64,000 nucleotides of DNA. It comes from a virus (taxonomy: Duplodnaviria; Caudoviricetes). This document shows positions 1-64,000 of this stretch, in pieces (the stretch's first letter is position 1; every line of letters begins with the position of its first letter). The stretch spans positions 1 through 64,000 of the IMG/VR virus record IMGVR_UViG_3300001528_000208; one strand, written 5' to 3'. The position numbers were made by a program, and so were the translations under genes. The notes under the pieces were generated by a model. It was not told the origin of the DNA. It did no database searches and was given only the letters and a program-made list of their open reading frames with translations.

Positions 1-401
1 CCGTTTTCAACAGCCTTTTCAGAAGTGTTGCATACATGGTCTGGAAGTTCACCAATAGTTACCAGTGCATCATACAGCGGAGAAAAATAGGGCTCAGACT
101 TTGTTAAAAGGTCGCCGGGTAAAAATCCTTGCGATTTTTCGTAAATTCCCGGAAATGTGACATAAATAATTTTGTCGTACAGTCCATACTTTACCATTAA
201 CGCGCCAAGTGCCGTGGAAATCAAAGTCTTGCCGGAGCCGGCTATAGAATCGACAAAAAATAGTTTCTTTTCGCGCTTCCATACTGCGTCAATAAACTTC
301 TTTTGTTCATCGTCGGGTACAATTCCCCAAAAAAGATGTTCGTCCAGTGTTTCTGGAGGATTATCATAATTCTGTTGAACAGGTCTTTTCTTTGCCGCCA
401 T
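1..401 (-). CDS. phoH: PhoH-family ATPase (5' part; runs off window)
   Basis: Manual translation from ATG at 401: MAAKKRP...DSIAGSGKT (Walker A)...GFLPGDLLTKSEPYFSPLYDAL, the PhoH signature. Absent from ORF track because no stop lies in the window. Confidence 0.85.
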   Translation of the reverse strand, partial: MAAKKRPVQQNYDNPPETLDEHLFWGIVPDDEQKKFIDAVWKREKKLFFVDSIAGSGKTLISTALGALMVKYGLYDKIIYVTFPGIYEKSQGFLPGDLLTKSEPYFSPLYDALVTIGELPDHVCNTSEKAVEN

Positions 402-412
402 AGCGATTCTCC

Positions 413-958
413 TTAGATGATTTCGTCCACGCTTTCGATAATCTTATCGGCGACGCCGCGTGCAATGACATAAGCCATCATGCGCTTCTCGCTTTCCTTT
501 ACGAAATCCGCGTGGTCGGAGAATTTACCCATCGAGTTCACGTCGCCAACCGCACCATCGTGAAGAAGGAACTTTGTATTCTTAAAAATGAAGCGCTTGT
601 GACCGCCCATAAGAATCAGCCCGCCAGCGCTGTAGCAACGGCTCATGCCAATGGTATAGACAGGCGTCTTAGACGCAGCAATGATGTCCATAACATAGAA
701 TGTCGCGTCAATTTCGCCGCCATTGCTGTTAATGAACAGCTTAACGGGAACGCGGTCTTCAACGGGCTTATCCTTGTCTTCCATGTTGTAGCGCATAATC
801 TGATAGCCAATGCTACAGAAAGAATCATCAATACCGTTATTCCAGATGATGATTCGGTCATTGCAGTTGCGATAGAACTCAAGCAGGTCAGGGTCAGGAA
901 GGTGCTTGTCAAACAGTCCTTCGATTCCACTAAGGTCAATCATGATATCATCAAGCAT
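413..958 (-). CDS. ClpP-like protease subunit, apparently with an internal C-terminal deletion
   Basis: KLFINSNGG, YSAG (catalytic Ser), LLHD (catalytic His); the segment carrying the third triad residue (Asp) is not seen. RBS GGAGG before ATG at 958. Confidence 0.8.
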   Translation of the reverse strand: MLDDIMIDLSGIEGLFDKHLPDPDLLEFYRNCNDRIIIWNNGIDDSFCSIGYQIMRYNMEDKDKPVEDRVPVKLFINSNGGEIDATFYVMDIIAASKTPVYTIGMSRCYSAGGLILMGGHKRFIFKNTKFLLHDGAVGDVNSMGKFSDHADFVKESEKRMMAYVIARGVADKIIESVDEII

Positions 959-960
959 AG

Positions 961-1182
961 TTAAATCCTCCCGCACATTCCGCACTTCTTCTTGATTTGT
1001 GCGGAGAAGTTTTCACCAACGCACCAATAAGCCACGTTATCGGGCTTAAACGATTCATTGGTTTCGTCTGCGATAAAGTTTCCGCCAACAAAGGTTGCGT
1101 TGAAGCCGTTTGCATCGTATGTCATGACGCATACCTTTTCGCCTTCATTTGGCAGGCGGTCTTCGGTTTTAATCCAGTTCAT
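961..1182 (-). CDS. DUF551-like small phage protein
   Basis: N-terminal WIKTEDRLP and late VAYW motifs. Confidence 0.6.
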   Translation of the reverse strand: MNWIKTEDRLPNEGEKVCVMTYDANGFNATFVGGNFIADETNESFKPDNVAYWCVGENFSAQIKKKCGMCGRI

Positions 1183-1369
1183 TGATTTCCTCCACGTTTA
1201 CAATTACGAACTGACGGTCTTTCTTGTACGCAACCCTTACATCTGTGACAAAATATCTTTTTAAGTCAAAATAGACGTCTGTTCCAATATGTGGTACGAC
1301 AAGAAACGAATAATCTTTTGTTGCCAAACACTTATCGTCTTTGTCGCGAAATTGAATAGTGTTCATCAT
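1169..1369 (-). CDS. hypothetical protein
   Basis: Tightly overlapping ORF in leftward operon. Confidence 0.55.
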   Translation of the reverse strand: MMNTIQFRDKDDKCLATKDYSFLVVPHIGTDVYFDLKRYFVTDVRVAYKKDRQFVIVNVEEINELD

Positions 1370-2121
1370 TCAGCATAGGTATGTAACCCGTACCTCCTAC
1401 ATAGATTTTTGTCCAACTTAATTGGACTGATGTGGTATTTCGCAAAGAATTCATTTTCTGGCATGGTGTGTATTTCCGTATGGTGTTCCCGACAAAGCGG
1501 AAGAACCGACAGCCCTTCGTGTATTATCGTTCTTCTGTCGCGCCCCATGCCGACGCGAGAACCATCGATGTTACAATGGTGCAAATCCGACTTCTTCCCA
1601 CATACGCAACAACGCTGTTTTGCAAGACAACTGTAGATGTAGCGGTCGTTATCATCAACGTATTCGTAAAGTGGTCTGTCGGTTTGAATGTCATTTTCGA
1701 TAATGAAGTCGATTAGAAACTTTTGATATTCACAAACAAGTGACATTGGCGCATTCGATAGCGAGAATGGTTCAGCGATGTCTTCACCAGCCAAAGAAAG
1801 GAAGTCATACTTCATAGCTTCATTAACCATCGTTTTCATTGTTGACGCCTTAGACTCGCCCTGCCACTCTGCTATGTAGCCGATTAAAGCCCACACCATT
1901 CTTCGCTGATTTGCTGTGATTTGGCGCGTGTCGTTTGGTGTTATAAAGACCGTCTTGCACTTGTCTATAAGTGAAAGGTCGGTTACTTTTAACAACACAC
2001 GACCATCATCAGAAGTTCCAAGTATTGTGGCCTTCTGCCGTCCGTATGGATTATACGGAAAATCGCTTGTTTGCCCCATCGTAGTGAATACCAGCAACGT
2101 AATGCATAGCAGGTTTGCCAT
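1366..2121 (-). CDS. HNH-like (DUF968-type) nuclease; true start uncertain
   Basis: CCVCG...DLHH...VGMGRDR...LPLCREHHTEIH. Confidence 0.75.
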   Translation of the reverse strand: MANLLCITLLVFTTMGQTSDFPYNPYGRQKATILGTSDDGRVLLKVTDLSLIDKCKTVFITPNDTRQITANQRRMVWALIGYIAEWQGESKASTMKTMVNEAMKYDFLSLAGEDIAEPFSLSNAPMSLVCEYQKFLIDFIIENDIQTDRPLYEYVDDNDRYIYSCLAKQRCCVCGKKSDLHHCNIDGSRVGMGRDRRTIIHEGLSVLPLCREHHTEIHTMPENEFFAKYHISPIKLDKNLCRRYGLHTYAE

Positions 2122-2371
2122 TTACGACAACAAGAACCATACAGCCAGACGGAAGGTTCATAGCGTATGTGCCGACATCAGTCGAATCTTCAACAGCAAT
2201 CCAAATTGTTGACGGAATATACTCTTCAGCGGTTTCGATAGGTGTATCTTTCGTATATGCTGTTGCTGAAACCGTAATACTTTCTGCATTAGCGGGCGCA
2301 CTATCTGAAACGCCAGTTGCAACGACCATATCGGTAGCTTTATCAGCCGCTGTCTTTTTCTTATTTGCCAT
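2051..2371 (-). CDS. hypothetical protein
   Basis: GGAGG RBS; overlaps the neighbouring kinase gene. Confidence 0.6.
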   Translation of the reverse strand: MANKKKTAADKATDMVVATGVSDSAPANAESITVSATAYTKDTPIETAEEYIPSTIWIAVEDSTDVGTYAMNLPSGCMVLVVVNGKPAMHYVAGIHYDGANKRFSV

Positions 2372-2927
2372 TTAGAATATCCTCCAGAATCATAAGTGCT
2401 TGCTGTTTCTTTTCAGCAGCATCGTTAGTGCTGATAGTGTAGTCAAAACCCGGATGATTGTCGAGTTCGATTTCTGACTGGTTTAACTTCTGTGCGGCTG
2501 TAAGACCGCTTTCAAAACCATCACGTTCTACTCGAATAGCAACAGCATCGAAGTTGCTATGTATGATGTGTAGTTCGTTTTCGAATCGTAGGTCTGGTAT
2601 AATAACGTAGTCCCAGATATTTACAGCCTTGATTAAGTCTACAACACGATTCGCAAAGTAGTCTTCGTCATACTGTCGAAAAACGCCAGTTCCGATGTGT
2701 TGGAGAAGCGTTCTTCCATTTTCATCTTTTTCGCCATTCCAGCCAAAGTAGGTTCTGCAAAGGAACTTAACATAGTCACCGAAAGCGACCGTAAGAACGT
2801 GATGCCCGCCGTCTTCAAGCTTCTGTCGCATCACGTCTGCAACAAAGTTCTTGCCGCTTCCAGCTTTTCCGCTAATCATGATAACCTTCAGTTCTATCAC
2901 CACCTTTATGTGCGTATTATAACACAT
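2361..2927 (-). CDS. deoxynucleoside monophosphate kinase (real start nearer 2900)
   Basis: SGKAGSGKN P-loop, RTLLQHIGT, IPDLRFENE, SE motifs. Confidence 0.8.
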   Translation of the reverse strand: MCYNTHIKVVIELKVIMISGKAGSGKNFVADVMRQKLEDGGHHVLTVAFGDYVKFLCRTYFGWNGEKDENGRTLLQHIGTGVFRQYDEDYFANRVVDLIKAVNIWDYVIIPDLRFENELHIIHSNFDAVAIRVERDGFESGLTAAQKLNQSEIELDNHPGFDYTISTNDAAEKKQQALMILEDILNGK

Positions 2928-2944
2928 TTTGTCCGATTTGTCAA
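2916..2944 (-). promoter_or_regulatory. sigmaA-type promoter of leftward operon
   Basis: TTGACA-17 bp-TATAAT with TG extended -10. Confidence 0.85.
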
Positions 2945-2950
2945 TAGGTA

Positions 2951-3190
2951 AATTGTAAACATTTTGTGAACATTTATTAACTTGACAAATTGCGATAGAA
3001 GCGCTATAATATAATATATATTTATATACGAACGAAGTGAAGTATATAAATATTCCCTGTTATTATTCTTTTCTTTCTTTTTATTTATTTCTTTACTAAG
3101 AAAGGGGTTGTAGGGGAAAACATTAGCTTTCTTTGTTTCTTTTTCTTTCTTTTCTGCGCGATTTGAATTGTAAACATTTTGTGAACATTT
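2951..3190. repeat. two identical 25-bp copies AATTGTAAACATTTTGTGAACATTT (2951-2975, 3166-3190)
   Basis: Exact direct repeat; each copy lies just upstream of a TTGACA box. Confidence 0.85.
2982..3010 (+). promoter_or_regulatory. sigmaA-type promoter
   Basis: TTGACA-17 bp-TATAAT. Confidence 0.8.
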
Positions 3191-3201
3191 GCGAAAGGTA
3201 C

Positions 3202-3230
3202 TTGACAAATGGCACCTTTTGTGGTATAAT
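3202..3230 (+). promoter_or_regulatory. sigmaA-type promoter for thyX-RNAP operon
   Basis: TTGACA-17 bp-TATAAT with TG extension. Confidence 0.85.
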
Positions 3231-3276
3231 CACCATCGTAGTAAGGAATGCTATAACTATTTTGTGAGGTGGTTTT

Positions 3277-3843
3277 GTGGATATCAAAGTTATCCCGCTT
3301 ACCGACGATTCTGCTGTTTTGAATACTGCTCGCATTACAGTCTGGAAGGACGATGCAGAAAATGCGCCATCAGAAAAGTTTATGCGAGACATCTACTTCA
3401 AGGAACATTCACCAATTCGCGCAAAAGAGTTCTTGATTGAAATTCGTGGCGTTAAATCGTGGATTGCAACGCATCTATGTCGGCATTCTGTTGGATATAC
3501 TCCATATATCAGCACGCAGCGCGACGATAGGCACAAGTCAGACATTCCGCGCGACGAACTTCCGCAGGGCGCGTTTGTAAACATGGATATTGTTCTTAAT
3601 GCGCAGGCGTTTATAAACGTCAGTCGCAAAAGGCTTTGCAACATGGCGCACGCAGAAACGCAGGCGGTATGGCGAAGCGTAATTAAAGAACTTGACAAGG
3701 TTGACCATAATCTTGCAAGCTGTTGTGTTCGCGAATGTGTTTATCGTGGTGGAATTTGCCCCGAATGCGAAAAGTCTTGCCATTTCAACAAGACTGACGC
3801 CTTCGGTCGTGAAATTCAAAAATACTTGGAAGGTCGTGGTTAA
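3277..3843 (+). CDS. thyX: flavin-dependent thymidylate synthase
   Basis: EHSP...HLCRH...STQR, KRLC...AHAET motifs. Confidence 0.8.
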   Translation: MDIKVIPLTDDSAVLNTARITVWKDDAENAPSEKFMRDIYFKEHSPIRAKEFLIEIRGVKSWIATHLCRHSVGYTPYISTQRDDRHKSDIPRDELPQGAFVNMDIVLNAQAFINVSRKRLCNMAHAETQAVWRSVIKELDKVDHNLASCCVRECVYRGGICPECEKSCHFNKTDAFGREIQKYLEGRG

Positions 3844-4269
3844 TTGAATATTGTTCTTATTGGAAAGATTGGAAGCGGCGTTGACGACATTGCAAAGCGT
3901 CTGACGGACTATTTCCGATACGAAGTATCTGATAGTGATGTTGACGATTTCAAAGTCTTTGTTGTTGAACCGTCAGAACTGCGAAAGATGCAGACAGATA
4001 AGGACACGGACTTTGTTTCGTTCTTCGTAACGCGCGGAACCTATAAGCGATTTAGGTATTGTATTGATAATTGCATGGACGAAGAAGAAGTCCTTTCTAA
4101 AATCATGATGGAAGCACACAAGTATGATTCGCTTCACGTTGACTTCACTGTTGAAAACGAAGATAACGACACTTGGTCTGCCGTAACCGAAATTCTTAGA
4201 TGCGTTAAGGATGTGGTTGATTGTTCGCACCAAAACTCTACAAAGTCAGAAAGCTGCCCGCAAGCGTAA
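3844..4269 (+). CDS. degenerate guanylate-kinase-like P-loop protein
   Basis: IVLIGKIGSGVD resembles a kinase P-loop without the Lys; short, NMP-binding part apparently missing. Confidence 0.45.
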   Translation: MNIVLIGKIGSGVDDIAKRLTDYFRYEVSDSDVDDFKVFVVEPSELRKMQTDKDTDFVSFFVTRGTYKRFRYCIDNCMDEEEVLSKIMMEAHKYDSLHVDFTVENEDNDTWSAVTEILRCVKDVVDCSHQNSTKSESCPQA

Positions 4270-6932
4270 TAATCAATAACGATTACGATGCGCGTATAGA
4301 TAATGCTGAATACACTGTTTCGCAAAAAGAAGAAATTAAACACATGGTCATTGATGGCTTTGTTCTTAACGGCGTGAAGTTCGTAATGAGTGAACGAAGT
4401 GCCAGTATGACAAGAAATGCAATCCTTGGCTTTATTGATGCTTCTGTTGCTGGAAAAGTCGATAAGCATATTACAATGGATTTGGAAATGAAAAAGACGG
4501 TTCTTTCAAAGTGGTGCGCTTATCGTGGTCTTATGTTTAGTTCATGCCATTGTCTTGACGGCTGGCATCCCAAGACAATCGTTGTGCCTGACTACGAAAC
4601 CGTAGTTCCACATCAGAAGCTTCGTTGGTTGGTAGAAGAAGAACGCGAATATGCTGACAAGGAAACTGGCGAAAAGCGTGTCTGGAAAACACATGGAATC
4701 GAAGAGGGGTACAAGGACGTTCCGATAAACGTTTTCGACGGGCACGGATTTATTCATCCAGCGCTTGTTGATGAAGTTCGCGACCGCATTGGAATGGAAG
4801 AACGTCCTACGACCATGATGTTGCGTGCGCCTTTCATCAAAGGTCTTGTTAGCGAAATGGACTACACGACCTACTATCACGACCACGATGTTGACTTCAT
4901 TCAAGACGTTTGGGGCAAATGGCATTCTGTCGATGAACCAATGATTGTTCTGACAGTTAGTATGTATAAGGGGTTTAAGTATTTCAAACAGACCGGCACC
5001 AACCAAGATTGGGATAACTACTGGAGTAAATTTCAGAAGTATGGGCACTGCTGGGGTGTTGCCAAGTGGAATTTTACAGAAGAACAAGAACCCGTGTATA
5101 CTCGTGGCAACTACCAGATTCTGCAAGACCTTGACTTGCCATTTGAAGAATTCCAGAAGCTTGCAAGCAAGTCAATGAACTGGGCGGAAAAGATTGTTAA
5201 TGGAGACCCATTTTACACATACTGTTTCCTTGGTCTGGCGAATGATAATCCGAAGCCGCTTAACAACTATGCACGCGCCATCATGAAGAATCCTGAAATG
5301 ATGAAGGAACAAAGTGTTCGCGACTTTCTGAAGCGTCAAGTCAGAAAGTACATTGATAGCATGAAGTGTGGAAAGATTTATCTTCGTGCTTGCTACAAAT
5401 TCCTTATTCCAGACCTAATCATGATGCTTGAATGGATTGGTGGCGATAAGAACCCAAAAGGCGCCCTTGAAGCTGATGAATTTTGGGCTAAGGGTTACGA
5501 AGGTGAACACGCCATTGAACGTAACCCGCATATTTGTAAAAGCGAACATCTTATCCTTAAAGCCAAGCACACCGACGAACTTGAACGCTACTGTGGTCAT
5601 TTGGTGAATACTTGTATGCTGAATGGTAAAAGTCCAAGTCCGCAACGAATGAACGGTGCCGATTAGCACCTTAAAATAGTCCGCCTATGTGGTAACATAT
5701 AGGTTGTACGGCGTGAACCCTTATCAGGGGTGTCAAAGCGACGATTAGTAATCGCAGGAAATGGCGACCAACGCTTTGGCTAACAGGGAAGGCTACTTGA
5801 TAATCCTGTGCCAAGCCTTAAATGGAAGGTCAAGAGACTAACGGTGATGAGTGTAACCGTGTACGGCAGCTATTGATACGCCGCTGGAAGTGCGCCGCCG
5901 CCCTATGGGTGGAAGATATAGTCCACTGTGAGAACAGTGTATGACGGAGATTTAGTTCTTCTGATGGATGAACCCTTATTCCTTGAAGGAACCGATAAAG
6001 ATTGTGCAATCGTTCTTAATCTTGACGAAAAGCTTACTGCGCTTGCGGAAGATGTCACAATCGAAAACATTGCAAGTCTTGTTGAACGAACTCTTGTATC
6101 GTTGATTGGCGAAGATTCAAATGCGGCAACGTGTTATCATAACAAAATCACAAAAAAGGAAAGCCAACAGAAGCGTTACGAAACGTATGTTGATATTCTT
6201 TCGATTGTTAATTCGTTCGCAATCGACTTTGCCAAGACTGGCTACATCATGCAGATTCCGTTTGAAATAGCAAAGTATTCCAAACCATATCCATACTTCA
6301 TGCGATATGTTGGTGAATACTACAACAAGCTGTTTGAATCAATGGAACGTTCGCAAAGCACATACCGTTTTAGTCGTTCACGAAGCAACATGAACCAGCT
6401 TGCGTTCATGATTGAAAAGTTTCACGACCGTGAAATCAAATGGAAGCGTGCAGATGCGTTTGATTACACGATTATGGTTGATAGCGATGTTGAAGTTTTG
6501 CCCGAACATTTTGAAGCTATCGAAAGCGTGTATAAAGACTTCAACAAAGAAATGAAGTATCTTGTCACATTTGAAAACAAGCTTCATCGCTATGATGAAT
6601 TCAAAGACGAACTGAAGGCGTGGGACAAGGAGTCTGCAATGAACTATTACGTTAATTGGGATTCTGTGTACTCAAAGTATAGAAACGAATGCGCAAAGAT
6701 TTGTCCTGACAAGAAAGAACTTGCCAACATCGCAGTTAAGCTGTGTTATGAAAAGTATCCGAAACGCGGAAAGAAGTTTATCTGGTCTTGTGCATCCGAA
6801 GGTGTGCTTGAAAATATCAAACAGGTAGAAATCATGTTGCCTGTAAAAAATCCAACTGGCGAATACGCATACCTTGGTAAGCGGTATGATATGATTGTAT
6901 ATAATGGTGAAACGGTTGGTTTAGACGGCTGA
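4221..6932 (+). CDS. YonO-like single-subunit RNA polymerase (cellular-RdRP fold); spliced, exons 4221-5663 + 5940-6932, about 811 aa
   Basis: FDGHG, RAPFIKG, RNPH motifs; joining the exons restores GADYDGD (DxDGD metal-binding site); position upstream of HU-like and head genes matches SPbeta yonO. Confidence 0.88.
5664..5939 (+). ncRNA. group I intron (276 nt, no ORF) in RNAP gene
   Basis: Exon ends in U, intron ends in G; P7 GACTA/TAGTC; S element AAGATATAGTCC; IGS ATAGTCCGC (5676-5684) pairs across the joined exons. Confidence 0.9.
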
Positions 6933-6991
6933 CCGTTTCAGATATAATTGAATATAATACTTTATATACATCGCATAAGTATGCCTACTAA

Positions 6992-7639
6992 ATGGTGCCA
7001 TTTTTCGTCATGAAAGGACGGCTTATATTGTTCAACGAATTCGAAGAAGTGCAGGAATATCTCGCTGGTAAAAAGGTGACTCGCTACTGCCTTGACGAAT
7101 ACATTTTTAAAATTGCCCGATACATGAAGGAAGAAGGCAAACCCGCGCAGTATACAAAAGACTTTGTTGCCAAATGGCTTGAAGGTCTTGGGTATAGGTT
7201 CGCCAACTACAATCTTACCATAATGAACGCCTACGCAAAGCGTGGTAAGATGAAACGTGACTTCTGTGTAAGAATTAACAATGAAGACATTGAAAAGATT
7301 AAGTATGCTGCTGACTATGGACGGTCTAAGCGACTTGCTTTGTTTCTTCTGATTTACGCAAAGATTCACGCAGACCATGATGGAAACTTTAAGATTAGAC
7401 TTCCAATGGTTTCTGAATGGGTTGGTATTGACCGTTCTCATTTGTATGCAAGGCACCTGAAAGAACTCATTTGTTTCGGTTTTATTGAAAAGACCGACAA
7501 TGATAAAGACTATGCGAAGAATACCGCCGACGGGAGATTCGCCCACCTTAGAATCACCTATGAACTTTCGAATACCGGCGATTATGTTATTGAACGAAAC
7601 GAAGATTTCGACAAGCTGTATCACGAAATCTTTGGCTGA
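6992..7639 (+). CDS. hypothetical protein, possibly winged-helix DNA-binding
   Basis: ORF with HTH-like C-terminal half. Confidence 0.55.
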   Translation: MVPFFVMKGRLILFNEFEEVQEYLAGKKVTRYCLDEYIFKIARYMKEEGKPAQYTKDFVAKWLEGLGYRFANYNLTIMNAYAKRGKMKRDFCVRINNEDIEKIKYAADYGRSKRLALFLLIYAKIHADHDGNFKIRLPMVSEWVGIDRSHLYARHLKELICFGFIEKTDNDKDYAKNTADGRFAHLRITYELSNTGDYVIERNEDFDKLYHEIFG

Positions 7640-7659
7640 TTTTAGAAGTAGGTGATTGA

Positions 7660-8442
7660 ATGCGCGTAGCTAAACGCGAGTTTTACGAATACCTAAGAAA
7701 GCCAAAACCGTCATCCAAGGAACCGATTGCTAAGTCGGTTGGTGTGTACGACCTTGCGCTTATGATTGCGCGAAAAACAAAGTTTCGCGTTTGGGACGTG
7801 AAAGAAGTCATTGAAGAAGTTGGGCCTGCAATCTACGCACAACTGCTTCAACGCAAGACGGTTGACCTTGGTGGTATGAACATTCGTAGCAAGTGGCAAC
7901 GAATGGATTATCCGCGTTATGTACAAGATGAAGGGATTTGGCAGTTCGGCTATTTCAAACCTATGATTGACTTTGAAAAGCCGAATCATATGCTATACTA
8001 TGGAAAGACATGTGTCGTTCCTGACGGGTTTGTAGAATCCATTGTTCCATATATGTCAAATGGCGAAAAGACGCTTGACGACCTTGTTGATTCTGCTAAT
8101 GCTGCGGCAAAGGAAACCGCCCAACTTGGCAAAGACATGGTTGTTGATGAAAACAGCATGACGATTCCACCTGAAGGAAGCCGAAGAAAGCCGCGTAGAT
8201 TCCGCGAAGATTGGCACCCGACAGTTTTGGAACGTCGAAGATACATGATGCGCAAGGGCGCACTTGCAAATGAATACAGACGCGGTATTGCCGACGGAAC
8301 GTTTCCGAATGAAGAATACCCCAACATGGGCATTTACTTCAAGAAGCGACTTCCCGAATACGGTTTTGGTGCGTGGGTCGGTTCGCCAGATGAAGACGTG
8401 ACCGAAGAAATTTTAGAATCGGAGGAAGAAGACGATGCCTAA
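7660..8442 (+). CDS. protein with N-terminal HU/IHF-like domain
   Basis: LALMIARKT...DVKEVIE...LLQRKTVDLGG resembles HU helices; syntenic with SPbeta yonN. Confidence 0.5.
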   Translation: MRVAKREFYEYLRKPKPSSKEPIAKSVGVYDLALMIARKTKFRVWDVKEVIEEVGPAIYAQLLQRKTVDLGGMNIRSKWQRMDYPRYVQDEGIWQFGYFKPMIDFEKPNHMLYYGKTCVVPDGFVESIVPYMSNGEKTLDDLVDSANAAAKETAQLGKDMVVDENSMTIPPEGSRRKPRRFREDWHPTVLERRRYMMRKGALANEYRRGIADGTFPNEEYPNMGIYFKKRLPEYGFGAWVGSPDEDVTEEILESEEEDDA

Positions 8443-9634
8443 CTTCCATAGAAACCCCGCCGAGGGCGAGGTTGAATACATTTTTAGAATCTGCGAAAAC
8501 AAAGATTTGATTGGGTCTTGGGATGAAGTTGCAAAACTTCTGAACAAGGAACTGAACTACGAATACACCGAAAGCAAGTATCGCAAGGACTACAATTCCT
8601 TTAAGAAGCTGTTTGAAGCTAATCGTGCGAAACTTGTTGATGGTCAGGAACAGCTTGAAAGCATCCGTGTTGCAAGCAACGAACTGAAAAAGGAACGTAT
8701 TCGTCTTCAGACTGAAAAGCTTGAATACAATACTTGGCTTCGTGAAAACGCTCGCGATGAACTGATTGTTGAAAAGCTTATTGGTGCTATTGAAAACCTT
8801 GAACCGCTTCCTGTTCCCGATGTTGCCTATGATAAGCGCAACGGCGAAAAGGAATATGTCCTTTGTTTTGGCGATGAACACCTTGGTTGCGAATTTGAAA
8901 TCAGGGGCCTTATGGGCGAAGTGATTAACGCCTACAGTCCTGAAATCTTCGCCGAACGCATGGCAAAACTTCTTGATTATACTAAGCAGTTCTGTCGTGA
9001 ACACGATATTGGCACGCTTCACGTTTTTTCGATGGGCGACTTTACCGATGGCGTTCTTCGTGTGGGTCAGCTTATGAAGCTTCGTTGGGGTGTTGTCGAT
9101 AGCACTGTTAAGTATATGGAATTCATTAGCGAATGGCTGAACGAACTTACATCTGTTGTCAACGTTCGATTCCATATGGTTGCCGGAAATCATTCTGAAC
9201 TTCGTATGTTTAATCAGCCGCGTGGTGCTTTTAAGGACGAGAACATGAACAAGGTTGTTTTTTCCTATATCAAGGCACGCATGAAGTACAATCCAAACTT
9301 CGAGCTGGTTGAAAATCCGTCTGGTAATATCTTTGATAGCATCGCTGGATACAACGTCCTTGGTGTTCATGGTGAAATGAAGGATATGGAAAAGGCGATT
9401 AAGGATTTGACTAACACCTATGGCGTTGAGATTCACTATCTACTGGGTGGTCACTTACATCATAGCGCCAGCGAAACCACTGGTGTAAAGAAGGGCGTTA
9501 TTCGCGTCCCGTCTGTGGTTGGTATTGATGATTTCGCAATGACGCTTAATAAGTGTTCTAATCCTGCCGCTGTGATTGTTGAACTCACACTCAATCATGG
9601 CAAGACGGCTGAATACTTCGTTGATTTGACTTAA
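8435..9634 (+). CDS. metallophosphoesterase (YonJ-like)
   Basis: GDEH, GDFTDG, GNH, HGE, GHLHH motifs. Confidence 0.8.
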   Translation: MPNFHRNPAEGEVEYIFRICENKDLIGSWDEVAKLLNKELNYEYTESKYRKDYNSFKKLFEANRAKLVDGQEQLESIRVASNELKKERIRLQTEKLEYNTWLRENARDELIVEKLIGAIENLEPLPVPDVAYDKRNGEKEYVLCFGDEHLGCEFEIRGLMGEVINAYSPEIFAERMAKLLDYTKQFCREHDIGTLHVFSMGDFTDGVLRVGQLMKLRWGVVDSTVKYMEFISEWLNELTSVVNVRFHMVAGNHSELRMFNQPRGAFKDENMNKVVFSYIKARMKYNPNFELVENPSGNIFDSIAGYNVLGVHGEMKDMEKAIKDLTNTYGVEIHYLLGGHLHHSASETTGVKKGVIRVPSVVGIDDFAMTLNKCSNPAAVIVELTLNHGKTAEYFVDLT

Positions 9635-9683
9635 GGCGTAACGCCGCACGCCCGTGCTTGCACGGTATCACATATTTTAGACG

Positions 9684-9706
9684 AAAGCCACCTTCGGGTG
9701 GCTTTT
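9684..9706 (+). terminator. intrinsic terminator
   Basis: AAAGCCACC-TTCG-GGTGGCTTTT. Confidence 0.75.
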
Positions 9707-9728
9707 ACTATTTTAGGAAGGTGGTCAA

Positions 9729-10850
9729 GTGAGAAAGACCAAAACTATGGATAGGTCGGCACCGCTGACCATTGCCGAAGCAAAAGCGAAAGACCGCGAT
9801 ATCCGAAAGAAGAAGTGTCGTTACTGCACAAACGAAAAGGATATTAAGCGATTCTATAAAAGCTACGATTTCTTAGATACTGATGGGAGACTTTCCGTGT
9901 GCATCGACTGCTGCACATACTTGTTTAATTATTTTTATCAGATGCACGGTCGCATTGATATTGCGATTTACGAAGTTTGTCGCTGTCTGAACTATCGTTA
10001 CGATAGTCGTGCATATAGTATGCTGATGAAGGCGCTTGAAAAGAATGGTATGCAGGCGACAGTAAATGCAATCAATGGCGTTGAAGAAGAAGAAACCGAA
10101 ACTGACATTGATAAAGTTGCGGTTAATACAAAAACGTCTTTGTTTGGCAAATACCTTACAATCCTTCAGGGTGTTTATCGTACTAACGAAGAAGCCGACT
10201 TGACGTTCGACGTTTACAAGAACGACCGTCCCGAAGGCTACGAAGACAAGACTACCGACAAGCCTGTTACAGAAGTTATCGAACAAGCCTATAACAAGAA
10301 AATGTCTGCGCTTGAAAAGAAGTGGGGCACTGGCTTTGAAGACGACGATTACGTATTCCTTGAAAACGAATACAACGAATGGGCTAAGACGAAAGACACC
10401 GATGAAAAGGGTGTTGATATGCTTATCAAGGAAGTATGCTTGCAACAGCTAAAGATGCGTAAGACGCGCGAAGCTGGCGATGAACTTAAAAAGTCGGACT
10501 ATGAGACGCTTACCATGCTGATGGATAAGTGTTCGATTACTCCTGATAAGCTAAAAGAAAGTTCCAGCAATAAGTCTACTGCCGCATTTGGCATCTGGCT
10601 TAAAGACGTTGAAACGCTTTCTCCTGCTGAATGGCTTGAAAACAAAAAGCTGTTTAAGGATGTTGAAGGCATTGACGAATACGTTAAGCGCACCTATGAC
10701 CGCGCTGTTCGTAATTATATTGGTATGTCGCGCGATTTCCGCGTCGTAATGGACAAGATGGATAAGGAAGCTGAAGACTTCAAGCCTGAAGATATCAGCG
10801 GCGTCTATCTTGATGTTGATGGTGATGACGATGGCGAGAAACACGACTAA
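9729..10850 (+). CDS. Zn-finger protein preceding terminase (YonG-like, possible small terminase subunit)
   Basis: CRYC...CIDC, KKWG motif; directly upstream of TerL. Confidence 0.55.
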   Translation: MRKTKTMDRSAPLTIAEAKAKDRDIRKKKCRYCTNEKDIKRFYKSYDFLDTDGRLSVCIDCCTYLFNYFYQMHGRIDIAIYEVCRCLNYRYDSRAYSMLMKALEKNGMQATVNAINGVEEEETETDIDKVAVNTKTSLFGKYLTILQGVYRTNEEADLTFDVYKNDRPEGYEDKTTDKPVTEVIEQAYNKKMSALEKKWGTGFEDDDYVFLENEYNEWAKTKDTDEKGVDMLIKEVCLQQLKMRKTREAGDELKKSDYETLTMLMDKCSITPDKLKESSSNKSTAAFGIWLKDVETLSPAEWLENKKLFKDVEGIDEYVKRTYDRAVRNYIGMSRDFRVVMDKMDKEAEDFKPEDISGVYLDVDGDDDGEKHD

Positions 10851-13800
10851 CTACAATCCGTTTGGTAGTAATGCAAATTCTGCGGATATTCGCAAAAGAC
10901 CGCGTGGCATTATTAAAAAGACGGAAATTAGCGAGAGTCGCCTGAAACGAATCAAGGATTGGGCAACGCTATATCGGCGCAACATTCAGCTGTATGCTGA
11001 ACACTATTTTCAAATCAAGACGCTTCACGACTATCAGAAGATGATGCTGTACGAAATTGGTGCGAAAGATGAAATTACCATTTCAGCATCTCGTGCAACT
11101 GCAAAGTCGTGGATTGTTGGTCTTGGCGCTATCTGCATTGCGTCTCTTTATCCTAAAAGCGAAATCGTCATTGTTGCATCGACCAAAGGTCAGGCTGGCG
11201 TTATCGTTGGCAAGATTCAAGGCTTCTACGACGACTATCCGAATATCCAGCGTGAAATCACGAAGATAACTAACAATGAAAACAACCGTATTGTTGAATT
11301 CTTAAATGGTTCCAAAATTACGGTTGTTGCGCTTTCGGATAACTCTCGTGGTATTCGTTCGACCTGTATTATTCGCGAAGAATGCAACAGCATGAAGCGT
11401 AAGGATTTGCTTGACTCTGTTATCGCACCTATGCGCTATGTTCGTCCCGCGCCTTTCCGACGATTACCGCAATACAGCCATCTGACAGAAGAGTCGAAGA
11501 TGATTTCGATTAGTTCTGCTGGATTGAAAATAAACTGGTGGTATCCATACACGCTTCAACAGATTGTTATTAGCGTGTTTGGCGATAAGACTGGTATTCA
11601 GTCTAAGGACAGCACGGTGTTCATGGCATTTGACTATTTGACAAGTCTCGAACATGGCATCAAGTCGCCGCGTGAAATTGCGTCTGAACGTAAAGCGTCT
11701 GACTATATATCATTAAGTTTTATACTTACTTAGTGCGCTACAACGGGAAACCTTGTAGTGTATGTTCCTGAATTGCTGGAAAACCCTTAGAGCTTTACAG
11801 CCACAACGAAAGAATGAAACACGTCTAATCGTGAAGGTTGAAAATTGTAAAGATTGGGCAATCAGCAGCGAAGCCCCGAACAGGGGAACGTTCAACGACC
11901 ATCCGCTGAAATGCGGTTAGGCACAAGTGTGCCGAAGTGGGAACCGCCTAAACCGAAAGGCATGGCGAATGATATGGTCTATACATATATGAAAGTATAT
12001 GCACACATTTAATCGGATTTTTAAAGCTGGACAGCGGAGTAGCTACCGTTTTCTACACCCTTCGTAGAATTACAGCTTTGAAAATAAATATACTTGAAGG
12101 GGATTTATTATGTTATCGGTCAATGAAAGGAATTTGAAAATCGTTGAATCTTATCAAAGTGGCAAAAATTTGAACGATGTGTCCAATGAATTTGGTGTAT
12201 CCGTTGGAACGGTTTTAGCTGTTTTACAAGAAGCAAATGTTTCTATCAGAAAATATAGAAAAGGTCGTTCTAAATTTACGCCAGAACAAGACGCCGACAT
12301 TGTTGAAAGATATAAAAATGGAGAAAAGACGTGCGATATAGCAAAATTATACAATGTTAGCCAAAGCTGTATCGTATATAGACTTCATAGAAGTGGTGTC
12401 GTGCTTGTTACAAAGGTTGACGACTCTGTTTTTGATAAGATAGATAGCGAAGAAAAGGCATACTATTTTGGACTTATCTGTGCGGACGGCTGGATTTCAA
12501 AGCTTGACACGACGCCATATGTTGGACTTTATCTAAAGGCAGAAGATAAAAATATCGTAGAAGGATTTATGAAAATGTTCTGCGACAAGAAGATACGTCC
12601 TGTTAAGCATGACGGTGTTGTTGTCGGCTATCAGGCTGATGTATATTCCAAACGGCTTGTACAAAAGCTTATTGAATATGGCATTGATAATGATAAGTCT
12701 CATACGTTAAAGTTTCCGACTTGTGTGCCAGAAGATTATTTATGCGACTTTGTTCGCGGATATTTTGATGGCGATGGAAGCATTTCTGGCTATCAAACAT
12801 CGTTTGTTGGGACAAAGTGGTTTATAGAAGAACTTATTCAGATTATGTCCAAGAACGCAAATGTTAGCAACAGGGTTACACCTTTTCCCGTAAACGCTGA
12901 TAAGGGGAATGTGATTACGAAGTCTATTGCGTGGTCTGGAATAAATCAGGCAAAAAAGATTCGCGACTGGATGTATAGGAATGGTTCTTCAACGATTTAT
13001 ATAAAAAGAAAACATGACCGATATTATTCCATTGATTAAATGTGTGGGGCGTGTCTAACGAACGCGTCTTACTGAAATAGTTTCTACTGAGTACCAAAAT
13101 TTGCCTTATGGCATTGATGAGAACGCATTCTTTTCTTATGATGACTTTGATAAAGCGCGTGTTTTGAAGCAGGCGTTCTATCCGAAGCGCCCCGAAGAAG
13201 TTGCTTCTGGAAAACAGAAGTATCGTATGCCAAAGGTTGCCGGCGAAATTCGTTTGGTCGGTGTTGACTTGGCGTCTTCTGCCGCTCGTGGTTCGGATAA
13301 CACGGCAATCAATGTCGCGCGACTTATTCCGAAGCGCGGAAAAGGATATGAACGACAGGTTGTGTATTCTGAAATTTCCAATGGTGTTGGTGCTCCTGCA
13401 CAGGCGCTTCGTATTCGTCAAATTATGACGGATTTTGAAGCGGATACGCTTGTAATGGACTTCCGAAATCTTGGTAATGCGATTTTCAATATCATGACCG
13501 ATGTTATCCATGATGATATTCGTGGTATTGACTATCCGCCAATAACGGTTGCTTATCATGAAACCATCGCGCATAAATACGAAGAGTATATGCAACAGAC
13601 AATCAATCCCAATGCGATTCCTTGCATCTATCCTATTTATGGTACTGCCGAACTGAATAGTAAGATGGCAGTTATCTTTAAGGATAAACTGAAGACTGGC
13701 ATGATTAAGCTTCTTGAACAGCCAGACGAAGTTGAAAAGGACTTTGCAAAGGATATTGGCTTTAGATTCTACACTGACGAAGTTGGCGATTGGGGTGGAA

Positions 13801-14084
13801 GACCTTGGTTGCTTGCTCCGTTTGAACAAACTACACAACTTATCAACGAAGCGCTTGCGCTTACTGTATATGTTGTTGGCGGTAATTTCCGACTTGTTGA
13901 GCCGAAGCGCTTGACAAAAGACCGAATCGTTTCTTTGATTTATTTGAACTATTACGCATCCCTTCTTGATACCGAACTGTTGAAGGGATTGAATGACGAC
14001 GATATGTATTCTGCTATTTCAAGTATGAATAGAAGCCTTTCGTCTTCAAGAAACGGAAACAAATTCGGACGATTCTTTAGATGA
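10831..14084 (+). CDS. terminase large subunit; spliced, exons 10831-11713 + 13081-14084, about 628 aa
   Basis: ASRATAKS Walker A, IIREE Walker B, ISSA, nuclease GVDLA and KDR; exon join reads DYISF-STEYQN in frame. Confidence 0.9.
11714..13080 (+). ncRNA. group I intron in terminase gene carrying a homing endonuclease ORF
   Basis: P1 CATTAAGT/ACTTAGTG with U.G at splice site; P AATTGCTGGAAA, Q AATCAGCAG; P7 GACCA/TGGTC; terminal G at 13080. Confidence 0.9.
12110..13039 (+). CDS. intron-encoded LAGLIDADG homing endonuclease with N-terminal HTH repeats
   Basis: YYFGLICADG and FVRGYFDGDG motifs. Confidence 0.88.
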   Translation: MLSVNERNLKIVESYQSGKNLNDVSNEFGVSVGTVLAVLQEANVSIRKYRKGRSKFTPEQDADIVERYKNGEKTCDIAKLYNVSQSCIVYRLHRSGVVLVTKVDDSVFDKIDSEEKAYYFGLICADGWISKLDTTPYVGLYLKAEDKNIVEGFMKMFCDKKIRPVKHDGVVVGYQADVYSKRLVQKLIEYGIDNDKSHTLKFPTCVPEDYLCDFVRGYFDGDGSISGYQTSFVGTKWFIEELIQIMSKNANVSNRVTPFPVNADKGNVITKSIAWSGINQAKKIRDWMYRNGSSTIYIKRKHDRYYSID

Positions 14085-14099
14085 AAGGGGTGAATCTGC

Positions 14100-15719
14100 T
14101 TGGCAGATGAGAAGCGTTCGCGTGGACGTCCGCGCAAAAACGCAACGCCAGAACAGCTTGAATCAATTCAGCAGTTCTGTGACTTTATGCGAAGCGACCG
14201 TGGGTCGATGTACTTCGCAAATAAAATCAGCACGAACATGAAAGACCTTGAAGCAGTTGCATATTCCCTTTCTGAAAAAGGCATCTACAATCCTATTTTC
14301 AGCGAAAGTCTGATGCAGAATCTTGCGTTCACTTCTGGTTCTGCTACCAATGAAAATCTTCAAAGTTGGTTGCAACATCCTGAAGAGAACGCAGAAAGCC
14401 TTAGACTGCTTTCGCACTATCTTGAAAATGCAAACTTGCAGTATGGTCGCGCGGCAAGCCTTCTGTCCGATATCAAGTCGTATCATTACGACTTGCGATG
14501 TGCAACGCCTGACCTTCAAAGCAAAGCGAATTCTGTTGAATTCAAAAATAGCTACCACAAGGTTCTTTCTTTCCTTAGAAAGCTGAATATCCCTTATCAG
14601 ATTCGCAAACTGGATAACAAGGCTTGCAAGGACGGCGTGGCTTTTGTTTGGTTTAATCGCACGAAGGACACGTTCGATATGATTGACCTTCCGACCGAAT
14701 TCTGCTATATCACAGCGCCTTGGACGTTTGGTTATTTGTTTGCTATCGACCTTACCTATTTTGATAGGTTTGCGTTCCAGCAGACACAGGTTCCTGAACT
14801 TTGGCACGCTTATGAAGCATTCTGCCAGAAGCGTGAAGAACTTATGGCAAGTCATAAGTATTCGCGTGCGGCTATTGCGCCTTATCAGTTTATGCCGGTT
14901 TCTCCGTATGATGGCTGGTGTTTCCTGTTTGATATCAATAGACCCACAAAGGCGCCGCCCATGGTTGGCGCTGCTGGTGTTGCACTTGATGCAATCGGCT
15001 ATCGCGACCTGATTAAGCAGAAGGCTGTTGTTGACTTGTGGCGTGTTCTTGCGTTCAAGATTCCTATTGATAAGACAACTGGCAAGATGCAGGTGACTTA
15101 CAAGGAAGCAAGTGCAATCATTGATAGTATTCGAAGCGTTCTTCCTGAAAACTTTGTTGCGTTTTCCAGTCCGTTTGATACGGAAGCGCCTATCAATGCA
15201 GACCAGACAAGCGTTATGGAAGGCTTGGAAAATATTTCTAACAAGTCTTTCTACGATTATTCTGGCATTCCCAACGCGCTGTTCAACACTGACCAAAAAT
15301 CTGCTGCTGCGCTGAAGCTTGCAACTGGTGCGCTTTATGCGTATGCAAGCAATGGTATGTATGCAAGCGCGCAGAATCTTGTCAACTGGCTTATCCGTAT
15401 TGAATGTGGCGATAGATTTGACTGGCTTGTTAAGTTCCATGGCAATAAGCTTTATGAAGATGAAGAACAAGACCGTGCGCTTAAAATGCTTTCTGGTGCT
15501 AATGCACCTATTTCCTATGTGATGTCGCACTATGGATTCGAACCGTTTGAAATTGAAAACGAATACATTATTGAAAACTTCCTGACAAACATCAAGGATA
15601 AGATGAAGCCGCTTCAGCTTGGAAGCACAATGAGTTCCAGTGAAGGCGGCAGACCGAAGGAAGAAATTGACAGTCAGCGGTCTGAATCGCGTGACGAATC
15701 CATTGATTCTGGTGAATAA
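14100..15719 (+). CDS. portal protein
   Basis: Follows TerL; 539 aa; C-terminal GGRP typical of YonE-like portals. Confidence 0.75.
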   Translation: MADEKRSRGRPRKNATPEQLESIQQFCDFMRSDRGSMYFANKISTNMKDLEAVAYSLSEKGIYNPIFSESLMQNLAFTSGSATNENLQSWLQHPEENAESLRLLSHYLENANLQYGRAASLLSDIKSYHYDLRCATPDLQSKANSVEFKNSYHKVLSFLRKLNIPYQIRKLDNKACKDGVAFVWFNRTKDTFDMIDLPTEFCYITAPWTFGYLFAIDLTYFDRFAFQQTQVPELWHAYEAFCQKREELMASHKYSRAAIAPYQFMPVSPYDGWCFLFDINRPTKAPPMVGAAGVALDAIGYRDLIKQKAVVDLWRVLAFKIPIDKTTGKMQVTYKEASAIIDSIRSVLPENFVAFSSPFDTEAPINADQTSVMEGLENISNKSFYDYSGIPNALFNTDQKSAAALKLATGALYAYASNGMYASAQNLVNWLIRIECGDRFDWLVKFHGNKLYEDEEQDRALKMLSGANAPISYVMSHYGFEPFEIENEYIIENFLTNIKDKMKPLQLGSTMSSSEGGRPKEEIDSQRSESRDESIDSGE

Positions 15720-15734
15720 AGGTGGTGATGTATA

Positions 15735-16229
15735 ATGCTTATTTCTAATGAAATCAAAATGGAACTTGACCAGCTTGGTCAGAAGTTCTTTTGGATGAAC
15801 AAGAAGCTTGACAGAATGAAGTCTGTTCTGAATGTTAAGTTCGCAATGCCGAAACTTGCAGAGTTGGTACATCACCAGCTTGCACATTCGTATCCGCTTC
15901 TCGCCGACCAAGTGAATGATATCGAAGAAAACTTTAACTACGATGTCAATTATCTTGGCGTTGAAGGCGCCAATGAAGATTACGAAGATGTTGATGAACT
16001 AATCAATCAGCTTTATGAATGGACTCTTGAAGTCAACGACTTTTTGCAGAAGGTTAAGCTTGATGCAATGGATGCTGGAAATCATAACGTCTATGACCTA
16101 CTAACCCCGCTTTCGCGTGAATATTCTAAATATGTAGCCAATGCGATTCTTCTTGTTGATAAGAAGAAACAGTACGGCAACCACCTTTACGATATGGACG
16201 CGCAGGCAGAAGATTGGTGGGTGCTATGA
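15735..16229 (+). CDS. ferritin-like four-helix-bundle protein
   Basis: Helical and acidic with HQLAH...LAD pattern. Confidence 0.5.
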   Translation: MLISNEIKMELDQLGQKFFWMNKKLDRMKSVLNVKFAMPKLAELVHHQLAHSYPLLADQVNDIEENFNYDVNYLGVEGANEDYEDVDELINQLYEWTLEVNDFLQKVKLDAMDAGNHNVYDLLTPLSREYSKYVANAILLVDKKKQYGNHLYDMDAQAEDWWVL

Positions 16230-16453
16230 GAATCGAAAACATTGGCGAACTTTCTGATAAGTTCAAATTCTATCGGTGTGGTAGCCCCAATCAAAAAGCG
16301 TTTCTGACTGAAAATGGAATTGAATACGTTTATTCGTATCGTTCGTCCAAGACAGACCGCGTAGTTTGGGTTTTTATTCTTACCGAAAGGCTTCAAAACC
16401 TTCTTGATATTTGGACTATAAACAAACCGACTGGGGGTGTTCAGAATGGATAA
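16226..16453 (+). CDS. small phage protein (DUF5659-like)
   Basis: FL..NGI.Y...WVF...L..LL..W pattern. Confidence 0.5.
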   Translation: MRIENIGELSDKFKFYRCGSPNQKAFLTENGIEYVYSYRSSKTDRVVWVFILTERLQNLLDIWTINKPTGGVQNG

Positions 16454-18281
16454 CTTTACTCATGAAGTTGACTATATGAAGTTATTGTACGAAGACCCTT
16501 ATGTGTCTGTTTTTGAACTTGATGCGCTTCATACTGGTTGGAATCCTAATGAATGTATCATTGATGAAGAATGTGTTTGGGAATCGCTTCCCAGTTTTGC
16601 CAATAAGCCGCTTTATGGCGTAATTGATAACAAGTGGAATCCGCTTGACGGTGAACACAATGACTTCATGGAACATTTCCGCGAAGAATATCCTGACCGC
16701 ATTACGCGCGACCGTATTCTCCCGTTTGGCTGTGTTCCTGAAAGTGGCTTGAAAGATGCGAAGCTTGTCGAACGCGATGGTAAACAGTATCTTCGAATTA
16801 ACGTCGTTGTGTGGAAGAATCTTCTTCCGCACGTTGCGGAAATCTTAAAGCGTCGTGATGGCGATGTTAGGGTTTCTGTTGAATTTGCTATTAAGGATGC
16901 GGAACAGCTTGAAGATGGTACGCTTAAACTGAAGAAGTTTAGCATTACTGCCATCACCGCACTTGGTGAAAAGTTTAGGGAAATCATGGCTGGCGCAAGA
17001 TTAAAGTCTCTTAGATTTTCTTATGACGATTACACCAAGGATTCCAACGATAAGTATTTCTGTTTTGCTTCGCAGAAGGCTTATGAAATTCCGCAAAACG
17101 TCCTTGATATTATGAAGCATGGTGTTGAAATGCGGCAGGAAGCCAATCGCGGTGGAAACAAGGTTGTATACAACAGTGTTAGAAGCAACTGTGATATTGG
17201 CGTGATGTATGAAGGTTCTATCAATGAAATGAAAGAATACTTCGCCGCAAACCCCGAACCCGTCAAAGAAAGCGTTCCGCCTACCGGCAAATACATCTTA
17301 TATAATATGTATGGTGGCGAAGCTGGTCGTGAATGGGTTAATTCTATTGTTTGCAACGGTTCTGCCGTAGCAATAAAAAATTCTGAAGAAGGAGGAAATC
17401 GCGAAGTGAATATTACTATTGACAACAATAAGGAAGCCGCCATCGAAGGTACTTCTTGGGATAATCCCGGAAAGGCGCTGTATGGCAAACTTCTTGAAGC
17501 AAGCAACGCCGAAGGTCTTGTCAAGGAAGCGTACCTTGTTGTTGAAAGTGGATACAAGGATGCCCCAAGCGAAAAACTGAAATATCCCCACCATCAGGTG
17601 AAGGACGGTAAGCTTGTTCTTAATGTGGCTGGCGTTAAGGCTGCTTTTGCCCGCGCATCTCAGATGGGAATTGTAAGTGGCGACGTTAAGAAGCATCTTG
17701 AACGTCACTATCGCGAACTTGGTCTGTCTATGGAAAACTTTGAGCAGAAGTATGCAGAGCTCGAGGAACAGTATACTGCTAAGTGTGCTGAATTCGACGA
17801 AAAGTGTGCCAGTTTGACGGCCTCCGAGGAAGCTTGTGCAGCGGCAGAAGAAAAGTGCGCTGGTCTTCAGGCTGACCTTGATGGCAAGTGTGCTGAACTG
17901 GATGCAAAGTGCGCTGATTACGATGCTAAGTGTGCGGAGCTTGATGCGAAGTGCGCCGAGCTGGAGGAAAAGTGTGCAAAGCTTGACGAGTACGAGAAGA
18001 AGGAAGTTTGTGCGAAGAACATGGCTTCTATCGACAAGTACGCCAAGTGCTTCAGCGAGGAAAAGGTTGAGGAGTTGAAGAAGCTTGCTGAAACCTGTAC
18101 TTGCGAAGAAATGGATAATGCTATTGCCAAGTGCGCCATGGAATTTGCGGAACTTGCTGTGAAGAATGATTTCAAGTTCTCTTATGGCTTCCCCGGCGTT
18201 AATACTGGCTTTACTGTGACTGATAGCAACGATAGCGACCTTGCTAAGATTGCGAAGAAGTACAACACTATTGTACGCTAA
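16446..18281 (+). CDS. prohead protease/scaffold fusion (YonD-like)
   Basis: N-terminal HTG.N.N, EH, VSVE, ITALG protease-like motifs; C-terminal coiled coil; precedes capsid genes. Confidence 0.75.
   Translation: MDNFTHEVDYMKLLYEDPYVSVFELDALHTGWNPNECIIDEECVWESLPSFANKPLYGVIDNKWNPLDGEHNDFMEHFREEYPDRITRDRILPFGCVPESGLKDAKLVERDGKQYLRINVVVWKNLLPHVAEILKRRDGDVRVSVEFAIKDAEQLEDGTLKLKKFSITAITALGEKFREIMAGARLKSLRFSYDDYTKDSNDKYFCFASQKAYEIPQNVLDIMKHGVEMRQEANRGGNKVVYNSVRSNCDIGVMYEGSINEMKEYFAANPEPVKESVPPTGKYILYNMYGGEAGREWVNSIVCNGSAVAIKNSEEGGNREVNITIDNNKEAAIEGTSWDNPGKALYGKLLEASNAEGLVKEAYLVVESGYKDAPSEKLKYPHHQVKDGKLVLNVAGVKAAFARASQMGIVSGDVKKHLERHYRELGLSMENFEQKYAELEEQYTAKCAEFDEKCASLTASEEACAAAEEKCAGLQADLDGKCAELDAKCADYDAKCAELDAKCAELEEKCAKLDEYEKKEVCAKNMASIDKYAKCFSEEKVEELKKLAETCTCEEMDNAIAKCAMEFAELAVKNDFKFSYGFPGVNTGFTVTDSNDSDLAKIAKKYNTIVR
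17770..18140 (+). repeat. Cys-containing heptad repeats (KCAELDA-like, 21-nt period)
   Basis: AKCAEFDEKCA...GKCAELDAKCADYDAKCAELDAKCAELEEKCAKL. Confidence 0.8.
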
Positions 18282-18306
18282 TTAAAGAAAGGATGTTGAA
18301 TTAGTT

Positions 18307-18843
18307 ATGGCTAATTATCTTTGCCGCGCGACTAATCCTCGCGTTCCCGACTACCTTGTTAAGAAGGTTTCTGTCCCCACCGGTAAGACCCTGCACGCTG
18401 GCGATATCGTCATGCTGAAGGCGCTTGATAGCGATATCGAGAACAACTATCAGGTCTATACTGGTTCCCAGCCTGCTACTGCTGACCTTGGTCTGCGTGC
18501 GGCTATCATCATCAATGACGGTTTCGAGACTCTTGCCGACGGTCGTCGTCCCGAGGGTCAGCCCGACTACACCCAGTATGTCTATCAGGCTGGCGAGGTC
18601 GTGACTGCTATCATGCTGGTTCCCGGTCTTGATTTCGAGCTGTCCACCGACGTCATCAATGGCACCTTTACTGCTGGTCAGTATATCGAGCCCGTCAACG
18701 GCGCTTATACCGGTGCTGTTAAGGCTACCCGTACTGAGGGCACTAAGTCTGCTCTTATGATGCTGGCGCAGAAGAACTTCCGCATGGGCGGTATGTTCGG
18801 CTACCAGTTCATCGACACGGTTGTTGCGACCGTTGTTGACTAA
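18307..18843 (+). CDS. capsid decoration/minor head protein
   Basis: Between scaffold and MCP; highly biased codon usage. Confidence 0.6.
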   Translation: MANYLCRATNPRVPDYLVKKVSVPTGKTLHAGDIVMLKALDSDIENNYQVYTGSQPATADLGLRAAIIINDGFETLADGRRPEGQPDYTQYVYQAGEVVTAIMLVPGLDFELSTDVINGTFTAGQYIEPVNGAYTGAVKATRTEGTKSALMMLAQKNFRMGGMFGYQFIDTVVATVVD

Positions 18844-18865
18844 TTAGAAAGGGGGATTCAATATA

Positions 18866-19990
18866 ATGAACGAACTTCGTTATTTCGCTGGCATCTCTAA
18901 GGATGTTGATGCTAAGACTATTATTGATAATTGGACTCAGCTTGGTCTGTCCGCCATGTCCCGTGATTACGGCGCCAGTGGCCTTGTTGCTAAGTTCTCC
19001 TATGATGCGGCTGCCTACAACCAGAAGAACGACGAGACCCGCAAGGCTGTCCTTTCTTTCTGTGGCGCCAAGGCTGGTATTTCTGATATTTCCGAGACCC
19101 GCCACATCCTGAATGCGTTTGATAATCCTCAGTTCGAGTCTATGTACAACGCCATCTTCACCGAGTCCCTGCTTGGTATCATGGTCAAGACCGATTCTCA
19201 GGCTATGAACGTTTTCGCCAATATCGACACTGTTGACGTTGGTAATTCCCTGACTTACGACATCGAGACCAAGGGTCTGCCCATTGCCCAGCGCAACAGC
19301 TACATGAGCAATGTTACCTTCCTTGATGGCGTTGCTAAGACTGCTATCACTGTCACCCCTAAGGTGTACAGCACTGGTACTGCTATCGACGTTATCCGTA
19401 TGCTGAAGGGCGACATTGACATGGGTAAGGAAATCGCCCGCGTCGCTATGTCCCTGCTTTATGCCCAGTACAAGCTGTGCGTTGGTCTGGTTGCTAACAC
19501 CGACGTTATCGCCAACACCCCGCTGTATCGTACTGGTGCTTTCAACGCCAATCAGTATGTTCTGACCATTTCCTATCTTCAGGCGCTGAACAATGCTGGC
19601 GTTAAGGCTTATGGTACTTTGCCCGCCCTGAACAAGTTGGGTGCTACCGCTACCACTGGCTACGGCTTCGCTTCTCAGGACGAAGTTCTTCGTCTTGGCT
19701 TCCTGTCCGTCGCTTATGGCATTCCTCACGTCATTCTGAATCAGGCTACCGACGGTTCCGCTCCTCTTGGCGATTCCGATGGTAACATCAATATGCTGGT
19801 TCCCAATGACAAGATTTTCCTGATGCCCGATGTTGGCGACAAGCCCGTCAAGCTGGTTCGCGAGAACTACATCCGCGTCATGAATACCCCCGCTTCCGTC
19901 AATAGCATCAATCGTCGTGAGTATCAGTATTTCATGGCGTTCGACGCTGCTATTGCTACTCAGGCGCACTTCGGTATCCAGTCCGTCTAA
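18866..19990 (+). CDS. major capsid protein
   Basis: Position, 374 aa, very strong highly-expressed codon bias. Confidence 0.8.
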   Translation: MNELRYFAGISKDVDAKTIIDNWTQLGLSAMSRDYGASGLVAKFSYDAAAYNQKNDETRKAVLSFCGAKAGISDISETRHILNAFDNPQFESMYNAIFTESLLGIMVKTDSQAMNVFANIDTVDVGNSLTYDIETKGLPIAQRNSYMSNVTFLDGVAKTAITVTPKVYSTGTAIDVIRMLKGDIDMGKEIARVAMSLLYAQYKLCVGLVANTDVIANTPLYRTGAFNANQYVLTISYLQALNNAGVKAYGTLPALNKLGATATTGYGFASQDEVLRLGFLSVAYGIPHVILNQATDGSAPLGDSDGNINMLVPNDKIFLMPDVGDKPVKLVRENYIRVMNTPASVNSINRREYQYFMAFDAAIATQAHFGIQSV

Positions 19991-20028
19991 GTTTTAGACA
20001 AACACTTTTAGAATTGAGGTTTTAAGAA

Positions 20029-20646
20029 ATGGCTAATGCTGCAAAGCCTGTTGTGAATAGCGATATCCTTGCAAAGCTTGATGCTGTTATCAAGATGAAT
20101 GAAGCACTTCTGGCGGAGAACGAAAGTCTCCGCCAGAAGATTTCTACTAACAAGGACGGTCGTAGAAATGTGGAACTTGGCTGTAATGCCTGCATGGGCG
20201 TGACGCTTGTTTCTGCTGCTGGTGACATCGAAATTGATGTCAAGTTTGGCGATATTGTCACGATTTCTTCCGAAGATATGAATATTCTTCTGAAAAGTAA
20301 CGCAAATAGGCAGTTGCTGATTAACAACATCGTCTACTTCGTTGACCCATCTGAATATGAAAACTTTGGTGTTCGCGCGCGCGTTGATATGAGTGATGAT
20401 AAGCTTGTTGACGTTATTTGCAACGGAAGTGAAAAGCAGCTTCAGGCATATCTGGAAGATTCTACTTCCAAGAAGTTCCAGTCCGATGTTGTGAATACGC
20501 TTTTCTACAAGATTGTTATTATGAATATGAATGGCGCGTTCGGTAATATGAAGTATGAAAACCGCAAGGTTATTGAAAATTACTTCAACATGGAAATCGA
20601 CATGGCAACCCGCCTGTATAAGTCTATGATTAGCGTAATCGGCTAA
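20029..20646 (+). CDS. head-associated hypothetical protein
   Basis: Follows MCP, RBS present. Confidence 0.6.
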   Translation: MANAAKPVVNSDILAKLDAVIKMNEALLAENESLRQKISTNKDGRRNVELGCNACMGVTLVSAAGDIEIDVKFGDIVTISSEDMNILLKSNANRQLLINNIVYFVDPSEYENFGVRARVDMSDDKLVDVICNGSEKQLQAYLEDSTSKKFQSDVVNTLFYKIVIMNMNGAFGNMKYENRKVIENYFNMEIDMATRLYKSMISVIG

Positions 20647-20670
20647 TGTTTATAAGAACGGAGGTGTGTA

Positions 20671-21336
20671 ATGGCTACAAGCTTTCTTGAAGTTTATAAA
20701 GCCAACAACCTGATAAAGAATGACCCAAGGCTCAAGAATTTAGATGGTTGCGAATTAAACACCATTCGTTTTGGCTATCTAAAGTTTGCGATTTCGTACT
20801 TTATGTACGATTGCAGGAAAGACCTTTCTAATAAGACCGATCCCGAAACCAACGTATACGTATTTGAATGCGACGGCAAGGAAGATGAATTTATTCTGGA
20901 ACCTGCGCCGCCTGCTGGTTCTGAATATGTTTGCTGGTATATCGAAGACGAAGAAAAGATGGATATGACGCCATCTTCTTCTTTTGATGGGACGACCGTC
21001 AAGCTGGATTTTGTTCCAGAAGCCGGTTCTGGTCTTATTATCAAGGCATACACTTATGGCGAATTCAATGCGGATTTGGATGTTCGCGAAATCAACATTC
21101 TTGCGGAAGGCATGAATGTTCCTTACATTTCCGAATCGAAGAATGATGAAAACGCCATGAAGTATATTGTTACGGGTAAATCGCTTCGTTTCTTCTCGCA
21201 GGCGAACCACCTTACCGCCCAGAATGAAAACTGGGAAAACCAAAAGTATCATATGGTCGATTCTCTTATTTCTGAATACAGCTATAAGGGAAGCGAAGAT
21301 AACTATATGGGCTTGTCTGGCAGGGGTGGTACTTGA
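20671..21336 (+). CDS. head-tail adaptor-like protein
   Basis: F+ADLD..EINILA..M and FSQANHL motifs, position. Confidence 0.6.
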   Translation: MATSFLEVYKANNLIKNDPRLKNLDGCELNTIRFGYLKFAISYFMYDCRKDLSNKTDPETNVYVFECDGKEDEFILEPAPPAGSEYVCWYIEDEEKMDMTPSSSFDGTTVKLDFVPEAGSGLIIKAYTYGEFNADLDVREINILAEGMNVPYISESKNDENAMKYIVTGKSLRFFSQANHLTAQNENWENQKYHMVDSLISEYSYKGSEDNYMGLSGRGGT

Positions 21337-22670
21337 TGGCACTGAAACCTAAATCCCACAGCAATGTGGATGGTTGCTACGCAAGCATTGGAAGAAACGG
21401 CTTTGAAGAAACCGTAATTGATAATCTGAAAGATACATTTGAAATCAGTCCAGATTATAAACCAATCTTCATTGTTCATGATTCGTCCAAACACCAAGAC
21501 TTTCTTCATGAGTTAGACCATAGTAAATCCTATGGCTTGCCAAAGTATAAGGCTTGGATTTATGATGGTACAGAAGAAGAACAGATTGTTGGACATAAGT
21601 ATGTTCAGATGTATCCGTATGGTGAACCTATTCTACAGCAGGGCGATTACATCACGTTCGACTACCATGACGAAAATCTTAGAAGTGTATGGCTGTGTCT
21701 TGCACTTGATTCTTCTACGCTGTATCAGCAGAAGGGTAAGATTCGCAGATGCACCAACGAAATTCGCTTTTATAACAACCATGGTGAACTGATTAAAATT
21801 CCCTGCGTTTTTGACGATAAAATCAACAGTGAAAAAGACATTGCGCTGACTGGATTGAAGTATATCAACGGTATTACAACGTTGTATATGCAGGACAATT
21901 CAGATTCAGAACAGTTAAGACCCAACCAGAGACTTCTGTTTGGTAGACCCGGAATGTGGACTGCTTTTAAGATTGTTTCGGTTGGTGTAAATAACTTTAT
22001 GAATGAAATCTATTGGGATAATACAACCGCCGGTCTTGTTGAGGTTACAATGGAAGCGTCTTATGTTAATTATGATACGGACGACCTTGTAAACGGAATT
22101 GCAGACGCCAACACCTATTCCATCAAGCTTGACGTGGGTGATATTTCTGCGTCTGTTGGTGACAGTTTCGTGCTTAATGCAACTGTTTTGAAAAACGGGA
22201 AAGAAATTGTTGATAGACCTGTTGTGTGGTATACCAGCGATGAAGATGTCGCGACTGTTGATGGCGGTATTGTCAATGTGTTGAAAAATGGATTTGTTAC
22301 TATTTCGGCTTGTCTTGATGCAAACCGCGAAGTGAAAGATTCCATTGCTATAAATGTTCCTGCCATTGCTAATGACGTATATACGGTTGTCGTATACCCG
22401 TATGCTGAAAGCAGCTATGGGATTCTGCAAGGCGACACGGTTAAGTTCGACTGCTATTTGTATAAGAATGGTTTTGTTGAACCTGACGTGTTTGACTTTG
22501 CAGTTTCTGACGATACCGATATCCCGTCTGAATGTTATAAGTTTAATGCGGTTGACGGTAATTCGTTTAGCGTCAAGAACATTAGACGCACAGATGGTAC
22601 GTTGTGTATTGTTTGCAGGAGCGGCGAACATGAATTCGTTGCTAATATTAAATTGAAGGGCGCGTGGTGA
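21336..22670 (+). CDS. head closure/neck protein with Ig-like (Big_2) domain
   Basis: VVWYTSDEDVATVDGG.V...G..TI Ig-like motif. Confidence 0.6.
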   Translation: MALKPKSHSNVDGCYASIGRNGFEETVIDNLKDTFEISPDYKPIFIVHDSSKHQDFLHELDHSKSYGLPKYKAWIYDGTEEEQIVGHKYVQMYPYGEPILQQGDYITFDYHDENLRSVWLCLALDSSTLYQQKGKIRRCTNEIRFYNNHGELIKIPCVFDDKINSEKDIALTGLKYINGITTLYMQDNSDSEQLRPNQRLLFGRPGMWTAFKIVSVGVNNFMNEIYWDNTTAGLVEVTMEASYVNYDTDDLVNGIADANTYSIKLDVGDISASVGDSFVLNATVLKNGKEIVDRPVVWYTSDEDVATVDGGIVNVLKNGFVTISACLDANREVKDSIAINVPAIANDVYTVVVYPYAESSYGILQGDTVKFDCYLYKNGFVEPDVFDFAVSDDTDIPSECYKFNAVDGNSFSVKNIRRTDGTLCIVCRSGEHEFVANIKLKGAW

Positions 22671-22673
22671 TAA

Positions 22674-23171
22674 GTGGCTTACTATAAACAGTGGAATTCC
22701 ATTGTCAATAAAGTGTTTGAGCTTATTCGCAACAACGACAAGCTTCTTCGCTATATTAGCAATGCAGCGCCTAATCCGTATGATGAAGTGGCAAGTAGCT
22801 GGTCTGATATTTATTTAAAGAATGTCTTTCCTATGCCGCGCGAAGCGGATTCTGTTGGCGACCAAAAGACGTTTGTGAACGTCTATATGGGTTATTCAAA
22901 TCCGCCCGAAGATAATCCGTACTTTTCTGAAGACTTCCTTTATATTGAAGTCGGTTGCTATCTTGAATGCTGGCCCTTGGAAAATGGCGAAGTCCGCCCA
23001 TATTCTGTGTGTAGCATGATTGATGCGATGATTGACAACAAGACTATCGGTGATATGTCTATCAAGAAAGTGACGCCGCTTAGTACAAAAGTGCTTCGAT
23101 TTGGCGATATGTATTACGGATATCGAATGATTTACAGCCTTAGTAACATGGGTGGTGTGAACTGTGGATAA
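22674..23171 (+). CDS. putative tail terminator/neck protein
   Basis: Position, size and C-terminal YYGYRM.Y. Confidence 0.5.
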   Translation: MAYYKQWNSIVNKVFELIRNNDKLLRYISNAAPNPYDEVASSWSDIYLKNVFPMPREADSVGDQKTFVNVYMGYSNPPEDNPYFSEDFLYIEVGCYLECWPLENGEVRPYSVCSMIDAMIDNKTIGDMSIKKVTPLSTKVLRFGDMYYGYRMIYSLSNMGGVNCG

Positions 23172-23907
23172 TCTTGACCTTCTTCTTGGTAAGCCGCTTG
23201 TGCTTGGTGATTTGACGGTCAGACATCCAAAGATTAGCGATGTGATTGAACTTGGCGAAAGCTTTGTTTTTTCAGCTATAAATGTTTTTACACTAAAGCC
23301 GTCAGACCTAATGGTTGAACTGTATGACAGCGGAATTGATTATAGAAACGCGAAGCCTTACGACGTGTTTATAATGCTTTGCGGTGAAACCCTTTCAAGA
23401 TGCGATGGTGGCGTCAAATGGAATGAAGATAGCCAGATTAGCAAGCAGATTGGCTGGCTTACTGGCGTTTCTGATTTCATGTTGACTGCAAGCGGGGAAA
23501 ATTTCTTGCTGTATAGTCCATCAACGAATCTTAAAATAGATATCGGCGTTTATACGCAGATTCGAAAATATTTTATGGATATGAACAATAAGTCTGAAAA
23601 GGACGAATACAACCCCGGCAATGATACCACGATGAAGTTTTTGGTAGAACAAGAAAGAAAGAAACGCAAACGCGAAGCAAAGCGTGGGCACAAAAGCTTT
23701 CTTGCCCCACAAATTTCCAGCCTTGTGTGGGCTTCTGGAAGAAGCTTTGATGATATTTGCAGGCTATATTTGTATCAATTCTTTGATGGACTGTTGCGTA
23801 TCAATAAAATAAAGTCCTATGACAATGTGTGTTTTGGATATTATTCTGGAAACATTGAAACATCCAGTTTCAACAAGATAAAGGAATCGTTGAATTGGAT
23901 GACCTAA
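23164..23907 (+). CDS. tail-associated hypothetical protein
   Basis: LYQF.D...RI..I...G.YSG motif seen in SPbeta-like tail modules. Confidence 0.55.
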   Translation: MDNLDLLLGKPLVLGDLTVRHPKISDVIELGESFVFSAINVFTLKPSDLMVELYDSGIDYRNAKPYDVFIMLCGETLSRCDGGVKWNEDSQISKQIGWLTGVSDFMLTASGENFLLYSPSTNLKIDIGVYTQIRKYFMDMNNKSEKDEYNPGNDTTMKFLVEQERKKRKREAKRGHKSFLAPQISSLVWASGRSFDDICRLYLYQFFDGLLRINKIKSYDNVCFGYYSGNIETSSFNKIKESLNWMT

Positions 23908-23921
23908 TCTTTTAAGGAGGA

Positions 23922-24749
23922 ATGATTAAGTTGGCTATTGATACTTCTAAGTTTGCTGTTCAGCAGATTTTCGTTGTTGATGCCTTCGACCTCGACGACG
24001 GTTCCCTTATCACCAGATTCGAGGACCTGAAGAACTCTACCCTTTCCAACAATGGCACTGTCGTTTACGCGCAGGGCGGTGTTGGCAACCCCAAAATCAT
24101 CGGCTTCAGCCACTCCAAGGAGTCCCAGCTTTCTATCGAAAGCGCCGTCATTACCGAGGGTGCTATCGGTATCCAGACTGGTTCCGGTGTGACTTCCCTG
24201 ACCGATACTACGCTTGTTCCGTTCGACGAGGTTCTTACTATCGCTGGTAAGGCTGACGAGGTTGTTACGACCTATACTGCCAAGGGTGATGCTGGTTCCG
24301 AGATTGGCTTTGCTTATCTTCTGAACGAGGATGGCACTGTTGCCAAGACCTTTGAACAGGCCGGTTCTGTTGCCGCTGGCAAGTTCACCTATGCTTCCGC
24401 CACCAAGACCCTTGCGTTCAATGCTGGCGAAGCTCCCATTGGCAGCAAGATTCTTGTTGTCTATCATCCTACTATTTCCGCTGCCAAGCAGATTACCAAC
24501 TCTACCGAGACCTTTGCTAAGAATGTCCGCCTGAACTGTAAGACCCTGTTCCGCGACACCTGTTCTGGTAAGGATTACGTTGGCGTTCTGGTTATCTACA
24601 AGGCTAAGGCTGGCGAAGAGTGGTCTCTCGAGCTTGCTGCTGATGGCGACCCCGCTGTTCACAGCATCACTTTCGAAGCCCTGAAGTCCTGCGAGTCCCC
24701 TGTCCTGTGGGATATCTTCATTTACGATACCGACGACATTACTGCGTAA
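23922..24749 (+). CDS. major tail tube protein
   Basis: GGVGNP..I.F.HSK and A.GDP motifs; strong codon bias. Confidence 0.75.
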   Translation: MIKLAIDTSKFAVQQIFVVDAFDLDDGSLITRFEDLKNSTLSNNGTVVYAQGGVGNPKIIGFSHSKESQLSIESAVITEGAIGIQTGSGVTSLTDTTLVPFDEVLTIAGKADEVVTTYTAKGDAGSEIGFAYLLNEDGTVAKTFEQAGSVAAGKFTYASATKTLAFNAGEAPIGSKILVVYHPTISAAKQITNSTETFAKNVRLNCKTLFRDTCSGKDYVGVLVIYKAKAGEEWSLELAADGDPAVHSITFEALKSCESPVLWDIFIYDTDDITA

Positions 24750-24764
24750 GGGAGATTCTTTTTT

Positions 24765-24986
24765 ATGAAACCTCTTTTTACTGTTGCACGAAAGTCTGAT
24801 GGCAAAACCGACTATATCTACAGTTTTAATTTTAAGACTGGCGAGTTCTACGGTGGCGCCGACGTCTATTCGTATGACGACGTAGACTATTTCATCGGTC
24901 TTCCCGCTGAATTTTTGAAGGTTTTGTTTATCAAGCCTGAAAAGGTGAAGAAGGAAAACGAATCCGAACCCATTGTGGTCGATTGA
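24765..24986 (+). CDS. hypothetical protein
   Basis: RBS plus ORF, followed by hairpin. Confidence 0.55.
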   Translation: MKPLFTVARKSDGKTDYIYSFNFKTGEFYGGADVYSYDDVDYFIGLPAEFLKVLFIKPEKVKKENESEPIVVD

Positions 24987-24990
24987 TATG

Positions 24991-25015
24991 GTGGGGCTTT
25001 AATGCCCCACCTTTC
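24991..25015 (+). terminator. probable intrinsic terminator
   Basis: GGTGGGGC-TTTAAT-GCCCCACC-TTT. Confidence 0.65.
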
Positions 25016-25019
25016 ATAT

Positions 25020-25079
25020 AGGGAAGTAGTTTAAGAAGAACATTTTTATAAAGATTCCGGTGCAAGACCGGATTTCCCT
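25020..25079 (+). ncRNA. tRNA-like element with collapsed anticodon arm
   Basis: Acceptor AGGGAAG/TTTCCCT, T8A9, D stem GTTT/GAAC, T arm TCCGG-TGCAAGA-CCGGA; only about 14 AT-rich nt replace the anticodon and variable arms. Confidence 0.6.
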
Positions 25080-25151
25080 TGTTGCAAACGAATGTAAGTC
25101 CGCTTATATTCGCCTTATATCAATTAGACAGAATGATAGGTGGGAATTCGT

Positions 25152-25577
25152 ATGGACGAGATTGCTATGCTTGAAAAGCGCCAAGACGAATTTGATTCTC
25201 GTCTTAGGCATACTGAAATTGCGTTGGAACGTAACAATGTTCTGACTGAAAGAAATACTAAGGTTTCCGAACAGTTTTCGGAAACCCTTTCTGCCATCAA
25301 AGATACGATGGTGGAAATTTCGGCAGCAACGGCTGAAAATAGCCGTGTTGTTTCTGAGCTGACCGAAAACGTAGGCGCACTTACAGCTAAAATTAACGAC
25401 GTCGATGGGAAGGTTGACGGCGTTCGTTCCGATATGGAAGCAAGACTTCACGATGCCGACGAAAAGAACAAGATTGATATGCGCGACATTGGCAGGCGTA
25501 TTCTTACAGATTGCCTGATTGGTGGCGGCTTCTTCGGTCTTTTATACTATTTGTTTTTAAACGGTATGGCAAGATGA
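25152..25577 (+). CDS. coiled-coil protein with C-terminal TM helix (XhlA/holin-like)
   Basis: Heptad region then LIGGGFFGLLYYLFL. Confidence 0.55.
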   Translation: MDEIAMLEKRQDEFDSRLRHTEIALERNNVLTERNTKVSEQFSETLSAIKDTMVEISAATAENSRVVSELTENVGALTAKINDVDGKVDGVRSDMEARLHDADEKNKIDMRDIGRRILTDCLIGGGFFGLLYYLFLNGMAR

Positions 25578-26080
25578 TTATTGTTGGGCTTGACCTAAGT
25601 ACCACAAGCACGGGGTTTTCTGTTTATCAGGACGGCGAACTTGTGAATCACGGTCGTTTTAGGTCTGATAAGAAGAATGCGTTTGACAGAATTGACGAAA
25701 TTTATCATATGGTTGGCGACCTATTTCGCGCTTATGATATTGATGTTGTTTTTGTTGAAGATGTTCCGCTTTCAAGTGCTATGAATAAGCGCATCTGCGA
25801 ATTGCTTCTACTGTTGCAGGGAACCGTTTACAGTCTTTGCATCAACAATGATTGTGCGTTCTACCAGATGGAACCGTCTGAATGGCGCAGGCTTGCTGGC
25901 GTTAAGCCCGAAAAGCCAAGACGCGAATTCCAGAAGAGGGCGGCAATCGAACTTGTAAACGAACTACACGGACTAAATTTTAGCTGGATTGACGACAAGT
26001 ACGACAAGACTACTGGCGACAGTGACGAAGCGGAAGGAATCCTAATCGGACTTGCCGGTATTAAACTTTTAAACAAGTAA
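25574..26080 (+). CDS. RuvC-like Holliday junction resolvase
   Basis: IVGLDLSTTSTG, VFVEDV, PSEWR, DEAEGILIG. Confidence 0.85.
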   Translation: MIIVGLDLSTTSTGFSVYQDGELVNHGRFRSDKKNAFDRIDEIYHMVGDLFRAYDIDVVFVEDVPLSSAMNKRICELLLLLQGTVYSLCINNDCAFYQMEPSEWRRLAGVKPEKPRREFQKRAAIELVNELHGLNFSWIDDKYDKTTGDSDEAEGILIGLAGIKLLNK

Positions 26081-26092
26081 GGGGTTTGTTTT

Positions 26093-26602
26093 ATGAAATT
26101 AAGTGAAATGTTTGAAGCCTTTACACATGAAGACGCGAAGACTCTTAATGATATTAAGATTTCGCGCTATATGCCAATCGCCACAAAGGTTGACCTTATC
26201 AATTCTTGCGACAAGAAGTTTGCTGCGGCTGAACTTGATATTAGCAACACAACGGCAATCGCAAAGATGAAGGAATTGGCAAAATTCTTTGATTTAATGC
26301 TTGCTTATGTCGATATTGAAGTTGACGACAAAAGCGAAGAAATGTATGACCGCTGTATGGCGGCAAATTTTGACTTGTTCATCAAGCACTATGTGAAGAA
26401 CGACTATGACCGTCTTTGCAGGATGTTTGACGAAGCTTTTGATACGGGAGATTCTGCAATGCTTCGTAAGGTGCTTTTGGATGTTGGTACGACCGACATG
26501 GCGAAAGACCTTGAAGAGTCGATGAAAATTCTTGGTGAAAACAAGGATGTAATTAAAAATTTGAACCATATTATTGGTTACAATGAGGGGGCTGTGCGTT
26601 AA
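26093..26602 (+). CDS. putative tail assembly chaperone
   Basis: Position before tape measure; I.RYMP...K motif. Confidence 0.45.
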   Translation: MKLSEMFEAFTHEDAKTLNDIKISRYMPIATKVDLINSCDKKFAAAELDISNTTAIAKMKELAKFFDLMLAYVDIEVDDKSEEMYDRCMAANFDLFIKHYVKNDYDRLCRMFDEAFDTGDSAMLRKVLLDVGTTDMAKDLEESMKILGENKDVIKNLNHIIGYNEGAVR

Positions 26603-26649
26603 GCGCAGCCTTCTTTTTGTCATTTTTGTAGGCTGGGTGGTGAATCCTT

Positions 26650-27228
26650 ATGGCTGGTGGAAGCGGAAGATGGAATCAGTTTGGCAAGTTCTTTACCAAT
26701 GCTGATGAGCTTCAAAAGATTATGCAAAAGGGTTGCAAGGGTTCTGTCACCGAACTGACAAAGGTCGCGGCGCGTAAATTGTATGAAAATGTTGGTGAAG
26801 CGTTTGGACCAACTGCGCCATGGTATTTGAAGTATAAGGGACAAGGTAATCCTGCGTATAGACGTGCTGGATATATTCAGCGTCTTATTATGACAGAAAA
26901 GACGGAAGGAATCGAAGACGGATATTCGAACATGGTCTACTTTTCAGAAGATAAGATGTATAATTATGCAACTGAAAAGACCCATGAATACCTTGGTCGA
27001 TATACCGATGTTGATGGGAATGTCGTTGATATGCCAGACTTTATTGAAGCACTTGAAGATGGAACCGATATTGGCGGAAGGCTTCATAAGATGTCTCGTT
27101 ATGGGGCGCACTTCCTTAAAAGAACGGCGGAAGATATTGATGCCTTTATTTCCGGTAGCGGAATGGATTTTGTAGTTGGAAGCGAATTTGGTTCGCTTGG
27201 TGGACTTCAGATTGAAAGATATAAGTGA
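26650..27228 (+). CDS. tail completion-like protein
   Basis: Y.R.G and HFLKRT motifs; directly upstream of TMP. Confidence 0.45.
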   Translation: MAGGSGRWNQFGKFFTNADELQKIMQKGCKGSVTELTKVAARKLYENVGEAFGPTAPWYLKYKGQGNPAYRRAGYIQRLIMTEKTEGIEDGYSNMVYFSEDKMYNYATEKTHEYLGRYTDVDGNVVDMPDFIEALEDGTDIGGRLHKMSRYGAHFLKRTAEDIDAFISGSGMDFVVGSEFGSLGGLQIERYK

Positions 27229-27239
27229 GGTGAACGCAT

Positions 27240-30200
27240 TTGCCGGATTTTGAACTTAGATTTGTAGCGGTTCCTGAAATTAAACAGGACGCTGATAAAG
27301 ACCTTCGAAAGCAATGGGAACAGCGTTTCCAAAAGCTTGTTGTTGGTAGGGTGGAAGTAAATGCGGAAATCCCCCAACAGACCTTAACAAAATTACGTAA
27401 TCAGTACGCGCAGATTACAAACCAGATGGGGCAGTCTACTGCCGCCGTTGGACGCGATATTGAAGCCCTTGCCGAAAAGTATGGTAAGGCGTTCGATATG
27501 ACTGGCGTCGCCAGTAAATTTAATATTGATATTACAAAGGCTACGCAAGAACATCTTGCGCAAGTCCGTGGACTTGAAAGCGAATATGTCAATCTTAAAA
27601 CAAAAATGCGCGATGCGTCCCAAACGCTTGTTGGTACGGCGGCTGAAAAGGAAATAGACCGCCTTGAAAAAGATATACAAAAACTTGGTATAGAAATTAA
27701 AAAGACATTCAGCCCAGATGAACTTGAACATTTTAATCGCACAATGGGACAACTTGGCGGCAAGGGCGCCGGTCAAGTTGTTGGCATTCAGGAATACGCG
27801 GATTCTATATCTGGATTAAGAACTCGAATTGTTGAACTCACCGGCGAGGGCGAACGCCTCGTTCGTGTAACACAACAGTGGGATGGAAAACAGTGGATAA
27901 ACGTATCTACGCAGATTCAGGATAGAACACAAAAACTTACTTCTGAATATAAGAAGCTTAATTCGCAAGTAAAGACGTTTGATGCACGTTATAAACTGTC
28001 AACTAATGCAAGTTCCTATATGCAGGAATGGCGCAGTTTTGTGCAGCAACTTGAAAACTTCAATGCCGATGCGCCAGATGCGCGTGCCAAACTTGATAAT
28101 CTTTCACAGTCTTTTGCTGAATTTAAGGGAAAGATTAGTCGTGCAAGGGACGATTTAAGCCTTTATAGAGACCAGCTTAAAGATGTGCGCGAAGCGGAAG
28201 TCGCACTGAAGACCGCACAGCTTGAAAAGGCTGGCGTCAGGGACGATGAAATTATCGGACTTGAACAACTAAGGGATGCGAAACGTGACGAAGCAGAAGA
28301 AACCCGCCGTTCCCTTATGGAAACGGATAAGGCGACTGCCGCAAATGCGTTGTATGTTAAAAGTGAGGACCAGTTAGAAAAACAGTTGCGTGATACAGAA
28401 AAAGAATGGAAAAAGAAAAACAGCCTTCTTAGCAATATCGTTGCTGGTTATCAAGACGCCATTGCGCGCGTTGTAAACTATACTTCTGTTTACCGCGTGA
28501 TGTGGCTTGCTGTTTCGAAATTTAAGGAATCCGTTCAGATTGCGCAAGATTTGAATAAGGCGTTCACAAGTATTGAAATGGTGACACTTGGAACAGCCGA
28601 AGCGACGGAAAAATTGCGTAAAGAATACGCCGATTTAGCTGTTGAAATGTCTGGCACGGTAACACAGGTTGCTTCTGCGGCTGACGAGTGGTTGCGTCAG
28701 GGTAAGACTGCGCAGGAAACAACAGAACTTATTCGTGCATCTATGGTCATGTCGCGTATTGGCGCGATTGAATCGGCTGAAGCGACAACGTATTTGACAT
28801 CTGTTTTGAATGGTTACGAAATTGCTACGGAAGACGTAATGCACGTCGTGGACGCCATGTCTCAAGTTGATATTGAATCCGCATCCAGTGTTGACGACTT
28901 GGCGATTGCGCTTCAGCGTTCGTCCGCAACGGCACAACAGGCGGGCGTATCGTTTGAACGTCTTCTTGGTTATGTTGCCGCTGTTCGTGAAACAACGCAA
29001 CGTTCTGCGTCTGTTATCGGCGAAGCCATGAAGAGTATTTTAAGTAGAATGGGGTCTGTTAAGGCTGGAACGTTCTTGTCAGAAGACCTTGAGAGTGAAT
29101 ATACAGACATTTCAATATACGTCAACGATGTTGAAAAAGTTTTGTCTAAAGTTGGTATTAGATTGCGTGACACAAATAAAGATTTCCGTGATGCGCAAGA
29201 CATCCTTGATGATGTTGCAAAAAGTTGGGCTACATACGACGACTTAACCAAACAAGCCCTTGCGACCGCCATTGCGGGTAAACGAAGCCTTGTGCTCGAA
29301 CATATAGTAATATATGAACCGGCGGTATATAAATTGGTTAGAACCTACTCAAATCGGTGAAGTTCCAGAAGTGGATAATACCGAGAATGATTAAAATACT
29401 TGACAAATCCTTCTTTTTGTGATATAATATATCAAATGAAGGAGGAATATTATGTTATTAACAAAAACTGCTAAAATAAGAATTGGTGGAAACAACAAAA
29501 AATACTATGAAAGCGTTGGTATTGTTGGTAAAATAGGCGACTATGTTGAAATTCCTGTTGAATTGTTGACCAAGGGTAGCGAATATAGGATTGATTATGT
29601 TTGCGACAACTGTGGGAAAACGTTCAATATATCAATGTATGATTATAGGCAAAAGCCAAGAACCGACGGGAAAGACTATTGTCCAAACTGTAAAATTATT
29701 GCGATAGAAAAGACGTGTGTTGAAAAATATGGAACATCGTGCGCCTTGGGAAATGAAGATATTCGTAAAAAGGCATTGAAAACAATAAGAGAAAAATACG
29801 GCGTTGACAATGTTATGGCACTTAATGAAACGAAAGAAAAGATTAAAAACACAAACCTTGAACGATATGGGACAGAAAATGCGATGCAAAATGAAGATGT
29901 AAAATCCAAAATGCAAAACACATATCGTGAACGATATGCTGATAACAATATACCCCATAAAAAAAGAACGGAAACTATTATTCAAAAATATGGCGTTGAT
30001 AATATTATGAAGGTGCCGGAATTTGTAGAAATTGTTCAAAGGAAACTTAATGAAAAAAGCGAAGAAGAAAAAGAAGCAATAAAACAAAAGCGGAAAGAAA
30101 CAAATATAGAAAGATTTGGTGTCGATTGCACTTTCAGGGTAGAAGGATTTTTTGAAGGGTGTCATATAAAATATCATCAGCGACCAGATTGTCCAACATC

Positions 30201-33200
30201 AAAAGGACAGGAAAGAGTTAATAAGATTATCGGTGGTATTCTTAATTATCAAGCCGGGAAATATAATCTTGATATGTATTTCGAAGAAGATAAAATTTAC
30301 GTGGAATGGGATGGCGGAGGTCACTGGTGGTCTGTTTGGCACAAAGAAATGACAATGGAAGAATTTAATTATAGACAAGAAAGACGCAGAACCATTTTGC
30401 TTAACGCAGGAATGAAAGAAATAAGATTTATTTCACGAAAAAACAGAATTCCCAAGGATGACGTTCTTTTAGAAATGAAAGATTATGGATTCCACATTAT
30501 TAAAGATATGGGGTTTGACCAAGTAATATTTGATATAGACGAGTCTGTTGTCAAGTACGGGCTTGTTATTGAAGATTTTAAGTATTTTTAATCATTTGTA
30601 ACGACTAAGTTGTATACTGGTGACAGTATGCACACGGTAGGTGTCCCGAATGGGATGAAGGTATAGTCTGAACTCGTGCGTATAACAAAATGAAGGCACG
30701 GACATAAGAAGAAATTCTTATGCGCCAAACGAAAGTTTGGTCGTAACATATTTAACAAGGCAGAGAGAAAATTTTCTGGCGCTTATGCAGTCGTATGATA
30801 AAGCGCTAAAGCTTGAAGAATCCGCCCTTAACAGTAACGGCAAAGCTATGCAAAAGTACCAAATCTATCAAGATAGCATTGCCGCCAAACAAGAACGCAT
30901 CACCGCGCTATTCCAGACGTTTGTGCAAAACATGGACTTGGAATACATTATTGGCAAGCTTCTTGACCTTGGCGAAGCACTTATGAAAGTGTTTAGCAAC
31001 GATTTGGCTGTTGGAATCGGTAAGGCTACCGCCGCCATAATCATCTTCGCAAAAGCGGTTAAATCCGTTTTGCACCTTATGGAAGTCGCCACATCTGCTG
31101 GTGGCGTAGCAGGCGTAAAAGACATTTTTGCTCTGTTTGGTCTTTCTGGTCTTAATACTGTCGTTCCCCTTATTGTTGCTGCTGTAGCGGCTATCGCTGC
31201 ACTTGTATATATTATTGACAAGTTGCACCATTCCGCCGCTGAACTTACGCAGGAACTTCAGGGGCTTGACAATCAGCTTTCTGAATCGCAGAGTCAAATT
31301 GACGAATACAAAAGCAAAATCGAAGACAATAACAATAGTATTCAAGACCTGCAAAAGTTAATTGACCAAGGCGTTGGCGGTCTTGTTGAACAAGATGAAA
31401 TTGACGGGCTAAAAGAAGAAAACAAGGAACTTGAACGTCAAATTCTTCTTGAACAAAAGCGTCTTGACCTTATTAAAGAACAACGCAAGCAAACGGCAGA
31501 AGAACTGTATGGTAAAAAGTTTGCCGTCGGACAGTATCGTATTGGACGCAGTAGTCGTAGCAGCCGCGCCGAACGCACTGTTGTCGAAGGCACGTCTATT
31601 AGCGTGTCGGCAAAAGACGTCATTCCTGCGTATCAAAAGCAGATTGACAATCTTACCAAAGAATACGAAAAGGCTGCTGACGATGGTAATAATAAACTTG
31701 CCAGCACAATTAAAACTAAAATCAATGAACTTGAAGATGAGCTAACGAACACCGTTATTCCGCAACTTGAACTTCTGCGTGAATATTATCCAGAAGTTGC
31801 AAAAGTTCTTGACGCTTACTACAATTCGCTTATGTCGTTTGGAGAAAAGTTCGACGAACTTACCGGAGATTCTGATAATGCTGAAGGTATTAAGCAGTTT
31901 ACCAATCTTATATCTAAAAATGCCGAAGCATTCCAAGCATATCTTGATGGTGATGATGAAGCGTTAAATAAATTTGCAGACAATCTTACTGGCAAAGCAA
32001 CACCTGCAATTTTCAAGCTTATTCAAGCGGCGAAGGCGCTTGGTATTCCGCTAACAGAACTAATTCGATATTTGCTTAACGCTGCATCCGCTGGCGAAGA
32101 ATTATCTAAGTCCGTTTCGCTTGAATCGCCTGCGGCACAGATTACCAAATTTAAAGATAAAGTAAAATCTGTCGTAGCAGCAGAAGAAGAACTTGCCGAA
32201 ACAGGATATATTTCTGCTGATGCCGCTGAAGCGCTTGCAGAAGCATACACAGACGACGTTTATGACGCCATGGAATGGACAAGCAAGGGATATAAGGTAA
32301 GCAAAGAAGCGCTTGAAGACCTTATTAAAGCACAGCGTATCGAATATGAACTTGCGCTTAACGATGCGCAAAATGCAGCCAATAAAATTGTAAACGCGAA
32401 TATCGACGAAGCGGATTCGTATAACAAGAAAACACAGGCGATTCTTAATGCCATAAAGGCGAAGAAAGAAGATATCTACACGAGCATATTGGCTGGCGAA
32501 CGCGGCTTCGAAGGTTGGGATCAGCTTGCGCTTCTTCGTATGTTACAAGATATTGAAGATGAAGTTGCGACCCTACAGTCGAATCTTGACAATTTTGATA
32601 AGACTGTTGCTTATCTTCGCAAGACATCCACTTCTAAGAAGTCTAACGCCGAAACCGCCTACGAACGCGAAATCCGCCTGCTTGAACACGAACTGTATCT
32701 TTCTGAACAGTTAGCCGACCTTTATAAAGGCGACAATGACGAAGCGAACTATCGCGCTGAAGTCAACAAGCAGATGGAAATTTACATCAAGCTGATGGAT
32801 GCTGCCCACGCTGAAGCCGAACGACTTCGCAAACTTGGCTACGCCGAAACGTCCGAAGAAATTCAGAACTTGCAGCAGGCGTGGTGGGGCTATTACAACG
32901 CCCGTCGCGACCTTGCGACCGGTCTTGCCGACTGGGAAAAGCAAACGACCGAAGACGCCCTTAACGACGTCAAGGACGCAATCAACGACCTTCTTGATGA
33001 AGCCGAAGACCGTTTGAACGACAAGCTGAAGTCACTTGAAGCCAAAATCGACAAAAATGAAGCCATCAAGAAGCTTCACGAAGTATTCTTCGGAATCCTG
33101 AATGATGTCGCTGATGGTATGCACGAAATCGACAAGGAACTTGAAGCTTCCCTGTCTTCCGCCGACTATCTTGACGAACAGCTTCGACAGGCGATGTTCA

Positions 33201-35143
33201 ACGAAGACGACTACAAGAAGATGTCGTCTGAACTTAACCGCATTGCTGATGAAAGCCGCACGCTGTTCAAGGACTATCTGAATCAGCTTGAAATGCTGAC
33301 GGAAGATGAAGTCTATAAGGCAGATTATATTACCAGCGAATTCGAACGTCAGTACAAGTACAAAGAACTTGAATACGACATCGCGCAGAAAGAACTGGAT
33401 TTGGCGAAGGCGCAGACCAAGCTTCAGAACACGCTGATGAACCGCAACGTCCGTATGTATAAGAACGGACAGTGGATTTGGACTGCGGATTATTCTGCCG
33501 TTCAGGAAGCGAAGAAAGAAGTTCGCGACGCCGAATACGAATATCGCGATGCTGAAATCAAGCTGAAGCAACAGGAAATCCTTGATAAGTATGCCAAGCT
33601 GATTGACGGCCTAAACTTGCAGAAGGATGCTGCGCAGGAAGAATTTGACCGCCTGAAAGACTACTGGGAAAAGGTTCAGAAGCAGTTAACCACCGAAGAA
33701 AGCGCAATGCAGCGTCTTCTAAAGGCGATTAACGGCACCGACATCCCGCAGTTCCGCGAAATTATCAATTCTGTTGGTAAGGGTCTTATCGACCTGATTA
33801 ACGGTCTTGGCACTGGTTCTGTGTATAATCCTGCTGGTGGCGCAGGCGGCTGGTCTTATGGTGCTGGTGGCACTATGGTCAGCGGAAGTGGCTATGTCTC
33901 AGGTTCTTCCGGTGGTAAAAACACCATCGGCGCAATCGGTGGTGGTGGCACTTCTGGCAGCTTAGTTCCCGCCTATTCTGGCGGTCAGCCGCACTACAGT
34001 GGTAGCTATGGTGACGATTATGTTGCGCCGCGCACTGATGGCTGGCAACCCGGCGAAACGCTTCCGGGTACAAGCGGCAATGCGCCTGCTGGTACGGAAT
34101 ACGACAAGTGGGTTCTTGCTAACGGTGAGCCGCCGAATCTTACCTATAAAGACACTGGTGTCTATGCAAAGGGCACTTCTCCGTCTATCAAGGGCGCAGA
34201 CATGAGTCGCGACAGCAAGTGGGCTGGTCAGACTGTTGAAAAGAATGGTTACGTTATCAGCTACGACGAACTTGGCTATGCCCGTAGTGCAATTAACGTT
34301 CGTGCTGGTTCGCGCAACGAAAATCTTGCGAACAAGTATCCGCGCGTTGATGCTGATGGTAACATCATGTATAGCAAGTCCGGTATGTGGTCGTCCAATA
34401 CTGGTCGTGGGTATTACTATTCCACTACTGACACGGCTGACGATACCATCTATTGGGATGAAAGCAATCCCAACTATGTTGGTGGAACGCCCAGCAGCGA
34501 CTCGAATCAGCGCCGTTACCTTGAAAACCTTGTTAAAACTGGTAACTATGGTCAACGCGAATGGGCAAAGGCGGAACTTGCCAAGATGGGCACGTCTTCT
34601 GGCGGAAGTTCGTCTTCCAGTTCTTCTGGCGGTGGTGGCGGTTCGTCTTCCAGCAGCAGTTCTTCGTCCAAGGGAAGTTCTTCCAGTTCGTCTTCCGATA
34701 GCGGGAAGTCCAATCAGCAGCGCTATCTGGAAAGTCTTGTTGAATCTGGCAACTACGGTCAGAAAGAATGGGCGAAAGACCAGCTTAACAAGGGCTTGTA
34801 CGATTCTGGTGGTATTCTGGATGGTGTTGGCGGCATCAAGGCGACTATGAAGGATGAAACCATCTTTGGCCCTGAACTGTCGTCTAAGTTGCTTTCCCCG
34901 CAGAAGTCTAAGGAATTCCTGAATTCTGCGACTGCACTTACCAAGATTCTTGATAATTCGTCTGCGCTTAGTTCGATGCTGAATCGTTTCGCTGGTCTTG
35001 TCAGCGGCAACAATTCTGTTGCGAACGACAGCCATGACGTCTACTTTAACGGCAATCCGCTTGGCGGAATGACGCGTGCCGATTCCGTTGCGCTGACTTC
35101 GATTCTGCGCAGATATATTCCGATTAGTGGAGGTGGAAGATAA
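27240..35143 (+). CDS. tape measure protein; spliced, exons 27240-29279 + 30755-35143, about 2142 aa
   Basis: TP901-type core (EWLRQG, T..SASVIGEAMKSI.SR); exon join gives IAG-TRQRENF; TM segments and long coiled coils. Confidence 0.88.
29400..29428 (+). promoter_or_regulatory. intron-internal sigmaA promoter for the homing endonuclease
   Basis: TTGACA-17-TATAAT with TG, followed by AGGAGG RBS. Confidence 0.85.
29452..30591 (+). CDS. intron-encoded putative homing endonuclease (Zn ribbon, KYGV repeats, Vsr/EDxHD-like nuclease)
   Basis: CDNC...CPNC, repeated EKYG/ERYG/ERFG units, D...YVEWDGGGHW. Confidence 0.78.
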   Translation: MLLTKTAKIRIGGNNKKYYESVGIVGKIGDYVEIPVELLTKGSEYRIDYVCDNCGKTFNISMYDYRQKPRTDGKDYCPNCKIIAIEKTCVEKYGTSCALGNEDIRKKALKTIREKYGVDNVMALNETKEKIKNTNLERYGTENAMQNEDVKSKMQNTYRERYADNNIPHKKRTETIIQKYGVDNIMKVPEFVEIVQRKLNEKSEEEKEAIKQKRKETNIERFGVDCTFRVEGFFEGCHIKYHQRPDCPTSKGQERVNKIIGGILNYQAGKYNLDMYFEEDKIYVEWDGGGHWWSVWHKEMTMEEFNYRQERRRTILLNAGMKEIRFISRKNRIPKDDVLLEMKDYGFHIIKDMGFDQVIFDIDESVVKYGLVIEDFKYF

Positions 35144-37203
35144 TGGGACAGTATCGCCCGTCAGGGCTTATCCCTTCGACGTTGACATCGGACTATACCA
35201 TTGACGCGACTGTTGCCAATGACTTCCGCTGTAGAATCAATGGCACAAGCCCTACAACTAAATATCAGTTAAAAATCATGAAGAATGACGCCGCATCTAC
35301 CGCCGTGTATGATAGCGGCGTCGTTACTTTAGATACGCCGCTTTACCCCGTGAACTATGACGGGACGCAGAACGAATTAGTCGTAAGCGTCCCCGCCAGT
35401 TCCACGATGGAAAACGGCAACGAATACAAGTGGACTATGACTTCGTATTGGTCTGATGAAGATAAATACGAATCGTATGAAAACGTATTTAAGGCGTATG
35501 CCGCAGCGACTATTTCAATCACCAACTTTGTTGATGTTATGACCACCCGTTCGTATACGTTCACCGCGTCTGTCACACAGGCACAGGGTATTGGCGTGGA
35601 ACGTTTTGGCTGGATTATCCGCAACAAAGATACTGGCGAAGAAACCGTAAATACCATTGACGAAAACAACATCTATTCGTCTGATATTCGCGTTTCTTAT
35701 GATGGTTTCCTTAGTGGAACCACAGAAGAAATCAAGGTGAAATGTTGGTTGAACGATGGCACAAGTGTAGAAACGCCATTTAAGGAATTTTCTGTAAGTT
35801 ACCAGTTGGTAACTTTTGAAAATCTTGTTAACACTGAAATTAGAAGCGATTCTGGTGTTGATATAAAGTGGAATAAGCTTAGTTATATTGACGGCGAAGC
35901 AACTGGAACTAACTATGAATATATACAAGACGACCGCGAAGGATATAGCCATAAATATATTCATATTAAACAGGGCGAAACCGTTAAGTTTGATACGGTT
36001 AATACGGCGCAAATGGCGTTCCCGACATCTACTTCGCACGTTGTTGGTTTTTGGGTTGATGGTTCTAATAATAGCATATATAAAGCTACTGGCGTAGATT
36101 CCAATGGTAACCCGTATTATATCGAATTAAAGTCAACCGCATCTGATATTATTCTGAGTGTTAATGGAAGTGAAACTACGCTGTTTTCAAAAACCGTTAT
36201 ACAGAAATGGTTTACTGTTGTAATTGAACCGAAGCGGGTATATGGCATTGAATGGTCTGAAGATGCACCAATTTATCCAAGAAACGACCTTTATCCAAAC
36301 GATAATATGTATCCTCGCTATGTTATTAGCCCATTTGTGAAAACATATTCCAATGTCGATATTGACGATGGTGGAACATGGAGTTCTATTACTACGTCTG
36401 GCGATGTTCTTATGCGATATATTTGGGTTGAAGACCGCGCGATTGCTGATTTGGACATTGAATATCTTAGTAGCATAAACAATCTTCCTATTTGGGATAA
36501 TGAAACTCTTATGCTTGCCGTCTTTAATGAAAATTTCCGCGCTGGTAATATTGAGTCTGATGTACCTGTTACCGGTTGGATTGTTTATAGTATAGAAAGT
36601 GGGTCATCTTTCCTGAAGCCGGTTCTTTCTGTTGGTGCCACTGTCAGCGGTTTCACCGACTATACCGTTAGAAATCAAACCGGAACGATGTACTACGTTT
36701 TTCCAGTGTTCGGCGATAAGATAGGTGCGTCTGCATCTTCTGATATCGTAACACCAAATTGGTGGGATTGGTCGCTTATTGTTTGTGACAAGGTTGACAA
36801 CGATACGTATTATCAAAGCAAAACATATCAGTTTGACCTTGACGTTTCTTCTGGAAGTATGTCCAACAACACGACATTTAATGAACTACAGAATTTTACC
36901 AAGTATGCAAAGGTTCAAAATTCTCCGTCTAACTATTGGTCTGGTACACTTTCCGCGTTTATTGGAAATTGTGGATTGATCTATAAGGATACTGTTGACC
37001 AAATGAATGAACTAAAATCGTTAACGACAGATAATCGTGACAAGTTCTTAAAAGACCGAAAGGGCAATATGTGGAAAGTTCGCCTCAATTCTGCTGTAAG
37101 CGAGAAAATGACCGATGAATACGTTGAACAGGCTGTTGTTGTGACGCTTGGTTGGATGGAAATTGGTGATGCTTCGAATACTGTTATAACAAATAAGATG
37201 TAA
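35143..37203 (+). CDS. tail/baseplate protein (distal-tail-like)
   Basis: Follows TMP; NYWSGTL and FLKDRKG motifs; YP-repeat. Confidence 0.6.
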   Translation: MGQYRPSGLIPSTLTSDYTIDATVANDFRCRINGTSPTTKYQLKIMKNDAASTAVYDSGVVTLDTPLYPVNYDGTQNELVVSVPASSTMENGNEYKWTMTSYWSDEDKYESYENVFKAYAAATISITNFVDVMTTRSYTFTASVTQAQGIGVERFGWIIRNKDTGEETVNTIDENNIYSSDIRVSYDGFLSGTTEEIKVKCWLNDGTSVETPFKEFSVSYQLVTFENLVNTEIRSDSGVDIKWNKLSYIDGEATGTNYEYIQDDREGYSHKYIHIKQGETVKFDTVNTAQMAFPTSTSHVVGFWVDGSNNSIYKATGVDSNGNPYYIELKSTASDIILSVNGSETTLFSKTVIQKWFTVVIEPKRVYGIEWSEDAPIYPRNDLYPNDNMYPRYVISPFVKTYSNVDIDDGGTWSSITTSGDVLMRYIWVEDRAIADLDIEYLSSINNLPIWDNETLMLAVFNENFRAGNIESDVPVTGWIVYSIESGSSFLKPVLSVGATVSGFTDYTVRNQTGTMYYVFPVFGDKIGASASSDIVTPNWWDWSLIVCDKVDNDTYYQSKTYQFDLDVSSGSMSNNTTFNELQNFTKYAKVQNSPSNYWSGTLSAFIGNCGLIYKDTVDQMNELKSLTTDNRDKFLKDRKGNMWKVRLNSAVSEKMTDEYVEQAVVVTLGWMEIGDASNTVITNKM

Positions 37204-37211
37204 GGTGGTGA

Positions 37212-38477
37212 ATGCCATTGGCGTTTCCTGACGATTATAGTGAATATCTTTCTCTGCTTAAGACTAACTGTAGATATGCCATCAAGCTTGAGTGGGTAAA
37301 CAACGATGGCACCGCCTATGCTGAAATCACAAGTTCGTATGTTGATATGTCGGGCACGCTTTCCGTTGGCATGGAAAATGGAACGCGTCGAACTGCCGAT
37401 ATCGAGCTTGACAATACGGATGGACAGTTCTCTGTTGACGTATATGGCATGTGGTATGGCAAAATGGTAAAGTTGTGGATGGGCGTATATCTGTCTGATG
37501 GTGAACCGTACTACTTCCCGCAGGGCGTGTTCTACGTCAATTCTGTTGAAGAAACAAATGCGCCAGCACAGCGAATCGTCACGTTGCATCTGATTGATAA
37601 GTGGTGCTTCCTTGACGGCACGATGTGGGGAAATCTTGACGGAATCTATATTGTGCCAGTCGGTTCCAACATCTACGACGCGCTGACAAAGTTGCTGAAG
37701 ACTTCGCGCTTCACTGGCGAAAACGTGGACGATAAGGGCGAACCGCAGACAAACGCCGTCGACCCGATTCAGCCCAACCTTGCGTCTTATTATATCACCA
37801 AGGAATATGAAGAAGCTGGGTCGAAATGGAAAGCAATCAACACACCGTATGAAATTCGTATGGAATACGGCAAGACGTATGCTGACGTGTTACTGGAATT
37901 CGCGACCATGCTTGGTGCATATATCTACTATGATGTTGACGGACGCCTGACGATTGAACCCACGCAGGATGATATTGTTGATAGTTCGAAGCCTATTCTG
38001 TGGACTTTCACGCCGAATGAACAGGAATTTCTATCGGAAGATTCAACGCACGACTTCGGAACATTCTATAACGACATTATCGTAATTGGGTATACCACCA
38101 ATGGCAAGCAGGCGAAGGGGCGTGCGCAAAACACGAATACTGCGTCGCCAACTGCAATTCCGATTGTTGGTATTAAGACGTATCCGCCCTACGAGGATAC
38201 CGCGTACTATACCGACGACCAGTGCAACGAACTTGCGCAATACTACTTGAAGCGCCAGACGATTAAGCAGCGTAGTGTTGTAATCACATCGGCGCCCATG
38301 TTCCATTTGCGTGAAAACCGCTTGATTGAATGTGTGCGTCCGTATACATCTAATAAAGAAGCGTTGCTGATTAGTGGTATAGACCTGCCGATTGGTTCGA
38401 CTGGAACAATGTCAATCACGGCGACTTCTGTAAATGAATTTGATTTTGGAGGTGCGGAATCCAGTGGAGAATCCTAA
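37212..38477 (+). CDS. baseplate hub/tail-associated protein
   Basis: RRTA...L.N, FPQGVF, L.DKW..LDG, YDVDG.L motifs. Confidence 0.65.
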   Translation: MPLAFPDDYSEYLSLLKTNCRYAIKLEWVNNDGTAYAEITSSYVDMSGTLSVGMENGTRRTADIELDNTDGQFSVDVYGMWYGKMVKLWMGVYLSDGEPYYFPQGVFYVNSVEETNAPAQRIVTLHLIDKWCFLDGTMWGNLDGIYIVPVGSNIYDALTKLLKTSRFTGENVDDKGEPQTNAVDPIQPNLASYYITKEYEEAGSKWKAINTPYEIRMEYGKTYADVLLEFATMLGAYIYYDVDGRLTIEPTQDDIVDSSKPILWTFTPNEQEFLSEDSTHDFGTFYNDIIVIGYTTNGKQAKGRAQNTNTASPTAIPIVGIKTYPPYEDTAYYTDDQCNELAQYYLKRQTIKQRSVVITSAPMFHLRENRLIECVRPYTSNKEALLISGIDLPIGSTGTMSITATSVNEFDFGGAESSGES

Positions 38478-38742
38478 TTTGCTAATTGCAGAAATCCAGA
38501 AGATTGTTCGCGCGGAACTGGATTCTGCACTTAAAAACTATTTGCGCGTCATTACTGCGAATGTCGTGTCTGTTAATAACAAGGTGGCGACGGTTCGTAT
38601 GCCATTTGCCGAAGATGCGTCAAGCGATTTTACTGCCTATATTGTCACAGGGCAAACTATTAAGGCTGGCGACGTTGTGAATGTTGCGTACTGGTGCAAC
38701 TTGTCTACGGCTATTGTTTTGTCGAATGTAAGCGAAACGTAA
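38445..38742 (+). CDS. small baseplate/spike-like protein
   Basis: OB-fold-like beta pattern; position. Confidence 0.45.
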
Positions 38743-38765
38743 ATTTTAAGAAGGAGTTTATTTAA

Positions 38766-39782
38766 ATGCCTATCTTTAATCAAGGTACTGGTGGCGGCGG
38801 CGCAAGCCTGTCGCCTATTATTGTTGTTTCTGCGCCGACCGGAAGCACTGTTACCTGCAAGAAGGGTTCTACCGTTCTGACTGCGGAAGAATCTTCTGGT
38901 ACTTGGTCGTTTGCTATTCCGGCATATGGCACGTGGACGGTAACTGGCATAAGTGCTGGAACTACTGTCGAAAAGACGGTTGAAGTGACTGCCATTGAAG
39001 TTTATTTCGTCGCACTTGAATTTATTCCAGCCGTTCTCAATAATGCGACATGGGCGCAGGTTAAGCAGGCGTCCGATTCTGGTGTTGCGTCCAACTATTG
39101 GTCTGTTGGTGATACCAAACAGATTACGATTAACGGCAAAGTGTCCGACGGTCTTACGCTGTCGAACTATTCCACCTATGTATATATTATCGGGTTTGAC
39201 CACAACAGTTCTGTCGAAGGAACCGGCATCGCCTTTGGCGGATTCAAGACTGCTGCGTCTGGTGGAACAGATGTTGCGCTTTGCGACAGCGGATACAACA
39301 CAAATAAAACCAGTGGTCAGTGGTTCAACATGAACAATGACAATAGTACAAGCGGCGGCTGGGCTTCCTGCAATATGCGTAACAATACTTTGCCGCTGGT
39401 CAAGGCTGCGATGCCAAGCGACTTGCAGTCTGTTCTTAAGACGACCACGATTTACACGGATAATATTGGCGGTTCGTCTACCGCCGCAAGCTATGTGACT
39501 GCCACGCAGGATGAATTATACCTTCTTGCCGAATGGGAAATCTTTGGTGCGCGCACATACGCCAACACTGCTGAACAGACGAAACAGCAGCAGTATGCCT
39601 ACTATGTCGCCGGTAATTCGAAGGTTAAATACCACCAAGATGGTGGTATTGCCGCGTATTGGTGGGAGCGTTCCGTGAATGCGACGAACTCCAACGCTTT
39701 CTGCCGTGTGAACTCCAACGGTGCTGCCGGCCGTAACAACGCTAATTTTTCGTATGGGTTGGCCTTGGCTTTCAAAATTTGA
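38766..39782 (+). CDS. DGR target: tail receptor-binding protein with CLec-like (DUF6273-type) domain
   Basis: C-terminal WWERS...FC.V...G...GLALAF encoded by the VR. Confidence 0.88.
   Translation: MPIFNQGTGGGGASLSPIIVVSAPTGSTVTCKKGSTVLTAEESSGTWSFAIPAYGTWTVTGISAGTTVEKTVEVTAIEVYFVALEFIPAVLNNATWAQVKQASDSGVASNYWSVGDTKQITINGKVSDGLTLSNYSTYVYIIGFDHNSSVEGTGIAFGGFKTAASGGTDVALCDSGYNTNKTSGQWFNMNNDNSTSGGWASCNMRNNTLPLVKAAMPSDLQSVLKTTTIYTDNIGGSSTAASYVTATQDELYLLAEWEIFGARTYANTAEQTKQQQYAYYVAGNSKVKYHQDGGIAAYWWERSVNATNSNAFCRVNSNGAAGRNNANFSYGLALAFKI
39649..39768 (+). repeat. DGR variable repeat (VR)
   Basis: 120-bp copy of TR with 14 mismatches, all at TR adenines. Confidence 0.95.
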
Positions 39783-39825
39783 CGAAGTCAAATCACATTT
39801 TTAAACATAGCGCGCGAAAGCGCGC
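39778..39825 (+). promoter_or_regulatory. hairpins downstream of VR (DGR homing/cruciform signal)
   Basis: TTTGAC-GAA-GTCAAA and GCGCGC-GAAA-GCGCGC. Confidence 0.65.
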
Positions 39826-39839
39826 GGAGGAACTATCAT

Positions 39840-40394
39840 ATGTCCGTATTAAAACCTAAAAGAAATGAAAGTACCATAGAATACGTTAAACTTGCTAACG
39901 ACTTGTTTTCGTGGACTGTTAATTTCGCATCAAGATTGTCTGCCAGATATTCTCGCCTTTTGTCAGATCGTACAATTAGTTTGGCGTCCGATGTTTTGGA
40001 GTGTTGTATTAAGGCGCACAATGCATATCCAAGTTGCTATGAATATGCCAAGATGCGCGAATTTTATTTTATAAAAGCGCTTGGTTCGCTGGAAGCTTTG
40101 GATGTTATGTTTGCGCACATCTATGAAATTTTAAGACTTAATCCACAGGGCGCGTTTTCTAAATCTAACGGAAAGTCAATTCCTGAAAATGAAGCCGTCG
40201 AAAAATTAGACAAAATGTGCGTAACAATCGGCGAAATATTCAACAAGGAAAAGGCTGTTCTTTTAAAGATAAAGAAATCTGCGCATGATAAGGTGCGGAC
40301 ATTAGAAAAAGATGAAAAGAAGCATATTGAACTTCCAGAAGAACTTGAAGGACAAATGCGCATATCTGATTTTGAATTTGAATTAAGTATTTAA
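39840..40394 (+). CDS. avd: DGR accessory variability determinant (Avd-like four-helix bundle)
   Basis: MSVLK.KR.ES..EY start, helical, located between VR and TR. Confidence 0.8.
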   Translation: MSVLKPKRNESTIEYVKLANDLFSWTVNFASRLSARYSRLLSDRTISLASDVLECCIKAHNAYPSCYEYAKMREFYFIKALGSLEALDVMFAHIYEILRLNPQGAFSKSNGKSIPENEAVEKLDKMCVTIGEIFNKEKAVLLKIKKSAHDKVRTLEKDEKKHIELPEELEGQMRISDFEFELSI

Positions 40395-40439
40395 GACTTA
40401 CTTGGGTATGTTTCTGTATCTTTGTGCCCGTGGGCGTGT

Positions 40440-40559
40440 TTGCCGCGAATTGGTGGGAGCGTTCCGTGAATGCGACGAACTCCAACAATTTCTGCAATGT
40501 GAACACCAACGGTACTGCCAACAATAACAACGCTAATAATTCGAATGGGTTGGCCTTGG
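40440..40559 (+). repeat. DGR template repeat (TR)
   Basis: Non-coding copy with 15 AAY codons (34 adenines) aligned to VR. Confidence 0.95.
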
Positions 40560-40786
40560 ATTCGATAGTATTGGGTTAATCAAAAACTTCTTGAAAGTTT
40601 TACGACCCTTATTAAAGGAGAAGCATTTCCCGTGAAGGTGTATTCCTTCCAAAACAACCCCGCGATACTGTTGCACGGACGCTTCTTGCATGGTCGAAAG
40701 GCAAATTCGATTTCATGTGTAACAGTTATGCAAGTAATCTATGCGGGATTGGTTATACCAAGTCTTGTACACGGGGTATTTTATTT

Positions 40787-41956
40787 ATGAATAGTGCGCA
40801 AAGACACGAATTTCGATATTATAGGCGTAAAGAAAAGCGTCTTTCGAAAAAGATTAAACGATGCGAAGCTATCGGTGGAATAGATGGTGTATTTACATTT
40901 GGCGATTTATATAAATGCGGCAAAGCGTGCTGTAATGGCGTTCGGTGGAAGCATAGTGTGCAAAATTTCGAAATGCACTTGTTTTCAACTACGGTTAAAT
41001 CGTTGGCTGACGTAAAGAACGATAAATGGGAAAGCAACGAATATTTCAGATTTGTTTTAACGGAACGTGGTAAAACACGCGATATTGATGCGCCCAAAAT
41101 TGTTGACAGGCAAATCCATAAAGCTATTACGCGAAACATTCTTTTGCCGTTATATACACCAATGATGATTTACAATAATGGGGCAAGTCAAAAAGGAAAG
41201 GGATTCCACTTTAGCTCAAATGAACTGAAGAAAGATTTGCGTGAACATTTTAGGAAGTATGGTCGTGAAGGTTGGATACTTCTAATTGATTTCAAGAAAT
41301 TTTTTCCAAACGCAAAACACGCAAATATATACAATAATCATGAAGAATTAATTTTTGATGAAAGATTGCGTAGATTGTGTGATTATGTTGTTGGATTTAA
41401 CAATAATTCTGGATTTGGTATGCCGCTTGGCGTAGAACCAAGTCAAGCGGAAATGATTTTCTTCCCATGGAAACTTGATTGCTATTTAACGTGCCAATGT
41501 GGATTTAGTGGATGCGGTCACTATATGGATGACTATTATATTATAATACCGCCAACGATGAATCCGCATGATGTTCGTGCGAAAGTATTATCTTTTGCCG
41601 AATCGCTTGGAATAAGAGTAAATCGCGATAAATCATACTTCGTTAAACTTACAAAATCGTTCCGATATTGTAAAATACGATATCGACTTACGGATACTGG
41701 TGCCGTTAAAACACTTGGTAGTAGACCTGCTTATAGGCGAGCTGCAAGGAAAATTCGTGCATTTAAACGCATGGTGGACGAAGGCAAAATGAAATATGAG
41801 GATGTCTACTGTTCTATGAATTCTATAATATCGTATTTCGATAATTTCGACGACAATAACCGTTCTTTTAGATTGAAACGATTGTTTGTTAAAACGTTTG
41901 GATTTAAATATGACGACCTAATGACATTTAGAAGGAGGGATTTCTATAATGTATAA
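40787..41956 (+). CDS. DGR reverse transcriptase
   Basis: ERGK.R.I, DR..H, KGKG.HF, IDFKKFF, GMPLG...SQ, YMDD. Confidence 0.93.
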   Translation: MNSAQRHEFRYYRRKEKRLSKKIKRCEAIGGIDGVFTFGDLYKCGKACCNGVRWKHSVQNFEMHLFSTTVKSLADVKNDKWESNEYFRFVLTERGKTRDIDAPKIVDRQIHKAITRNILLPLYTPMMIYNNGASQKGKGFHFSSNELKKDLREHFRKYGREGWILLIDFKKFFPNAKHANIYNNHEELIFDERLRRLCDYVVGFNNNSGFGMPLGVEPSQAEMIFFPWKLDCYLTCQCGFSGCGHYMDDYYIIIPPTMNPHDVRAKVLSFAESLGIRVNRDKSYFVKLTKSFRYCKIRYRLTDTGAVKTLGSRPAYRRAARKIRAFKRMVDEGKMKYEDVYCSMNSIISYFDNFDDNNRSFRLKRLFVKTFGFKYDDLMTFRRRDFYNV

Positions 41957-42260
41957 GCTGTTTTCTGACGGAAACTTTCTTGGTTATGCGGAAGAACTTA
42001 ATTATATCAAGCGTAGTTCTAACGGATGTTTTATCCCCGCAAAAAGCGATGATGCTCAGGGCATTGCTTTTAAGTCTATTGCCTACAGTTTTGATGCCGG
42101 CAAACTGAAGGGGTGTCCCAAGGTTGTTATTTCCGAAGTCGGTATTGATGAAATCAATGAACGCATCACTGCTGCGCGCGCAGACCTTGACTATGTTATG
42201 ATGATGACCGACACGGTTATCCCTGTTGACGAAACTTCTGTCGAGGAGGTGTCTGAATAA
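41949..42260 (+). CDS. hypothetical tail-fibre-associated protein
   Basis: C-terminal ADLDYVMMM motif typical before XkdX genes. Confidence 0.55.
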   Translation: MYKLFSDGNFLGYAEELNYIKRSSNGCFIPAKSDDAQGIAFKSIAYSFDAGKLKGCPKVVISEVGIDEINERITAARADLDYVMMMTDTVIPVDETSVEEVSE

Positions 42261-42403
42261 TGCACAGTCCCAAATTTGAACTTGTTAAGCGTTATTACGA
42301 CGCTGGGTACTGGAACAAGGCTATGGTCATCAATGCTACCAAGTTCCCGAAGTCTAATCCGTGGATTACCACAGAAGAAGCTGCCGAAATTCTTGGCGAA
42401 TAA
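42260..42403 (+). CDS. XkdX-family protein
   Basis: Manual translation MHSPKFELVKRYYDAGYWNKAMV...WITTEEAAEILGE. Confidence 0.75.
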   Translation: MHSPKFELVKRYYDAGYWNKAMVINATKFPKSNPWITTEEAAEILGE

Positions 42404-42420
42404 ATTTTTAAGGTGATAAT

Positions 42421-42750
42421 ATGAAAGTTTTGGATAATTTTATCTTTTTTAGTGAAGCGACTGCGGCTGGTGAAAGCAATGTTCTTTCCAACCCTAACCT
42501 TGGCTCACAGATTATTGTTCAGGCTGGTGGCACCGCGACCAACTTTGAAGTGCAGATTCTTGGTCAAGCCGACATCAATGCCGATTTTACGCCGCTTTCT
42601 TGTATCAATATGACAAGCTTCGACGCGGATAGCAAGATTGCTGTTGCTGGCATTTATGCCGTTCCCGCCGATGGAATCTGCAAAATTAAGGCTGAAATTA
42701 AGTCCGTCGCAGGTGGCAATGTGACCGTGTTTGGAAGGCTGGGTGAGTAA
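42421..42750 (+). CDS. virion structural hypothetical protein
   Basis: Beta-rich ORF in fibre region. Confidence 0.55.
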   Translation: MKVLDNFIFFSEATAAGESNVLSNPNLGSQIIVQAGGTATNFEVQILGQADINADFTPLSCINMTSFDADSKIAVAGIYAVPADGICKIKAEIKSVAGGNVTVFGRLGE

Positions 42751-43938
42751 ATGGCGACTGATAATATAGCGCGCGGTTTAGCCGCGCACGCCCTGTCGGT
42801 TGCTGTTGCTGGCGGTGGCGACCACCCCGTTGAATCCGTAAACGGCAAAACCGGTAAGGTTAATCTTACCGCCGCAGATGTTGGCGCTGAACCCGTTGGT
42901 TCCGCCACTAAGTTCGTCATCAACCTGACCGAAGACGTCGAAAACGGCACTTATGCCGCCGACAAGACGTGGGCGCAGATTAAAGTCGCCTATGAAGGTG
43001 GAAAGGTTTTAGCTGTCCATATTGGAAGTAGCGAGTTGCCCATGATTAACGGACAGATTTCTGATGGCGCCGCTGGGTTCACGTTTGGTTACACCAATAT
43101 CATTGCAGATGGAACCGCTGTTCACACGCGCGCAATTCACTACCTGTACACGGATTCTGTAGAAACTTGGGAAGACGCCGACGCAGAAGGCGAATATCTT
43201 CCTGTTTCTGGCGGCACTATGGCGGGCGCACTTCTTCTTGCTGCCGACCCCGTCTCTGATACTGGTGCTGCGACAAAGAAATACGTAGATGACCGTCGCT
43301 TCAAAGTGACATTCCAGCGCGACCCCGTCGCCGGTCTGAATGCCGACCATTCCTTTGCGGACATTTCTGCCGCTGTCACGGACAACAAAAACGTTGTTGC
43401 GGTACTTGATAACAACGAATATCCGCTGACGTATGAATCTGAAAAGGTTCATGTTGATGGCGTTGCGCCGCTTTATATCGGTTCCACAATCGAAGCGTCT
43501 GGCACTAATGGTGCGCGTCTGACTGGCACGACATCTGGCGATGCAGCCTTCGTGAAGGCAGACACGCAGGCGGATTACATTCCTGTTTATGTTGGTACGC
43601 CGACTGCGCCTAATCACGCCGTTAATCTGGCGTATCTTGCACAGGAAGTCAAAGACGATTCTGCCACCAAGAATCATGTTTCTGTTGCCAAGAATGCGGC
43701 AATCACTATTGGGCTGACAGATGGCGTCTATTTTGTTTCCGCCTGTGATAGCATTCATCGCGGTCTTTCCGTGGTCTATATGTGCGGTTCCACTACTACC
43801 ATTTCCGGTCTTAGTGGTATGGCTGGCTGGGAGGTTACCAAGGGTGGTGTTGACAACAGCCTTTATATTAACAACAAATCTGACGCAGCTGCACTCGAAG
43901 TCTATATTGTTGCTATTGGCGCTGGTTCTGCGTATTAA
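42751..43938 (+). CDS. tail fibre protein
   Basis: SVNGKTG.V.LTAADVGA, YLPVSGGTMAG, AATKKYVD fibre repeats. Confidence 0.75.
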   Translation: MATDNIARGLAAHALSVAVAGGGDHPVESVNGKTGKVNLTAADVGAEPVGSATKFVINLTEDVENGTYAADKTWAQIKVAYEGGKVLAVHIGSSELPMINGQISDGAAGFTFGYTNIIADGTAVHTRAIHYLYTDSVETWEDADAEGEYLPVSGGTMAGALLLAADPVSDTGAATKKYVDDRRFKVTFQRDPVAGLNADHSFADISAAVTDNKNVVAVLDNNEYPLTYESEKVHVDGVAPLYIGSTIEASGTNGARLTGTTSGDAAFVKADTQADYIPVYVGTPTAPNHAVNLAYLAQEVKDDSATKNHVSVAKNAAITIGLTDGVYFVSACDSIHRGLSVVYMCGSTTTISGLSGMAGWEVTKGGVDNSLYINNKSDAAALEVYIVAIGAGSAY

Positions 43939-43950
43939 GGTGGTGGTTAT

Positions 43951-44496
43951 GTGATTACATTTGATAATTGGGTAATCAAGAACGTTGGTTACCCGTTGGC
44001 AATGCAATACGACCACATGACGCGCGAACTGTATATTTCTGGCGACATCCCTGAAGGCTATACATGGGACGTTCTTTGCCGCTACAAGCGTGAATTAAAT
44101 ATCATTCGGCTTGAAGCTGTTGATGGCGGCATTTCTACGCTGCTGACGAAACACGACCTTGCGAATAATGGAACTTATATTATTCAGTTGCGTGGCACCA
44201 AGGATGGAACTGTGCGACACAGCAACGCGATTCAGGTCGAAGTGCCGAAGTCGCTTTCTGGTGATGACCAGTGGCCCCTTGTCCCAAGCGAATTTTCGCA
44301 GATGGAAGCGCGCATTAACGCGATTGCCAAAGAATCGGACGACTTGAACAACCATCCACCTAAGCCAGACCCGACTGGCTATTGGGATATTTGGAATCCC
44401 GAAAAGCAGGAATACGAACTTAGCGATATTCCCGTATCAAACGTTTCACCCATTTCCTACGACATCATTAGCGGCGGTGGCGCTGCGATTGATTAA
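43951..44496 (+). CDS. baseplate/fibre adaptor (BppU-N-like)
   Basis: Beta-sandwich N-terminus, PSEFSQME, G.W.IWN motifs. Confidence 0.5.
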   Translation: MITFDNWVIKNVGYPLAMQYDHMTRELYISGDIPEGYTWDVLCRYKRELNIIRLEAVDGGISTLLTKHDLANNGTYIIQLRGTKDGTVRHSNAIQVEVPKSLSGDDQWPLVPSEFSQMEARINAIAKESDDLNNHPPKPDPTGYWDIWNPEKQEYELSDIPVSNVSPISYDIISGGGAAID

Positions 44497-44515
44497 ACTA
44501 TGATGGAGGTATAAT

Positions 44516-45571
44516 ATGGCAGACAAAGTTTTGAATGTCAGAATTCAACTTCGTCACGACACAGAAGCAAATTGGACTACGGTTGACCCCGTGCTTCTGG
44601 CTGGCGAAGCTGCTGTGACCCTTGATGGCGACAACAAGGGGAGAATTAAGATTGGCGACGGCACTTCCAAGTGGAGTGCGCTTGACTATCTTGGCGGCGA
44701 GGACACCTTGCTCGCTAAGAGTGTTATGTTCGATAGCGACATGGTGTTCACCGAACAGTTTGGTAAGTATAAGCCGACTGGCGGCAAGGTCACTATCCCG
44801 TCCAACAACAAGTCCCTGTATGAAGTTCTTATTGACGCTTATTCCGAAGATAAGAACCCGACCATTACCCAGCCCAGCATGACCATCTCCAGTTCTACTG
44901 CGAAGGCATACGAAGTTGGCACGAATGTTACGCCCGCTTATTCCAGTTCCTTCAACGCTGGTAGCTACGAATATGGCCCCAATCCGACTGGCGTTACCGC
45001 CACGACCTATGCGGCGTCTAACAATAAGACGGATGAAACTGCCAGCACCGCAAGTGGTACGTTTGCCGAGTATCAGGTTGTCGATGGTTCCAACTACAAC
45101 ATCACGCTTGCTATCACCTATGGCGACGGTGCTGTTCCCAAGACTGCACTTGGCGCCAATTATGATGCAGGCAAAATTGTCGGCAAGACTATCAGCAAGA
45201 CCAGTTCCAACATCAGTGGCTATCGTAACAGCTTCTATGGCACGACCACCGATGTTGCTGCTGAAACTACCAGCGACGTTATTCGTGGTCTTTCTCAGAA
45301 GTCTAACAAGGCGCTTGCTAATGGTAACACCTTTACCGTCAACATTCCCGTTGGTGCCCAGCGTGTTATTATTGCGTATCCCGCGACCCTGCGTGCTGTG
45401 ACTTCCATTAAGGACGTTAACGGTCTGAATGCTGATATTACTTCCGCGTTTGCTTCTTCCACCGTTTCTGTTGCCGGCGCTAATGGCTATAGTCCGATTG
45501 AATATCGCGTCTATACGCAGGACTATGCAAAGCCCAACGATACGGCTAACACCTATTCGGTGACTATCTAA
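44516..45571 (+). CDS. fibre protein with Mtd-N/hyaluronidase-N-type anchor
   Basis: RIQLRHDT.ANW...DPVLL.GE...KIGDG...W..L.Y. Confidence 0.7.
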   Translation: MADKVLNVRIQLRHDTEANWTTVDPVLLAGEAAVTLDGDNKGRIKIGDGTSKWSALDYLGGEDTLLAKSVMFDSDMVFTEQFGKYKPTGGKVTIPSNNKSLYEVLIDAYSEDKNPTITQPSMTISSSTAKAYEVGTNVTPAYSSSFNAGSYEYGPNPTGVTATTYAASNNKTDETASTASGTFAEYQVVDGSNYNITLAITYGDGAVPKTALGANYDAGKIVGKTISKTSSNISGYRNSFYGTTTDVAAETTSDVIRGLSQKSNKALANGNTFTVNIPVGAQRVIIAYPATLRAVTSIKDVNGLNADITSAFASSTVSVAGANGYSPIEYRVYTQDYAKPNDTANTYSVTI

Positions 45572-45590
45572 GGAAGGGAGGACATATATA

Positions 45591-46004
45591 ATGGCTATTT
45601 CTAATCTGCCCAAGCTTAACTTTAGTGTGCCGTTTGCAATGACTGCGGCACTTCCGCTTGAGTACAATGCGTATTTCGACAGCTATGATTCCGCTGTTGC
45701 CGCCGCCGCCACTGCGGACGTCCCCGGCAGCACTACTACGGTCTACTACTACGGTCAGAAGATTGTTGTTGTTGGCGAAACTTCTGCCGACCTGTACATC
45801 ATTCAGCCCGACAAGACGCTGAAGGCCGCTGGTACTATTCCCATTGCGACCGATACGCTTCTTGGTGTTGTGAAGAGTTCCGCTGAAATCAATAAGATTG
45901 CCGTTGGCGCCGATGGCGTTATGTCCGTCAATACTATTTCCACCGATAAGCTTGAACAGGGTTCTGACACCATTGTTTGGAACGGTGGCGGCGCTTCCGT
46001 TTAA
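45591..46004 (+). CDS. fibre-associated protein
   Basis: PLE...YF, YYGQ, IAT...LG.VK motifs. Confidence 0.55.
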   Translation: MAISNLPKLNFSVPFAMTAALPLEYNAYFDSYDSAVAAAATADVPGSTTTVYYYGQKIVVVGETSADLYIIQPDKTLKAAGTIPIATDTLLGVVKSSAEINKIAVGADGVMSVNTISTDKLEQGSDTIVWNGGGASV

Positions 46005-46020
46005 TTGGAGGTAAACAAAC

Positions 46021-46809
46021 ATGGCTACTAAGAATTTTAATGCACGTATTTCGCTGAAGTACGACAGTTATGCAAATTGGCTTGCTAACGACCCTGTTCT
46101 TCTGGTGGGTGAAGTTGCTATTGCGACTATCCCCACCAAAAAGGATGGCATTGAGCAGGTTCCCGCCGTCATTATGAAGGTCGGCGATGGTACCAGCAAG
46201 TATAGCGAACTGTCGTTCGTCAGCGGTCTTGCTGCTGACATCTATGACTGGGCGAAGGCTGCTACGAAGCCCAGCTACACCGCCGACGAAATCAGCGGTC
46301 TTGACACCTATATTTCCGGTCAGATTCAGGACACTAATACCCAGTATCAGATTGTTGTTGACCAGACTAACCCGCGCAAGTTCCAGCTTCAGTCCCACGA
46401 AAAGGGCGTAACTGAATGGACTAATGTTGGCGACCCGATTGAGATTCCTGCCAGCACGCTGGTGACCGGTGACGATAACGGTACTGTTAAGTTCAATGGT
46501 ACCGATGTCGCTGTCAAGGGTCTTGGTTCTGCCGCTTATGCCAATACCGGCGCGTTTGATGCTGCCGGTGCCGCCGCCGACGTTCTTGGTAGTGATGCCG
46601 ACACTGCTGGCGATGCTACCGTCTATGGTGCGAACAAGGCTGCTGCTGCTGCGCAGGCTAAGGCGGATACCAACGCTACTGAAATAGCCAAGAAGATTGA
46701 CGCGACTTCTGTCAGCGCCATTGGTAAGTCTGGCAACATCAATGATGCAATCCAGTCTACTGGCGACTACATCATCTTCAACTGCGGCACTTCTGACACT
46801 GTTATCTGA
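46021..46809 (+). CDS. fibre protein with Mtd-N-type anchor
   Basis: NW...DPVLL.GE...KVGDG, WAKAATKPSYTA.EI, V.VKGLGSAAY. Confidence 0.7.
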   Translation: MATKNFNARISLKYDSYANWLANDPVLLVGEVAIATIPTKKDGIEQVPAVIMKVGDGTSKYSELSFVSGLAADIYDWAKAATKPSYTADEISGLDTYISGQIQDTNTQYQIVVDQTNPRKFQLQSHEKGVTEWTNVGDPIEIPASTLVTGDDNGTVKFNGTDVAVKGLGSAAYANTGAFDAAGAAADVLGSDADTAGDATVYGANKAAAAAQAKADTNATEIAKKIDATSVSAIGKSGNINDAIQSTGDYIIFNCGTSDTVI

Positions 46810-46870
46810 TTTTAACGGAAAGGGCGTCGTCGCTTGATGGCGCCCTATTCCAAAGAAAGGAAGGGCTGTT

Positions 46871-47149
46871 ATGGCTACAAAAACCTATAACGCTCGCGTT
46901 CAAAATAAGCGCGACACAAGCGCAAACTGGACTAAAAATGACCCAGTTCTTTTAGATGGTGAAATCATTATTGTTGATACGTCCGCAGGTGAAGTTCGGT
47001 ATAAGGTTGGCGACGGAACAAAGAAATATTCGAAACTTCCGTTCACCGATGAAGTCATGCTGACCCTTATTTCCAGCAAGGCCGACGCCGTTCCCTATTC
47101 GCTTGTCAAGAATAGTGACAATAGTTTAAGTCTTGTTTGGGAGGAATAA
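46871..47149 (+). CDS. stand-alone Mtd-N-type domain protein
   Basis: KRDTSANW..NDPVLLDGE...KVGDG...Y..LPF. Confidence 0.7.
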   Translation: MATKTYNARVQNKRDTSANWTKNDPVLLDGEIIIVDTSAGEVRYKVGDGTKKYSKLPFTDEVMLTLISSKADAVPYSLVKNSDNSLSLVWEE

Positions 47150-47152
47150 CAA

Positions 47153-47509
47153 ATGGCAACAACTACTATTGATTTGCTTAAGAATTCATCTTTCGAAGCG
47201 AAGATGGATTTGCTGATTACTGCGCTTTCTGGTGGCGGTAGCAGCGGTGTTCCGAATGGCGCTATCATTATGTGGTCTGGTTCTGTTGCGACCATTCCCG
47301 ATGGTTTTTCGCTGTGTAATGGTGAAAATGGAACGCCAGACCTTCGAAACCGATTTGTGATTGGTGCTGGCGGTTCTTACGCCGTTGGCGCAACTGGTGG
47401 CGGTTCTGCGACTACTTCGGTCGGCGATGTTGTTGCTGGCCCACAGGCGACCGTATCGACTTCCGCGCTTCCGCCGTACTACGCGCTTTGTTATATCATG
47501 AAGACTTGA
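47153..47509 (+). CDS. tail collar domain protein
   Basis: P.G.I.MWSG...IP.G..LCNG.NGTPDLR.RFV.GAG, LPPYYALCYIMK. Confidence 0.8.
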   Translation: MATTTIDLLKNSSFEAKMDLLITALSGGGSSGVPNGAIIMWSGSVATIPDGFSLCNGENGTPDLRNRFVIGAGGSYAVGATGGGSATTSVGDVVAGPQATVSTSALPPYYALCYIMKT

Positions 47510-47534
47510 CAAATGTTCAAGTCTGTGCTATAAT
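47506..47534 (+). promoter_or_regulatory. sigmaA promoter of moron gene
   Basis: TTGACA-17-TATAAT with TG. Confidence 0.85.
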
Positions 47535-47586
47535 ACAAACAATAGTGGTAGTCCACTGAAATTATATTTTGAAGGAGATTCTAAAC

Positions 47587-48069
47587 ATGGCTATTCTTAC
47601 TCGTATTGCTTCTGATGGTATGCCCATCGAAATGACTGACTGCACGATGGACAAGTCCCATACCAAGCTTGCCGTCATTGCGCCCACCTATAAGCGTTAT
47701 CCCGAGCGCGCTGGCAAGACCATCACGGTTGACCCTTGCTGGGAAATTACCTATGACGACCGTGGCTACTTCGCTTCCATGAAGAACACTGCTGGCAAGG
47801 TTGCTGCGCCCAGACATAACTTCGCGTTTGTCAACGAAGCTGCTGGCGATGTTCAGGTTCCTGGCATGGGCACCTATTACAAGGATTGCACCGCGTCTTC
47901 CGACGACGGCATCCTGTTCACCATCTATGATGGCGCGACCAACTTCGTCTGTCTGGCGAATGTCGTCACCAAGGAGGTCATTCCCAATGTTGGCGACCCC
48001 AGCGACAAGAAGCACGTCGAATATATGTCTTCCTATGGCGAGGCATTCCTGAAGGCTTATCTGCACTAA
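47587..48069 (+). CDS. hypothetical protein (moron)
   Basis: AAGGAG RBS, MCP-like codon bias, own promoter and terminator. Confidence 0.75.
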   Translation: MAILTRIASDGMPIEMTDCTMDKSHTKLAVIAPTYKRYPERAGKTITVDPCWEITYDDRGYFASMKNTAGKVAAPRHNFAFVNEAAGDVQVPGMGTYYKDCTASSDDGILFTIYDGATNFVCLANVVTKEVIPNVGDPSDKKHVEYMSSYGEAFLKAYLH

Positions 48070-48087
48070 GGGTTAGACCAAAGTTCA

Positions 48088-48119
48088 AAAGAGGGGCGGT
48101 TCTTCCGCCCCTCTTTCTT
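48088..48119 (+). terminator. intrinsic terminator
   Basis: AAAGAGGGGCGG-TTCTT-CCGCCCCTCTTT. Confidence 0.75.
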
Positions 48120-48135
48120 ATTTAGGAGGGTTCCC

Positions 48136-48423
48136 ATGAAGATTTCTACTATGAAAAAGTGGGGCATCCTGTCATGGGGTCTCACTATTATTATTTCTGC
48201 AATCACCATGTATTCCGTGTTTAGCGGGAACGGCGATGCCAACATTCTGATGCAGATTTGCGCCCTTGCATGGGCTGACACTGGTGTGTTCACTGGCGCC
48301 TATGCGTTCAAAGAACGTGCAGAAAACAAGAAAAAGATTGCCGTTGGCATGGTAAAAGACTTGTCTGCTGAATACGGCATCGAAAACGTTGCGCCGCTGG
48401 TTCAGGCGATTATTCAGGATTAA
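48136..48423 (+). CDS. holin-like membrane protein
   Basis: Two TM segments, directly upstream of endolysin. Confidence 0.6.
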   Translation: MKISTMKKWGILSWGLTIIISAITMYSVFSGNGDANILMQICALAWADTGVFTGAYAFKERAENKKKIAVGMVKDLSAEYGIENVAPLVQAIIQD

Positions 48424-48432
48424 GGTGATGTC

Positions 48433-49146
48433 ATGGCGACAAAAGCTGAAATCGAAAAAGTAATCGCAACCGGTATGAAATATATCGGTACCACCAGCAA
48501 GAACAACAATGTAATTTTTAATACGGAATATTACGGGCGCGAAGTTTCTGGCGCGGACTATGCGTGGTGCGTTGTGTTCCAGTGGTATATTTTTCGCGAA
48601 GCTGGGCTGGCGAAGCATTTCTTTAATGGCGCGAAAGTTGCTGGTTGTTCCGCCGCGCGTAAATATCATGAAGCTGTTGGTCAGGTGGTCTATGGCGACT
48701 ATCAGCGCGGCGACCTTCTGCTGTTTGATTTTGACGGCAAGAAGAAGCGCACGCAGCATATCGGCATCTGCCTTGAAAATAACGGCAAGACTGTGAAATC
48801 GCTTGATGGCAATACCAGCAGCAAAAGCGAAGATAACGGCGGAACGGTCAATATTCGCGAACGCGCCTTGAAGTATGTAACGTGCGCCATTCGCTGGTGG
48901 AAGGCGACGCCGTCGCGCACTTATGTTTCTACGTTTGCGCCAATCTTGAAGAACGGTGACGTAGGATACCCCGTAGACGTCCTACAGTACGCCCTGAAGG
49001 CGCGTGGCTACTATTCCGATAACTTAGACGGGTCTTTTGGAAACAACACTGTGGCGGCTGTGAAGGCGCTACAGAAGGCTTCTAAAATCGCGCAGACGGG
49101 CAAGATGGATAAGAATACGTGGGAAAAATTATTGCGGGGTGATTAA
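48433..49146 (+). CDS. endolysin (CHAP domain plus PG_binding_1)
   Basis: AWC..F, HIGI, DGNT, then LQ..L...GY....DG.FG..T..AVK..Q. Confidence 0.88.
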   Translation: MATKAEIEKVIATGMKYIGTTSKNNNVIFNTEYYGREVSGADYAWCVVFQWYIFREAGLAKHFFNGAKVAGCSAARKYHEAVGQVVYGDYQRGDLLLFDFDGKKKRTQHIGICLENNGKTVKSLDGNTSSKSEDNGGTVNIRERALKYVTCAIRWWKATPSRTYVSTFAPILKNGDVGYPVDVLQYALKARGYYSDNLDGSFGNNTVAAVKALQKASKIAQTGKMDKNTWEKLLRGD

Positions 49147-49536
49147 ATGCTATCTATTATTATCGAAAATTTAGAACTGGTTGGCATTGCAATGGGGTTG
49201 TTCGTCGGTTCTGTTGCTGCCAACACGCTTCTTGGCTTATATAACAACATCAAGATTCTGATGCAGCCGTTTGATAAACAGCGTCTGATTGATACGGGGC
49301 TGAAAACCGGCTGTCTTGTCGTCAGCATTATTCTGATGGTTTTGGTTGTCACGGTGATGCCCGTGTTCTGCAACAATGTTGGGTTCCCGATTCCTGACGA
49401 ATACATTGATGTTTTCAGCAATCTGACGATTATTGGCGCGGCTGTTATTCCGTCTTGTAAGTATCTGAAGGATGCTTATAACAAGCTGTGTAACATTTTC
49501 AACAATATGAATAAAGCCTTGGCAAATCAGGCGTAA
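49147..49536 (+). CDS. holin
   Basis: Three hydrophobic segments next to endolysin. Confidence 0.65.
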   Translation: MLSIIIENLELVGIAMGLFVGSVAANTLLGLYNNIKILMQPFDKQRLIDTGLKTGCLVVSIILMVLVVTVMPVFCNNVGFPIPDEYIDVFSNLTIIGAAVIPSCKYLKDAYNKLCNIFNNMNKALANQA

Positions 49537-49548
49537 GGAGGTATAATC

Positions 49549-49968
49549 ATGGCATATACGAAAACTGTATGGGTGAACAATCAGGCGCCTGCAATCAATG
49601 CGGACAATCTGAACAAGATTGAACAGGGAATTTATGACACGGACGCGGGCGTTACCGCTGCGAATGGCAGAATTGACACGACCAATAGTAACGTGACGGC
49701 GCTGACCACCGAAGTCGGCAAGAAGACCGTTAGTTACGCTATTCAGGTAACACTGACGTCGGCTGGTTGGTCTGGTGGTGCGCAGACGGTTAGCGCGGCG
49801 CACGTCACGGCGACGAATTCTGTTGTTGTGTCGCCGATTCCCGCTCATCAGGACGCTTATAGCACTGCGGGTATTCTTTGCACGGAACAGGCGGCTGGAA
49901 CGTTGAAATTTACCTGCACTTCTGACCCGACTGCGAATATCACCGTCAACGTTTATATTGCTGAATAA
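49549..49968 (+). CDS. tail fibre adaptor-like protein
   Basis: Y.K..W.N...PAINA.NLNKIEQGI motif. Confidence 0.6.
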   Translation: MAYTKTVWVNNQAPAINADNLNKIEQGIYDTDAGVTAANGRIDTTNSNVTALTTEVGKKTVSYAIQVTLTSAGWSGGAQTVSAAHVTATNSVVVSPIPAHQDAYSTAGILCTEQAAGTLKFTCTSDPTANITVNVYIAE

Positions 49969-49980
49969 GGCGGTGGTCAT

Positions 49981-51012
49981 GTGATTTTTAACAGATATGC
50001 ACGTGGCGGTGGTGGCGGTGGACTTGGCGCGTTGATTTACGTGACGGTCGAAGCTGGCAGTACCGTAACGGCAACCATGGGAACAATGACACGCAACGCC
50101 GTGTATAGTCAAGGTGTTTATGTGATTGATATTCCCGCATTTGGCGATTGGGTTGTAACGGCAACAAAGGGCGCGAATACGGCAACGGCGACCGTTTCGG
50201 TGACGAAGGCGGGGATGTATGAAATCACGTTAAAGTATATTAGTGCGACGCTAAACGACAATGATTGGGCAACGATTTGCGATATTGCAGACGCAAATGA
50301 AGGCTCCAATTATTGGTCTATCGGAGACACGAAGCAAATCGTAATTAACGGTAAACTTTCCGACGGATTGACCCTATCAAACTATTCTACATGGGTTTAC
50401 ATTATAGGCTTTGACCACAATTCGTCCGTTGAAGGCACGGGCATTGCGTTTCAGGGCTTCAAGACTGCGCAAACGGGCGGCATTGATGTGGCGTTGGTTG
50501 ATAGTGGGATTGACTCTGCTAAAACCAGTGGTCAGTGGTTCAATATGAATAACGCATCCACGATAAGCACCGGTGGTTGGAAAGATAGTTTGATGAGAAC
50601 TGTAACGATTCCAGTTGTAAAGTCTGCTTTCCCGAATGACTTGATATCCGTTATTAAAAAGACTAATATTTACAGTGATAACACCGGTGGTGCAAGTGAA
50701 GCTGCATCATATGTCACTGCTACGCAAGACGACCTATATCTTCTTGCTGAGTACGAAGCGTTTGGTACAAGAACTTATGCTAATACTGCCGAACAGAATT
50801 ATCAGCAGCAATACGCCTACTACTCGTCTGGTAATAGTAGAATTAAATATCGCCACAATTCTACTGCAACTGGCGTGGTTTGGTGGGAACGTTCCGTTCG
50901 TGCAGCATATTCTGGATATTTCTGTAGTGTGGGGACTGCTGGAGATCCTTTTATTGGACAGGCGAGTACCGACCGTGGTCTTGCCCCGGCATTTAAAGTT
51001 GGGGGGGGGTAA
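49981..51012 (+). CDS. second CLec-like receptor-binding protein, paralogue of the DGR target; ends at a G9 tract
   Basis: Long identical peptides shared with 38766-39782 (e.g. YIIGFDHNSSVEGTGIAF, KTSGQWFNMNN). Confidence 0.85.
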   Translation: MIFNRYARGGGGGGLGALIYVTVEAGSTVTATMGTMTRNAVYSQGVYVIDIPAFGDWVVTATKGANTATATVSVTKAGMYEITLKYISATLNDNDWATICDIADANEGSNYWSIGDTKQIVINGKLSDGLTLSNYSTWVYIIGFDHNSSVEGTGIAFQGFKTAQTGGIDVALVDSGIDSAKTSGQWFNMNNASTISTGGWKDSLMRTVTIPVVKSAFPNDLISVIKKTNIYSDNTGGASEAASYVTATQDDLYLLAEYEAFGTRTYANTAEQNYQQQYAYYSSGNSRIKYRHNSTATGVVWWERSVRAAYSGYFCSVGTAGDPFIGQASTDRGLAPAFKVGGG

Positions 51013-51704
51013 CAACTAACCCTATTTCTGACCTGTCTGTTGGTGATTCGGTTTATATAAAGGAAGACGGAACCGATGTTGAATATCTGATTGTCCATAG
51101 GGGTAATCCAGATTCTTCTGTGTATGATTCGTCTTGCGATGGAACGTGGTTGTTACGCAAGACAGTATTCCCGAATGTCGCTTGGAACGCTACAGCTTCG
51201 TCCAACTGGACCACGTGCGACGTTATGAAGTGGTTGCGTGACACGTATCCATCTACTACCAATGTTTCGTCTATAATGAACACAGCAAAGGTACCATATA
51301 TTGGAACACAGATGAACCAGATTATTTCTGGGGCAAATGGAAACGCTGCCAAATGTTTCCTTCTTAGTAATGCTGAAGCTGGATTCCTGACCGACACAAA
51401 CGCAACGAAATCTTTGAATGTGTGTGGCGCCAAGCTTGATTATTTTGATGAAACATCAACCACTGTGGCATCCAGTAAGCGCATTGCCTATAGTTACACT
51501 AATGCATCTACTGCTGTATCTTGGTGGTTGCGTACTCAGCCGCTGTCAAATCAAAGCAACGCAGAGTTTTGTGGCCTATATGGTGGCCATGGTCACGGCA
51601 GCGTGACGTATACGTCTGCGATGGGACAGGTATTTGGCGTTCGTCCGTGCTTCATTGTTCCGAATGATACGCTAATCGACAGTAATCACAATATCGTCGT
51701 ATAA
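51009..51704 (+). CDS. additional DUF6273/CLec-like domain in the -1 frame, reachable through the G tract
   Basis: Frame open from 50997; LSVGDSVYIKE.G...EY...H.G.P...YD.SCDGTWLLRK lies upstream of the first usable start; WWLRT...GVRPCF ending. Confidence 0.75.
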   Translation, partial: VTTNPISDLSVGDSVYIKEDGTDVEYLIVHRGNPDSSVYDSSCDGTWLLRKTVFPNVAWNATASSNWTTCDVMKWLRDTYPSTTNVSSIMNTAKVPYIGTQMNQIISGANGNAAKCFLLSNAEAGFLTDTNATKSLNVCGAKLDYFDETSTTVASSKRIAYSYTNASTAVSWWLRTQPLSNQSNAEFCGLYGGHGHGSVTYTSAMGQVFGVRPCFIVPNDTLIDSNHNIVV

Positions 51705-51712
51705 AGAATAAC

Positions 51713-51741
51713 TTGACAAAAATCAAACCGTGCGCTATAAT
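51713..51741 (+). promoter_or_regulatory. sigmaA promoter
   Basis: TTGACA-17-TATAAT. Confidence 0.8.
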
Positions 51742-51800
51742 TAGGATAATCAAGGGCGGACAATCTTCGCCCTTGACGATTCTAATATGCGGAGGCAATC

Positions 51801-52151
51801 ATGCTAACGGTAACACTGCGAAACACATTTACAAAATTTGACGAAACGCGAATCGTGGCATCGTTTGAAGATGCGCGCGAATTCGTGTCGGACAAACTGC
51901 GCGAAATGTTCAAGGCGACAACCGACGAACAGCAGCGCGAATATTGTCAGGACGTAATCGAACGCTTACACAAGGGCGTGCCGTCTTATGGGCGCGGCGT
52001 GGAAGATTCGATTGCGTATGACATCGTTGACTATATGGATTGGAAGGAACATCAAGACAAGCAGGTCAACGGGCTGATTGAAACTATTCAGGAACTTACG
52101 CGGGAAATCGAAGAAAAGCGTAAGGAACTTGATGCTATACGGGGAACTTAA
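51801..52151 (+). CDS. hypothetical acidic protein (autonomous unit)
   Basis: GGAGG RBS; own promoter and terminator (52139-52166). Confidence 0.65.
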   Translation: MLTVTLRNTFTKFDETRIVASFEDAREFVSDKLREMFKATTDEQQREYCQDVIERLHKGVPSYGRGVEDSIAYDIVDYMDWKEHQDKQVNGLIETIQELTREIEEKRKELDAIRGT

Positions 52152-52207
52152 CGGTTCCCCGTTTTTAGCGAAAACCTGTGTTTACAATTTGTTTACACTT
52201 AAACCCC

Positions 52208-52236
52208 TTGACAAAATATTGTTTGTGTGCTATAAT
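52208..52236 (+). promoter_or_regulatory. sigmaA promoter of tnpB, with upstream TTTACA-N5-TTTACA repeat (52181-52197)
   Basis: TTGACA-17-TATAAT with TG. Confidence 0.85.
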
Positions 52237-52264
52237 GCAGATAATGTTGAAAGGAGGTGAATAA

Positions 52265-53356
52265 ATGGTAAACAGGTTTAAGACGGAGATTTTTCCAGAC
52301 GAAAATCAGCACAAGTTATTCCTTTATTTTTGTAACGAATATAGGGAAATGTGGAACTATACGGTTGAAAAATTTCGGGACAATTATCCTATTGTTTACA
52401 AGAATGGAATTAAAGGATTCAAACCGTCTGATTTATTCAAGGAATCTAAGAACAAATGTTTGCAAAGAATAGCGGTTGGTGTTATAAAGAATTATGCCTT
52501 TGCAGTCAAAATGTTCAAGCTTGGTATTTGTAATAAGCCAAGATTTCATAAATATAACCCAAACAAACAATCATTCTATCTTGCGTGTCATAAGTTTGAA
52601 ATAACAAGACTTAGTGAAGATGAAGTGATTATTGGTAAAAATGGCGTTTTTCGATGGATTCGCCTTGACGTAGAAGTTATAAACAAATACGATATCAAAG
52701 AAATACGTGAACCAGTGTTTTCTTATGAAAATGGCAGGTGGTATATCAGTGGTGCGTATAGGGTTGAAGCTGCACCGCGTCAAGGTCGCACAGAATTCAT
52801 TGGTCTTGATTGGGGAATTAAGAATTTCATGACAACATCAGATGGTCAATTTATAAATTACCCGAAGTCTATAAAAAGGGAATATCAACGTGTCAAAGTT
52901 TTGCTTAAACATCTTAACAAAAAGCAAAAAGGTTCTCGAAATTATATTAAGATGATAAGAAAGTGCCATAAAGCGATTCGAAGAATTGAACATTTGAAGC
53001 ACAATTTTATAGAACAAGAAACGACAAGATTGTGTAGGCAAAACAATATTGCTGTTGAAAAATTTCCACCAACCACTTATAAAAGATTTAAATACGTTGA
53101 ACGTGTTGCACCACGCGGAAGATTTGTTGTAAGACTTGCGCGAAAATGCGAAAAGTTTGGCACCGAGTTTATGGCTGTTCCGCCGCAATATACAAGCAGG
53201 ATTTGTAGTTGCTGTGGTTTTCAAAAGAAAAGCCTTAAATTATCTGAACGTGTTTATAAGTGTGAAAACTGCGGAGTTGAAATTGACCGTGATGTAAATG
53301 CGGCGCGAAATATCGCCGCAATGGGTGTTCGCAGCATCCACAAGCCTATAGAATAG
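52265..53356 (+). CDS. tnpB: TnpB-family RNA-guided endonuclease; no transposase in window
   Basis: IGLDWG (RuvC-I), IAVE (RuvC-II), TSRICSCCG...CENCG Zn finger, DRDVNAARNI (RuvC-III). Confidence 0.88.
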   Translation: MVNRFKTEIFPDENQHKLFLYFCNEYREMWNYTVEKFRDNYPIVYKNGIKGFKPSDLFKESKNKCLQRIAVGVIKNYAFAVKMFKLGICNKPRFHKYNPNKQSFYLACHKFEITRLSEDEVIIGKNGVFRWIRLDVEVINKYDIKEIREPVFSYENGRWYISGAYRVEAAPRQGRTEFIGLDWGIKNFMTTSDGQFINYPKSIKREYQRVKVLLKHLNKKQKGSRNYIKMIRKCHKAIRRIEHLKHNFIEQETTRLCRQNNIAVEKFPPTTYKRFKYVERVAPRGRFVVRLARKCEKFGTEFMAVPPQYTSRICSCCGFQKKSLKLSERVYKCENCGVEIDRDVNAARNIAAMGVRSIHKPIE

Positions 53357-53403
53357 GCGGCGAAAGCAATGCGAATAATTTCGATCAAAACAAATTTGTT
53401 TAT

Positions 53404-53440
53404 AAGGGTGTACATTTATCGTGTACACCCTTTATTTTTT
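53404..53440 (+). terminator. intrinsic terminator after tnpB
   Basis: AAGGGTGTACA-loop-TGTACACCCTT-TATTTTTT. Confidence 0.75.
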
Positions 53441-53462
53441 CACTAAAAGGAGGAAATAAAAA

Positions 53463-53696
53463 ATGTATGATGTAACTGTGTATGGGCGCGATGGGTGCCC
53501 ACGATGTTATTTCATCGCAACAAAGGTTAAACAACTAAAAAATGTGCATTTAACCGAAATCCATGACGATAACATCCTGAAAGAAATGTCTATTAAATAT
53601 GGTACAGATGAACTGCCGATGTCTGTGGTCGATGGGGAATTCTACGATTTTTTAAGGATGCGCGCATGGATTGATGATAGGAAGCGGGAGGAATAA
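53463..53696 (+). CDS. glutaredoxin/NrdH-like redoxin
   Basis: VYG..GCPRC, P...VDG. Confidence 0.75.
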   Translation: MYDVTVYGRDGCPRCYFIATKVKQLKNVHLTEIHDDNILKEMSIKYGTDELPMSVVDGEFYDFLRMRAWIDDRKREE

Positions 53697-53698
53697 TC

Positions 53699-56026
53699 TT
53701 GAATATTAGCATCAATCTGGACAAAGATTTTAGCGAAAAATTTAATGAACTGCGTGAAAAATATGGCGATGAAATTGCAAAGCTGAATGGATTTTCCGAC
53801 GAACAGCTTAGTTATACAGACTTCATTGATAACTTTGTTGATAAAAATACGGTGGCAGACGCCAGTATTGACGGCAATGCCAATGTTGGTGCAAAAGATA
53901 TTTGTTCGCTTGATAGCGAAATGAATAAGCCACATAGCAAGTTGCTGTCCTTCAACAAGGTCTATTACGAAATGAAGAAAAAGTATGGCAAGGATATTGC
54001 TGATAGATGGTTAGAATACGAGTGGATCGGAAAATTTTACGCTCACGATTCCCCAAGTTTGTCGCAGAAAAGTTATTGTTTTGCGTATGACCTTGAAGGT
54101 TTGGTAAGTAAGGGGCTATATTTTGTTCCTAATTTCAATGGTCAGCCGCCTAAGCATCTTGTAACATACACTGATTTCGTTGGTGAATTTGTTTCTTATG
54201 CAAGCAATCGTTCTTCTGGCGCTTGTGGACTTCCCAGCTTCCTTGTATATTCGTTCTACTTCTGGAAGAAAGACGTAAAAGATGGCTACTATACTGGTAC
54301 GCCTGAAAGATATCGCGACCAAGAGTTCCAAAGAATCACCTATAAGCTGAACCAGCCGTATTTGCGTGTTAATCAAAGCGCGTTTACAAACTTTTCTATT
54401 TTTGATAGACCGTATTTCGAATCGCTTTTTGGATACAAAACATTTCCTGATGGTGAATTCATGATTGACTATATTGATGAATTTATGGAATATCAGAAGG
54501 CATTTATGGAAGTTGTGTCAAAAATTCGCGAACAGAATATGATGACTTTCCCGGTGCTTTCATTTTGTCTTCTTCGTAAGAATGGAAAGTTTGTAGACGA
54601 AGATTTTGCGCGCTGGTGCTGTAAACACAACATGAAGTGGGCGGATTCCAACTTTTTCGTAAGCGAAGATGTCACATCCCTTTCAAACTGTTGTTTTAGC
54701 GGCAACACAATGTTTATGACGACTGATGGCATCAGAAGATTTGATTCTTTTAAAGACGGCGATTCCATTGTCGTTCCGTGCATCAATGGTTCCAACAATA
54801 ATGCAGTTGTCCATACTTATGGCGAACAAAGACTATTCCGCATCAAACTTTGCCGTAATGGAAAGCATAGAGATGTATTGACCACCAGAAATCACAGGTG
54901 GATTCTTGACGGAAATACGGAAACAAACTATCTTTCTGTTGGCGATGTGTTAGTTAAATCTGCGCATGATACAGATGATGGGAATTGGTCTGTTGTTGAT
55001 ATTGAAGATACTGGAATTGTAGAAACTGTTTGGTGTCTTGATGTCGAAAATGAACACAATTTCATTCTTGCGGACAACATTCCTTGTGGGAACTGCCGTC
55101 TTGTTTCTGATGTAAAGAATTTGGGCTATTTCAATTCTATTGGCGGGACCGCGCTTGAAGTCGGTTCTGTCAAGGTAAACACCATCAATCTTGCAAGAAT
55201 CGCCTATGAAACGAAATCTAAAGAAGATTATCTAAAGCAGCTTTCTGATGAAGTTGTTCTTTGCTTGCAGATGCTTGATGTGGTGCGCCACATTATCACG
55301 CGCAATATCGAAAAAGGACTTCTGCCGAATTATTCTTATGGTCTTATGCACATGAAGTCTCAGTACAATACCATCGGCATCGTCGCCCTTTATGAAACCT
55401 TACAGGAGTTTGGTATGACGCACAAGGATAAACTTGGCTATGCGCATTACACCGACGAAGGTATCGAATTTGCAAAAGATATTCTTCATACCATTAACAA
55501 GGTAAAAGATGAATTTGTTGCCGACAAGGATTATTCTGCGAATCTGGAGCAGATTCCCGCCGAACGGGCGGCAAGCATTCTGATGCAGAAAGATATGGTT
55601 TTCTTCCCTGATGAAGCATACGACCTTCCGCTATATGGCAACCAGTGGATTCCGCTTGGTGTAAAGACCACGCTTGAAGAAAAGTGCAAGCTTAGTGCGA
55701 TTCTTGATAAGGCGTGTAACGGTGGCAGTATTGCGCACATCAACATTGATGCACCGTTCAATAACTTTGACACGGCGTGGAATATGCTGAACTATGTCGC
55801 CGACAGTGGCGTCCCTTATTTCGCGTTCTGCACCAGAATTTCTGCCTGTGAAGAAAATCACGGATTCTATGGCGACAAGTGTCCTATTTGTGGCAAGCCG
55901 AAGGTTACGACTTATCAGCGCGTGGTTGGTTTCTTAACACCTGAAAAGACATATTCTAAGGAACGCAAGGCTGAATTTAAGATGCGCGACTGGTTTGACC
56001 TGAACGCAATCTGTGATACATTATGA
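53699..56026 (+). CDS. nrdD: anaerobic ribonucleoside-triphosphate reductase with intein
   Basis: SNC|CRL after intein removal, NTINLAR, EQIPAE, GGSI.H, CPICG, RVVGFL glycyl-radical motif. Confidence 0.92.
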   Translation: MNISINLDKDFSEKFNELREKYGDEIAKLNGFSDEQLSYTDFIDNFVDKNTVADASIDGNANVGAKDICSLDSEMNKPHSKLLSFNKVYYEMKKKYGKDIADRWLEYEWIGKFYAHDSPSLSQKSYCFAYDLEGLVSKGLYFVPNFNGQPPKHLVTYTDFVGEFVSYASNRSSGACGLPSFLVYSFYFWKKDVKDGYYTGTPERYRDQEFQRITYKLNQPYLRVNQSAFTNFSIFDRPYFESLFGYKTFPDGEFMIDYIDEFMEYQKAFMEVVSKIREQNMMTFPVLSFCLLRKNGKFVDEDFARWCCKHNMKWADSNFFVSEDVTSLSNCCFSGNTMFMTTDGIRRFDSFKDGDSIVVPCINGSNNNAVVHTYGEQRLFRIKLCRNGKHRDVLTTRNHRWILDGNTETNYLSVGDVLVKSAHDTDDGNWSVVDIEDTGIVETVWCLDVENEHNFILADNIPCGNCRLVSDVKNLGYFNSIGGTALEVGSVKVNTINLARIAYETKSKEDYLKQLSDEVVLCLQMLDVVRHIITRNIEKGLLPNYSYGLMHMKSQYNTIGIVALYETLQEFGMTHKDKLGYAHYTDEGIEFAKDILHTINKVKDEFVADKDYSANLEQIPAERAASILMQKDMVFFPDEAYDLPLYGNQWIPLGVKTTLEEKCKLSAILDKACNGGSIAHINIDAPFNNFDTAWNMLNYVADSGVPYFAFCTRISACEENHGFYGDKCPICGKPKVTTYQRVVGFLTPEKTYSKERKAEFKMRDWFDLNAICDTL
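54692..55093 (+). mobile_element. mini-intein (134 aa) in NrdD
   Basis: CFSGNT start, TRNHRW block B, VWCLDVENEHNF block F, ends GN before Cys; no endonuclease domain. Confidence 0.88.
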
Positions 56027-56505
56027 AAGTAAAACAGGTTGTTATTGAAGATTTCGTAAATTATAAATATCCATCGTTGTTTATAGGAATTAGCACCTGC
56101 GATTTTAAGTGTTGCCGCGAAGGTGGCTTTGATAAATCTGTTTGTCAGAATAGCAAACTTGCCTTGGCGAAACCGATAGAACTAAGCAAAGATGAAATAT
56201 TTGGCGCATTCGATGGTAACGGCATCACAGAATCTATTGTTGTTGGCGGGATGGAACCGATGCTTCAATTTGATGACGTTCTATCGCTGTTGAAATATTT
56301 CCGCGAACACGATCGTGATGCTGACTTCGTAATCTACACCGGCTATTATCGCTACGAAATCGAAGATAAAATTCAGAAGCTTGCAAAATATAAAAACGTG
56401 GTTGTCAAATTTGGACGCTATATTCCAAACCAAGAAAAACACTATGATAAAGTGCTTGGCGTGTGGCTGGCGTCCGACAATCAGTACGCCGAAAGGATAA
56501 GTTGA
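56023..56505 (+). CDS. nrdG: anaerobic RNR activase (radical SAM)
   Basis: CDFKC...CQN, GGMEP, IYTGY, SDNQ. Confidence 0.85.
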   Translation: MKVKQVVIEDFVNYKYPSLFIGISTCDFKCCREGGFDKSVCQNSKLALAKPIELSKDEIFGAFDGNGITESIVVGGMEPMLQFDDVLSLLKYFREHDRDADFVIYTGYYRYEIEDKIQKLAKYKNVVVKFGRYIPNQEKHYDKVLGVWLASDNQYAERIS

Positions 56506-56684
56506 TGTTAAAAGTAAGGGTGAATCCCGACAAGGAAATTGTCAAAATGGTCACGGACTATCTTCGTGAACACGATGGCGAGTGTCCTTGTCAAATCGGA
56601 CAAAAATGTCAATGTAGTAAGTTTAAGCAGATGAATAGCGTTGGGCAATGTCATTGTATGCTATTCGAAAAATATGAAGGGTGA
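56505..56684 (+). CDS. ferredoxin:thioredoxin reductase catalytic-subunit-like small protein
   Basis: CPC...CQC...CHC pattern. Confidence 0.65.
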   Translation: MLKVRVNPDKEIVKMVTDYLREHDGECPCQIGQKCQCSKFKQMNSVGQCHCMLFEKYEG

Positions 56685-56686
56685 AA

Positions 56687-56854
56687 ATGAACAAAACATA
56701 TTGCGATATCTGTGGCAAAGAAATTGTCACGTTGCCAAACGTAACAGAAATGCGGTTTAGACAGGGTTCCAGCGCTTCTTACGAGTGTTGCGATAAGTGT
56801 TTTGAACTTCTGTTTCGTATGGTTGAAACAATAAAAGACTTTAAGGAGAAATAA
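56687..56854 (+). CDS. small Zn-finger protein
   Basis: Manual translation MNKTYCDICG...CDKC. Confidence 0.55.
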   Translation: MNKTYCDICGKEIVTLPNVTEMRFRQGSSASYECCDKCFELLFRMVETIKDFKEK

Positions 56855-56855
56855 G

Positions 56856-57335
56856 ATGAAATTTGAACGTGTTTCTGCCGCCCAGTTTGCGGCTGATTGC
56901 GATGCTGCTGGCTTCGCTGTTGAATATGCCAACGTGGTGATGCCGCGTCGTGCAACAAAGGGTAGCGCGGGCTACGACATTTGCATCCCGTTTGATGTGG
57001 TTCTGGCGCCGCACACAAGTGCCAAGATTCCAACCGGTATCAGGTGTACCGGTATGCCAAGAAACGTCGTAATGACCATTTATATTCGTTCCAGCGTGGG
57101 TATTAAGCGCGGTGTGCGTTTTATGAACCTGCTTCCCGTTGTGGACAGTGACTACGCAGACAGTCCTAACGAAGGGCACATCTGGCTGGCGCTTTATAAC
57201 GACAGCGATAAGGACGTCGAATTCGATGCTGGCGAACGAATTGCACAGGCGGTATTCACGCAGTATATTATCTGTGACGATGATGATGCTGTTGGCAAGC
57301 GCGAAGGCGGCATTGGTTCTACTGGAAGGGCTTGA
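56856..57335 (+). CDS. dut: trimeric dUTPase
   Basis: SAGYD, IPTG, RSS, VDSDY, RIAQ, REGGIGSTG. Confidence 0.92.
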   Translation: MKFERVSAAQFAADCDAAGFAVEYANVVMPRRATKGSAGYDICIPFDVVLAPHTSAKIPTGIRCTGMPRNVVMTIYIRSSVGIKRGVRFMNLLPVVDSDYADSPNEGHIWLALYNDSDKDVEFDAGERIAQAVFTQYIICDDDDAVGKREGGIGSTGRA

Positions 57336-57360
57336 CAAGACCAAAACAATGTGTTATAAT
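57332..57360 (+). promoter_or_regulatory. sigmaA promoter
   Basis: TTGACA-17-TATAAT with TG. Confidence 0.85.
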
Positions 57361-57381
57361 ACAATATAGGAGGAAAGGTTA

Positions 57382-57582
57382 ATGACCGAACAGGAAATGC
57401 AAAACAACAAGGTGGCAAATCGTACAAACGAACTTGAATATACATTTATTTGTAAGGATTGCGGTAAACCTACAACGATTAAGTTAGCCGAGGTGACCTA
57501 CTGTCATGACAACGGATTGCGTGTGACTGAACGTTGCAAGGAATGTCGCGATGCGAAAAATAGGCGATTTGCACAAATCTAA
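57382..57582 (+). CDS. zinc-ribbon protein
   Basis: CKDCG...RCKECR. Confidence 0.7.
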   Translation: MTEQEMQNNKVANRTNELEYTFICKDCGKPTTIKLAEVTYCHDNGLRVTERCKECRDAKNRRFAQI

Positions 57583-57602
57583 AAAAAAGGAAAGAAAAAT
57601 CT

Positions 57603-58175
57603 ATGGTAGTTGATAAAATTCCAGCAGAAGTAGTAAAAGACCTGATTCCACTGGTGAACAGCCTTGGCAATCTACCCAAGACTGCGACGGTAAAGTATGG
57701 CGCGACCAACTTTTCTTACGTTCCGTTGGACGACATCATGGCAAAGATTAAGGCCGATGGCAACTTCGCATTTATGCAACCGATGGGCGTTTCCGAAGAT
57801 GGGCGTACCTGTCTACAGTGCGTGCTTTATCACAAGTCTGGATTCCCGATTTCTTCTGATGCTTTTCCGCTTCCGATTAAGGACGGAATGAAGGCGCAAG
57901 ACGTCGGCGCGGTTCTGACGTATTATCGTCGTTATAGCGCGTCGGCTTTCTTTGGCATTGCATCTGACGAAGACAACGATGGGCAGGCGCCTGAAATTGC
58001 ATCGCCGAAGGAAAAGTGCGAAGACTGCGGTAAGGATATCGTCGGTTCGCATGGTTTGTCGCCCGAGAAGATTGTTGCTGGTAGTATGCGTGCTTATCAC
58101 AAAAAGCTGTGTTTCGATTGTTCGATGAAGGCTAAGGCGGCAAAGGAAGCAGAAAAGAAAGAAGAGGTAAAGTAA
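57603..58175 (+). CDS. ERF-family single-strand annealing protein
   Basis: AQ..G..LTY.RRY....FGI..DED.DG. Confidence 0.85.
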   Translation: MVVDKIPAEVVKDLIPLVNSLGNLPKTATVKYGATNFSYVPLDDIMAKIKADGNFAFMQPMGVSEDGRTCLQCVLYHKSGFPISSDAFPLPIKDGMKAQDVGAVLTYYRRYSASAFFGIASDEDNDGQAPEIASPKEKCEDCGKDIVGSHGLSPEKIVAGSMRAYHKKLCFDCSMKAKAAKEAEKKEEVK

Positions 58176-58556
58176 ATGGCAATTTTTGCAACAAGTGATA
58201 GTTTTTGGACGTACTGGCGTACCACCGACCAGCAACAGAAGTACGCGACCTGCGTTTTTTCCACAAGCCGTAAGGATAAGCAGAATGGCGAATGGAAAAA
58301 TTCGAATTGGTCGTTCGTTAGGGTGGTTGGAAACGGTTTTGCAAAGCTTGCAGACCTGAACGAAAAAGATAAGATTACTAATGTTCGCTTTAGTCTTGAA
58401 TGTGAACCTTATACGGACAAAACTGGGCAGCGTGTGTTTCCTAAGTCGCCTCGGATGGTAATTTTTGATTTCGACTTCGCAGAAGTTGGTCGAAAGCCTG
58501 TTGGCCCTGCACCCGTTGACGAATACGACCCGGATGGTTCAGAACTTCCGTTCTAA
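58176..58556 (+). CDS. ssb: single-stranded DNA-binding protein
   Basis: OB-fold size, acidic tail ending ELPF, follows ERF. Confidence 0.75.
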   Translation: MAIFATSDSFWTYWRTTDQQQKYATCVFSTSRKDKQNGEWKNSNWSFVRVVGNGFAKLADLNEKDKITNVRFSLECEPYTDKTGQRVFPKSPRMVIFDFDFAEVGRKPVGPAPVDEYDPDGSELPF

Positions 58557-58563
58557 ATAACCT

Positions 58564-58602
58564 AATAGGAGTACGATTTAATTAGTCGTACTCCTATTTT
58601 TT
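58564..58602 (+). terminator. intrinsic terminator
   Basis: AATAGGAGTACGA-loop-TCGTACTCCTATT-TTTT. Confidence 0.75.
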
Positions 58603-58612
58603 ACCGAAAGGG

Positions 58613-60013
58613 GTGAATATTATCAAATTTGAAGAACTTTCCGACGTAAAATCTGAATCTGGTGTAGTCGCGTCGCTTATCGCCGAACCGAACTTTCTAA
58701 ACTTCATCGAAAATCTGAAAGGCGACGACTTTACCGACCGCGCAAACGGCGTAATCTATGATGCGATTTGTCGCCTGAAAGAACAGGACATTCAGCAGAT
58801 TGACGCTTTCAATATCAACACGTCCATTTCTGGTGATGTGAAACTACAAAAGCGCGCAGAAGGTTGTCTTTCGCCCGATATCATCTCGCAGATTGTAGAC
58901 AACGCGAAGTTTCTGGCGCGTGGCACGTCCGAAGAATTTGTGTTGTGCGTCAACAATGTGTTGGCGATGGCGTATAAGCGCAAGCTGTATCGCGACTTGA
59001 ACGCGGCGCAAACCCGCGTGTTGTCGGCGAAATCTATCACAGATATTCAGCGCGATGTGTCTGATATTTTGGATAGCGCGGCGGATAACTATATCAACGG
59101 CGCAGACATTCCCAAGATTGGCGACCAGCTTGACGAAATCATGCAGAAGATTGAAGCAAAGCAGGGCGCAGGGCGCGGATATGTATTTGAATGTGTCCCA
59201 CAGTTGAACGACTATGTAACAATCGACAAGAATGAAATGTTGACGTTCTTGGCACCGATGAAAAGCGGCAAGTCAATCATGCTGATGGACACTGCGATTG
59301 ATGTGATTCGACAAGGCGGCAAGTGTATCTATCTCGACACAGAAATGACGGACGCGCTTTTTACACAGCGATTGATTGCATATTATTCGCAGGTGCCAGT
59401 CCAGCATATCAGACGCGGCAACTATAGCGACGATGAACAGCGTCGTGTGGAATTGGCGCTTGAAAAAATCAAGGGGCTTGAATTGTATCACAAGTATATC
59501 CCGATTTATACGTCTGATGAAATCTATGGTTATGTGAAAACAATGAAGCGTAAGTGTGGGTGCGACGTTCTTTTCTTCGATTATTTGAAACCGTCTGCAT
59601 CTACGGATGCGTATGGCACTTATGCGGAACTTGGCAATCTTACAAATGTATTGAAGAACCGTATTGCTGGCGACCTTGATATGGCAGTCGTTTCTGCGTG
59701 TCAGGCGTCAAGAAATGGCGGAATCGCGGATTCTGTTCGTATCGCACAGTATAGTTCTGCTGTTATCAAGATGGAACGCAAGGATTATGCGGACTTCAAG
59801 GCGAATGAAGCACAGGGCAACTATCGGTTTACAGTTCTTTATAATCGTCTTGGCGAACAGATGCAAGAAGGTGAACAGTGGATTGATGCAAACTTCTTTG
59901 GCAACTACGCAAAGTTCCAAAGCTGTGAACAGCATATGCAAGAAGATATTTATGGCGAAATTCCGCAGGAAGCGGTAAAAAATGAAATTAAAGGAGAAAA
60001 TAACAATGGATAA
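58613..60013 (+). CDS. DnaB-like replicative helicase
   Basis: APMKSGKS, YLDTEM, FFDYLK, Q..R, ADS. Confidence 0.88.
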   Translation: MNIIKFEELSDVKSESGVVASLIAEPNFLNFIENLKGDDFTDRANGVIYDAICRLKEQDIQQIDAFNINTSISGDVKLQKRAEGCLSPDIISQIVDNAKFLARGTSEEFVLCVNNVLAMAYKRKLYRDLNAAQTRVLSAKSITDIQRDVSDILDSAADNYINGADIPKIGDQLDEIMQKIEAKQGAGRGYVFECVPQLNDYVTIDKNEMLTFLAPMKSGKSIMLMDTAIDVIRQGGKCIYLDTEMTDALFTQRLIAYYSQVPVQHIRRGNYSDDEQRRVELALEKIKGLELYHKYIPIYTSDEIYGYVKTMKRKCGCDVLFFDYLKPSASTDAYGTYAELGNLTNVLKNRIAGDLDMAVVSACQASRNGGIADSVRIAQYSSAVIKMERKDYADFKANEAQGNYRFTVLYNRLGEQMQEGEQWIDANFFGNYAKFQSCEQHMQEDIYGEIPQEAVKNEIKGENNNG

Positions 60014-60245
60014 GAAGCTCAATAAGAATATTACGAAGGTCTATACTATCATTACTGGCGGTCTTTATCCCGACCCCGACACTGATGCCAGTTGGATTCT
60101 TGACGAATTCAACGAACTTTATGGCGTTCCCGCACAGCTTGCCCGCGACCTGCGTGACAAAATGGACGAAATCTTTGACGAATGCGACAGCGTTGAAGAT
60201 TGCAAGGATGCGCTGGAAGCTTACTTTTACGATCTTTGGGCGTAA
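60006..60245 (+). CDS. hypothetical acidic protein
   Basis: AAGGAG RBS, ORF. Confidence 0.55.
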   Translation: MDKKLNKNITKVYTIITGGLYPDPDTDASWILDEFNELYGVPAQLARDLRDKMDEIFDECDSVEDCKDALEAYFYDLWA

Positions 60246-60268
60246 CTAAATAGGAAAGGATAAATAAT

Positions 60269-60541
60269 ATGATTAAGAATCTTAAGGAAACCATTACCGG
60301 CATGACTTCCGCCAATCACGTTGACCGTCTGGTTGCTGAATTTGACCAGTTGCAGTTCCGCCTTGACAAGCTGTACGACGTGCTGAAAAAGTACGCCACG
60401 CACCAGCTTGACCATCCGCTTGATTGCGATATCAAAATTTTGCGACAGCAGGCTGACGCGATGGAAGTTTATCTTGATTGTCTTGCTGAACGTATCTGTA
60501 ACTACGAAGACTGCTGTGAGGACTGCGACCATGCAAACTGA
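60269..60541 (+). CDS. conserved phage hypothetical protein
   Basis: RL.AE..QL..R..KL...L..Q...M..Y...L.ER pattern. Confidence 0.6.
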   Translation: MIKNLKETITGMTSANHVDRLVAEFDQLQFRLDKLYDVLKKYATHQLDHPLDCDIKILRQQADAMEVYLDCLAERICNYEDCCEDCDHAN

Positions 60542-60830
60542 AGGCTGGATTTGTCCGCGCTGTGGTCGTGTGAACGCACCATGGTTGGCGTGGTGTGGTT
60601 GCAGCAACATGGATGTTGTCTGTAACGGGACTGGTTCCACACAAGACCCGTGTACGATTGGTTTGCATGACTGGAAGCAAGTGGGATATCGTCCGTCCAA
60701 GAACACATCGTCCGTTTGCACGGTCGAATATGAATGTTCGCGATGTGGCAAGCGTAAATTCATTGACACGCCAACTATCACGGCGACGTACAACGAAAAG
60801 GGCATTAAGGATTTTGGCTTGACAAGCTAA
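60531..60830 (+). CDS. Cys-rich Zn-finger protein
   Basis: GWICPRCG.V.AP, HDW...CSRCG. Confidence 0.6.
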   Translation: MQTEGWICPRCGRVNAPWLAWCGCSNMDVVCNGTGSTQDPCTIGLHDWKQVGYRPSKNTSSVCTVEYECSRCGKRKFIDTPTITATYNEKGIKDFGLTS

Positions 60831-60847
60831 ACGGAATGTGATATAAT
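60819..60847 (+). promoter_or_regulatory. sigmaA promoter for primase
   Basis: TTGACA-17-TATAAT with TG. Confidence 0.85.
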
Positions 60848-60861
60848 AATCGAAAGGTGGT

Positions 60862-61809
60862 GTGGGCATGGACGTTAAGAAGATTCGTGACAAGTTGGAT
60901 ATTGTTGATTATATCGGGCGTTATGCGGATTTGCAGACGCGCAACGGCGTAGAATTCTTCTGTTCATGCCCTTTCCACCGCGACGACAATCCGTCATTTT
61001 TTGTAAATCGTGAAAAGCAGCTTTTTCATTGCTATAGCTGTAATTCTTCTGGTGATATTCTGTCTTTTATTCAGAAATATCACAACGTTCCGTTTCGTGA
61101 AGCGGTGCAAATTCTTGAAATGGAAACTGGCGCAGAAATTATAGAAACGCCATGTTTCATCAAGGTTGCGGACGTGTTCCGCCCGAAGGAAAAGGCATTT
61201 GAACAACGGCTTTTCCTTTTGGCAGATGCTATGGAAGCATTTCCACCGTCGCATGAAATCAAGGAATGGCTTGCAGAGGGGATTACAAAAGATGTTTTGA
61301 CGCGATATGACGTGCGTTATAATGCGGATAAAACGCGAATTATGTTTCCGATTTATGATGCGGACAACAGATTAGTTACGATTAAATATCGCAATTTGGT
61401 GGCAAAACCGAAATATTCATATGTGAACAAGCTTGGAAGAAAAGATTTTCTATATAATTTCGTTAACGCGCGCGATGCAATCGTCGGGCTAAATGAATGC
61501 ATCGTTGTGGAAAGTGAAAAATCTGTGTTGAAGCTGGAAAGCTGGGGAATCCATAATTCCGTAGCAGCCGGTTCGCATGGACTGAAAGATGAAATTCAAC
61601 TGCTGGTGAAATGTCCGTTTAATACGTTAATATTTGCGTATGATGAAGATGTGACGACGGAAGAAATCTATAAACAAAGTGAAATATTAAAACATTATAA
61701 ATCGGTTTGGCGTATCCCTATGCGCGGTGTTGCGCCTAAAAATGCACCTGTGGATATGGGGTATGACAGATGGATAGAACTATACAACAAAAGAAAGAAG
61801 GTAGAATGA
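60862..61809 (+). CDS. DNA primase
   Basis: CPFH...PSF...HCYSC CHC2 finger; VE and AYDED TOPRIM. Confidence 0.88.
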   Translation: MGMDVKKIRDKLDIVDYIGRYADLQTRNGVEFFCSCPFHRDDNPSFFVNREKQLFHCYSCNSSGDILSFIQKYHNVPFREAVQILEMETGAEIIETPCFIKVADVFRPKEKAFEQRLFLLADAMEAFPPSHEIKEWLAEGITKDVLTRYDVRYNADKTRIMFPIYDADNRLVTIKYRNLVAKPKYSYVNKLGRKDFLYNFVNARDAIVGLNECIVVESEKSVLKLESWGIHNSVAAGSHGLKDEIQLLVKCPFNTLIFAYDEDVTTEEIYKQSEILKHYKSVWRIPMRGVAPKNAPVDMGYDRWIELYNKRKKVE

Positions 61810-62108
61810 TGAATGAAAAAGACTTTAAGGAATTTTATCATATTCGCGAAGCTACGTTTAAGGCGATTCACGAAGAACTGATGGAAGATAATTTCTGTAA
61901 ATCATACGAAGGCACATTTGAATTGACTATCTGCTGGCCTGATTATTTTGAAGACGATACGGCAACAGCAGAACCAGAATATTACAAGTTGACTTTGCAT
62001 TGTTATGTGCTTGGCCCAGCGCGTCACTATGACTGGTGCGGCAGAACGCTTGCAGACGCGCTCAAACTGTGCAAGAGCGACCTTATAGATTGGGGTGTGA
62101 AACTATGA
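61807..62108 (+). CDS. hypothetical protein
   Basis: Coupled ORF after primase. Confidence 0.55.
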
Positions 62109-62453
62109 ATTTTATCGGTGCGTTATTTGTGGTTTGTGCAATTTTCATGCTGATGGATGCGTCGTGTATCGTATACTTCATCCAACAGAAAGACTGGAAT
62201 TATCTTGGCTGGTCGCTTATTATTTTCATGATGATTCTGTTCATCGTGTCTATGCTTGATGCAATTTCAAAGGGGCTGATTTGATGTATAAGAACGGCGA
62301 TGTTTACCTGAATCCATGCTTCGGCGACCTTTGGTTTGTTGATGGCGATAAATTTCAGAAAATTAACTACGACTATTCGATTGACCTTGACGAACCCGAA
62401 GGATTTATTAAGGTTGGACATATCGACGGTGTAACAACCGTAGAAAGGAAATA

Positions 62454-62951
62454 TTGATGGCATTAGAGATTGAACGCAAGTTCTTAACTTCAGGCTTTCC
62501 CAATATAAAGCCAGATTGTGAAATTTCTGTCGAAGGTAGTTATGTTGTTTCTGGAACGCCAGAAGTTCGTATCCGTCGCATGGAAATCCTGACCGGCGAT
62601 TGGGAAGGCAAAGTCGATTACATGATGACCATAAAGGGTGACGGCGGTCTTACGCGCGCAGAAGTCAACCACTATATCAGCGAAAAGACATATCATGATT
62701 TGCTGGAATCGTTTCACCTGCCGACATTCCACAAATATTATCGCATTTACCACGTTGATGGTCGCGAAATCGAAATCTGTCATTGCGACGGTGGATTAAA
62801 CGAAGATTTCTACTACGCCGAAGTCGAATTTGATAACGAAGAAGAAGCAAAGGCATATATGTGGCCTTTTGGCGAAGCGAAAGACGTGACAAATAATCCA
62901 TACTTTAAGATGAAAAATTTTTGGAGGCGAACCTATGCGGTGGACAAATAA
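62454..62951 (+). CDS. CYTH-domain protein
   Basis: EIERKFL, VRIR, TIKG, AEVEF. Confidence 0.82.
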   Translation: MMALEIERKFLTSGFPNIKPDCEISVEGSYVVSGTPEVRIRRMEILTGDWEGKVDYMMTIKGDGGLTRAEVNHYISEKTYHDLLESFHLPTFHKYYRIYHVDGREIEICHCDGGLNEDFYYAEVEFDNEEEAKAYMWPFGEAKDVTNNPYFKMKNFWRRTYAVDK

Positions 62952-63807
62952 GTTCGGTCTTCCACAATCAATCTATGATGCTGTTGCAAGGGATGATTAT
63001 GACCACGGAGATGCCTATAGCAGTACGGAACTGATAAAAGATCCATGTGAAATTCTTTTGTCGCGAAGGCATTTTGACGAACTGGAAGAAGATGTAAGTG
63101 ATTCGTGGTACAGCGTTCTCGGTTCTGCCGTCCACAGCGTGATGGAACACACCAAGGAAGGCGAAAACGAAGTTCGTGAAGAACGACTGCACTATGAATT
63201 TCCAGAAGGTGCAATATCAGGAAAGTTTGACAGCCTTGATTTAACTGATGGAAATGAAGTGTTGCGCGATTATAAATGCACCAGCACATGGACGGCAATC
63301 TATGGTGATGGTGGAAAATACAAGAAGCAGCTTTCTGTATATCTCATGCTTATAGAAAAGACGCTAAACATCCGTTGTCGCCATGCGCAAATTATCCAGT
63401 TCTTCCGTGACCATTCTATGTCAAAAGCTAAATTCGACAAGTCTTATCCACAGTCACCCATTCGCGTAATCGACTACTATTTTACCGATGAAGATATCAC
63501 GCAGACCGAAGAAGATGTGCGCGCGAAACTGCGTGAAATCAACGCGCTGAAAGAAACGCCAGACGATGAACTTCCGCCATGTTCTGCTGAAAATCGCTGG
63601 GAAACGCCTACGACCTATGCCGTCAAAAAGGATGGGCGCAAGTCTGCGTTGCGTGTTTTGCCGTCAAAAGAAGAAGCCGAAACATGGATGGAACTGAACG
63701 ATGCAAAGGGTTGCTATATTGAAGAACGCAAAGGTGAAAGTAGAAAATGTATGAATTATTGTAAGGCGGCGCCATTCTGTCATTACTACTTGACAAATTG
63801 CATTTAA
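62935..63807 (+). CDS. PD-(D/E)XK (Cas4/RecB-like) exonuclease
   Basis: CP-like start, G.AVH, E, SGKFD, DYK, QL..Y, C..YC....C. Confidence 0.8.
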   Translation: MRWTNKFGLPQSIYDAVARDDYDHGDAYSSTELIKDPCEILLSRRHFDELEEDVSDSWYSVLGSAVHSVMEHTKEGENEVREERLHYEFPEGAISGKFDSLDLTDGNEVLRDYKCTSTWTAIYGDGGKYKKQLSVYLMLIEKTLNIRCRHAQIIQFFRDHSMSKAKFDKSYPQSPIRVIDYYFTDEDITQTEEDVRAKLREINALKETPDDELPPCSAENRWETPTTYAVKKDGRKSALRVLPSKEEAETWMELNDAKGCYIEERKGESRKCMNYCKAAPFCHYYLTNCI

Positions 63808-64000
63808 AATGTTAATATAATGTCGAGGTGATATTTTATGACAGTGGATGAATACATGATTCTTCACAAATACATCTGTGGGAAATTCGGCGGATGTCGT
63901 GACTGCCCAATTAACGATTGGGTTCCGTGTGACATGGAGACGCCAGAAAAGGCAATGGTAAAATGTGCTCTAATCGCCTATGAAAAATATGGTAACGCCG

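Follow-up and report, generated by a model that had tools for sequence, protein, structure and literature searches.

This uncultured gut phage carries a YonO-type RNA polymerase gene that is very probably interrupted by a mobile group I intron of 276 nt (positions 5664–5939), placed inside the codons for the catalytic D-x-D-G-D motif and predicted to be spliced out to give a polymerase of 811 amino acids. Positions refer to the window, that is, the whole 64,000-nt stretch of DNA that was analysed, and all parts of the gene and of the intron lie on its plus strand.

Exon 1 (4221–5663) comprises 481 codons from a TTG start and belongs to an ORF (4221–5666, 481 amino acids) whose product, read from the sequence, ends in ...RMNGAD before a TAG at 5664–5666. 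The reading frame picks up at 5940 as YDGDLVLL and runs through exon 2 (5940–6932), which has 330 codons plus the stop at 6930–6932. When 5663 is joined to 5940, the exons encode an 811-residue protein with ADYDGD at residues 480–485, and the D-x-D-G-D triad (DYDGD, residues 481–485) is complete solely after this joining. The initial annotation had reported these elements (a first ORF ending in NGAD and a TAG, a 276-nt insert, resumption at YDGD and a rebuilt ADYDGD), and all of them hold. Both exons are without further lesions and collinear with those of relatives, with which the protein also shares its N terminus, MFAPKLY.

The identity of the polymerase, likewise proposed at the outset, is borne out by matches to both exons. 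Exon 1 aligns to positions 116–529 of the 847 in phrog_8308 (E = 1.8e-63) and exon 2 to positions 552–824 (E = 9.6e-16), and together they span the family from 116 to 824, end to end. In tblastn searches, exon 1 is 28.5% identical to YonO of SPBc2 (E = 5e-24) and 41.8% identical to gp3 of Thomasclavelia phage TR-TP1. The comparison suggested as a check, that of the joined product with SPbeta YonO, gave a single blastp HSP (residues 39–776 against 126–791, E = 2e-38) that crosses the junction; at the joint, NGAD|YDGD lies opposite NGCDFDGD and QFDNDGD in TR-TP1 gp3 and YonO, respectively. Scored alone against the Pfam RdRP family PF05183 (582 positions, gathering score 23.8), neither half reaches the threshold: exon 1 aligns to 51–360 with 22.4 bits and exon 2 to 437–580 with 19.7 bits. 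A profile of exon 1 relatives matched no solved structure in the PDB at E values up to 1. By homology, the interrupted gene is that of a YonO-type two-barrel, single-chain RNA polymerase. SPbeta YonO (Forrest et al. 2017, PMC5467207) is homologous over nearly its full length and has the same D-x-D-G-D triad, the aspartates of which are catalytic, whereas its gene is uninterrupted and the two proteins are 26–28% identical; an identical DYDGD motif occurs in QDE-1 (PMC2919709). DNA-dependent RNA synthesis and late-gene transcription are known for SPbeta YonO alone (PMC5467207), and the role of the enzyme in the present phage would be carried over from that protein by analogy, at this level of identity.

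The limits of the insert can be set to the base. It spans exactly 276 nt, is preceded by U5663 and terminates in G5939, and its first codon is the in-frame UAG stop (5664–5666), read directly; early in-frame stops are present in the introns of relatives, too. In a sister phage with about 85% nucleotide identity (L006), the same gene is uninterrupted. The sister aligns to 4322–5665 and resumes at 5940 with nothing between, its junction reading GCTGAC|TATGAC where the window has GCCGAT|intron|TATGAC; exon 2 is collinear with L006 from 5546. Because the sister gene is uninterrupted and lacks the insert to the base, the insert is not a product of chance. The longest ORF inside it has 40 codons' worth of product (40 amino acids, 5822–5944), and the intron is therefore without an endonuclease, as had been noted from the start.

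By its fit to a family of related RNAs, the insert is a group I intron located after the first Asp of DxDGD. That it is instead some other small insertion is extremely improbable, the sole point in favour being its score with the standard model: with an E-value threshold, Rfam RF00028 gives 11.7 bits (cut-off 50) and covers 5783–5841 only, and at the gathering threshold Rfam did not report this intron in a search of the whole window. The initial annotation had called a group I intron and proposed group I models as a check; the Rfam model fell short, but the call itself is upheld by readable core elements, by a profile of relatives and by covariation. An nhmmer profile of 20 relatives, from which this intron was excluded, matches 5673–5926 with E = 1.9e-32, and two of those 20 members pass the RF00028 threshold over the whole model (L103, 73.7 bits; L095, 64.1 bits), which ties the insert to a family with Rfam-certified members. 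Also against a non-intron insertion are the exact restoration of the frame, which rebuilds the catalytic motif, and the U/G boundary rule: among the mapped same-site inserts of relatives, 33 of 33 are preceded by GAT and 33 of 33 terminate in G.

Covariation of the helices argues in the same direction. RNAalifold, run on the 20 relatives with this sequence excluded, predicted P2, P3, P4, P5, P6, P7.2 and P8, with compensatory changes at 32 of 45 pairs. When the structure read from this intron was applied to 27 sequences, 87.4% of cells were paired, compared with 66.4% in shuffles and 32–43% with partners slid, and double (compensatory) changes occurred at 45 of 64 pairs; the observed values were reached in 0 of 500 shuffles. 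P1 covaries in the family as well (CGAU/GUCG, GGAU/GUCC, UGAU/GUCA and CCAU/GUGG). A single-sequence fold gives the same helices, but with a z-score of only −1.57, not significantly better than shuffles, it does not count as evidence by itself. Elsewhere in the window, Rfam at the gathering threshold recognises a second group I intron of the same phage (11718–12001) and an RT-2 RNA.

The core elements P, Q, R and S can be made out in the insert, and its helices can be placed individually. The 5′ exon strand of P1 (GCCGAU, 5658–5663, with the splice site after U5663) pairs with GUCCGC (5679–5684) of the internal guide sequence (5676–5684), of which the remaining AUA (5676–5678) is the P10 partner of the 3′ exon UAU. 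P2 (5684–5703) has 8 bp and a GUAA tetraloop, shows compensatory changes at all 8 pairs among relatives and is present in the single-sequence fold as well. P3 forms between its 5′ strand (CGGCGUG, 5709–5715) and 5891–5897; 97.9% of its cells are paired, 5 of its 7 pairs covary, and it belongs to the helices predicted without this sequence. Between P3 and J3/4 lie two extra hairpins (5718–5780), namely hairpin A (5718–5721 with 5726–5729) and stem B (5732–5740 with 5772–5780), which encloses an inner hairpin (5752–5767, loop AGGAAAUG). In the 5 basal pairs of stem B, pairing is kept in 100% of cells, and 3 of these pairs show compensatory changes; the extra hairpins are missing from three shorter relatives.

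The P4–P5–P6 domain (5783–5830) is the sole part aligned by Rfam's model. It has P4 at 5783–5788 with 5804–5809 (99.4% paired), a very short P5, and P6 at 5815–5819 with 5826–5830. P7 (GACUA, 5836–5840, with UAGUC, 5919–5923) forms a pseudoknot with P3; it is nearly invariant and paired in 100% of cells. P7.1 (5842–5845 with 5856–5859) and P7.2 (5865–5870 with 5880–5885), together at 5842–5885, each show compensatory changes. The 3′ strand of P3 (5891–5897) is followed by P8 (5898–5903 with 5907–5912; the two occupy 5891–5912), in which 6 of 6 pairs covary, and the element closes with a P9 hairpin and the terminal G5939 (5925–5939; stem 5925–5929 with 5934–5938, GAGA loop), read directly and also found in the single-sequence fold. 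The placement of P7.1 and P7.2 between P7 and the P3 3′ strand is, as Michel and Westhof reportedly set out in 1990, a hallmark of subgroup IA, and we call the intron subgroup IA-like.

It resembles the subgroup IA2 introns of phages (T4 td, Twort orf142 and SPO1 DNA polymerase; RF00028) in its U.G pair at the 5′ site and terminal G, its P3/P7 pseudoknot, P4–P6 domain and P7.1/P7.2 placement, its A-rich J3/4, GNRA loops on P2 and P9 and early in-frame stop, and its insertion in conserved codons of an essential gene. It departs from the IA2 and canonical group I plan in its very short P5 and in the connection of P3 to P4, which in IA2 is a short J3/4 only; here the hairpins at 5718–5780 separate P3 from the UAA before P4. 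The RF00028 score is low although some members of its family pass.

From these features we infer catalysis by the intron RNA and splicing in vivo. The pre-mRNA would fold into a subgroup-IA-like ribozyme composed of P1–P2, the P3–P8 and P4–P6 domains, the P7/P3 pseudoknot, P7.1/P7.2 and P9. A ribosome translating exon 1 would halt at the UAG that forms intron codon 1 and would thereby be kept out of the ribozyme. Free guanosine would attack after U5663, in the U.G pair of P1, and the freed 3′ OH would then attack after the terminal G5939; ligation of GCCGAU to UAUGAC would restore ADYDGD and the 811-amino-acid polymerase.

Two features of the 5′ splice site could make this splicing slow. The pairs of P1 are U.G (U5663 opposite G5679), A-U, G-C, C.C, C-G and G-C, and the single C.C mismatch that had been remarked on at first reading is indeed present, between C5660 (exon position −4) and C5682. 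The GUCCGC guide pairs perfectly with the GCGGAU exon of relatives; the guide as read is suited to GCG as the Ala codon, where this phage uses GCC. The calculated P1 energy is −3.9 kcal/mol with the mismatch and −9.4 kcal/mol if the codon were GCG. Moreover, GGUGC and GCACC (5655–5659 with 5666–5670) could form a hairpin at 5655–5670 whose loop would contain the 5′ splice site, at −8.0 kcal/mol in a local fold compared with −3.9 for P1. Splicing could thus be slow, given both the weak P1 and this competing hairpin.

A functional role for the hairpin, whether as a conserved clamp that forms a pseudoknot with a P1 of 3 bp or as a switch, so that splicing and polymerase supply could be tunable, is very unlikely. 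In relatives, the exon–intron helix averages 3.44 bp within the own lineage and 2.56 bp in mixed-lineage pairings (n = 9, register varying), which is suggestive at most, and we dropped the claim as too weak. Were it true, this intron lineage would bind its exon in a manner that has not been described for group I introns.

We regard it as very unlikely that the intron splices poorly or not at all, leaving either a pseudogene or a split enzyme made of separate chains of 481 and 334 amino acids, the latter from a GTG at 5928. The C.C mismatch within a short P1, the subthreshold Rfam score and the existence of a GTG-started ORF (5928–6932) are compatible with this reading, as is the fact that splicing was not observed in public RNA: four runs, which contained 5–9% of the sampled words, gave contigs of relatives only, at 85% likeness; one contig extends from exon 1 across into intron sequence, none joins 5663 to 5940, and the result favours neither presence nor absence of splicing. 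However, all core helices are intact and match a family under clear structural constraint, and the exons show neither further lesions nor loss of collinearity. A split enzyme would have its catalytic motif divided over two chains, one of which would end in the first Asp, and the GTG start at position 5928 falls within P9, with just a poor GGUGG some 15 nt before it.

The distribution of the intron speaks to its nature. In a search for related loci seeded from an alignment of 7 closer sequences, we obtained 78 related polymerase genes, with an insert at this exact site in 38 and none at the site in 40; 32 of the 78 have no intron at all. Occupancy is patchy even inside one cluster of 48% identity. 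Several same-site introns (L153/L039, L150 and L143) encode HNH_3 ORFs, located in the P6 loop. YonO-type polymerase genes have two main intron sites, each filled in nearly half of the 78 relatives, and there is an unrelated intron at a distance of 6 nt. A broad pattern search for further same-site introns returned mostly an unrelated coding cluster (LCGAD), and these matches were discarded. Of the traits that define a homing intron, the element shows presence/absence polymorphism at a single site and lacks an endonuclease of its own. The empty sister gene, the patchy occupancy of one site and the HNH ORFs of relatives together indicate a mobile selfish element and not a regulatory device; as judged by these patterns, it is an ordinary mobile, endonuclease-less group I intron of a familiar kind.

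The initial annotation had gone further and suggested that unspliced RNA gives a dead fragment, which might serve as a checkpoint. The first part stands, as unspliced RNA would encode a 481-amino-acid fragment without two of the three catalytic aspartates, whereas the second is not supported, the patchy distribution being that of a mobile element. We consider it very unlikely that a weak P1 and a hidden 5′ splice site gate the polymerase and, through it, late transcription. The inactive unspliced product, the cost of the C.C mismatch to P1, the more stable competing hairpin and the recurrence in relatives of complementarity between the upstream exon and the 5′ end of the intron are all as such gating would have them. 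Yet the sister phage and the 32 intron-free relatives do without any intron, occupancy varies within one cluster, and same-site versions encode homing endonucleases; the mismatch resembles a leftover, the guide being suited to the GCG codon of other hosts, and the hairpin statistic is weak. As a selfish mobile intron, the element would have lost a homing endonuclease or have been without one from the start, and it would be neutral provided that splicing occurs. Its position among the codons that are most conserved in the gene would be explained by the fact that homing endonucleases cut there.

Group I introns in conserved codons of essential phage genes, RNA polymerase genes included, are well known. 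The Pseudomonas phage PhiPA3 has a group I intron with the HNH endonuclease gp210 in its beta-subunit RNA polymerase gene (Birkholz et al. 2024, PMC11620839), and phage 201phi2-1 has a mobile intron between gp273 and gp274 (PMC2919709). Like the present case, these are group I introns in phage two-barrel polymerase genes, directly after conserved catalytic-site aspartates, and the HNH endonuclease is also carried by relatives of the present intron. They differ in that the polymerases are the multi-subunit enzymes of jumbo phages whereas a single-chain YonO-type enzyme is interrupted here, and in that the present copy is without an endonuclease and would therefore be unable to attack a co-infecting phage.

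Two further comparisons concern the host gene and the RNA, respectively. In Bacillus phages vB_BsuS-Goe11 and Goe14 (MT601272 and OL580764), yonO is also split by a precise insertion with a homing-endonuclease ORF (GIY-YIG plus NUMOD3), but this insertion, of 1290 nt with the ORF inside, lies at a different site (after YonO residue 625), and the parts are annotated as yonO_1/yonO_2 only; Rfam found no intron in that insert. Lactococcus phage 38502 and Streptococcus phage Str-PAP-1 have inserts in their tape-measure genes that belong to the same intron RNA family as the present one, with about 76% core identity and with P3, the extra hairpins and P7.1/P7.2 in common, but these inserts differ in their host gene and in the presence of HNH endonuclease ORFs.

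The intron adds no new mechanism. Our literature search found no description of an intron hot spot in YonO-type polymerase genes. Gene callers would annotate the polymerase as a pair of unrelated ORFs, and the group I model of Rfam fails to detect introns of this lineage. In gut and rumen phages, the genes for YonO-type polymerases form a hot spot for introns.

In the window, an open reading frame at 4221–5666 encodes 481 residues ending in RMNGAD and closes with a TAG at 5664–5666; the polymerase frame picks up again at 5940 as YDGDLVLL and ends at 6932. Joining 5663 to 5940 gives an 811-residue polymerase in which DYDGD occupies residues 481–485. Both halves match phrog_8308 (positions 116–529 and 552–824 of 847) and they match opposite ends of the Pfam RdRP profile PF05183, each alone slightly under the cut-off. 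Exon 1 retrieved yonO of SPBc2 and relatives by tblastn (28–29% identity, E about 1e-24), with genes of Thomasclavelia and Enterocloster phages nearer still. The assignment to the YonO type made in the initial annotation is borne out across the joint: alignments of the joined polymerase with TR-TP1 gp3 and YonO run through it unbroken, and blastp of the joined polymerase against YonO returned one HSP (residues 39–776 versus 126–791, E = 2e-38). YonO transcribes the SPbeta late operon and its aspartate triad is catalytic (PMC5467207); DYDGD is also present in QDE-1 (PMC2919709). Near the N terminus (window about 4324, after ...YTVSQ), 33 in-frame codons are missing relative to most relatives and to the sister phage L006 (4104–4203 there), and the same segment is apparently missing from TR-TP1 gp3, judged from match length only. 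The open reading frame upstream (3277–3843) matches only the C-terminal part of the ThyX profile (PF02511).

The sister phage (IMGVR_UViG_3300012344_000001), about 85% identical in DNA across the polymerase gene, reads GCTGAC/TATGAC, a continuous NGADYDGD. Its alignment to the window, which derives from a virus record of 104.8 kb, covers 4322–5665 and then 5940 onward, with zero sequence in between. The insert ends are ambiguous by 2 nt in this alignment. In group I introns the preceding nucleotide is U and the last intron nucleotide is G; as only the limits 5664–5939 obey this rule, we place the insert there, and the coordinates, 276-nt length and junction (GCCGAT/TATGAC) first proposed are all correct.

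Rfam model RF00028 gave this insert a sub-threshold 11.7 bits, covering P4–P6 and the start of P7, and scored a second intron of the window at 62 bits. Core elements were nevertheless read directly from the sequence: P4 (ACAGGG with UCCUGU), P6 (GCCUU with AAGGU), P7 (GACUA with UAGUC, with a AAGAUAUAGUC element just before it), P8, and a P9 hairpin (GAGA loop) immediately 5′ of the terminal G. P7.1 and P7.2 are flanked by P7 on one side and the P3 3′ strand on the other, a subgroup IA arrangement that Michel and Westhof reportedly described as a hallmark in 1990. A core motif search of viral contigs retrieved more than 113, from which 20 non-redundant members were aligned with the window sequence excluded. 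The structure that RNAalifold predicted from these 20 relatives contains P2 and P3, two additional hairpins, and P4, P5, P6, P7.2 and P8, with compensatory changes in 32 of 45 pairs. Their nhmmer profile matched window 5673–5926 (E = 1.9e-32, profile positions 9–244 of 247); the 17-nt retrieval motif depends on the window, and the remaining ~230 positions are independent of it. A structure drawn from the window intron alone, with P7 included as a pseudoknot, was scored on 27 sequences: 87.4% of cells were paired, compared with 66.4% after shuffling and 32–43% with slid partners; both sides had changed in 45 of 64 pairs, and none of 500 shuffles reached the observed values. Minimum-energy folding of the window intron by itself gives the same helices (z-score −1.57, of little weight alone). 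The profile match and the covarying structure indicate that the insert is a group I intron, as initially annotated. The group I models suggested as a check agree in part: two of the 20 aligned relatives (L103 and L095) pass the Rfam threshold over the full model, but the window intron itself does not.

The 5′ strand of P3, which UGAAC follows, is separated from J3/4 (GCUAAC) by two hairpins, at 5718–5780 in the window; shorter relatives lack both and run from P3 through UGAAAA directly into P4. These hairpins and a very short P5 are probably why RF00028 does poorly on many of the family. It missed 11 of the 14 loci scanned. A family subset that includes the window copy shares a conserved inner hairpin with a AGGAAAUG loop, preceded by ACGA(A/U)UAG (alignments A2 and A5).

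The guide sequence GUCCGC (5679–5684) pairs with GCCGAU except that C5660 faces C5682, the single C·C mismatch noted at the outset; AUA (5676–5678) can base-pair, as P10, with the three nucleotides that open exon 2. Relatives have an identical GUCCG(C) that pairs perfectly with GCGGAU, so the mismatch arises because the window phage uses the synonymous alanine codon GCC. Predicted P1 stability is −3.9 kcal/mol with GCC and −9.4 kcal/mol with GCG. A GGUGC/GCACC hairpin (5655–5659 with 5666–5670; exon bases −9 to −5 and intron bases +3 to +7) is predicted at −8.0 kcal/mol, with the splice site inside its loop. Relatives have 3–5 bp of similar exon–intron complementarity, and base changes at a glycine wobble position are matched in the intron; pairing averages 3.44 bp within the own lineage versus 2.56 bp across lineages, a difference too weak to build on (n = 9). 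The hairpin could act as a clamp or compete with P1, and the weakened P1 may slow splicing in the window phage.

Among 80 related polymerase genes (44–89% identity, fetched through relatives of exon 1), 78 were scorable: 38 carry an insert at residue 481/482, 36 near residue 576/577, 28 at both sites and 32 at neither. Many of these loci derive from a single large metagenome and therefore do not represent independent lineages. Each of the 33 inserts at residue 481/482 with mapped limits is preceded by GAT and ends in G. They fall into two size classes, one of 241–306 nt without an open reading frame and one of about 790–820 nt encoding a 163–198-amino-acid HNH_3 protein, placed inside the P6 loop in the L153/L039 and L150 types; the window copy, as originally reported, has no endonuclease. 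A far more distant polymerase (L051, 23% identical) carries a family intron at the identical D/YDGD position. The second hot spot (window about 6222–6227, codons 576/577, ...AID/FAK...) is empty in the window phage; inserts there measure 245–1440 nt (L146, L149, L185 and others), and at least two (L034 and L035) are members of the window intron's RNA family. Two codons past the first site (DYD/GD), L147 (6579–7535) and four others, including L148, L162 and L184, carry a different intron with a NUMOD4–HNH open reading frame. This intron is unrelated, and thus two different introns target one catalytic motif at points separated by 6 nt. Insertion into the best-conserved codons of an essential gene, patchy occupancy, versions with and without an endonuclease, and unrelated introns at neighbouring sites are together characteristic of a homing intron family. 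The first codon of the window intron, an in-frame UAG, agrees with the usual layout, which keeps ribosomes from entering the ribozyme.

The window core (5798–5894) shares ~76% identity with intervening sequences interrupting tape-measure genes in Lactococcus phage 38502 and Streptococcus phage Str-PAP-1, where HNH endonuclease open reading frames adjoin, unlike in the window copy; Staphylococcus phage PMBT8 has a similar stretch between two unnamed open reading frames. In the SPbeta-like Bacillus phages Goe11 (L009) and Goe14 (L008, 4501–5790), a 1290-nt insert that encodes a GIY-YIG/NUMOD3/HTH protein divides yonO after residue 625; GenBank names the pieces yonO_1 and yonO_2 without comment, and Rfam detected no intron in this insert. 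We found no paper in the literature searched that connects YonO-type genes with introns. Group I introns occur in phage RNA polymerase genes of 201phi2-1 (PMC2919709) and of PhiPA3, directly after the conserved aspartates (PMC11620839).

The large terminase gene of the window phage (locus 10810–14084) is also split. Its N-terminal ATPase part (10810–11733) is followed by an Rfam-certified group I core (11718–12001, 62 bits), a 309-residue HTH and LAGLIDADG-like open reading frame (12110–13039) and the presumed C-terminal part (13101–14084), which has no Pfam match. The phage therefore has two or more group I introns, one of which comes with an endonuclease. An RT-2 RNA (RF03077, 104.7 bits), a type that goes together with reverse transcriptases, lies at 40571–40797.

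Sequence comparison thus confirms the observation and supports the reading of an intron in a YonO-type polymerase gene. The further suggestion that splicing serves as a regulatory checkpoint is unsupported, because close relatives manage without the intron. The split polymerase is a further case of an ordinary, known kind, and its significance is modest.

Follow-up and report, generated by a model that had tools for sequence, protein, structure and literature searches.

A group I intron with a conserved terminal adenosine in the tape-measure gene of an uncultured phage

In an uncultured phage of 105 kb, the tape-measure gene is split by an intron whose last base is A, in place of the omega-G with which group I introns almost always end. 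Textbooks hold that group I catalysis relies on one pocket to recognise both the guanosine cofactor and this terminal G, a rule to which, as far as we know, there are few natural exceptions. We interpret the element as most probably a functional, mobile, IA2-like group I intron in an essential gene, carrying a DUF7487-type gene in P6 and belonging to a small omega-A clade from gut and wastewater. Sequence comparison confirms the terminal A as a conserved natural exception, neither a mistake in the data nor an isolated defect; omega-A introns have been published before, and the present clade adds to that rare known kind. The stretch analysed, here called the window, comprises 64,000 nucleotides of the phage, and all positions below refer to it:

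27240-29279, + strand: tape-measure exon 1 (ORF list; 680 codons counted from the first TTG)
29280-30754, + strand: IA2-like group I intron of 1475 nt, with A30754 as final base and omega position
30755-35143, + strand: tape-measure exon 2 (1462 codons plus stop; within an in-frame ORF at 30737-35143)

Exon 1 ends in GCC AUU GCG GGU (A I A G) and exon 2 begins with ACA AGG CAG AGA GAA AAU UUU (T R Q R E N F), so that ligation would yield a 2142-aa product with the junction IAG|TRQRENF. The tape-measure profile match runs unbroken over both exons: Pfam PhageMin_Tail (PF10145) matches residues 465-680 of exon 1 at 6.8e-32, reaching the profile end (201/201), while PHROG 4211 matches exon 1 at 6.9e-47, stopping at profile position 839 (residue 680), and picks up on exon 2 at profile position 842 (residue 3; 7.9e-12). 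An intron-less relative, L003, with a tape-measure protein 81% identical, reads SIAG-VRQRENF across the same site, and the spacing of AG, six residues and F is identical in PBC4 and MT835481. The junction is fixed by the intron-less reading of L003, by the continuity of PHROG 4211 from 839 to 842, and by a 5-bp P1 abutting a perfect 7-bp P10. Since intron and exon 2 both begin with A, the boundary may also lie one base further right; in that case, too, the intron ends in A. Left unspliced, exon 1 reads into a stop at 29360, and an in-frame TTG for exon 2 lies at 30737.

All helices from P1 to P10 could be placed manually in canonical order, with changes in P3 as covariation support for the P3/P7 pseudoknot, in agreement with the structure-based definition of group I introns, as follows:

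29275-29298, + strand: P1 and internal guide, exon CGGGU (29275-79) with GCUCG (29294-98)
29287-29293, + strand: P10 guide GCCUUGU, directly 5' of GCUCG
29301-06/29311-16, + strand: P2, GUAA loop, one compensatory pair
29317-22/29334-39, + strand: P2.1, one compensatory pair
29343-49 (5' strand) and 30636-42 (3' strand), + strand: P3, three compensatory pairs
29354-58/29380-84, + strand: P4, invariant
29364-67/29372-75, + strand: P5, invariant
29386-93 (5' strand) and 30589-96 (3' strand), + strand: P6, two compensatory pairs
30601-07, + strand: P7 5' strand, consisting of A30601, bulged C30602 and GACUA (30603-07)
30612-19/30624-31, + strand: P7.1 hairpin, GUGA loop, one compensatory pair
30643-47/30652-56, + strand: P8
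between P8 and the P7 3' strand, + strand: J8/7, GAAGGUA
30664-69, + strand: P7 3' strand, UAGUC (30664-68) plus U30669
from 30670, + strand: J7/9, GAAC, with the P9.0 partner AA (30671-72)
30675-79/30696-700, + strand: P9
30703-10/30715-22, + strand: P9.1, GAAA loop, one compensatory change
30724-30/30735-41, + strand: P9.2, GAAA loop
up to 30754, + strand: 3' tail UCGUAACAUAUUUA, with the P9.0 UU and terminal A30754
30755-30761, + strand: P10 target ACAAGGC, the first seven exon-2 bases (codons Thr-Arg-Gln), 7/7 Watson-Crick with 29287-29293

The elements from which the sequence-only reading had argued are all present. It had paired exon CGGGU with GCUCG, leaving a U.G at the splice site, and this wobble (U29279.G29294) is kept in 9/9 distinct sequences; it had given the guide GCCUUGU seven Watson-Crick pairs with ACAAGGC at 30755, a match to which relatives add three compensatory double changes and which, as a perfect 7-mer at a set position, has a chance expectation of about 6e-5; and it had set A30754 as the last intron base, the 3' end being ...CAUAUUUA, with IAG-TRQRENF in frame on ligation. 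P7, which it had called standard, has a bulged C30602 and the pairs G30603-C30668, A-U, C-G, U-A and A-U, the guanosine-binding pair G30603-C30668 being canonical. The J6/7-P7 consensus ACGACUA, with its bulged base, is found as AACGACUA at 30600-30607, and the J8/7-P7 consensus AAG(A/G)UAUAGUC as GAAGGUAUAGUCU at 30657-30669.

Among nine distinct ribozyme sequences, compensatory changes were found in eight helices: one in P1, three in P10 and, in the numbers listed above, P2, P2.1, P3, P6, P7.1 and P9.1. The P1 pair 29276-29297 is G-C in the window and A-U in L162. P10 occurs in three versions, all perfect: GCCUUGU/ACAAGGC in the window, GUCGUGU/ACACGAC in L007 and a pig-gut cluster, and GUCUGGU/ACCAGAC in L162. 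Since the exon substitutions within P10 are synonymous Arg codons (AGG to CGA and AGA), these exon bases are both coding and paired. P4, P5, P7 and P9.0 are invariant and thus lie outside the reach of the covariation test. The Rfam family RF00028 (Intron_gpI) gave no match to the intron in a gathering scan of the window, in an E-value scan of 29200-30850 or with each half, so that the group I assignment rests on the manual structure together with covariation. Probable causes of the miss are the gene of 1.14 kb lodged in P6 and the additional IA-type helices, P2.1, P7.1, P9.1 and P9.2. A30754 departs from the omega-G of the structure-based definition; as omega-G is near-universal, with published exceptions, the terminal A does not exclude group I membership.

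The same intron was found at the same site in about 22 contigs of four lineages, namely the window, L007, the pig-gut cluster (17 or more contigs from several studies) and L162/L170/L171. The sequence-only reading had named a G at 30754 in reads or relatives as grounds for refutation; every one of these contigs ends in ...UUUA. Among relatives, identity is 93-98% in the ribozyme halves, against 68-75% in the exons on either side and 64-65% in the endonuclease gene. A 1-nt indel in the 3' tail between lineages (CAUAUUUA versus CAUUUUA) marks that tail as non-coding. In four RNA or possible-RNA runs, searched at 80% likeness, no exon-exon joints were seen, and the contigs recovered were short, all of them from the ribozyme 3' half of relatives. 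Short contigs from RNA runs and from wastewater runs do not differ at 30754, a weak observation because they stop near the site. In a 16-mer scan of metagenome contigs, only L007 was real among the matches listed and the rest were chance. The phage itself was not found in public sequencing runs (the share of the window's words being 0.14 at best), megablast and blastn matched neither the intron nor its halves to any named phage, two pattern scans of GTDB genomes revealed no prophage copies, and blastn detected no second copy of either half in the whole 104.8-kb genome.

The gene within P6 encodes a homing-endonuclease family member and carries its own expression signals:

29400-29428, + strand: consensus promoter, TTGACA (29400-05), 17-nt spacer, TGnTATAAT (29420-28)
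29440-45, + strand: Shine-Dalgarno AGGAGG
29452-30591, + strand: homing-endonuclease gene of 379 aa, lodged in the P6 loop, its stop codon within the P6 3' strand

Its product matches Pfam DUF7487 (PF24308) at 2.1e-22 and PHROG 12131, 'homing endonuclease', at 4.9e-30. Homologues were found in introns of other tape-measure genes; a protein search of IMG/VR returned no relatives. The gene is intact in all members of the omega-A clade found, and its amino-acid sequence diverges fast (46-48% identity) while the RNA is almost fixed. Membership of this family, together with the existence of intron-plus and intron-minus alleles of one site (L003 being empty), identifies the element, by its sequence, as a mobile intron.

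The sequence-only reading had allowed for a natural omega-A intron with a strong P10, for use of G30760 with loss of two codons, or for a defect in an essential gene; the presence of A in about 22 contigs and four lineages supports the natural omega-A intron, and the other two are disfavoured on the grounds given below. A true 3' splice site at a nearby G, whether downstream (G30759 or G30760) or upstream (G30739, G30740 or G30743), would entail a small deletion or insertion in the protein. Omega mutants of model introns do use cryptic G sites, and both G30760 (IAG-QRENF) and G30739 (IAG-VVTYL-TRQ...) are in frame. We nevertheless regard such a site as highly improbable: relatives with ACACGAC and ACCAGAC have G only at +5, out of frame, and use of G30760 would delete Thr-Arg, a pair of residues that every lineage retains, as do L003 and the PHROG profile. 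These two codons change synonymously, and are thus coding, while covarying with the guide in P10. Upstream, G30739 and G30740 lie paired within P9.2, splicing after G30743 would create the stop codon of GGU|UAA, and the tail indel leaves no upstream site in frame in all lineages.

A splicing-dead or decaying intron, with the tape-measure protein made as two polypeptides or the phage defective, is likewise very unlikely. A terminal A is expected to cripple step 2, and the read-through stop at the start of the intron and the TTG ahead of exon 2 fit two polypeptides; against this, the same A persists across four lineages and many samples, the ribozyme is far more conserved than the adjacent coding sequence, and P1 and P10 track exon changes in a manner explicable only by selection for splicing. 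The contigs, moreover, are long (62-105 kb) and otherwise intact, which argues against a defective phage. The window is one metagenome-derived contig, and the A at 30754 might for that reason be a sequencing or assembly error, an explanation rendered extremely improbable by independent ENA, Logan and IMG/VR assemblies, all with A at the homologous base.

We return to a functional intron with a natural terminal A, for which splicing in vivo at the GGU|ACA junction is inferred from these patterns. Step 1 would be ordinary, with external guanosine in the canonical P7 G-C site attacking after U29279, in the U.G pair of P1. For step 2, base pairing would do most to define the 3' splice site, with guanosine recognition contributing less: the 7-bp P10, stacked on P1 along one guide strand, may place the A30754|A30755 phosphate beside the 3'-OH of the 5' exon, assisted by the short P9.0 (AA/UU). 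In the Tetrahymena ribozyme, changing omega-G to A strongly impairs exon ligation, so that efficient self-splicing cannot be assumed; ligation may be slow or protein-assisted, and slow ligation would be tolerable for a protein required in few copies per virion. A variant compatible with this mechanism, in which the endonuclease acts as a maturase or a host factor positions the 3' site, is possible though not our favoured view. The intact endonuclease genes of the clade speak for it, as does splicing in vivo of hexacoral ND5-717 introns without the G; the genes bear no sequence sign of maturase function, and their fast divergence beside an almost fixed RNA speaks against it. Unlikely is the bolder proposal that the omega-A clade represents a natural ribozyme class performing step 2 without the guanosine site, its 3' site selected solely through an obligatory long P10, perhaps together with a P9.0 extended so that the terminal A pairs with U30669. 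On this view selection would favour the A, for instance because it holds back hydrolysis at the 3' splice site, intron circularisation or reversal of splicing, or because it limits how much tape-measure protein is made.

That P10 compensates for, or 'rescues', the missing G is suggested by a single contrast with a sister clade, formed by MT835481.1/L001 (MT835481.1 being a human faecal phage) and the IMG/VR contigs L161, L163 and L166, with which the tape-measure motif is shared. The sister intron has a homologous core, with identical P7 and J8/7, the GUAACA tail and the P4-P6 motif AUCGGUGAA...AUACCGAGA, and a homologous endonuclease gene in P6 with the same promoter layout. In contrast to the window intron, with its terminal A and 7-bp P10, its insertion site lies 7 nt upstream (GUGGU|), its last bases are ...GAUUG (omega-G) and it shows no P10 complementarity. 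Together the two clades provide a natural experiment on how far base pairing replaces omega-G in 3' splice-site selection. An A-U in place of G-C in the guanosine site switches specificity towards adenosine, as known from Tetrahymena; such a change in P7, sought as compensation for the terminal A, was absent. A link between the terminal A and the unusual GG of J8/7 (AAGGUAUAGUC) was considered and dropped, because L168, whose 3' end is unmapped, shares this J8/7 yet seems to terminate in G.

Known introns resemble this one in part. Coxiella burnetii Cbu.L1917 is described as a group I intron of the bacterial world that 'lacks the canonical omega G', and self-splices according to the title of Raghavan et al. 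(2007, J Bacteriol 189:6572; cited in PMC3428280). It differs in residing in a bacterial 23S rRNA gene, as opposed to a phage protein gene, and in subgroup, the two Coxiella introns being IB2 and IA3 (PMC10136302) and the window intron IA2-like. The coral mitochondrial ND5 introns, some of which the sequence-only reading had named as omega-A, offer a second parallel: hexacoral ND5-717 lacks the terminal G, ligates its exons perfectly in vivo but with low efficiency and with back-splicing (PMC6545197), and shares with the window intron an essential protein-coding gene and a missing G conserved over a clade. Unlike the window intron, it is organellar, giant (genes are inserted in P8), vertically inherited and without a homing endonuclease. 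The same host gene is the site of TMP-IVS1/2/3, introns in the tape-measure genes of Bacillus cereus-group prophages, which the relevant passages of their report (PMC2504315) present as group I, IA-type, in some cases with homing endonucleases, and as related cores fitted to neighbouring target sites via P1 and P10 changes. Those passages report no departure from terminal G, and name GIY-YIG or HNH endonucleases where the window intron has DUF7487; blastn against named phages detected no sequence similarity between these introns and ours.

The clade offers a compact bacterial-type ribozyme, about 335 nt minus the endonuclease gene, whose guanosine pocket is unchanged, whose last base is A and whose 7-bp P10 covaries. 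Gene callers and intron finders that depend on a terminal G or on RF00028 will wrongly report two ORFs for tape-measure genes of this kind. Elsewhere, at 11718-12001, RF00028 does detect an ORF-less intron.

The tape-measure gene of this phage, whose 104,805-bp single-contig genome begins with the 64 kb of the window, is split by an insert of 1475 nt, within which lies an endonuclease ORF provided with a consensus promoter and a ribosome-binding site of its own.

Tape-measure exons and the ORF between them
27240-29279, + strand: coding part of tape-measure exon 1; its ORF ends inside 29280-29360
29452-30591, + strand: endonuclease ORF, 379 aa, DUF7487 / PHROG 12131 'homing endonuclease'
30737-35143, + strand: ORF of tape-measure exon 2, coding from 30755

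The PF10145 match on exon 1 reaches the very end of its profile. The match to PHROG 4211 ('tail length tape measure protein') has reached profile position 839 by the last residue of exon 1 and continues at 842 from residue 3 of exon 2, so that the exons abut exactly at IAG|TRQRENF. This in-frame junction, proposed in the sequence-only reading, was confirmed by that continuity and by the IMG/VR contig L003, whose tape-measure gene is 81% identical, has no insertion at the site and reads TCC ATT GCG GGA GTA AGA CAG AGA GAA AAT TTC (SIAG VRQRENF). Bacillus phage PBC4 (IAGRHQLSRF) and MT835481 (VAGVRQRNVF) have equal spacing here, and the spacing of all three is reproduced only by removing 29280-30754. 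With an A at 29280 as well as at 30755, moving both splice sites by one base would yield an identical mRNA, and, as read from the sequence, the final intron base is A under either drawing.

Relatives were reached through the endonuclease protein, and three IMG/VR contigs by pattern scans. Three sets share this intron and its insertion site, with ...UUUA right before the exon in every one.

Relatives with the same intron ending in A
Set 1: L007, a 94-kb Logan contig
Set 2: a cluster of 72 near-identical proteins, on contigs that several studies obtained from many pig-gut metagenomes
Set 3: IMG/VR contigs L162, L170 and L171

Judged by these relatives, the terminal A (omega) is real, as had been read at 30754. 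Depending on the lineage, the guide-pairing exon bases are ACAAGGC, ACACGAC or ACCAGAC and the matching guide is GCCUUGU, GUCGUGU or GUCUGGU, while Thr-Arg-Gln is encoded in each. Being translated as well as paired, these bases fix the 3' splice site at the phosphate that follows A, and a 1-nt indel in the 3' tail between lineages marks the tail as non-coding. Splicing at G30760, raised earlier as a way to end the intron in G, is unlikely: it would remove the Thr-Arg codons, whose bases are coding and paired, and the only downstream G common to all lineages, at +5, is out of frame. Nor is any upstream G in frame across all of them.

Group I helices were placed by hand, and pairs were counted after the 9 distinct ribozyme sequences identified had been aligned. 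P1 is CGGGU/GCUCG with the splice site at the U.G pair, and a 7-bp P10 lies directly 5' of it on the guide strand; both pairings had been proposed, and both covary in the relatives. P2, P2.1, P3, P4, P5, P6, P7, a P7.1 hairpin, P8, P9.0, P9, P9.1 and P9.2 were also placed, and both the extra helices and their order fit the phage IA2 type. P6 is an 8-bp helix that closes the endonuclease gene and contains its stop codon. Compensatory double changes number three each in P10 and P3, two in P6, and one each in P1, P2, P2.1, P7.1 and P9.1. P7 consists of A-U, a bulged C, G-C, A-U, C-G, U-A and A-U, and its guanosine-binding pair G30603-C30668 is canonical. In the formal group I test, Rfam RF00028 gave no score for the intron, whole or in halves, which we attribute to its large insert and its peripheral helices.

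Among the window, L007 and L142 (a contig of the pig-gut type), the ribozyme halves are 93-98% identical, far above the flanking exons (68-75%) and the endonuclease gene in P6 (64-65% nucleotide, 46-48% amino-acid identity), a sign that the RNA is under strong selection. This makes a defect in an essential gene an unlikely account of the terminal A; the retention of A in relatives and the covarying P10 support the remaining proposal, a natural omega-A phage intron with a strong P10. The mosaic of rates would reflect very strong constraint on the RNA or, alternatively, endonuclease genes exchanged between otherwise identical ribozymes. The phage itself was found in none of the public sequencing runs. 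As no exon-exon joints were found in four RNA or possible-RNA runs, where only short contigs of the relatives' ribozyme 3' halves were present, it is selection that suggests splicing in vivo.

A sister clade, comprising the human faecal phage MT835481.1 and three IMG/VR contigs, carries a homologue of this intron, inserted 7 nt upstream, at GUGGU|; its endonuclease is homologous too. The P7 and J8/7 flanks match those of the window exactly, in keeping with the standard P7 described earlier, but the homologous tail ends in GUAACAGAUUG rather than GUAACAUAUUUA, and the guide extension shows no complementarity to the 3' exon. What accompanies the terminal A is thus a long P10 that has been maintained, rather than any change in the guanosine pocket. 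Since this is one contrast only, we infer, rather than conclude, that P10 may compensate for the missing G. The omega-A intron with P10 and the omega-G intron without it form a pair on which recognition of the 3' splice site can be tested cleanly.

Group I introns without omega-G are already in the literature, a further case being Coxiella Cbu.L1917 (Raghavan et al. 2007, as cited in PMC3428280). The retargeting of tape-measure group I introns via P1 and P10 changes has likewise been published (PMC2504315). No published phage example without omega-G was found in the literature searched, whose coverage was incomplete. It is well supported that the window intron and its relatives form a small new clade of a rare, already known kind.

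Introns cluster at the tape-measure motif A-IAG-TRQRE-F, which makes it a hot spot. Different group I introns lie in relatives at about -20, -9, -7, 0 and +28 nt from the site in the window, their exact splice sites being read by eye.

Hot-spot introns in relatives (contig positions)
L162: about 9680-9842
L009: 2247 and 3790
L001: 1046
L003: about 4921

At about 9820-9842 of L162, twin group I introns, the upstream one ending in G and the downstream one in A, flank a mini-exon, (G)UGCAACCGCUAUUGCAGGU, which is about 20 nt long. The arrangement is reminiscent of phage Twort orf142, with its 23-nt exon, and of Coxiella 23S rRNA, with an exon of 34 nt, where skipping of the exon is reported (PMC10136302). 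In another relative, L004 (about 4640-4830), the tape-measure gene is broken some 84 codons farther upstream by a different intron, whose ORF is rich in zinc fingers and shares the promoter layout TTGACA...TATAAT.

Other elements in the window
4221-5666 and 5928-6932, + strand: adjacent ORFs matching Pfam RdRP PF05183, with gap 5667-5927
10810-11733, + strand: TerL ATPase-domain ORF
11718-12001, + strand: group I intron (Rfam, 62 bits)
12110-13039, + strand: HTH + LAGLIDADG ORF
13101-14084, + strand: further ORF
38766-39782, + strand: DUF6273 ORF
40571-40797, + strand: RT-2 RNA motif RF03077 (104.7 bits)
40715-41956, + strand: reverse-transcriptase ORF (RVT_1), its start overlapped by the RT-2 motif

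The PF05183 matches, both weak, cover profile positions 51-360 and 436-580, and close to the end of the ~260-nt gap, at ~5916, stands the group I J8/7-P7 motif GGAAGAUAUAGUCC; the gap probably represents a third group I intron, one that splits the gene for a YonO/RdRP-like RNA polymerase. With an intron after the TerL ORF and more ORFs beyond it, the large terminase gene, within 10810-14084, also seems intron-split. At 38766-41956 the phage may carry a reverse-transcriptase cassette, of the diversity-generating or another kind.

Follow-up and report, generated by a model that had tools for sequence, protein, structure and literature searches.

At position 51,001 of an uncultured gut phage sequence, a run of nine G residues separates two open reading frames (ORFs), and the question raised by this locus is whether these are two genes, or one gene in which the length of the tract decides how much is translated. 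The question bears on the persistence of gut phages with hosts that change their surfaces. In what follows, "the window" is the whole stretch of DNA analysed (64,000 nt), taken from the start of an IMG/VR virus record of 104,805 bp with a completeness rating of 98%.

Anatomy of the G9 junction

The features at and around the junction are listed below, where the asterisk in peptide sequences stands for a stop codon.

49981..51012, + strand: module A ORF, 343 aa, GTG start; N-terminal beta-sandwich plus DUF6273-A; ends AFKVGGG*
50994..50996, + strand: TAA closing the -1 frame on the 5′ side; bounds the 13-nt shift window
51001..51009, + strand: G9 homopolymer tract; inter-domain linker; the in-frame lengths are G10 (VGGGV) or G7
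51010..51019, + strand: TAACAACTAA, with stops in both off frames (TAA 51010-51012 and TAA 51017-51019)
51009..51704, + strand: module B coding region (-1 frame); 7-residue linker plus complete DUF6273-B/C-type-lectin-like domain
51713..51741, + strand: perfect sigma-70-type promoter match, 3′ of module B

The module A ORF terminates with GTT GGG GGG GGG TAA (stop at 51010-51012), and its product is the short isoform encoded by the DNA as assembled. The -1 frame is open from directly after the TAA at 50994-50996 to the TAA at 51702-51704 (235 codons), and any change of frame leading into module B is confined to the 13 nt between 50997 and 51009. The addition of one G or the loss of two would fuse both modules into a protein of 574 or 573 aa, respectively. 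The TAA at 51010-51012 terminates the G9 state immediately, while the one at 51017-51019 would terminate a G8 state two codons on. All elements of this anatomy (the G9 tract, the ORF end, the -1 frame stop at 50994, the open frame to 51704 and the 13-nt window), as well as the frame arithmetic, had been put forward in an initial annotation made from the sequence alone, and we could confirm each of them. The two states would be distinguishable by their predicted tryptic peptides: VGGGVTTNPISDLSVGDSVYIK spans the junction in the long form, and VGGG is the C-terminal peptide of the short form. A scan of the junction found neither a promoter nor a terminator match in the stretch joining module A to module B. 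The G-tract gene lies downstream of an endolysin gene and two small genes and upstream of a gene for a 116-aa protein, and this gene order (endolysin, two small genes, adhesin, 116-aa gene) is common to several contigs of 85-112 kb.

Module B is a complete domain that begins upstream of any start codon in its frame

Both modules match Pfam profile DUF6273 (PF19789; cut-off 23.5 bits), module A with 36.1 bits (residues 195-340) and module B with 69.7 bits (residues 48-222 of the open frame). The earliest ATG, GTG or TTG codon in the module B frame is the GTG at 51120, which is codon 42 of the open frame; the public gene call for module B (P0003, 184 aa) begins at the TTG at 51150, codon 52. A search of 1.84 billion representatives returned 1,685 homologues of module B, and in the best 150 of these, inspected with its own gene call excluded, the alignments begin at open-frame residues 2-13 (mostly 8-13; one at 25). 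Seven residues upstream of codon 42 are invariant or nearly so in the homologue alignment: V15, G16, V19, G25, V33, G36 and P38.

In the confident AlphaFold (AF2) model of module B (pLDDT 89.6), two core strands fall within residues 18-36. Searched against the PDB with Foldseek, the model gave one clear match (9qa6), next to weak matches with FGE and C-lectin structures. VIA-align superimposed it on residues 32-304 of 9qa6 with Z 17.8 and an rmsd of 2.3 A over 183 residues, starting at model residue 7; 9qa6 is the IgA peptidase of Thomasclavelia ramosa, and the matched part is its N-terminal DUF6273 domain. The next matches were TvpA (2y3c; Z 6.5) and then more than 25 C-type lectin domains at Z 4.5-5.6. 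By its model, module B is a C-type-lectin-like fold, in agreement with the view of DUF6273 as C-lectin-like (PMC10743442). The profile, the alignments and the model thus uphold the original description of a second DUF6273/CLec-like domain, the conserved start of which precedes any usable start codon or ribosome-binding site (RBS).

For the lectin-like domain of module A, no confident structure model was obtained, and its DUF6273 profile match stands. A confident model of its N-terminal beta-sandwich comes from one relative only, P0235 (residues 11-80); as a whole, that protein's two-domain AF2 model is poor (mean pLDDT 49, alignment of 14 rows) and was used for the N-terminal beta-sandwich only.

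The fused gene and its tract in related lineages

At least 24 relatives carry both parts in a single ORF, with the module A part showing 54-78% identity over the whole 343 aa; in 13 of these at least 24, module B follows directly after module A. Fused relatives share the same 7-residue linker (AFKVGG.VT.P.S), and the junction peptides AFKVGGGVTKPAS, AFKVGGAVTKPIS and AFKVGGVVTKPAS align residue for residue with the G10 reading of the window, AFKVGGGVTTNPIS. As judged from these sequences, the fused single ORF is the norm of the family. The nearest relative at the junction, L013 (93% identity over the 400 nt upstream), has G7-CA-G, a 10-nt in-frame tract, at the position of the window's G9. Given this tract and the matching linker, the junction in the window looks like a G10 tract minus one G.

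The states of the tract at the homologous junction are the following.

In frame: L012, G9
In frame: L013, G7
In frame: L014/L015, L137 and L221, G8
Out of frame: the window, G9
Out of frame: L217, L218/L219 and L223 (three lineages, four contigs), G9 (GGC TAA)

As is characteristic of contingency loci, the length of the tract varies among related genomes and shifts the reading frame, here across nine lineages. Comparison of tract length among related genomes, one of the checks proposed in the initial annotation, shows a variable tract: the in-frame states comprise G7, G8 and G9, the out-of-frame ones G9. In the split relatives (L217, L218/L219 and L223), 603-629 downstream codons are open without any start codon.

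The same scatter is seen in protein collections. Twelve protein clusters end at or just past the G-tract junction, seven of which (90%-identity clusters) end in AFKVGGG*, including those of L217, L218/219 and L223; three clusters with read-through tails represent the other off frame of the AKYTP-type continuation, and protein ends are found in all three frames at the junction. Stops right after the tract also occur in L012 and L013 (GTAACTAA), while AKYTP-type relatives have a stop in one off frame only (GGC TAA). In the window and the VTKP-type relatives, both off frames reach a TAA within three codons past the tract, so that the short product ends cleanly at the module boundary.

The closest in-frame/out-of-frame (ON/OFF) pair of relatives shares about 85% protein identity, and no such pair above 95% identity was found. 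The scatter reflects recurrent change between lineages rather than switching within one. Exact-flank pattern scans of viral and metagenome contigs revealed no near-identical genomes; module B as a query found no related locus in viral contigs, and blastn found none in cultured phages. P0003 forms a cluster by itself, and no entry of the protein collection is identical to the 343-aa product under that start.

A loose pattern (AFKV followed by G6) was also tried on metagenome contigs and rejected: of its 120 loci, one was a relative (L137) and the rest were chance matches, e.g., to a helix-turn-helix motif, IPAFKVGGSWRF. L137 (ERZ808275 NODE_11608; contig coverage 4.6x) has its G8 in frame at the first junction, and its last module shows an internal deletion or a frame change past ...TLNVGNSVY*. 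The closest viral-contig relative of module A, with 83% identity, is L018 (IMGVR_UViG_3300012344_000001); its module A copy is cut at residue 224 by the contig start, i.e., this 107,954-bp assembly breaks inside the gene.

The tract is an outlier in its own genome

A census of G/C runs in the 104.8-kb genome counted five G5, no G6 or G7, one G8 and one G9 (51001-51009), and no C run longer than five. GGG is the rarest glycine codon in the genome (9.2% of Gly codons), and among 158 Gly-Gly codon pairs, the only two written GGG-GGG are both inside the G9 tract; the six-glycine run near the start of the same ORF (49981..51012) is written with GGC, GGT and GGA. The G9 tract thus has what is expected of a contingency locus in its genomic setting: it is a long homopolymer at the edge of a coding region and an outlier in the genome. 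A frameshift-like ORF layout occurs at one of the 60 homopolymers of six or more in the genome, the G9 tract. The same scan had flagged an A6 site at 85126, which was dismissed as an ordinary gene junction with an RBS and an ATG.

The only other long G/C run in the genome lies outside the window, a C8 on the minus strand at 103012-103019. It fills the spacer of 15 nt that separates a 200-aa ORF (stop TAA) from a 49-aa ORF (start ATG), sits where a ribosome-binding site is expected and may tune expression; no frameshift is involved.

A DGR-diversified sister gene in the same genome

The window includes a second gene of the same architecture, next to a DGR.

38766..39782, + strand: sister gene, DGR target, 338 aa; VR at 39649-39771
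40440..40562, + strand: DGR template repeat (TR); differs from the VR at TR adenines only
40715..41956, + strand: DGR reverse transcriptase (RVT_1, E 1.5e-12)

The template repeat is followed by an accessory gene and the reverse transcriptase. The sister gene had been taken for a DGR target from the start, and the adenine-only differences between VR and TR, together with the adjoining reverse transcriptase, bear this out. The module A ORF is 58% identical to the sister product over its full length, and the latter ends in AFKI* at the point where the module A ORF ends in AFKVGGG*. The ORF at 49981..51012 does not itself behave as a DGR target: its 3′ end differs from the TR at many non-adenine positions.

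Module-B-like domains occur near DGRs elsewhere. In FP_Toutatis (L006) and FP_Brigit (L007), a module-B-like DUF6273 domain is N-terminal in proteins annotated as "Hoc-like head decoration", directly 3′ of the DGR reverse transcriptase. In Toutatis, a 50-aa annotated "DUF6273 protein" between Avd and the reverse transcriptase lies where a template repeat would be expected and may be a TR read as a gene.

A probable slippage-driven contingency locus

The explanation that best accounts for these observations, to which we assign a probability of roughly two in three, is that the G tract would be a slippage-driven contingency locus choosing between a short and a long modular adhesin. The two ORFs would constitute one modular adhesin gene of an uncultured gut phage of about 105 kb, laid out as an N-terminal anchoring beta-sandwich, module A, a glycine linker encoded by the G homopolymer, and module B. 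Polymerase slippage would alter the length of the tract, by which the population would mix two-domain (G10/G7) and module-A-only (G9/G8) genomes, with the assembled genome representing the short (OFF) state. The short product has the same architecture as the DGR-diversified sister protein. Slippage in this phage would be frequent and reversible, both isoforms would be carried on the virion, and the switch would alter the binding targets of the phage. In the OFF state, some of the long form may also arise by slippage on the tract at a low level, either during transcription or by the ribosome. The host is probably an Oscillospiraceae/Faecalibacterium-type Firmicute; prophage-borne relatives of the phage group sit in Oscillospiraceae genomes, and relatives of domain B occur in Faecalibacterium phages.

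Alternative explanations

The split could be an assembly or sequencing error in a true G10, in which case the phage would constitutively produce the 574-aa two-domain protein. G10 would give exactly the linker length of the family and would equal the in-frame tract of L013, and no homopolymers are harder to call than long G runs. We nevertheless consider an error unlikely: the other 59 homopolymers of six or more in the genome break no gene, which implies an assembly without general homopolymer errors, and the same split recurs in at least three other sources (Logan SRR31227732; SRR31240010; ENA ERZ28621584 with Logan SRR9293393) as well as in many further protein clusters.

A recent, non-adaptive frameshift at a mutational hot spot, by which module B was lost and its frame has yet to decay, is equally improbable. 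A short form is viable too, since two relatives, L220 and L221, lost their downstream modules by deletion: at L220:4470-4560 and L221:4460-4600, only remnants of the linker (TITKPISS) or of a domain end (GVIRPALVLPSDTP) remain after the stop. What speaks against mere decay is, first, that the tract is kept against codon usage. A junction tract of G7-G9 persists in relatives with flanks of 65-93% nucleotide identity and an upstream dS of 0.74-1.05, i.e., across lineages with saturated synonymous sites, and the third positions of the junction glycine codons remain G in these diverged lineages; in the L012 paralogue, the terminal Gly-Gly is written GGC GGC. Second, the out-of-frame parts are open over 235-629 codons in all four split lineages for which DNA is available. 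Third, comparison of L217 with L223, both G9 OFF, over 618 out-of-frame codons yielded dN 0.0084 and dS 0.106; the dN/dS of 0.079, a constraint that would not outlast a dead frameshift, indicates that the downstream part is still in use.

Programmed recoding would produce a fixed fraction of the long form from a stable G9, either by a -1 ribosomal slip (P-site tRNA-Gly re-pairing at the TAA) or by transcriptional slippage. G GGG GGG formally fits the slippery-heptamer pattern X XXY YYZ and is immediately followed by a stop codon, and the purifying selection on the downstream frame in OFF-state relatives would be expected under recoding as well. Programmed frameshift sites keep one offset, and the phage tail-chaperone G/GT genes are the familiar example of such recoding; to our knowledge, G GGG GGG is not among the efficient slippery heptamers. 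No stimulatory RNA structure was found 5-9 nt downstream of the tract: the stretch 51010-51100 folds worse than its shuffles (MFE -11.7 versus -15.4 kcal/mol, z +1.31). Instead of the single conserved frame offset of a -1 frameshift site, the relatives are in frame or require a shift of +1 or -1. The -1 ribosomal slip, entertained in the initial annotation as one route to the long form, is on these grounds less likely than either of the preceding alternatives. The varied frame offsets, the lack of a stimulatory structure and the lack of a promoter or terminator at the junction together favour DNA slippage over programmed frameshifting.

The least credible alternative, that module B is a separate gene with a start of its own (GTG 51120, TTG 51150, or TTG 50999, which is in frame with module B only when the tract is G8), can draw on the 184-aa product in public gene calls and on the separate proteins of the Faecalibacterium phages Toutatis and Brigit, but initiation at 51120 or 51150 would remove 34-44 conserved residues including the two core strands, a Shine-Dalgarno sequence at a usable distance is absent, and the downstream frames of about 600 codons in the split relatives have no start at all. 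We consider independent initiation of module B very unlikely, as the conserved residues and strands are encoded before the first start codon, and this likewise counters the objection, foreseen from the beginning, that the downstream ORF might be translated from its own start.

The contingency locus remains as the reading with the broadest support. The initial proposal that the G tract sets one versus two domains in a paralogue of the DGR target is sustained across relatives, by the fused forms, the kept tract, the mixed frames and the low dN/dS; what was proposed for one phage is thereby seen as a difference between lineages.

A second junction type with C tracts

Homopolymers recur on further linkers of the same adhesin gene family. 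At a second junction type, AFRV-CYTPP..., C8-C10 tracts show the same on/off scatter: L222 has an out-of-frame C10 at 4784-4793 (run SRR31242728), while L014 has an in-frame C8 at 12246-12253, which codes for A-P-P in the last linker of a 966-aa orthologue. Eleven clusters end in CYTPPSQ* or CYTPPPANK*, and P0039, P0255 and P0251 read through.

Tentatively, G and C homopolymers on successive linkers could act in combination to truncate the adhesin to anything from one to four modules in gut phages of about 105-112 kb, with clean isoforms resulting from the stops after each tract; alongside the DGR of the paralogue, binding domains could then vary within one phage population in how many there are as well as in sequence. 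We hold this wider scheme possible with distinctly less confidence than the switch at the G9 junction. The two-tier host-range system (domain switch plus DGR) that had been suggested for this phage is hypothetical.

Comparison with known systems

PolyG and polyC tracts are well known from the phase-variable surface genes of Neisseria, Haemophilus and Campylobacter. The slippage mechanism and the scatter of strains over three frames are alike, but in the bacterial genes the tracts are usually near the 5′ end, and the whole protein is turned off, whereas here prompt stops would give a defined truncated isoform.

Amongst DGR-diversified C-type-lectin proteins, Mtd of the Bordetella phage is the textbook case. 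The DUF6273 DGR-diversified phage proteins with a C-type-lectin fold have been named "tentaclins" (PMC10743442). The modules described here are of the same domain family and fold, and 38766..39782, the sister gene, is a genuine DGR target; the G-tract gene differs in being unmatched by the TR and in varying by frame, not by adenine mutagenesis.

The closest known case is that of the polyG tracts in receptor-binding-protein genes of Campylobacter Fletchervirus, which are hypermutable and 7-11 G long (Sorensen et al. 2021, Cell Rep 35:109214, as cited in bioRxiv 10.1101/2025.10.21.683753, PMC12823448). As far as that secondary account goes, both have tracts of the G7-G11 type in host-recognition genes, the length of which shifts the frame; there, subpopulations with different binding proteins result, while here, switching is deduced from relatives. 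In Fletchervirus, as summarised there, the gene is turned off, whereas here the tract lies on an inter-domain linker, where it would add or remove C-terminal lectin-like modules and leave a complete short protein. The present system also differs from the Fletchervirus one, so summarised, by its probable host lineage of Gram-positive gut anaerobes, by the occurrence of both G and C tracts at successive linkers, and by its DGR-diversified paralogue. In T2, T4 and other coliphages, homopolymer repeats in ORFs undergo reversible polymerase-slippage frameshifts considered as bet-hedging (Gomez, Barrick, Waters, bioRxiv 10.1101/2025.10.21.683753, a 2025 preprint that extends the concept of contingency loci to phages more widely). 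These too are slippage contingency loci in phage ORFs, but they are mostly repeats of six or more bases, spread over many gene classes and under-represented in tail fibres, while the tract here is long, a compositional outlier, and located in an adhesin gene.

New in the present case is where the tracts lie, on linkers within a modular lectin-like adhesin, by which modules would be added or removed and the gene not silenced. New too are that G and C tracts recur from one linker to the next, and that a paralogue is diversified by a DGR. Experimental proof of polyG switches exists for very few phage systems. In the present case, slippage tracts appear to be maintained on the linkers of a modular adhesin throughout a family of abundant uncultured gut phages, near a DGR. 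If so, these phages would have two independent routes of hypermutation by which to vary host recognition, and the tracts would explain gene-caller splits, "truncated" adhesins in databases (AFKVGGG*, CYTPPSQ*) and downstream ORFs that lack a start.

Neighbouring genes

Downstream of the adhesin gene and the 116-aa gene, a TnpB/IS605 OrfB-like gene (OrfB_IS605 plus a Cas12f1-like TNB domain) is located at 52265-53356, with a perfect promoter match upstream at 52208-52236. It is absent at this place in the syntenic relatives L014, L217 and L218, and therefore appears to have been inserted recently, separating the 116-aa gene from nrdD. The latter gene (53699-56026) encodes NrdD, an anaerobic ribonucleotide reductase in which residues 334-459 show a weak intein-splicing match (28.4 bits, below the cut-off). 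The NrdD of relatives is either 1,024 aa long with intein and LAGLIDADG matches, or in pieces (L221).
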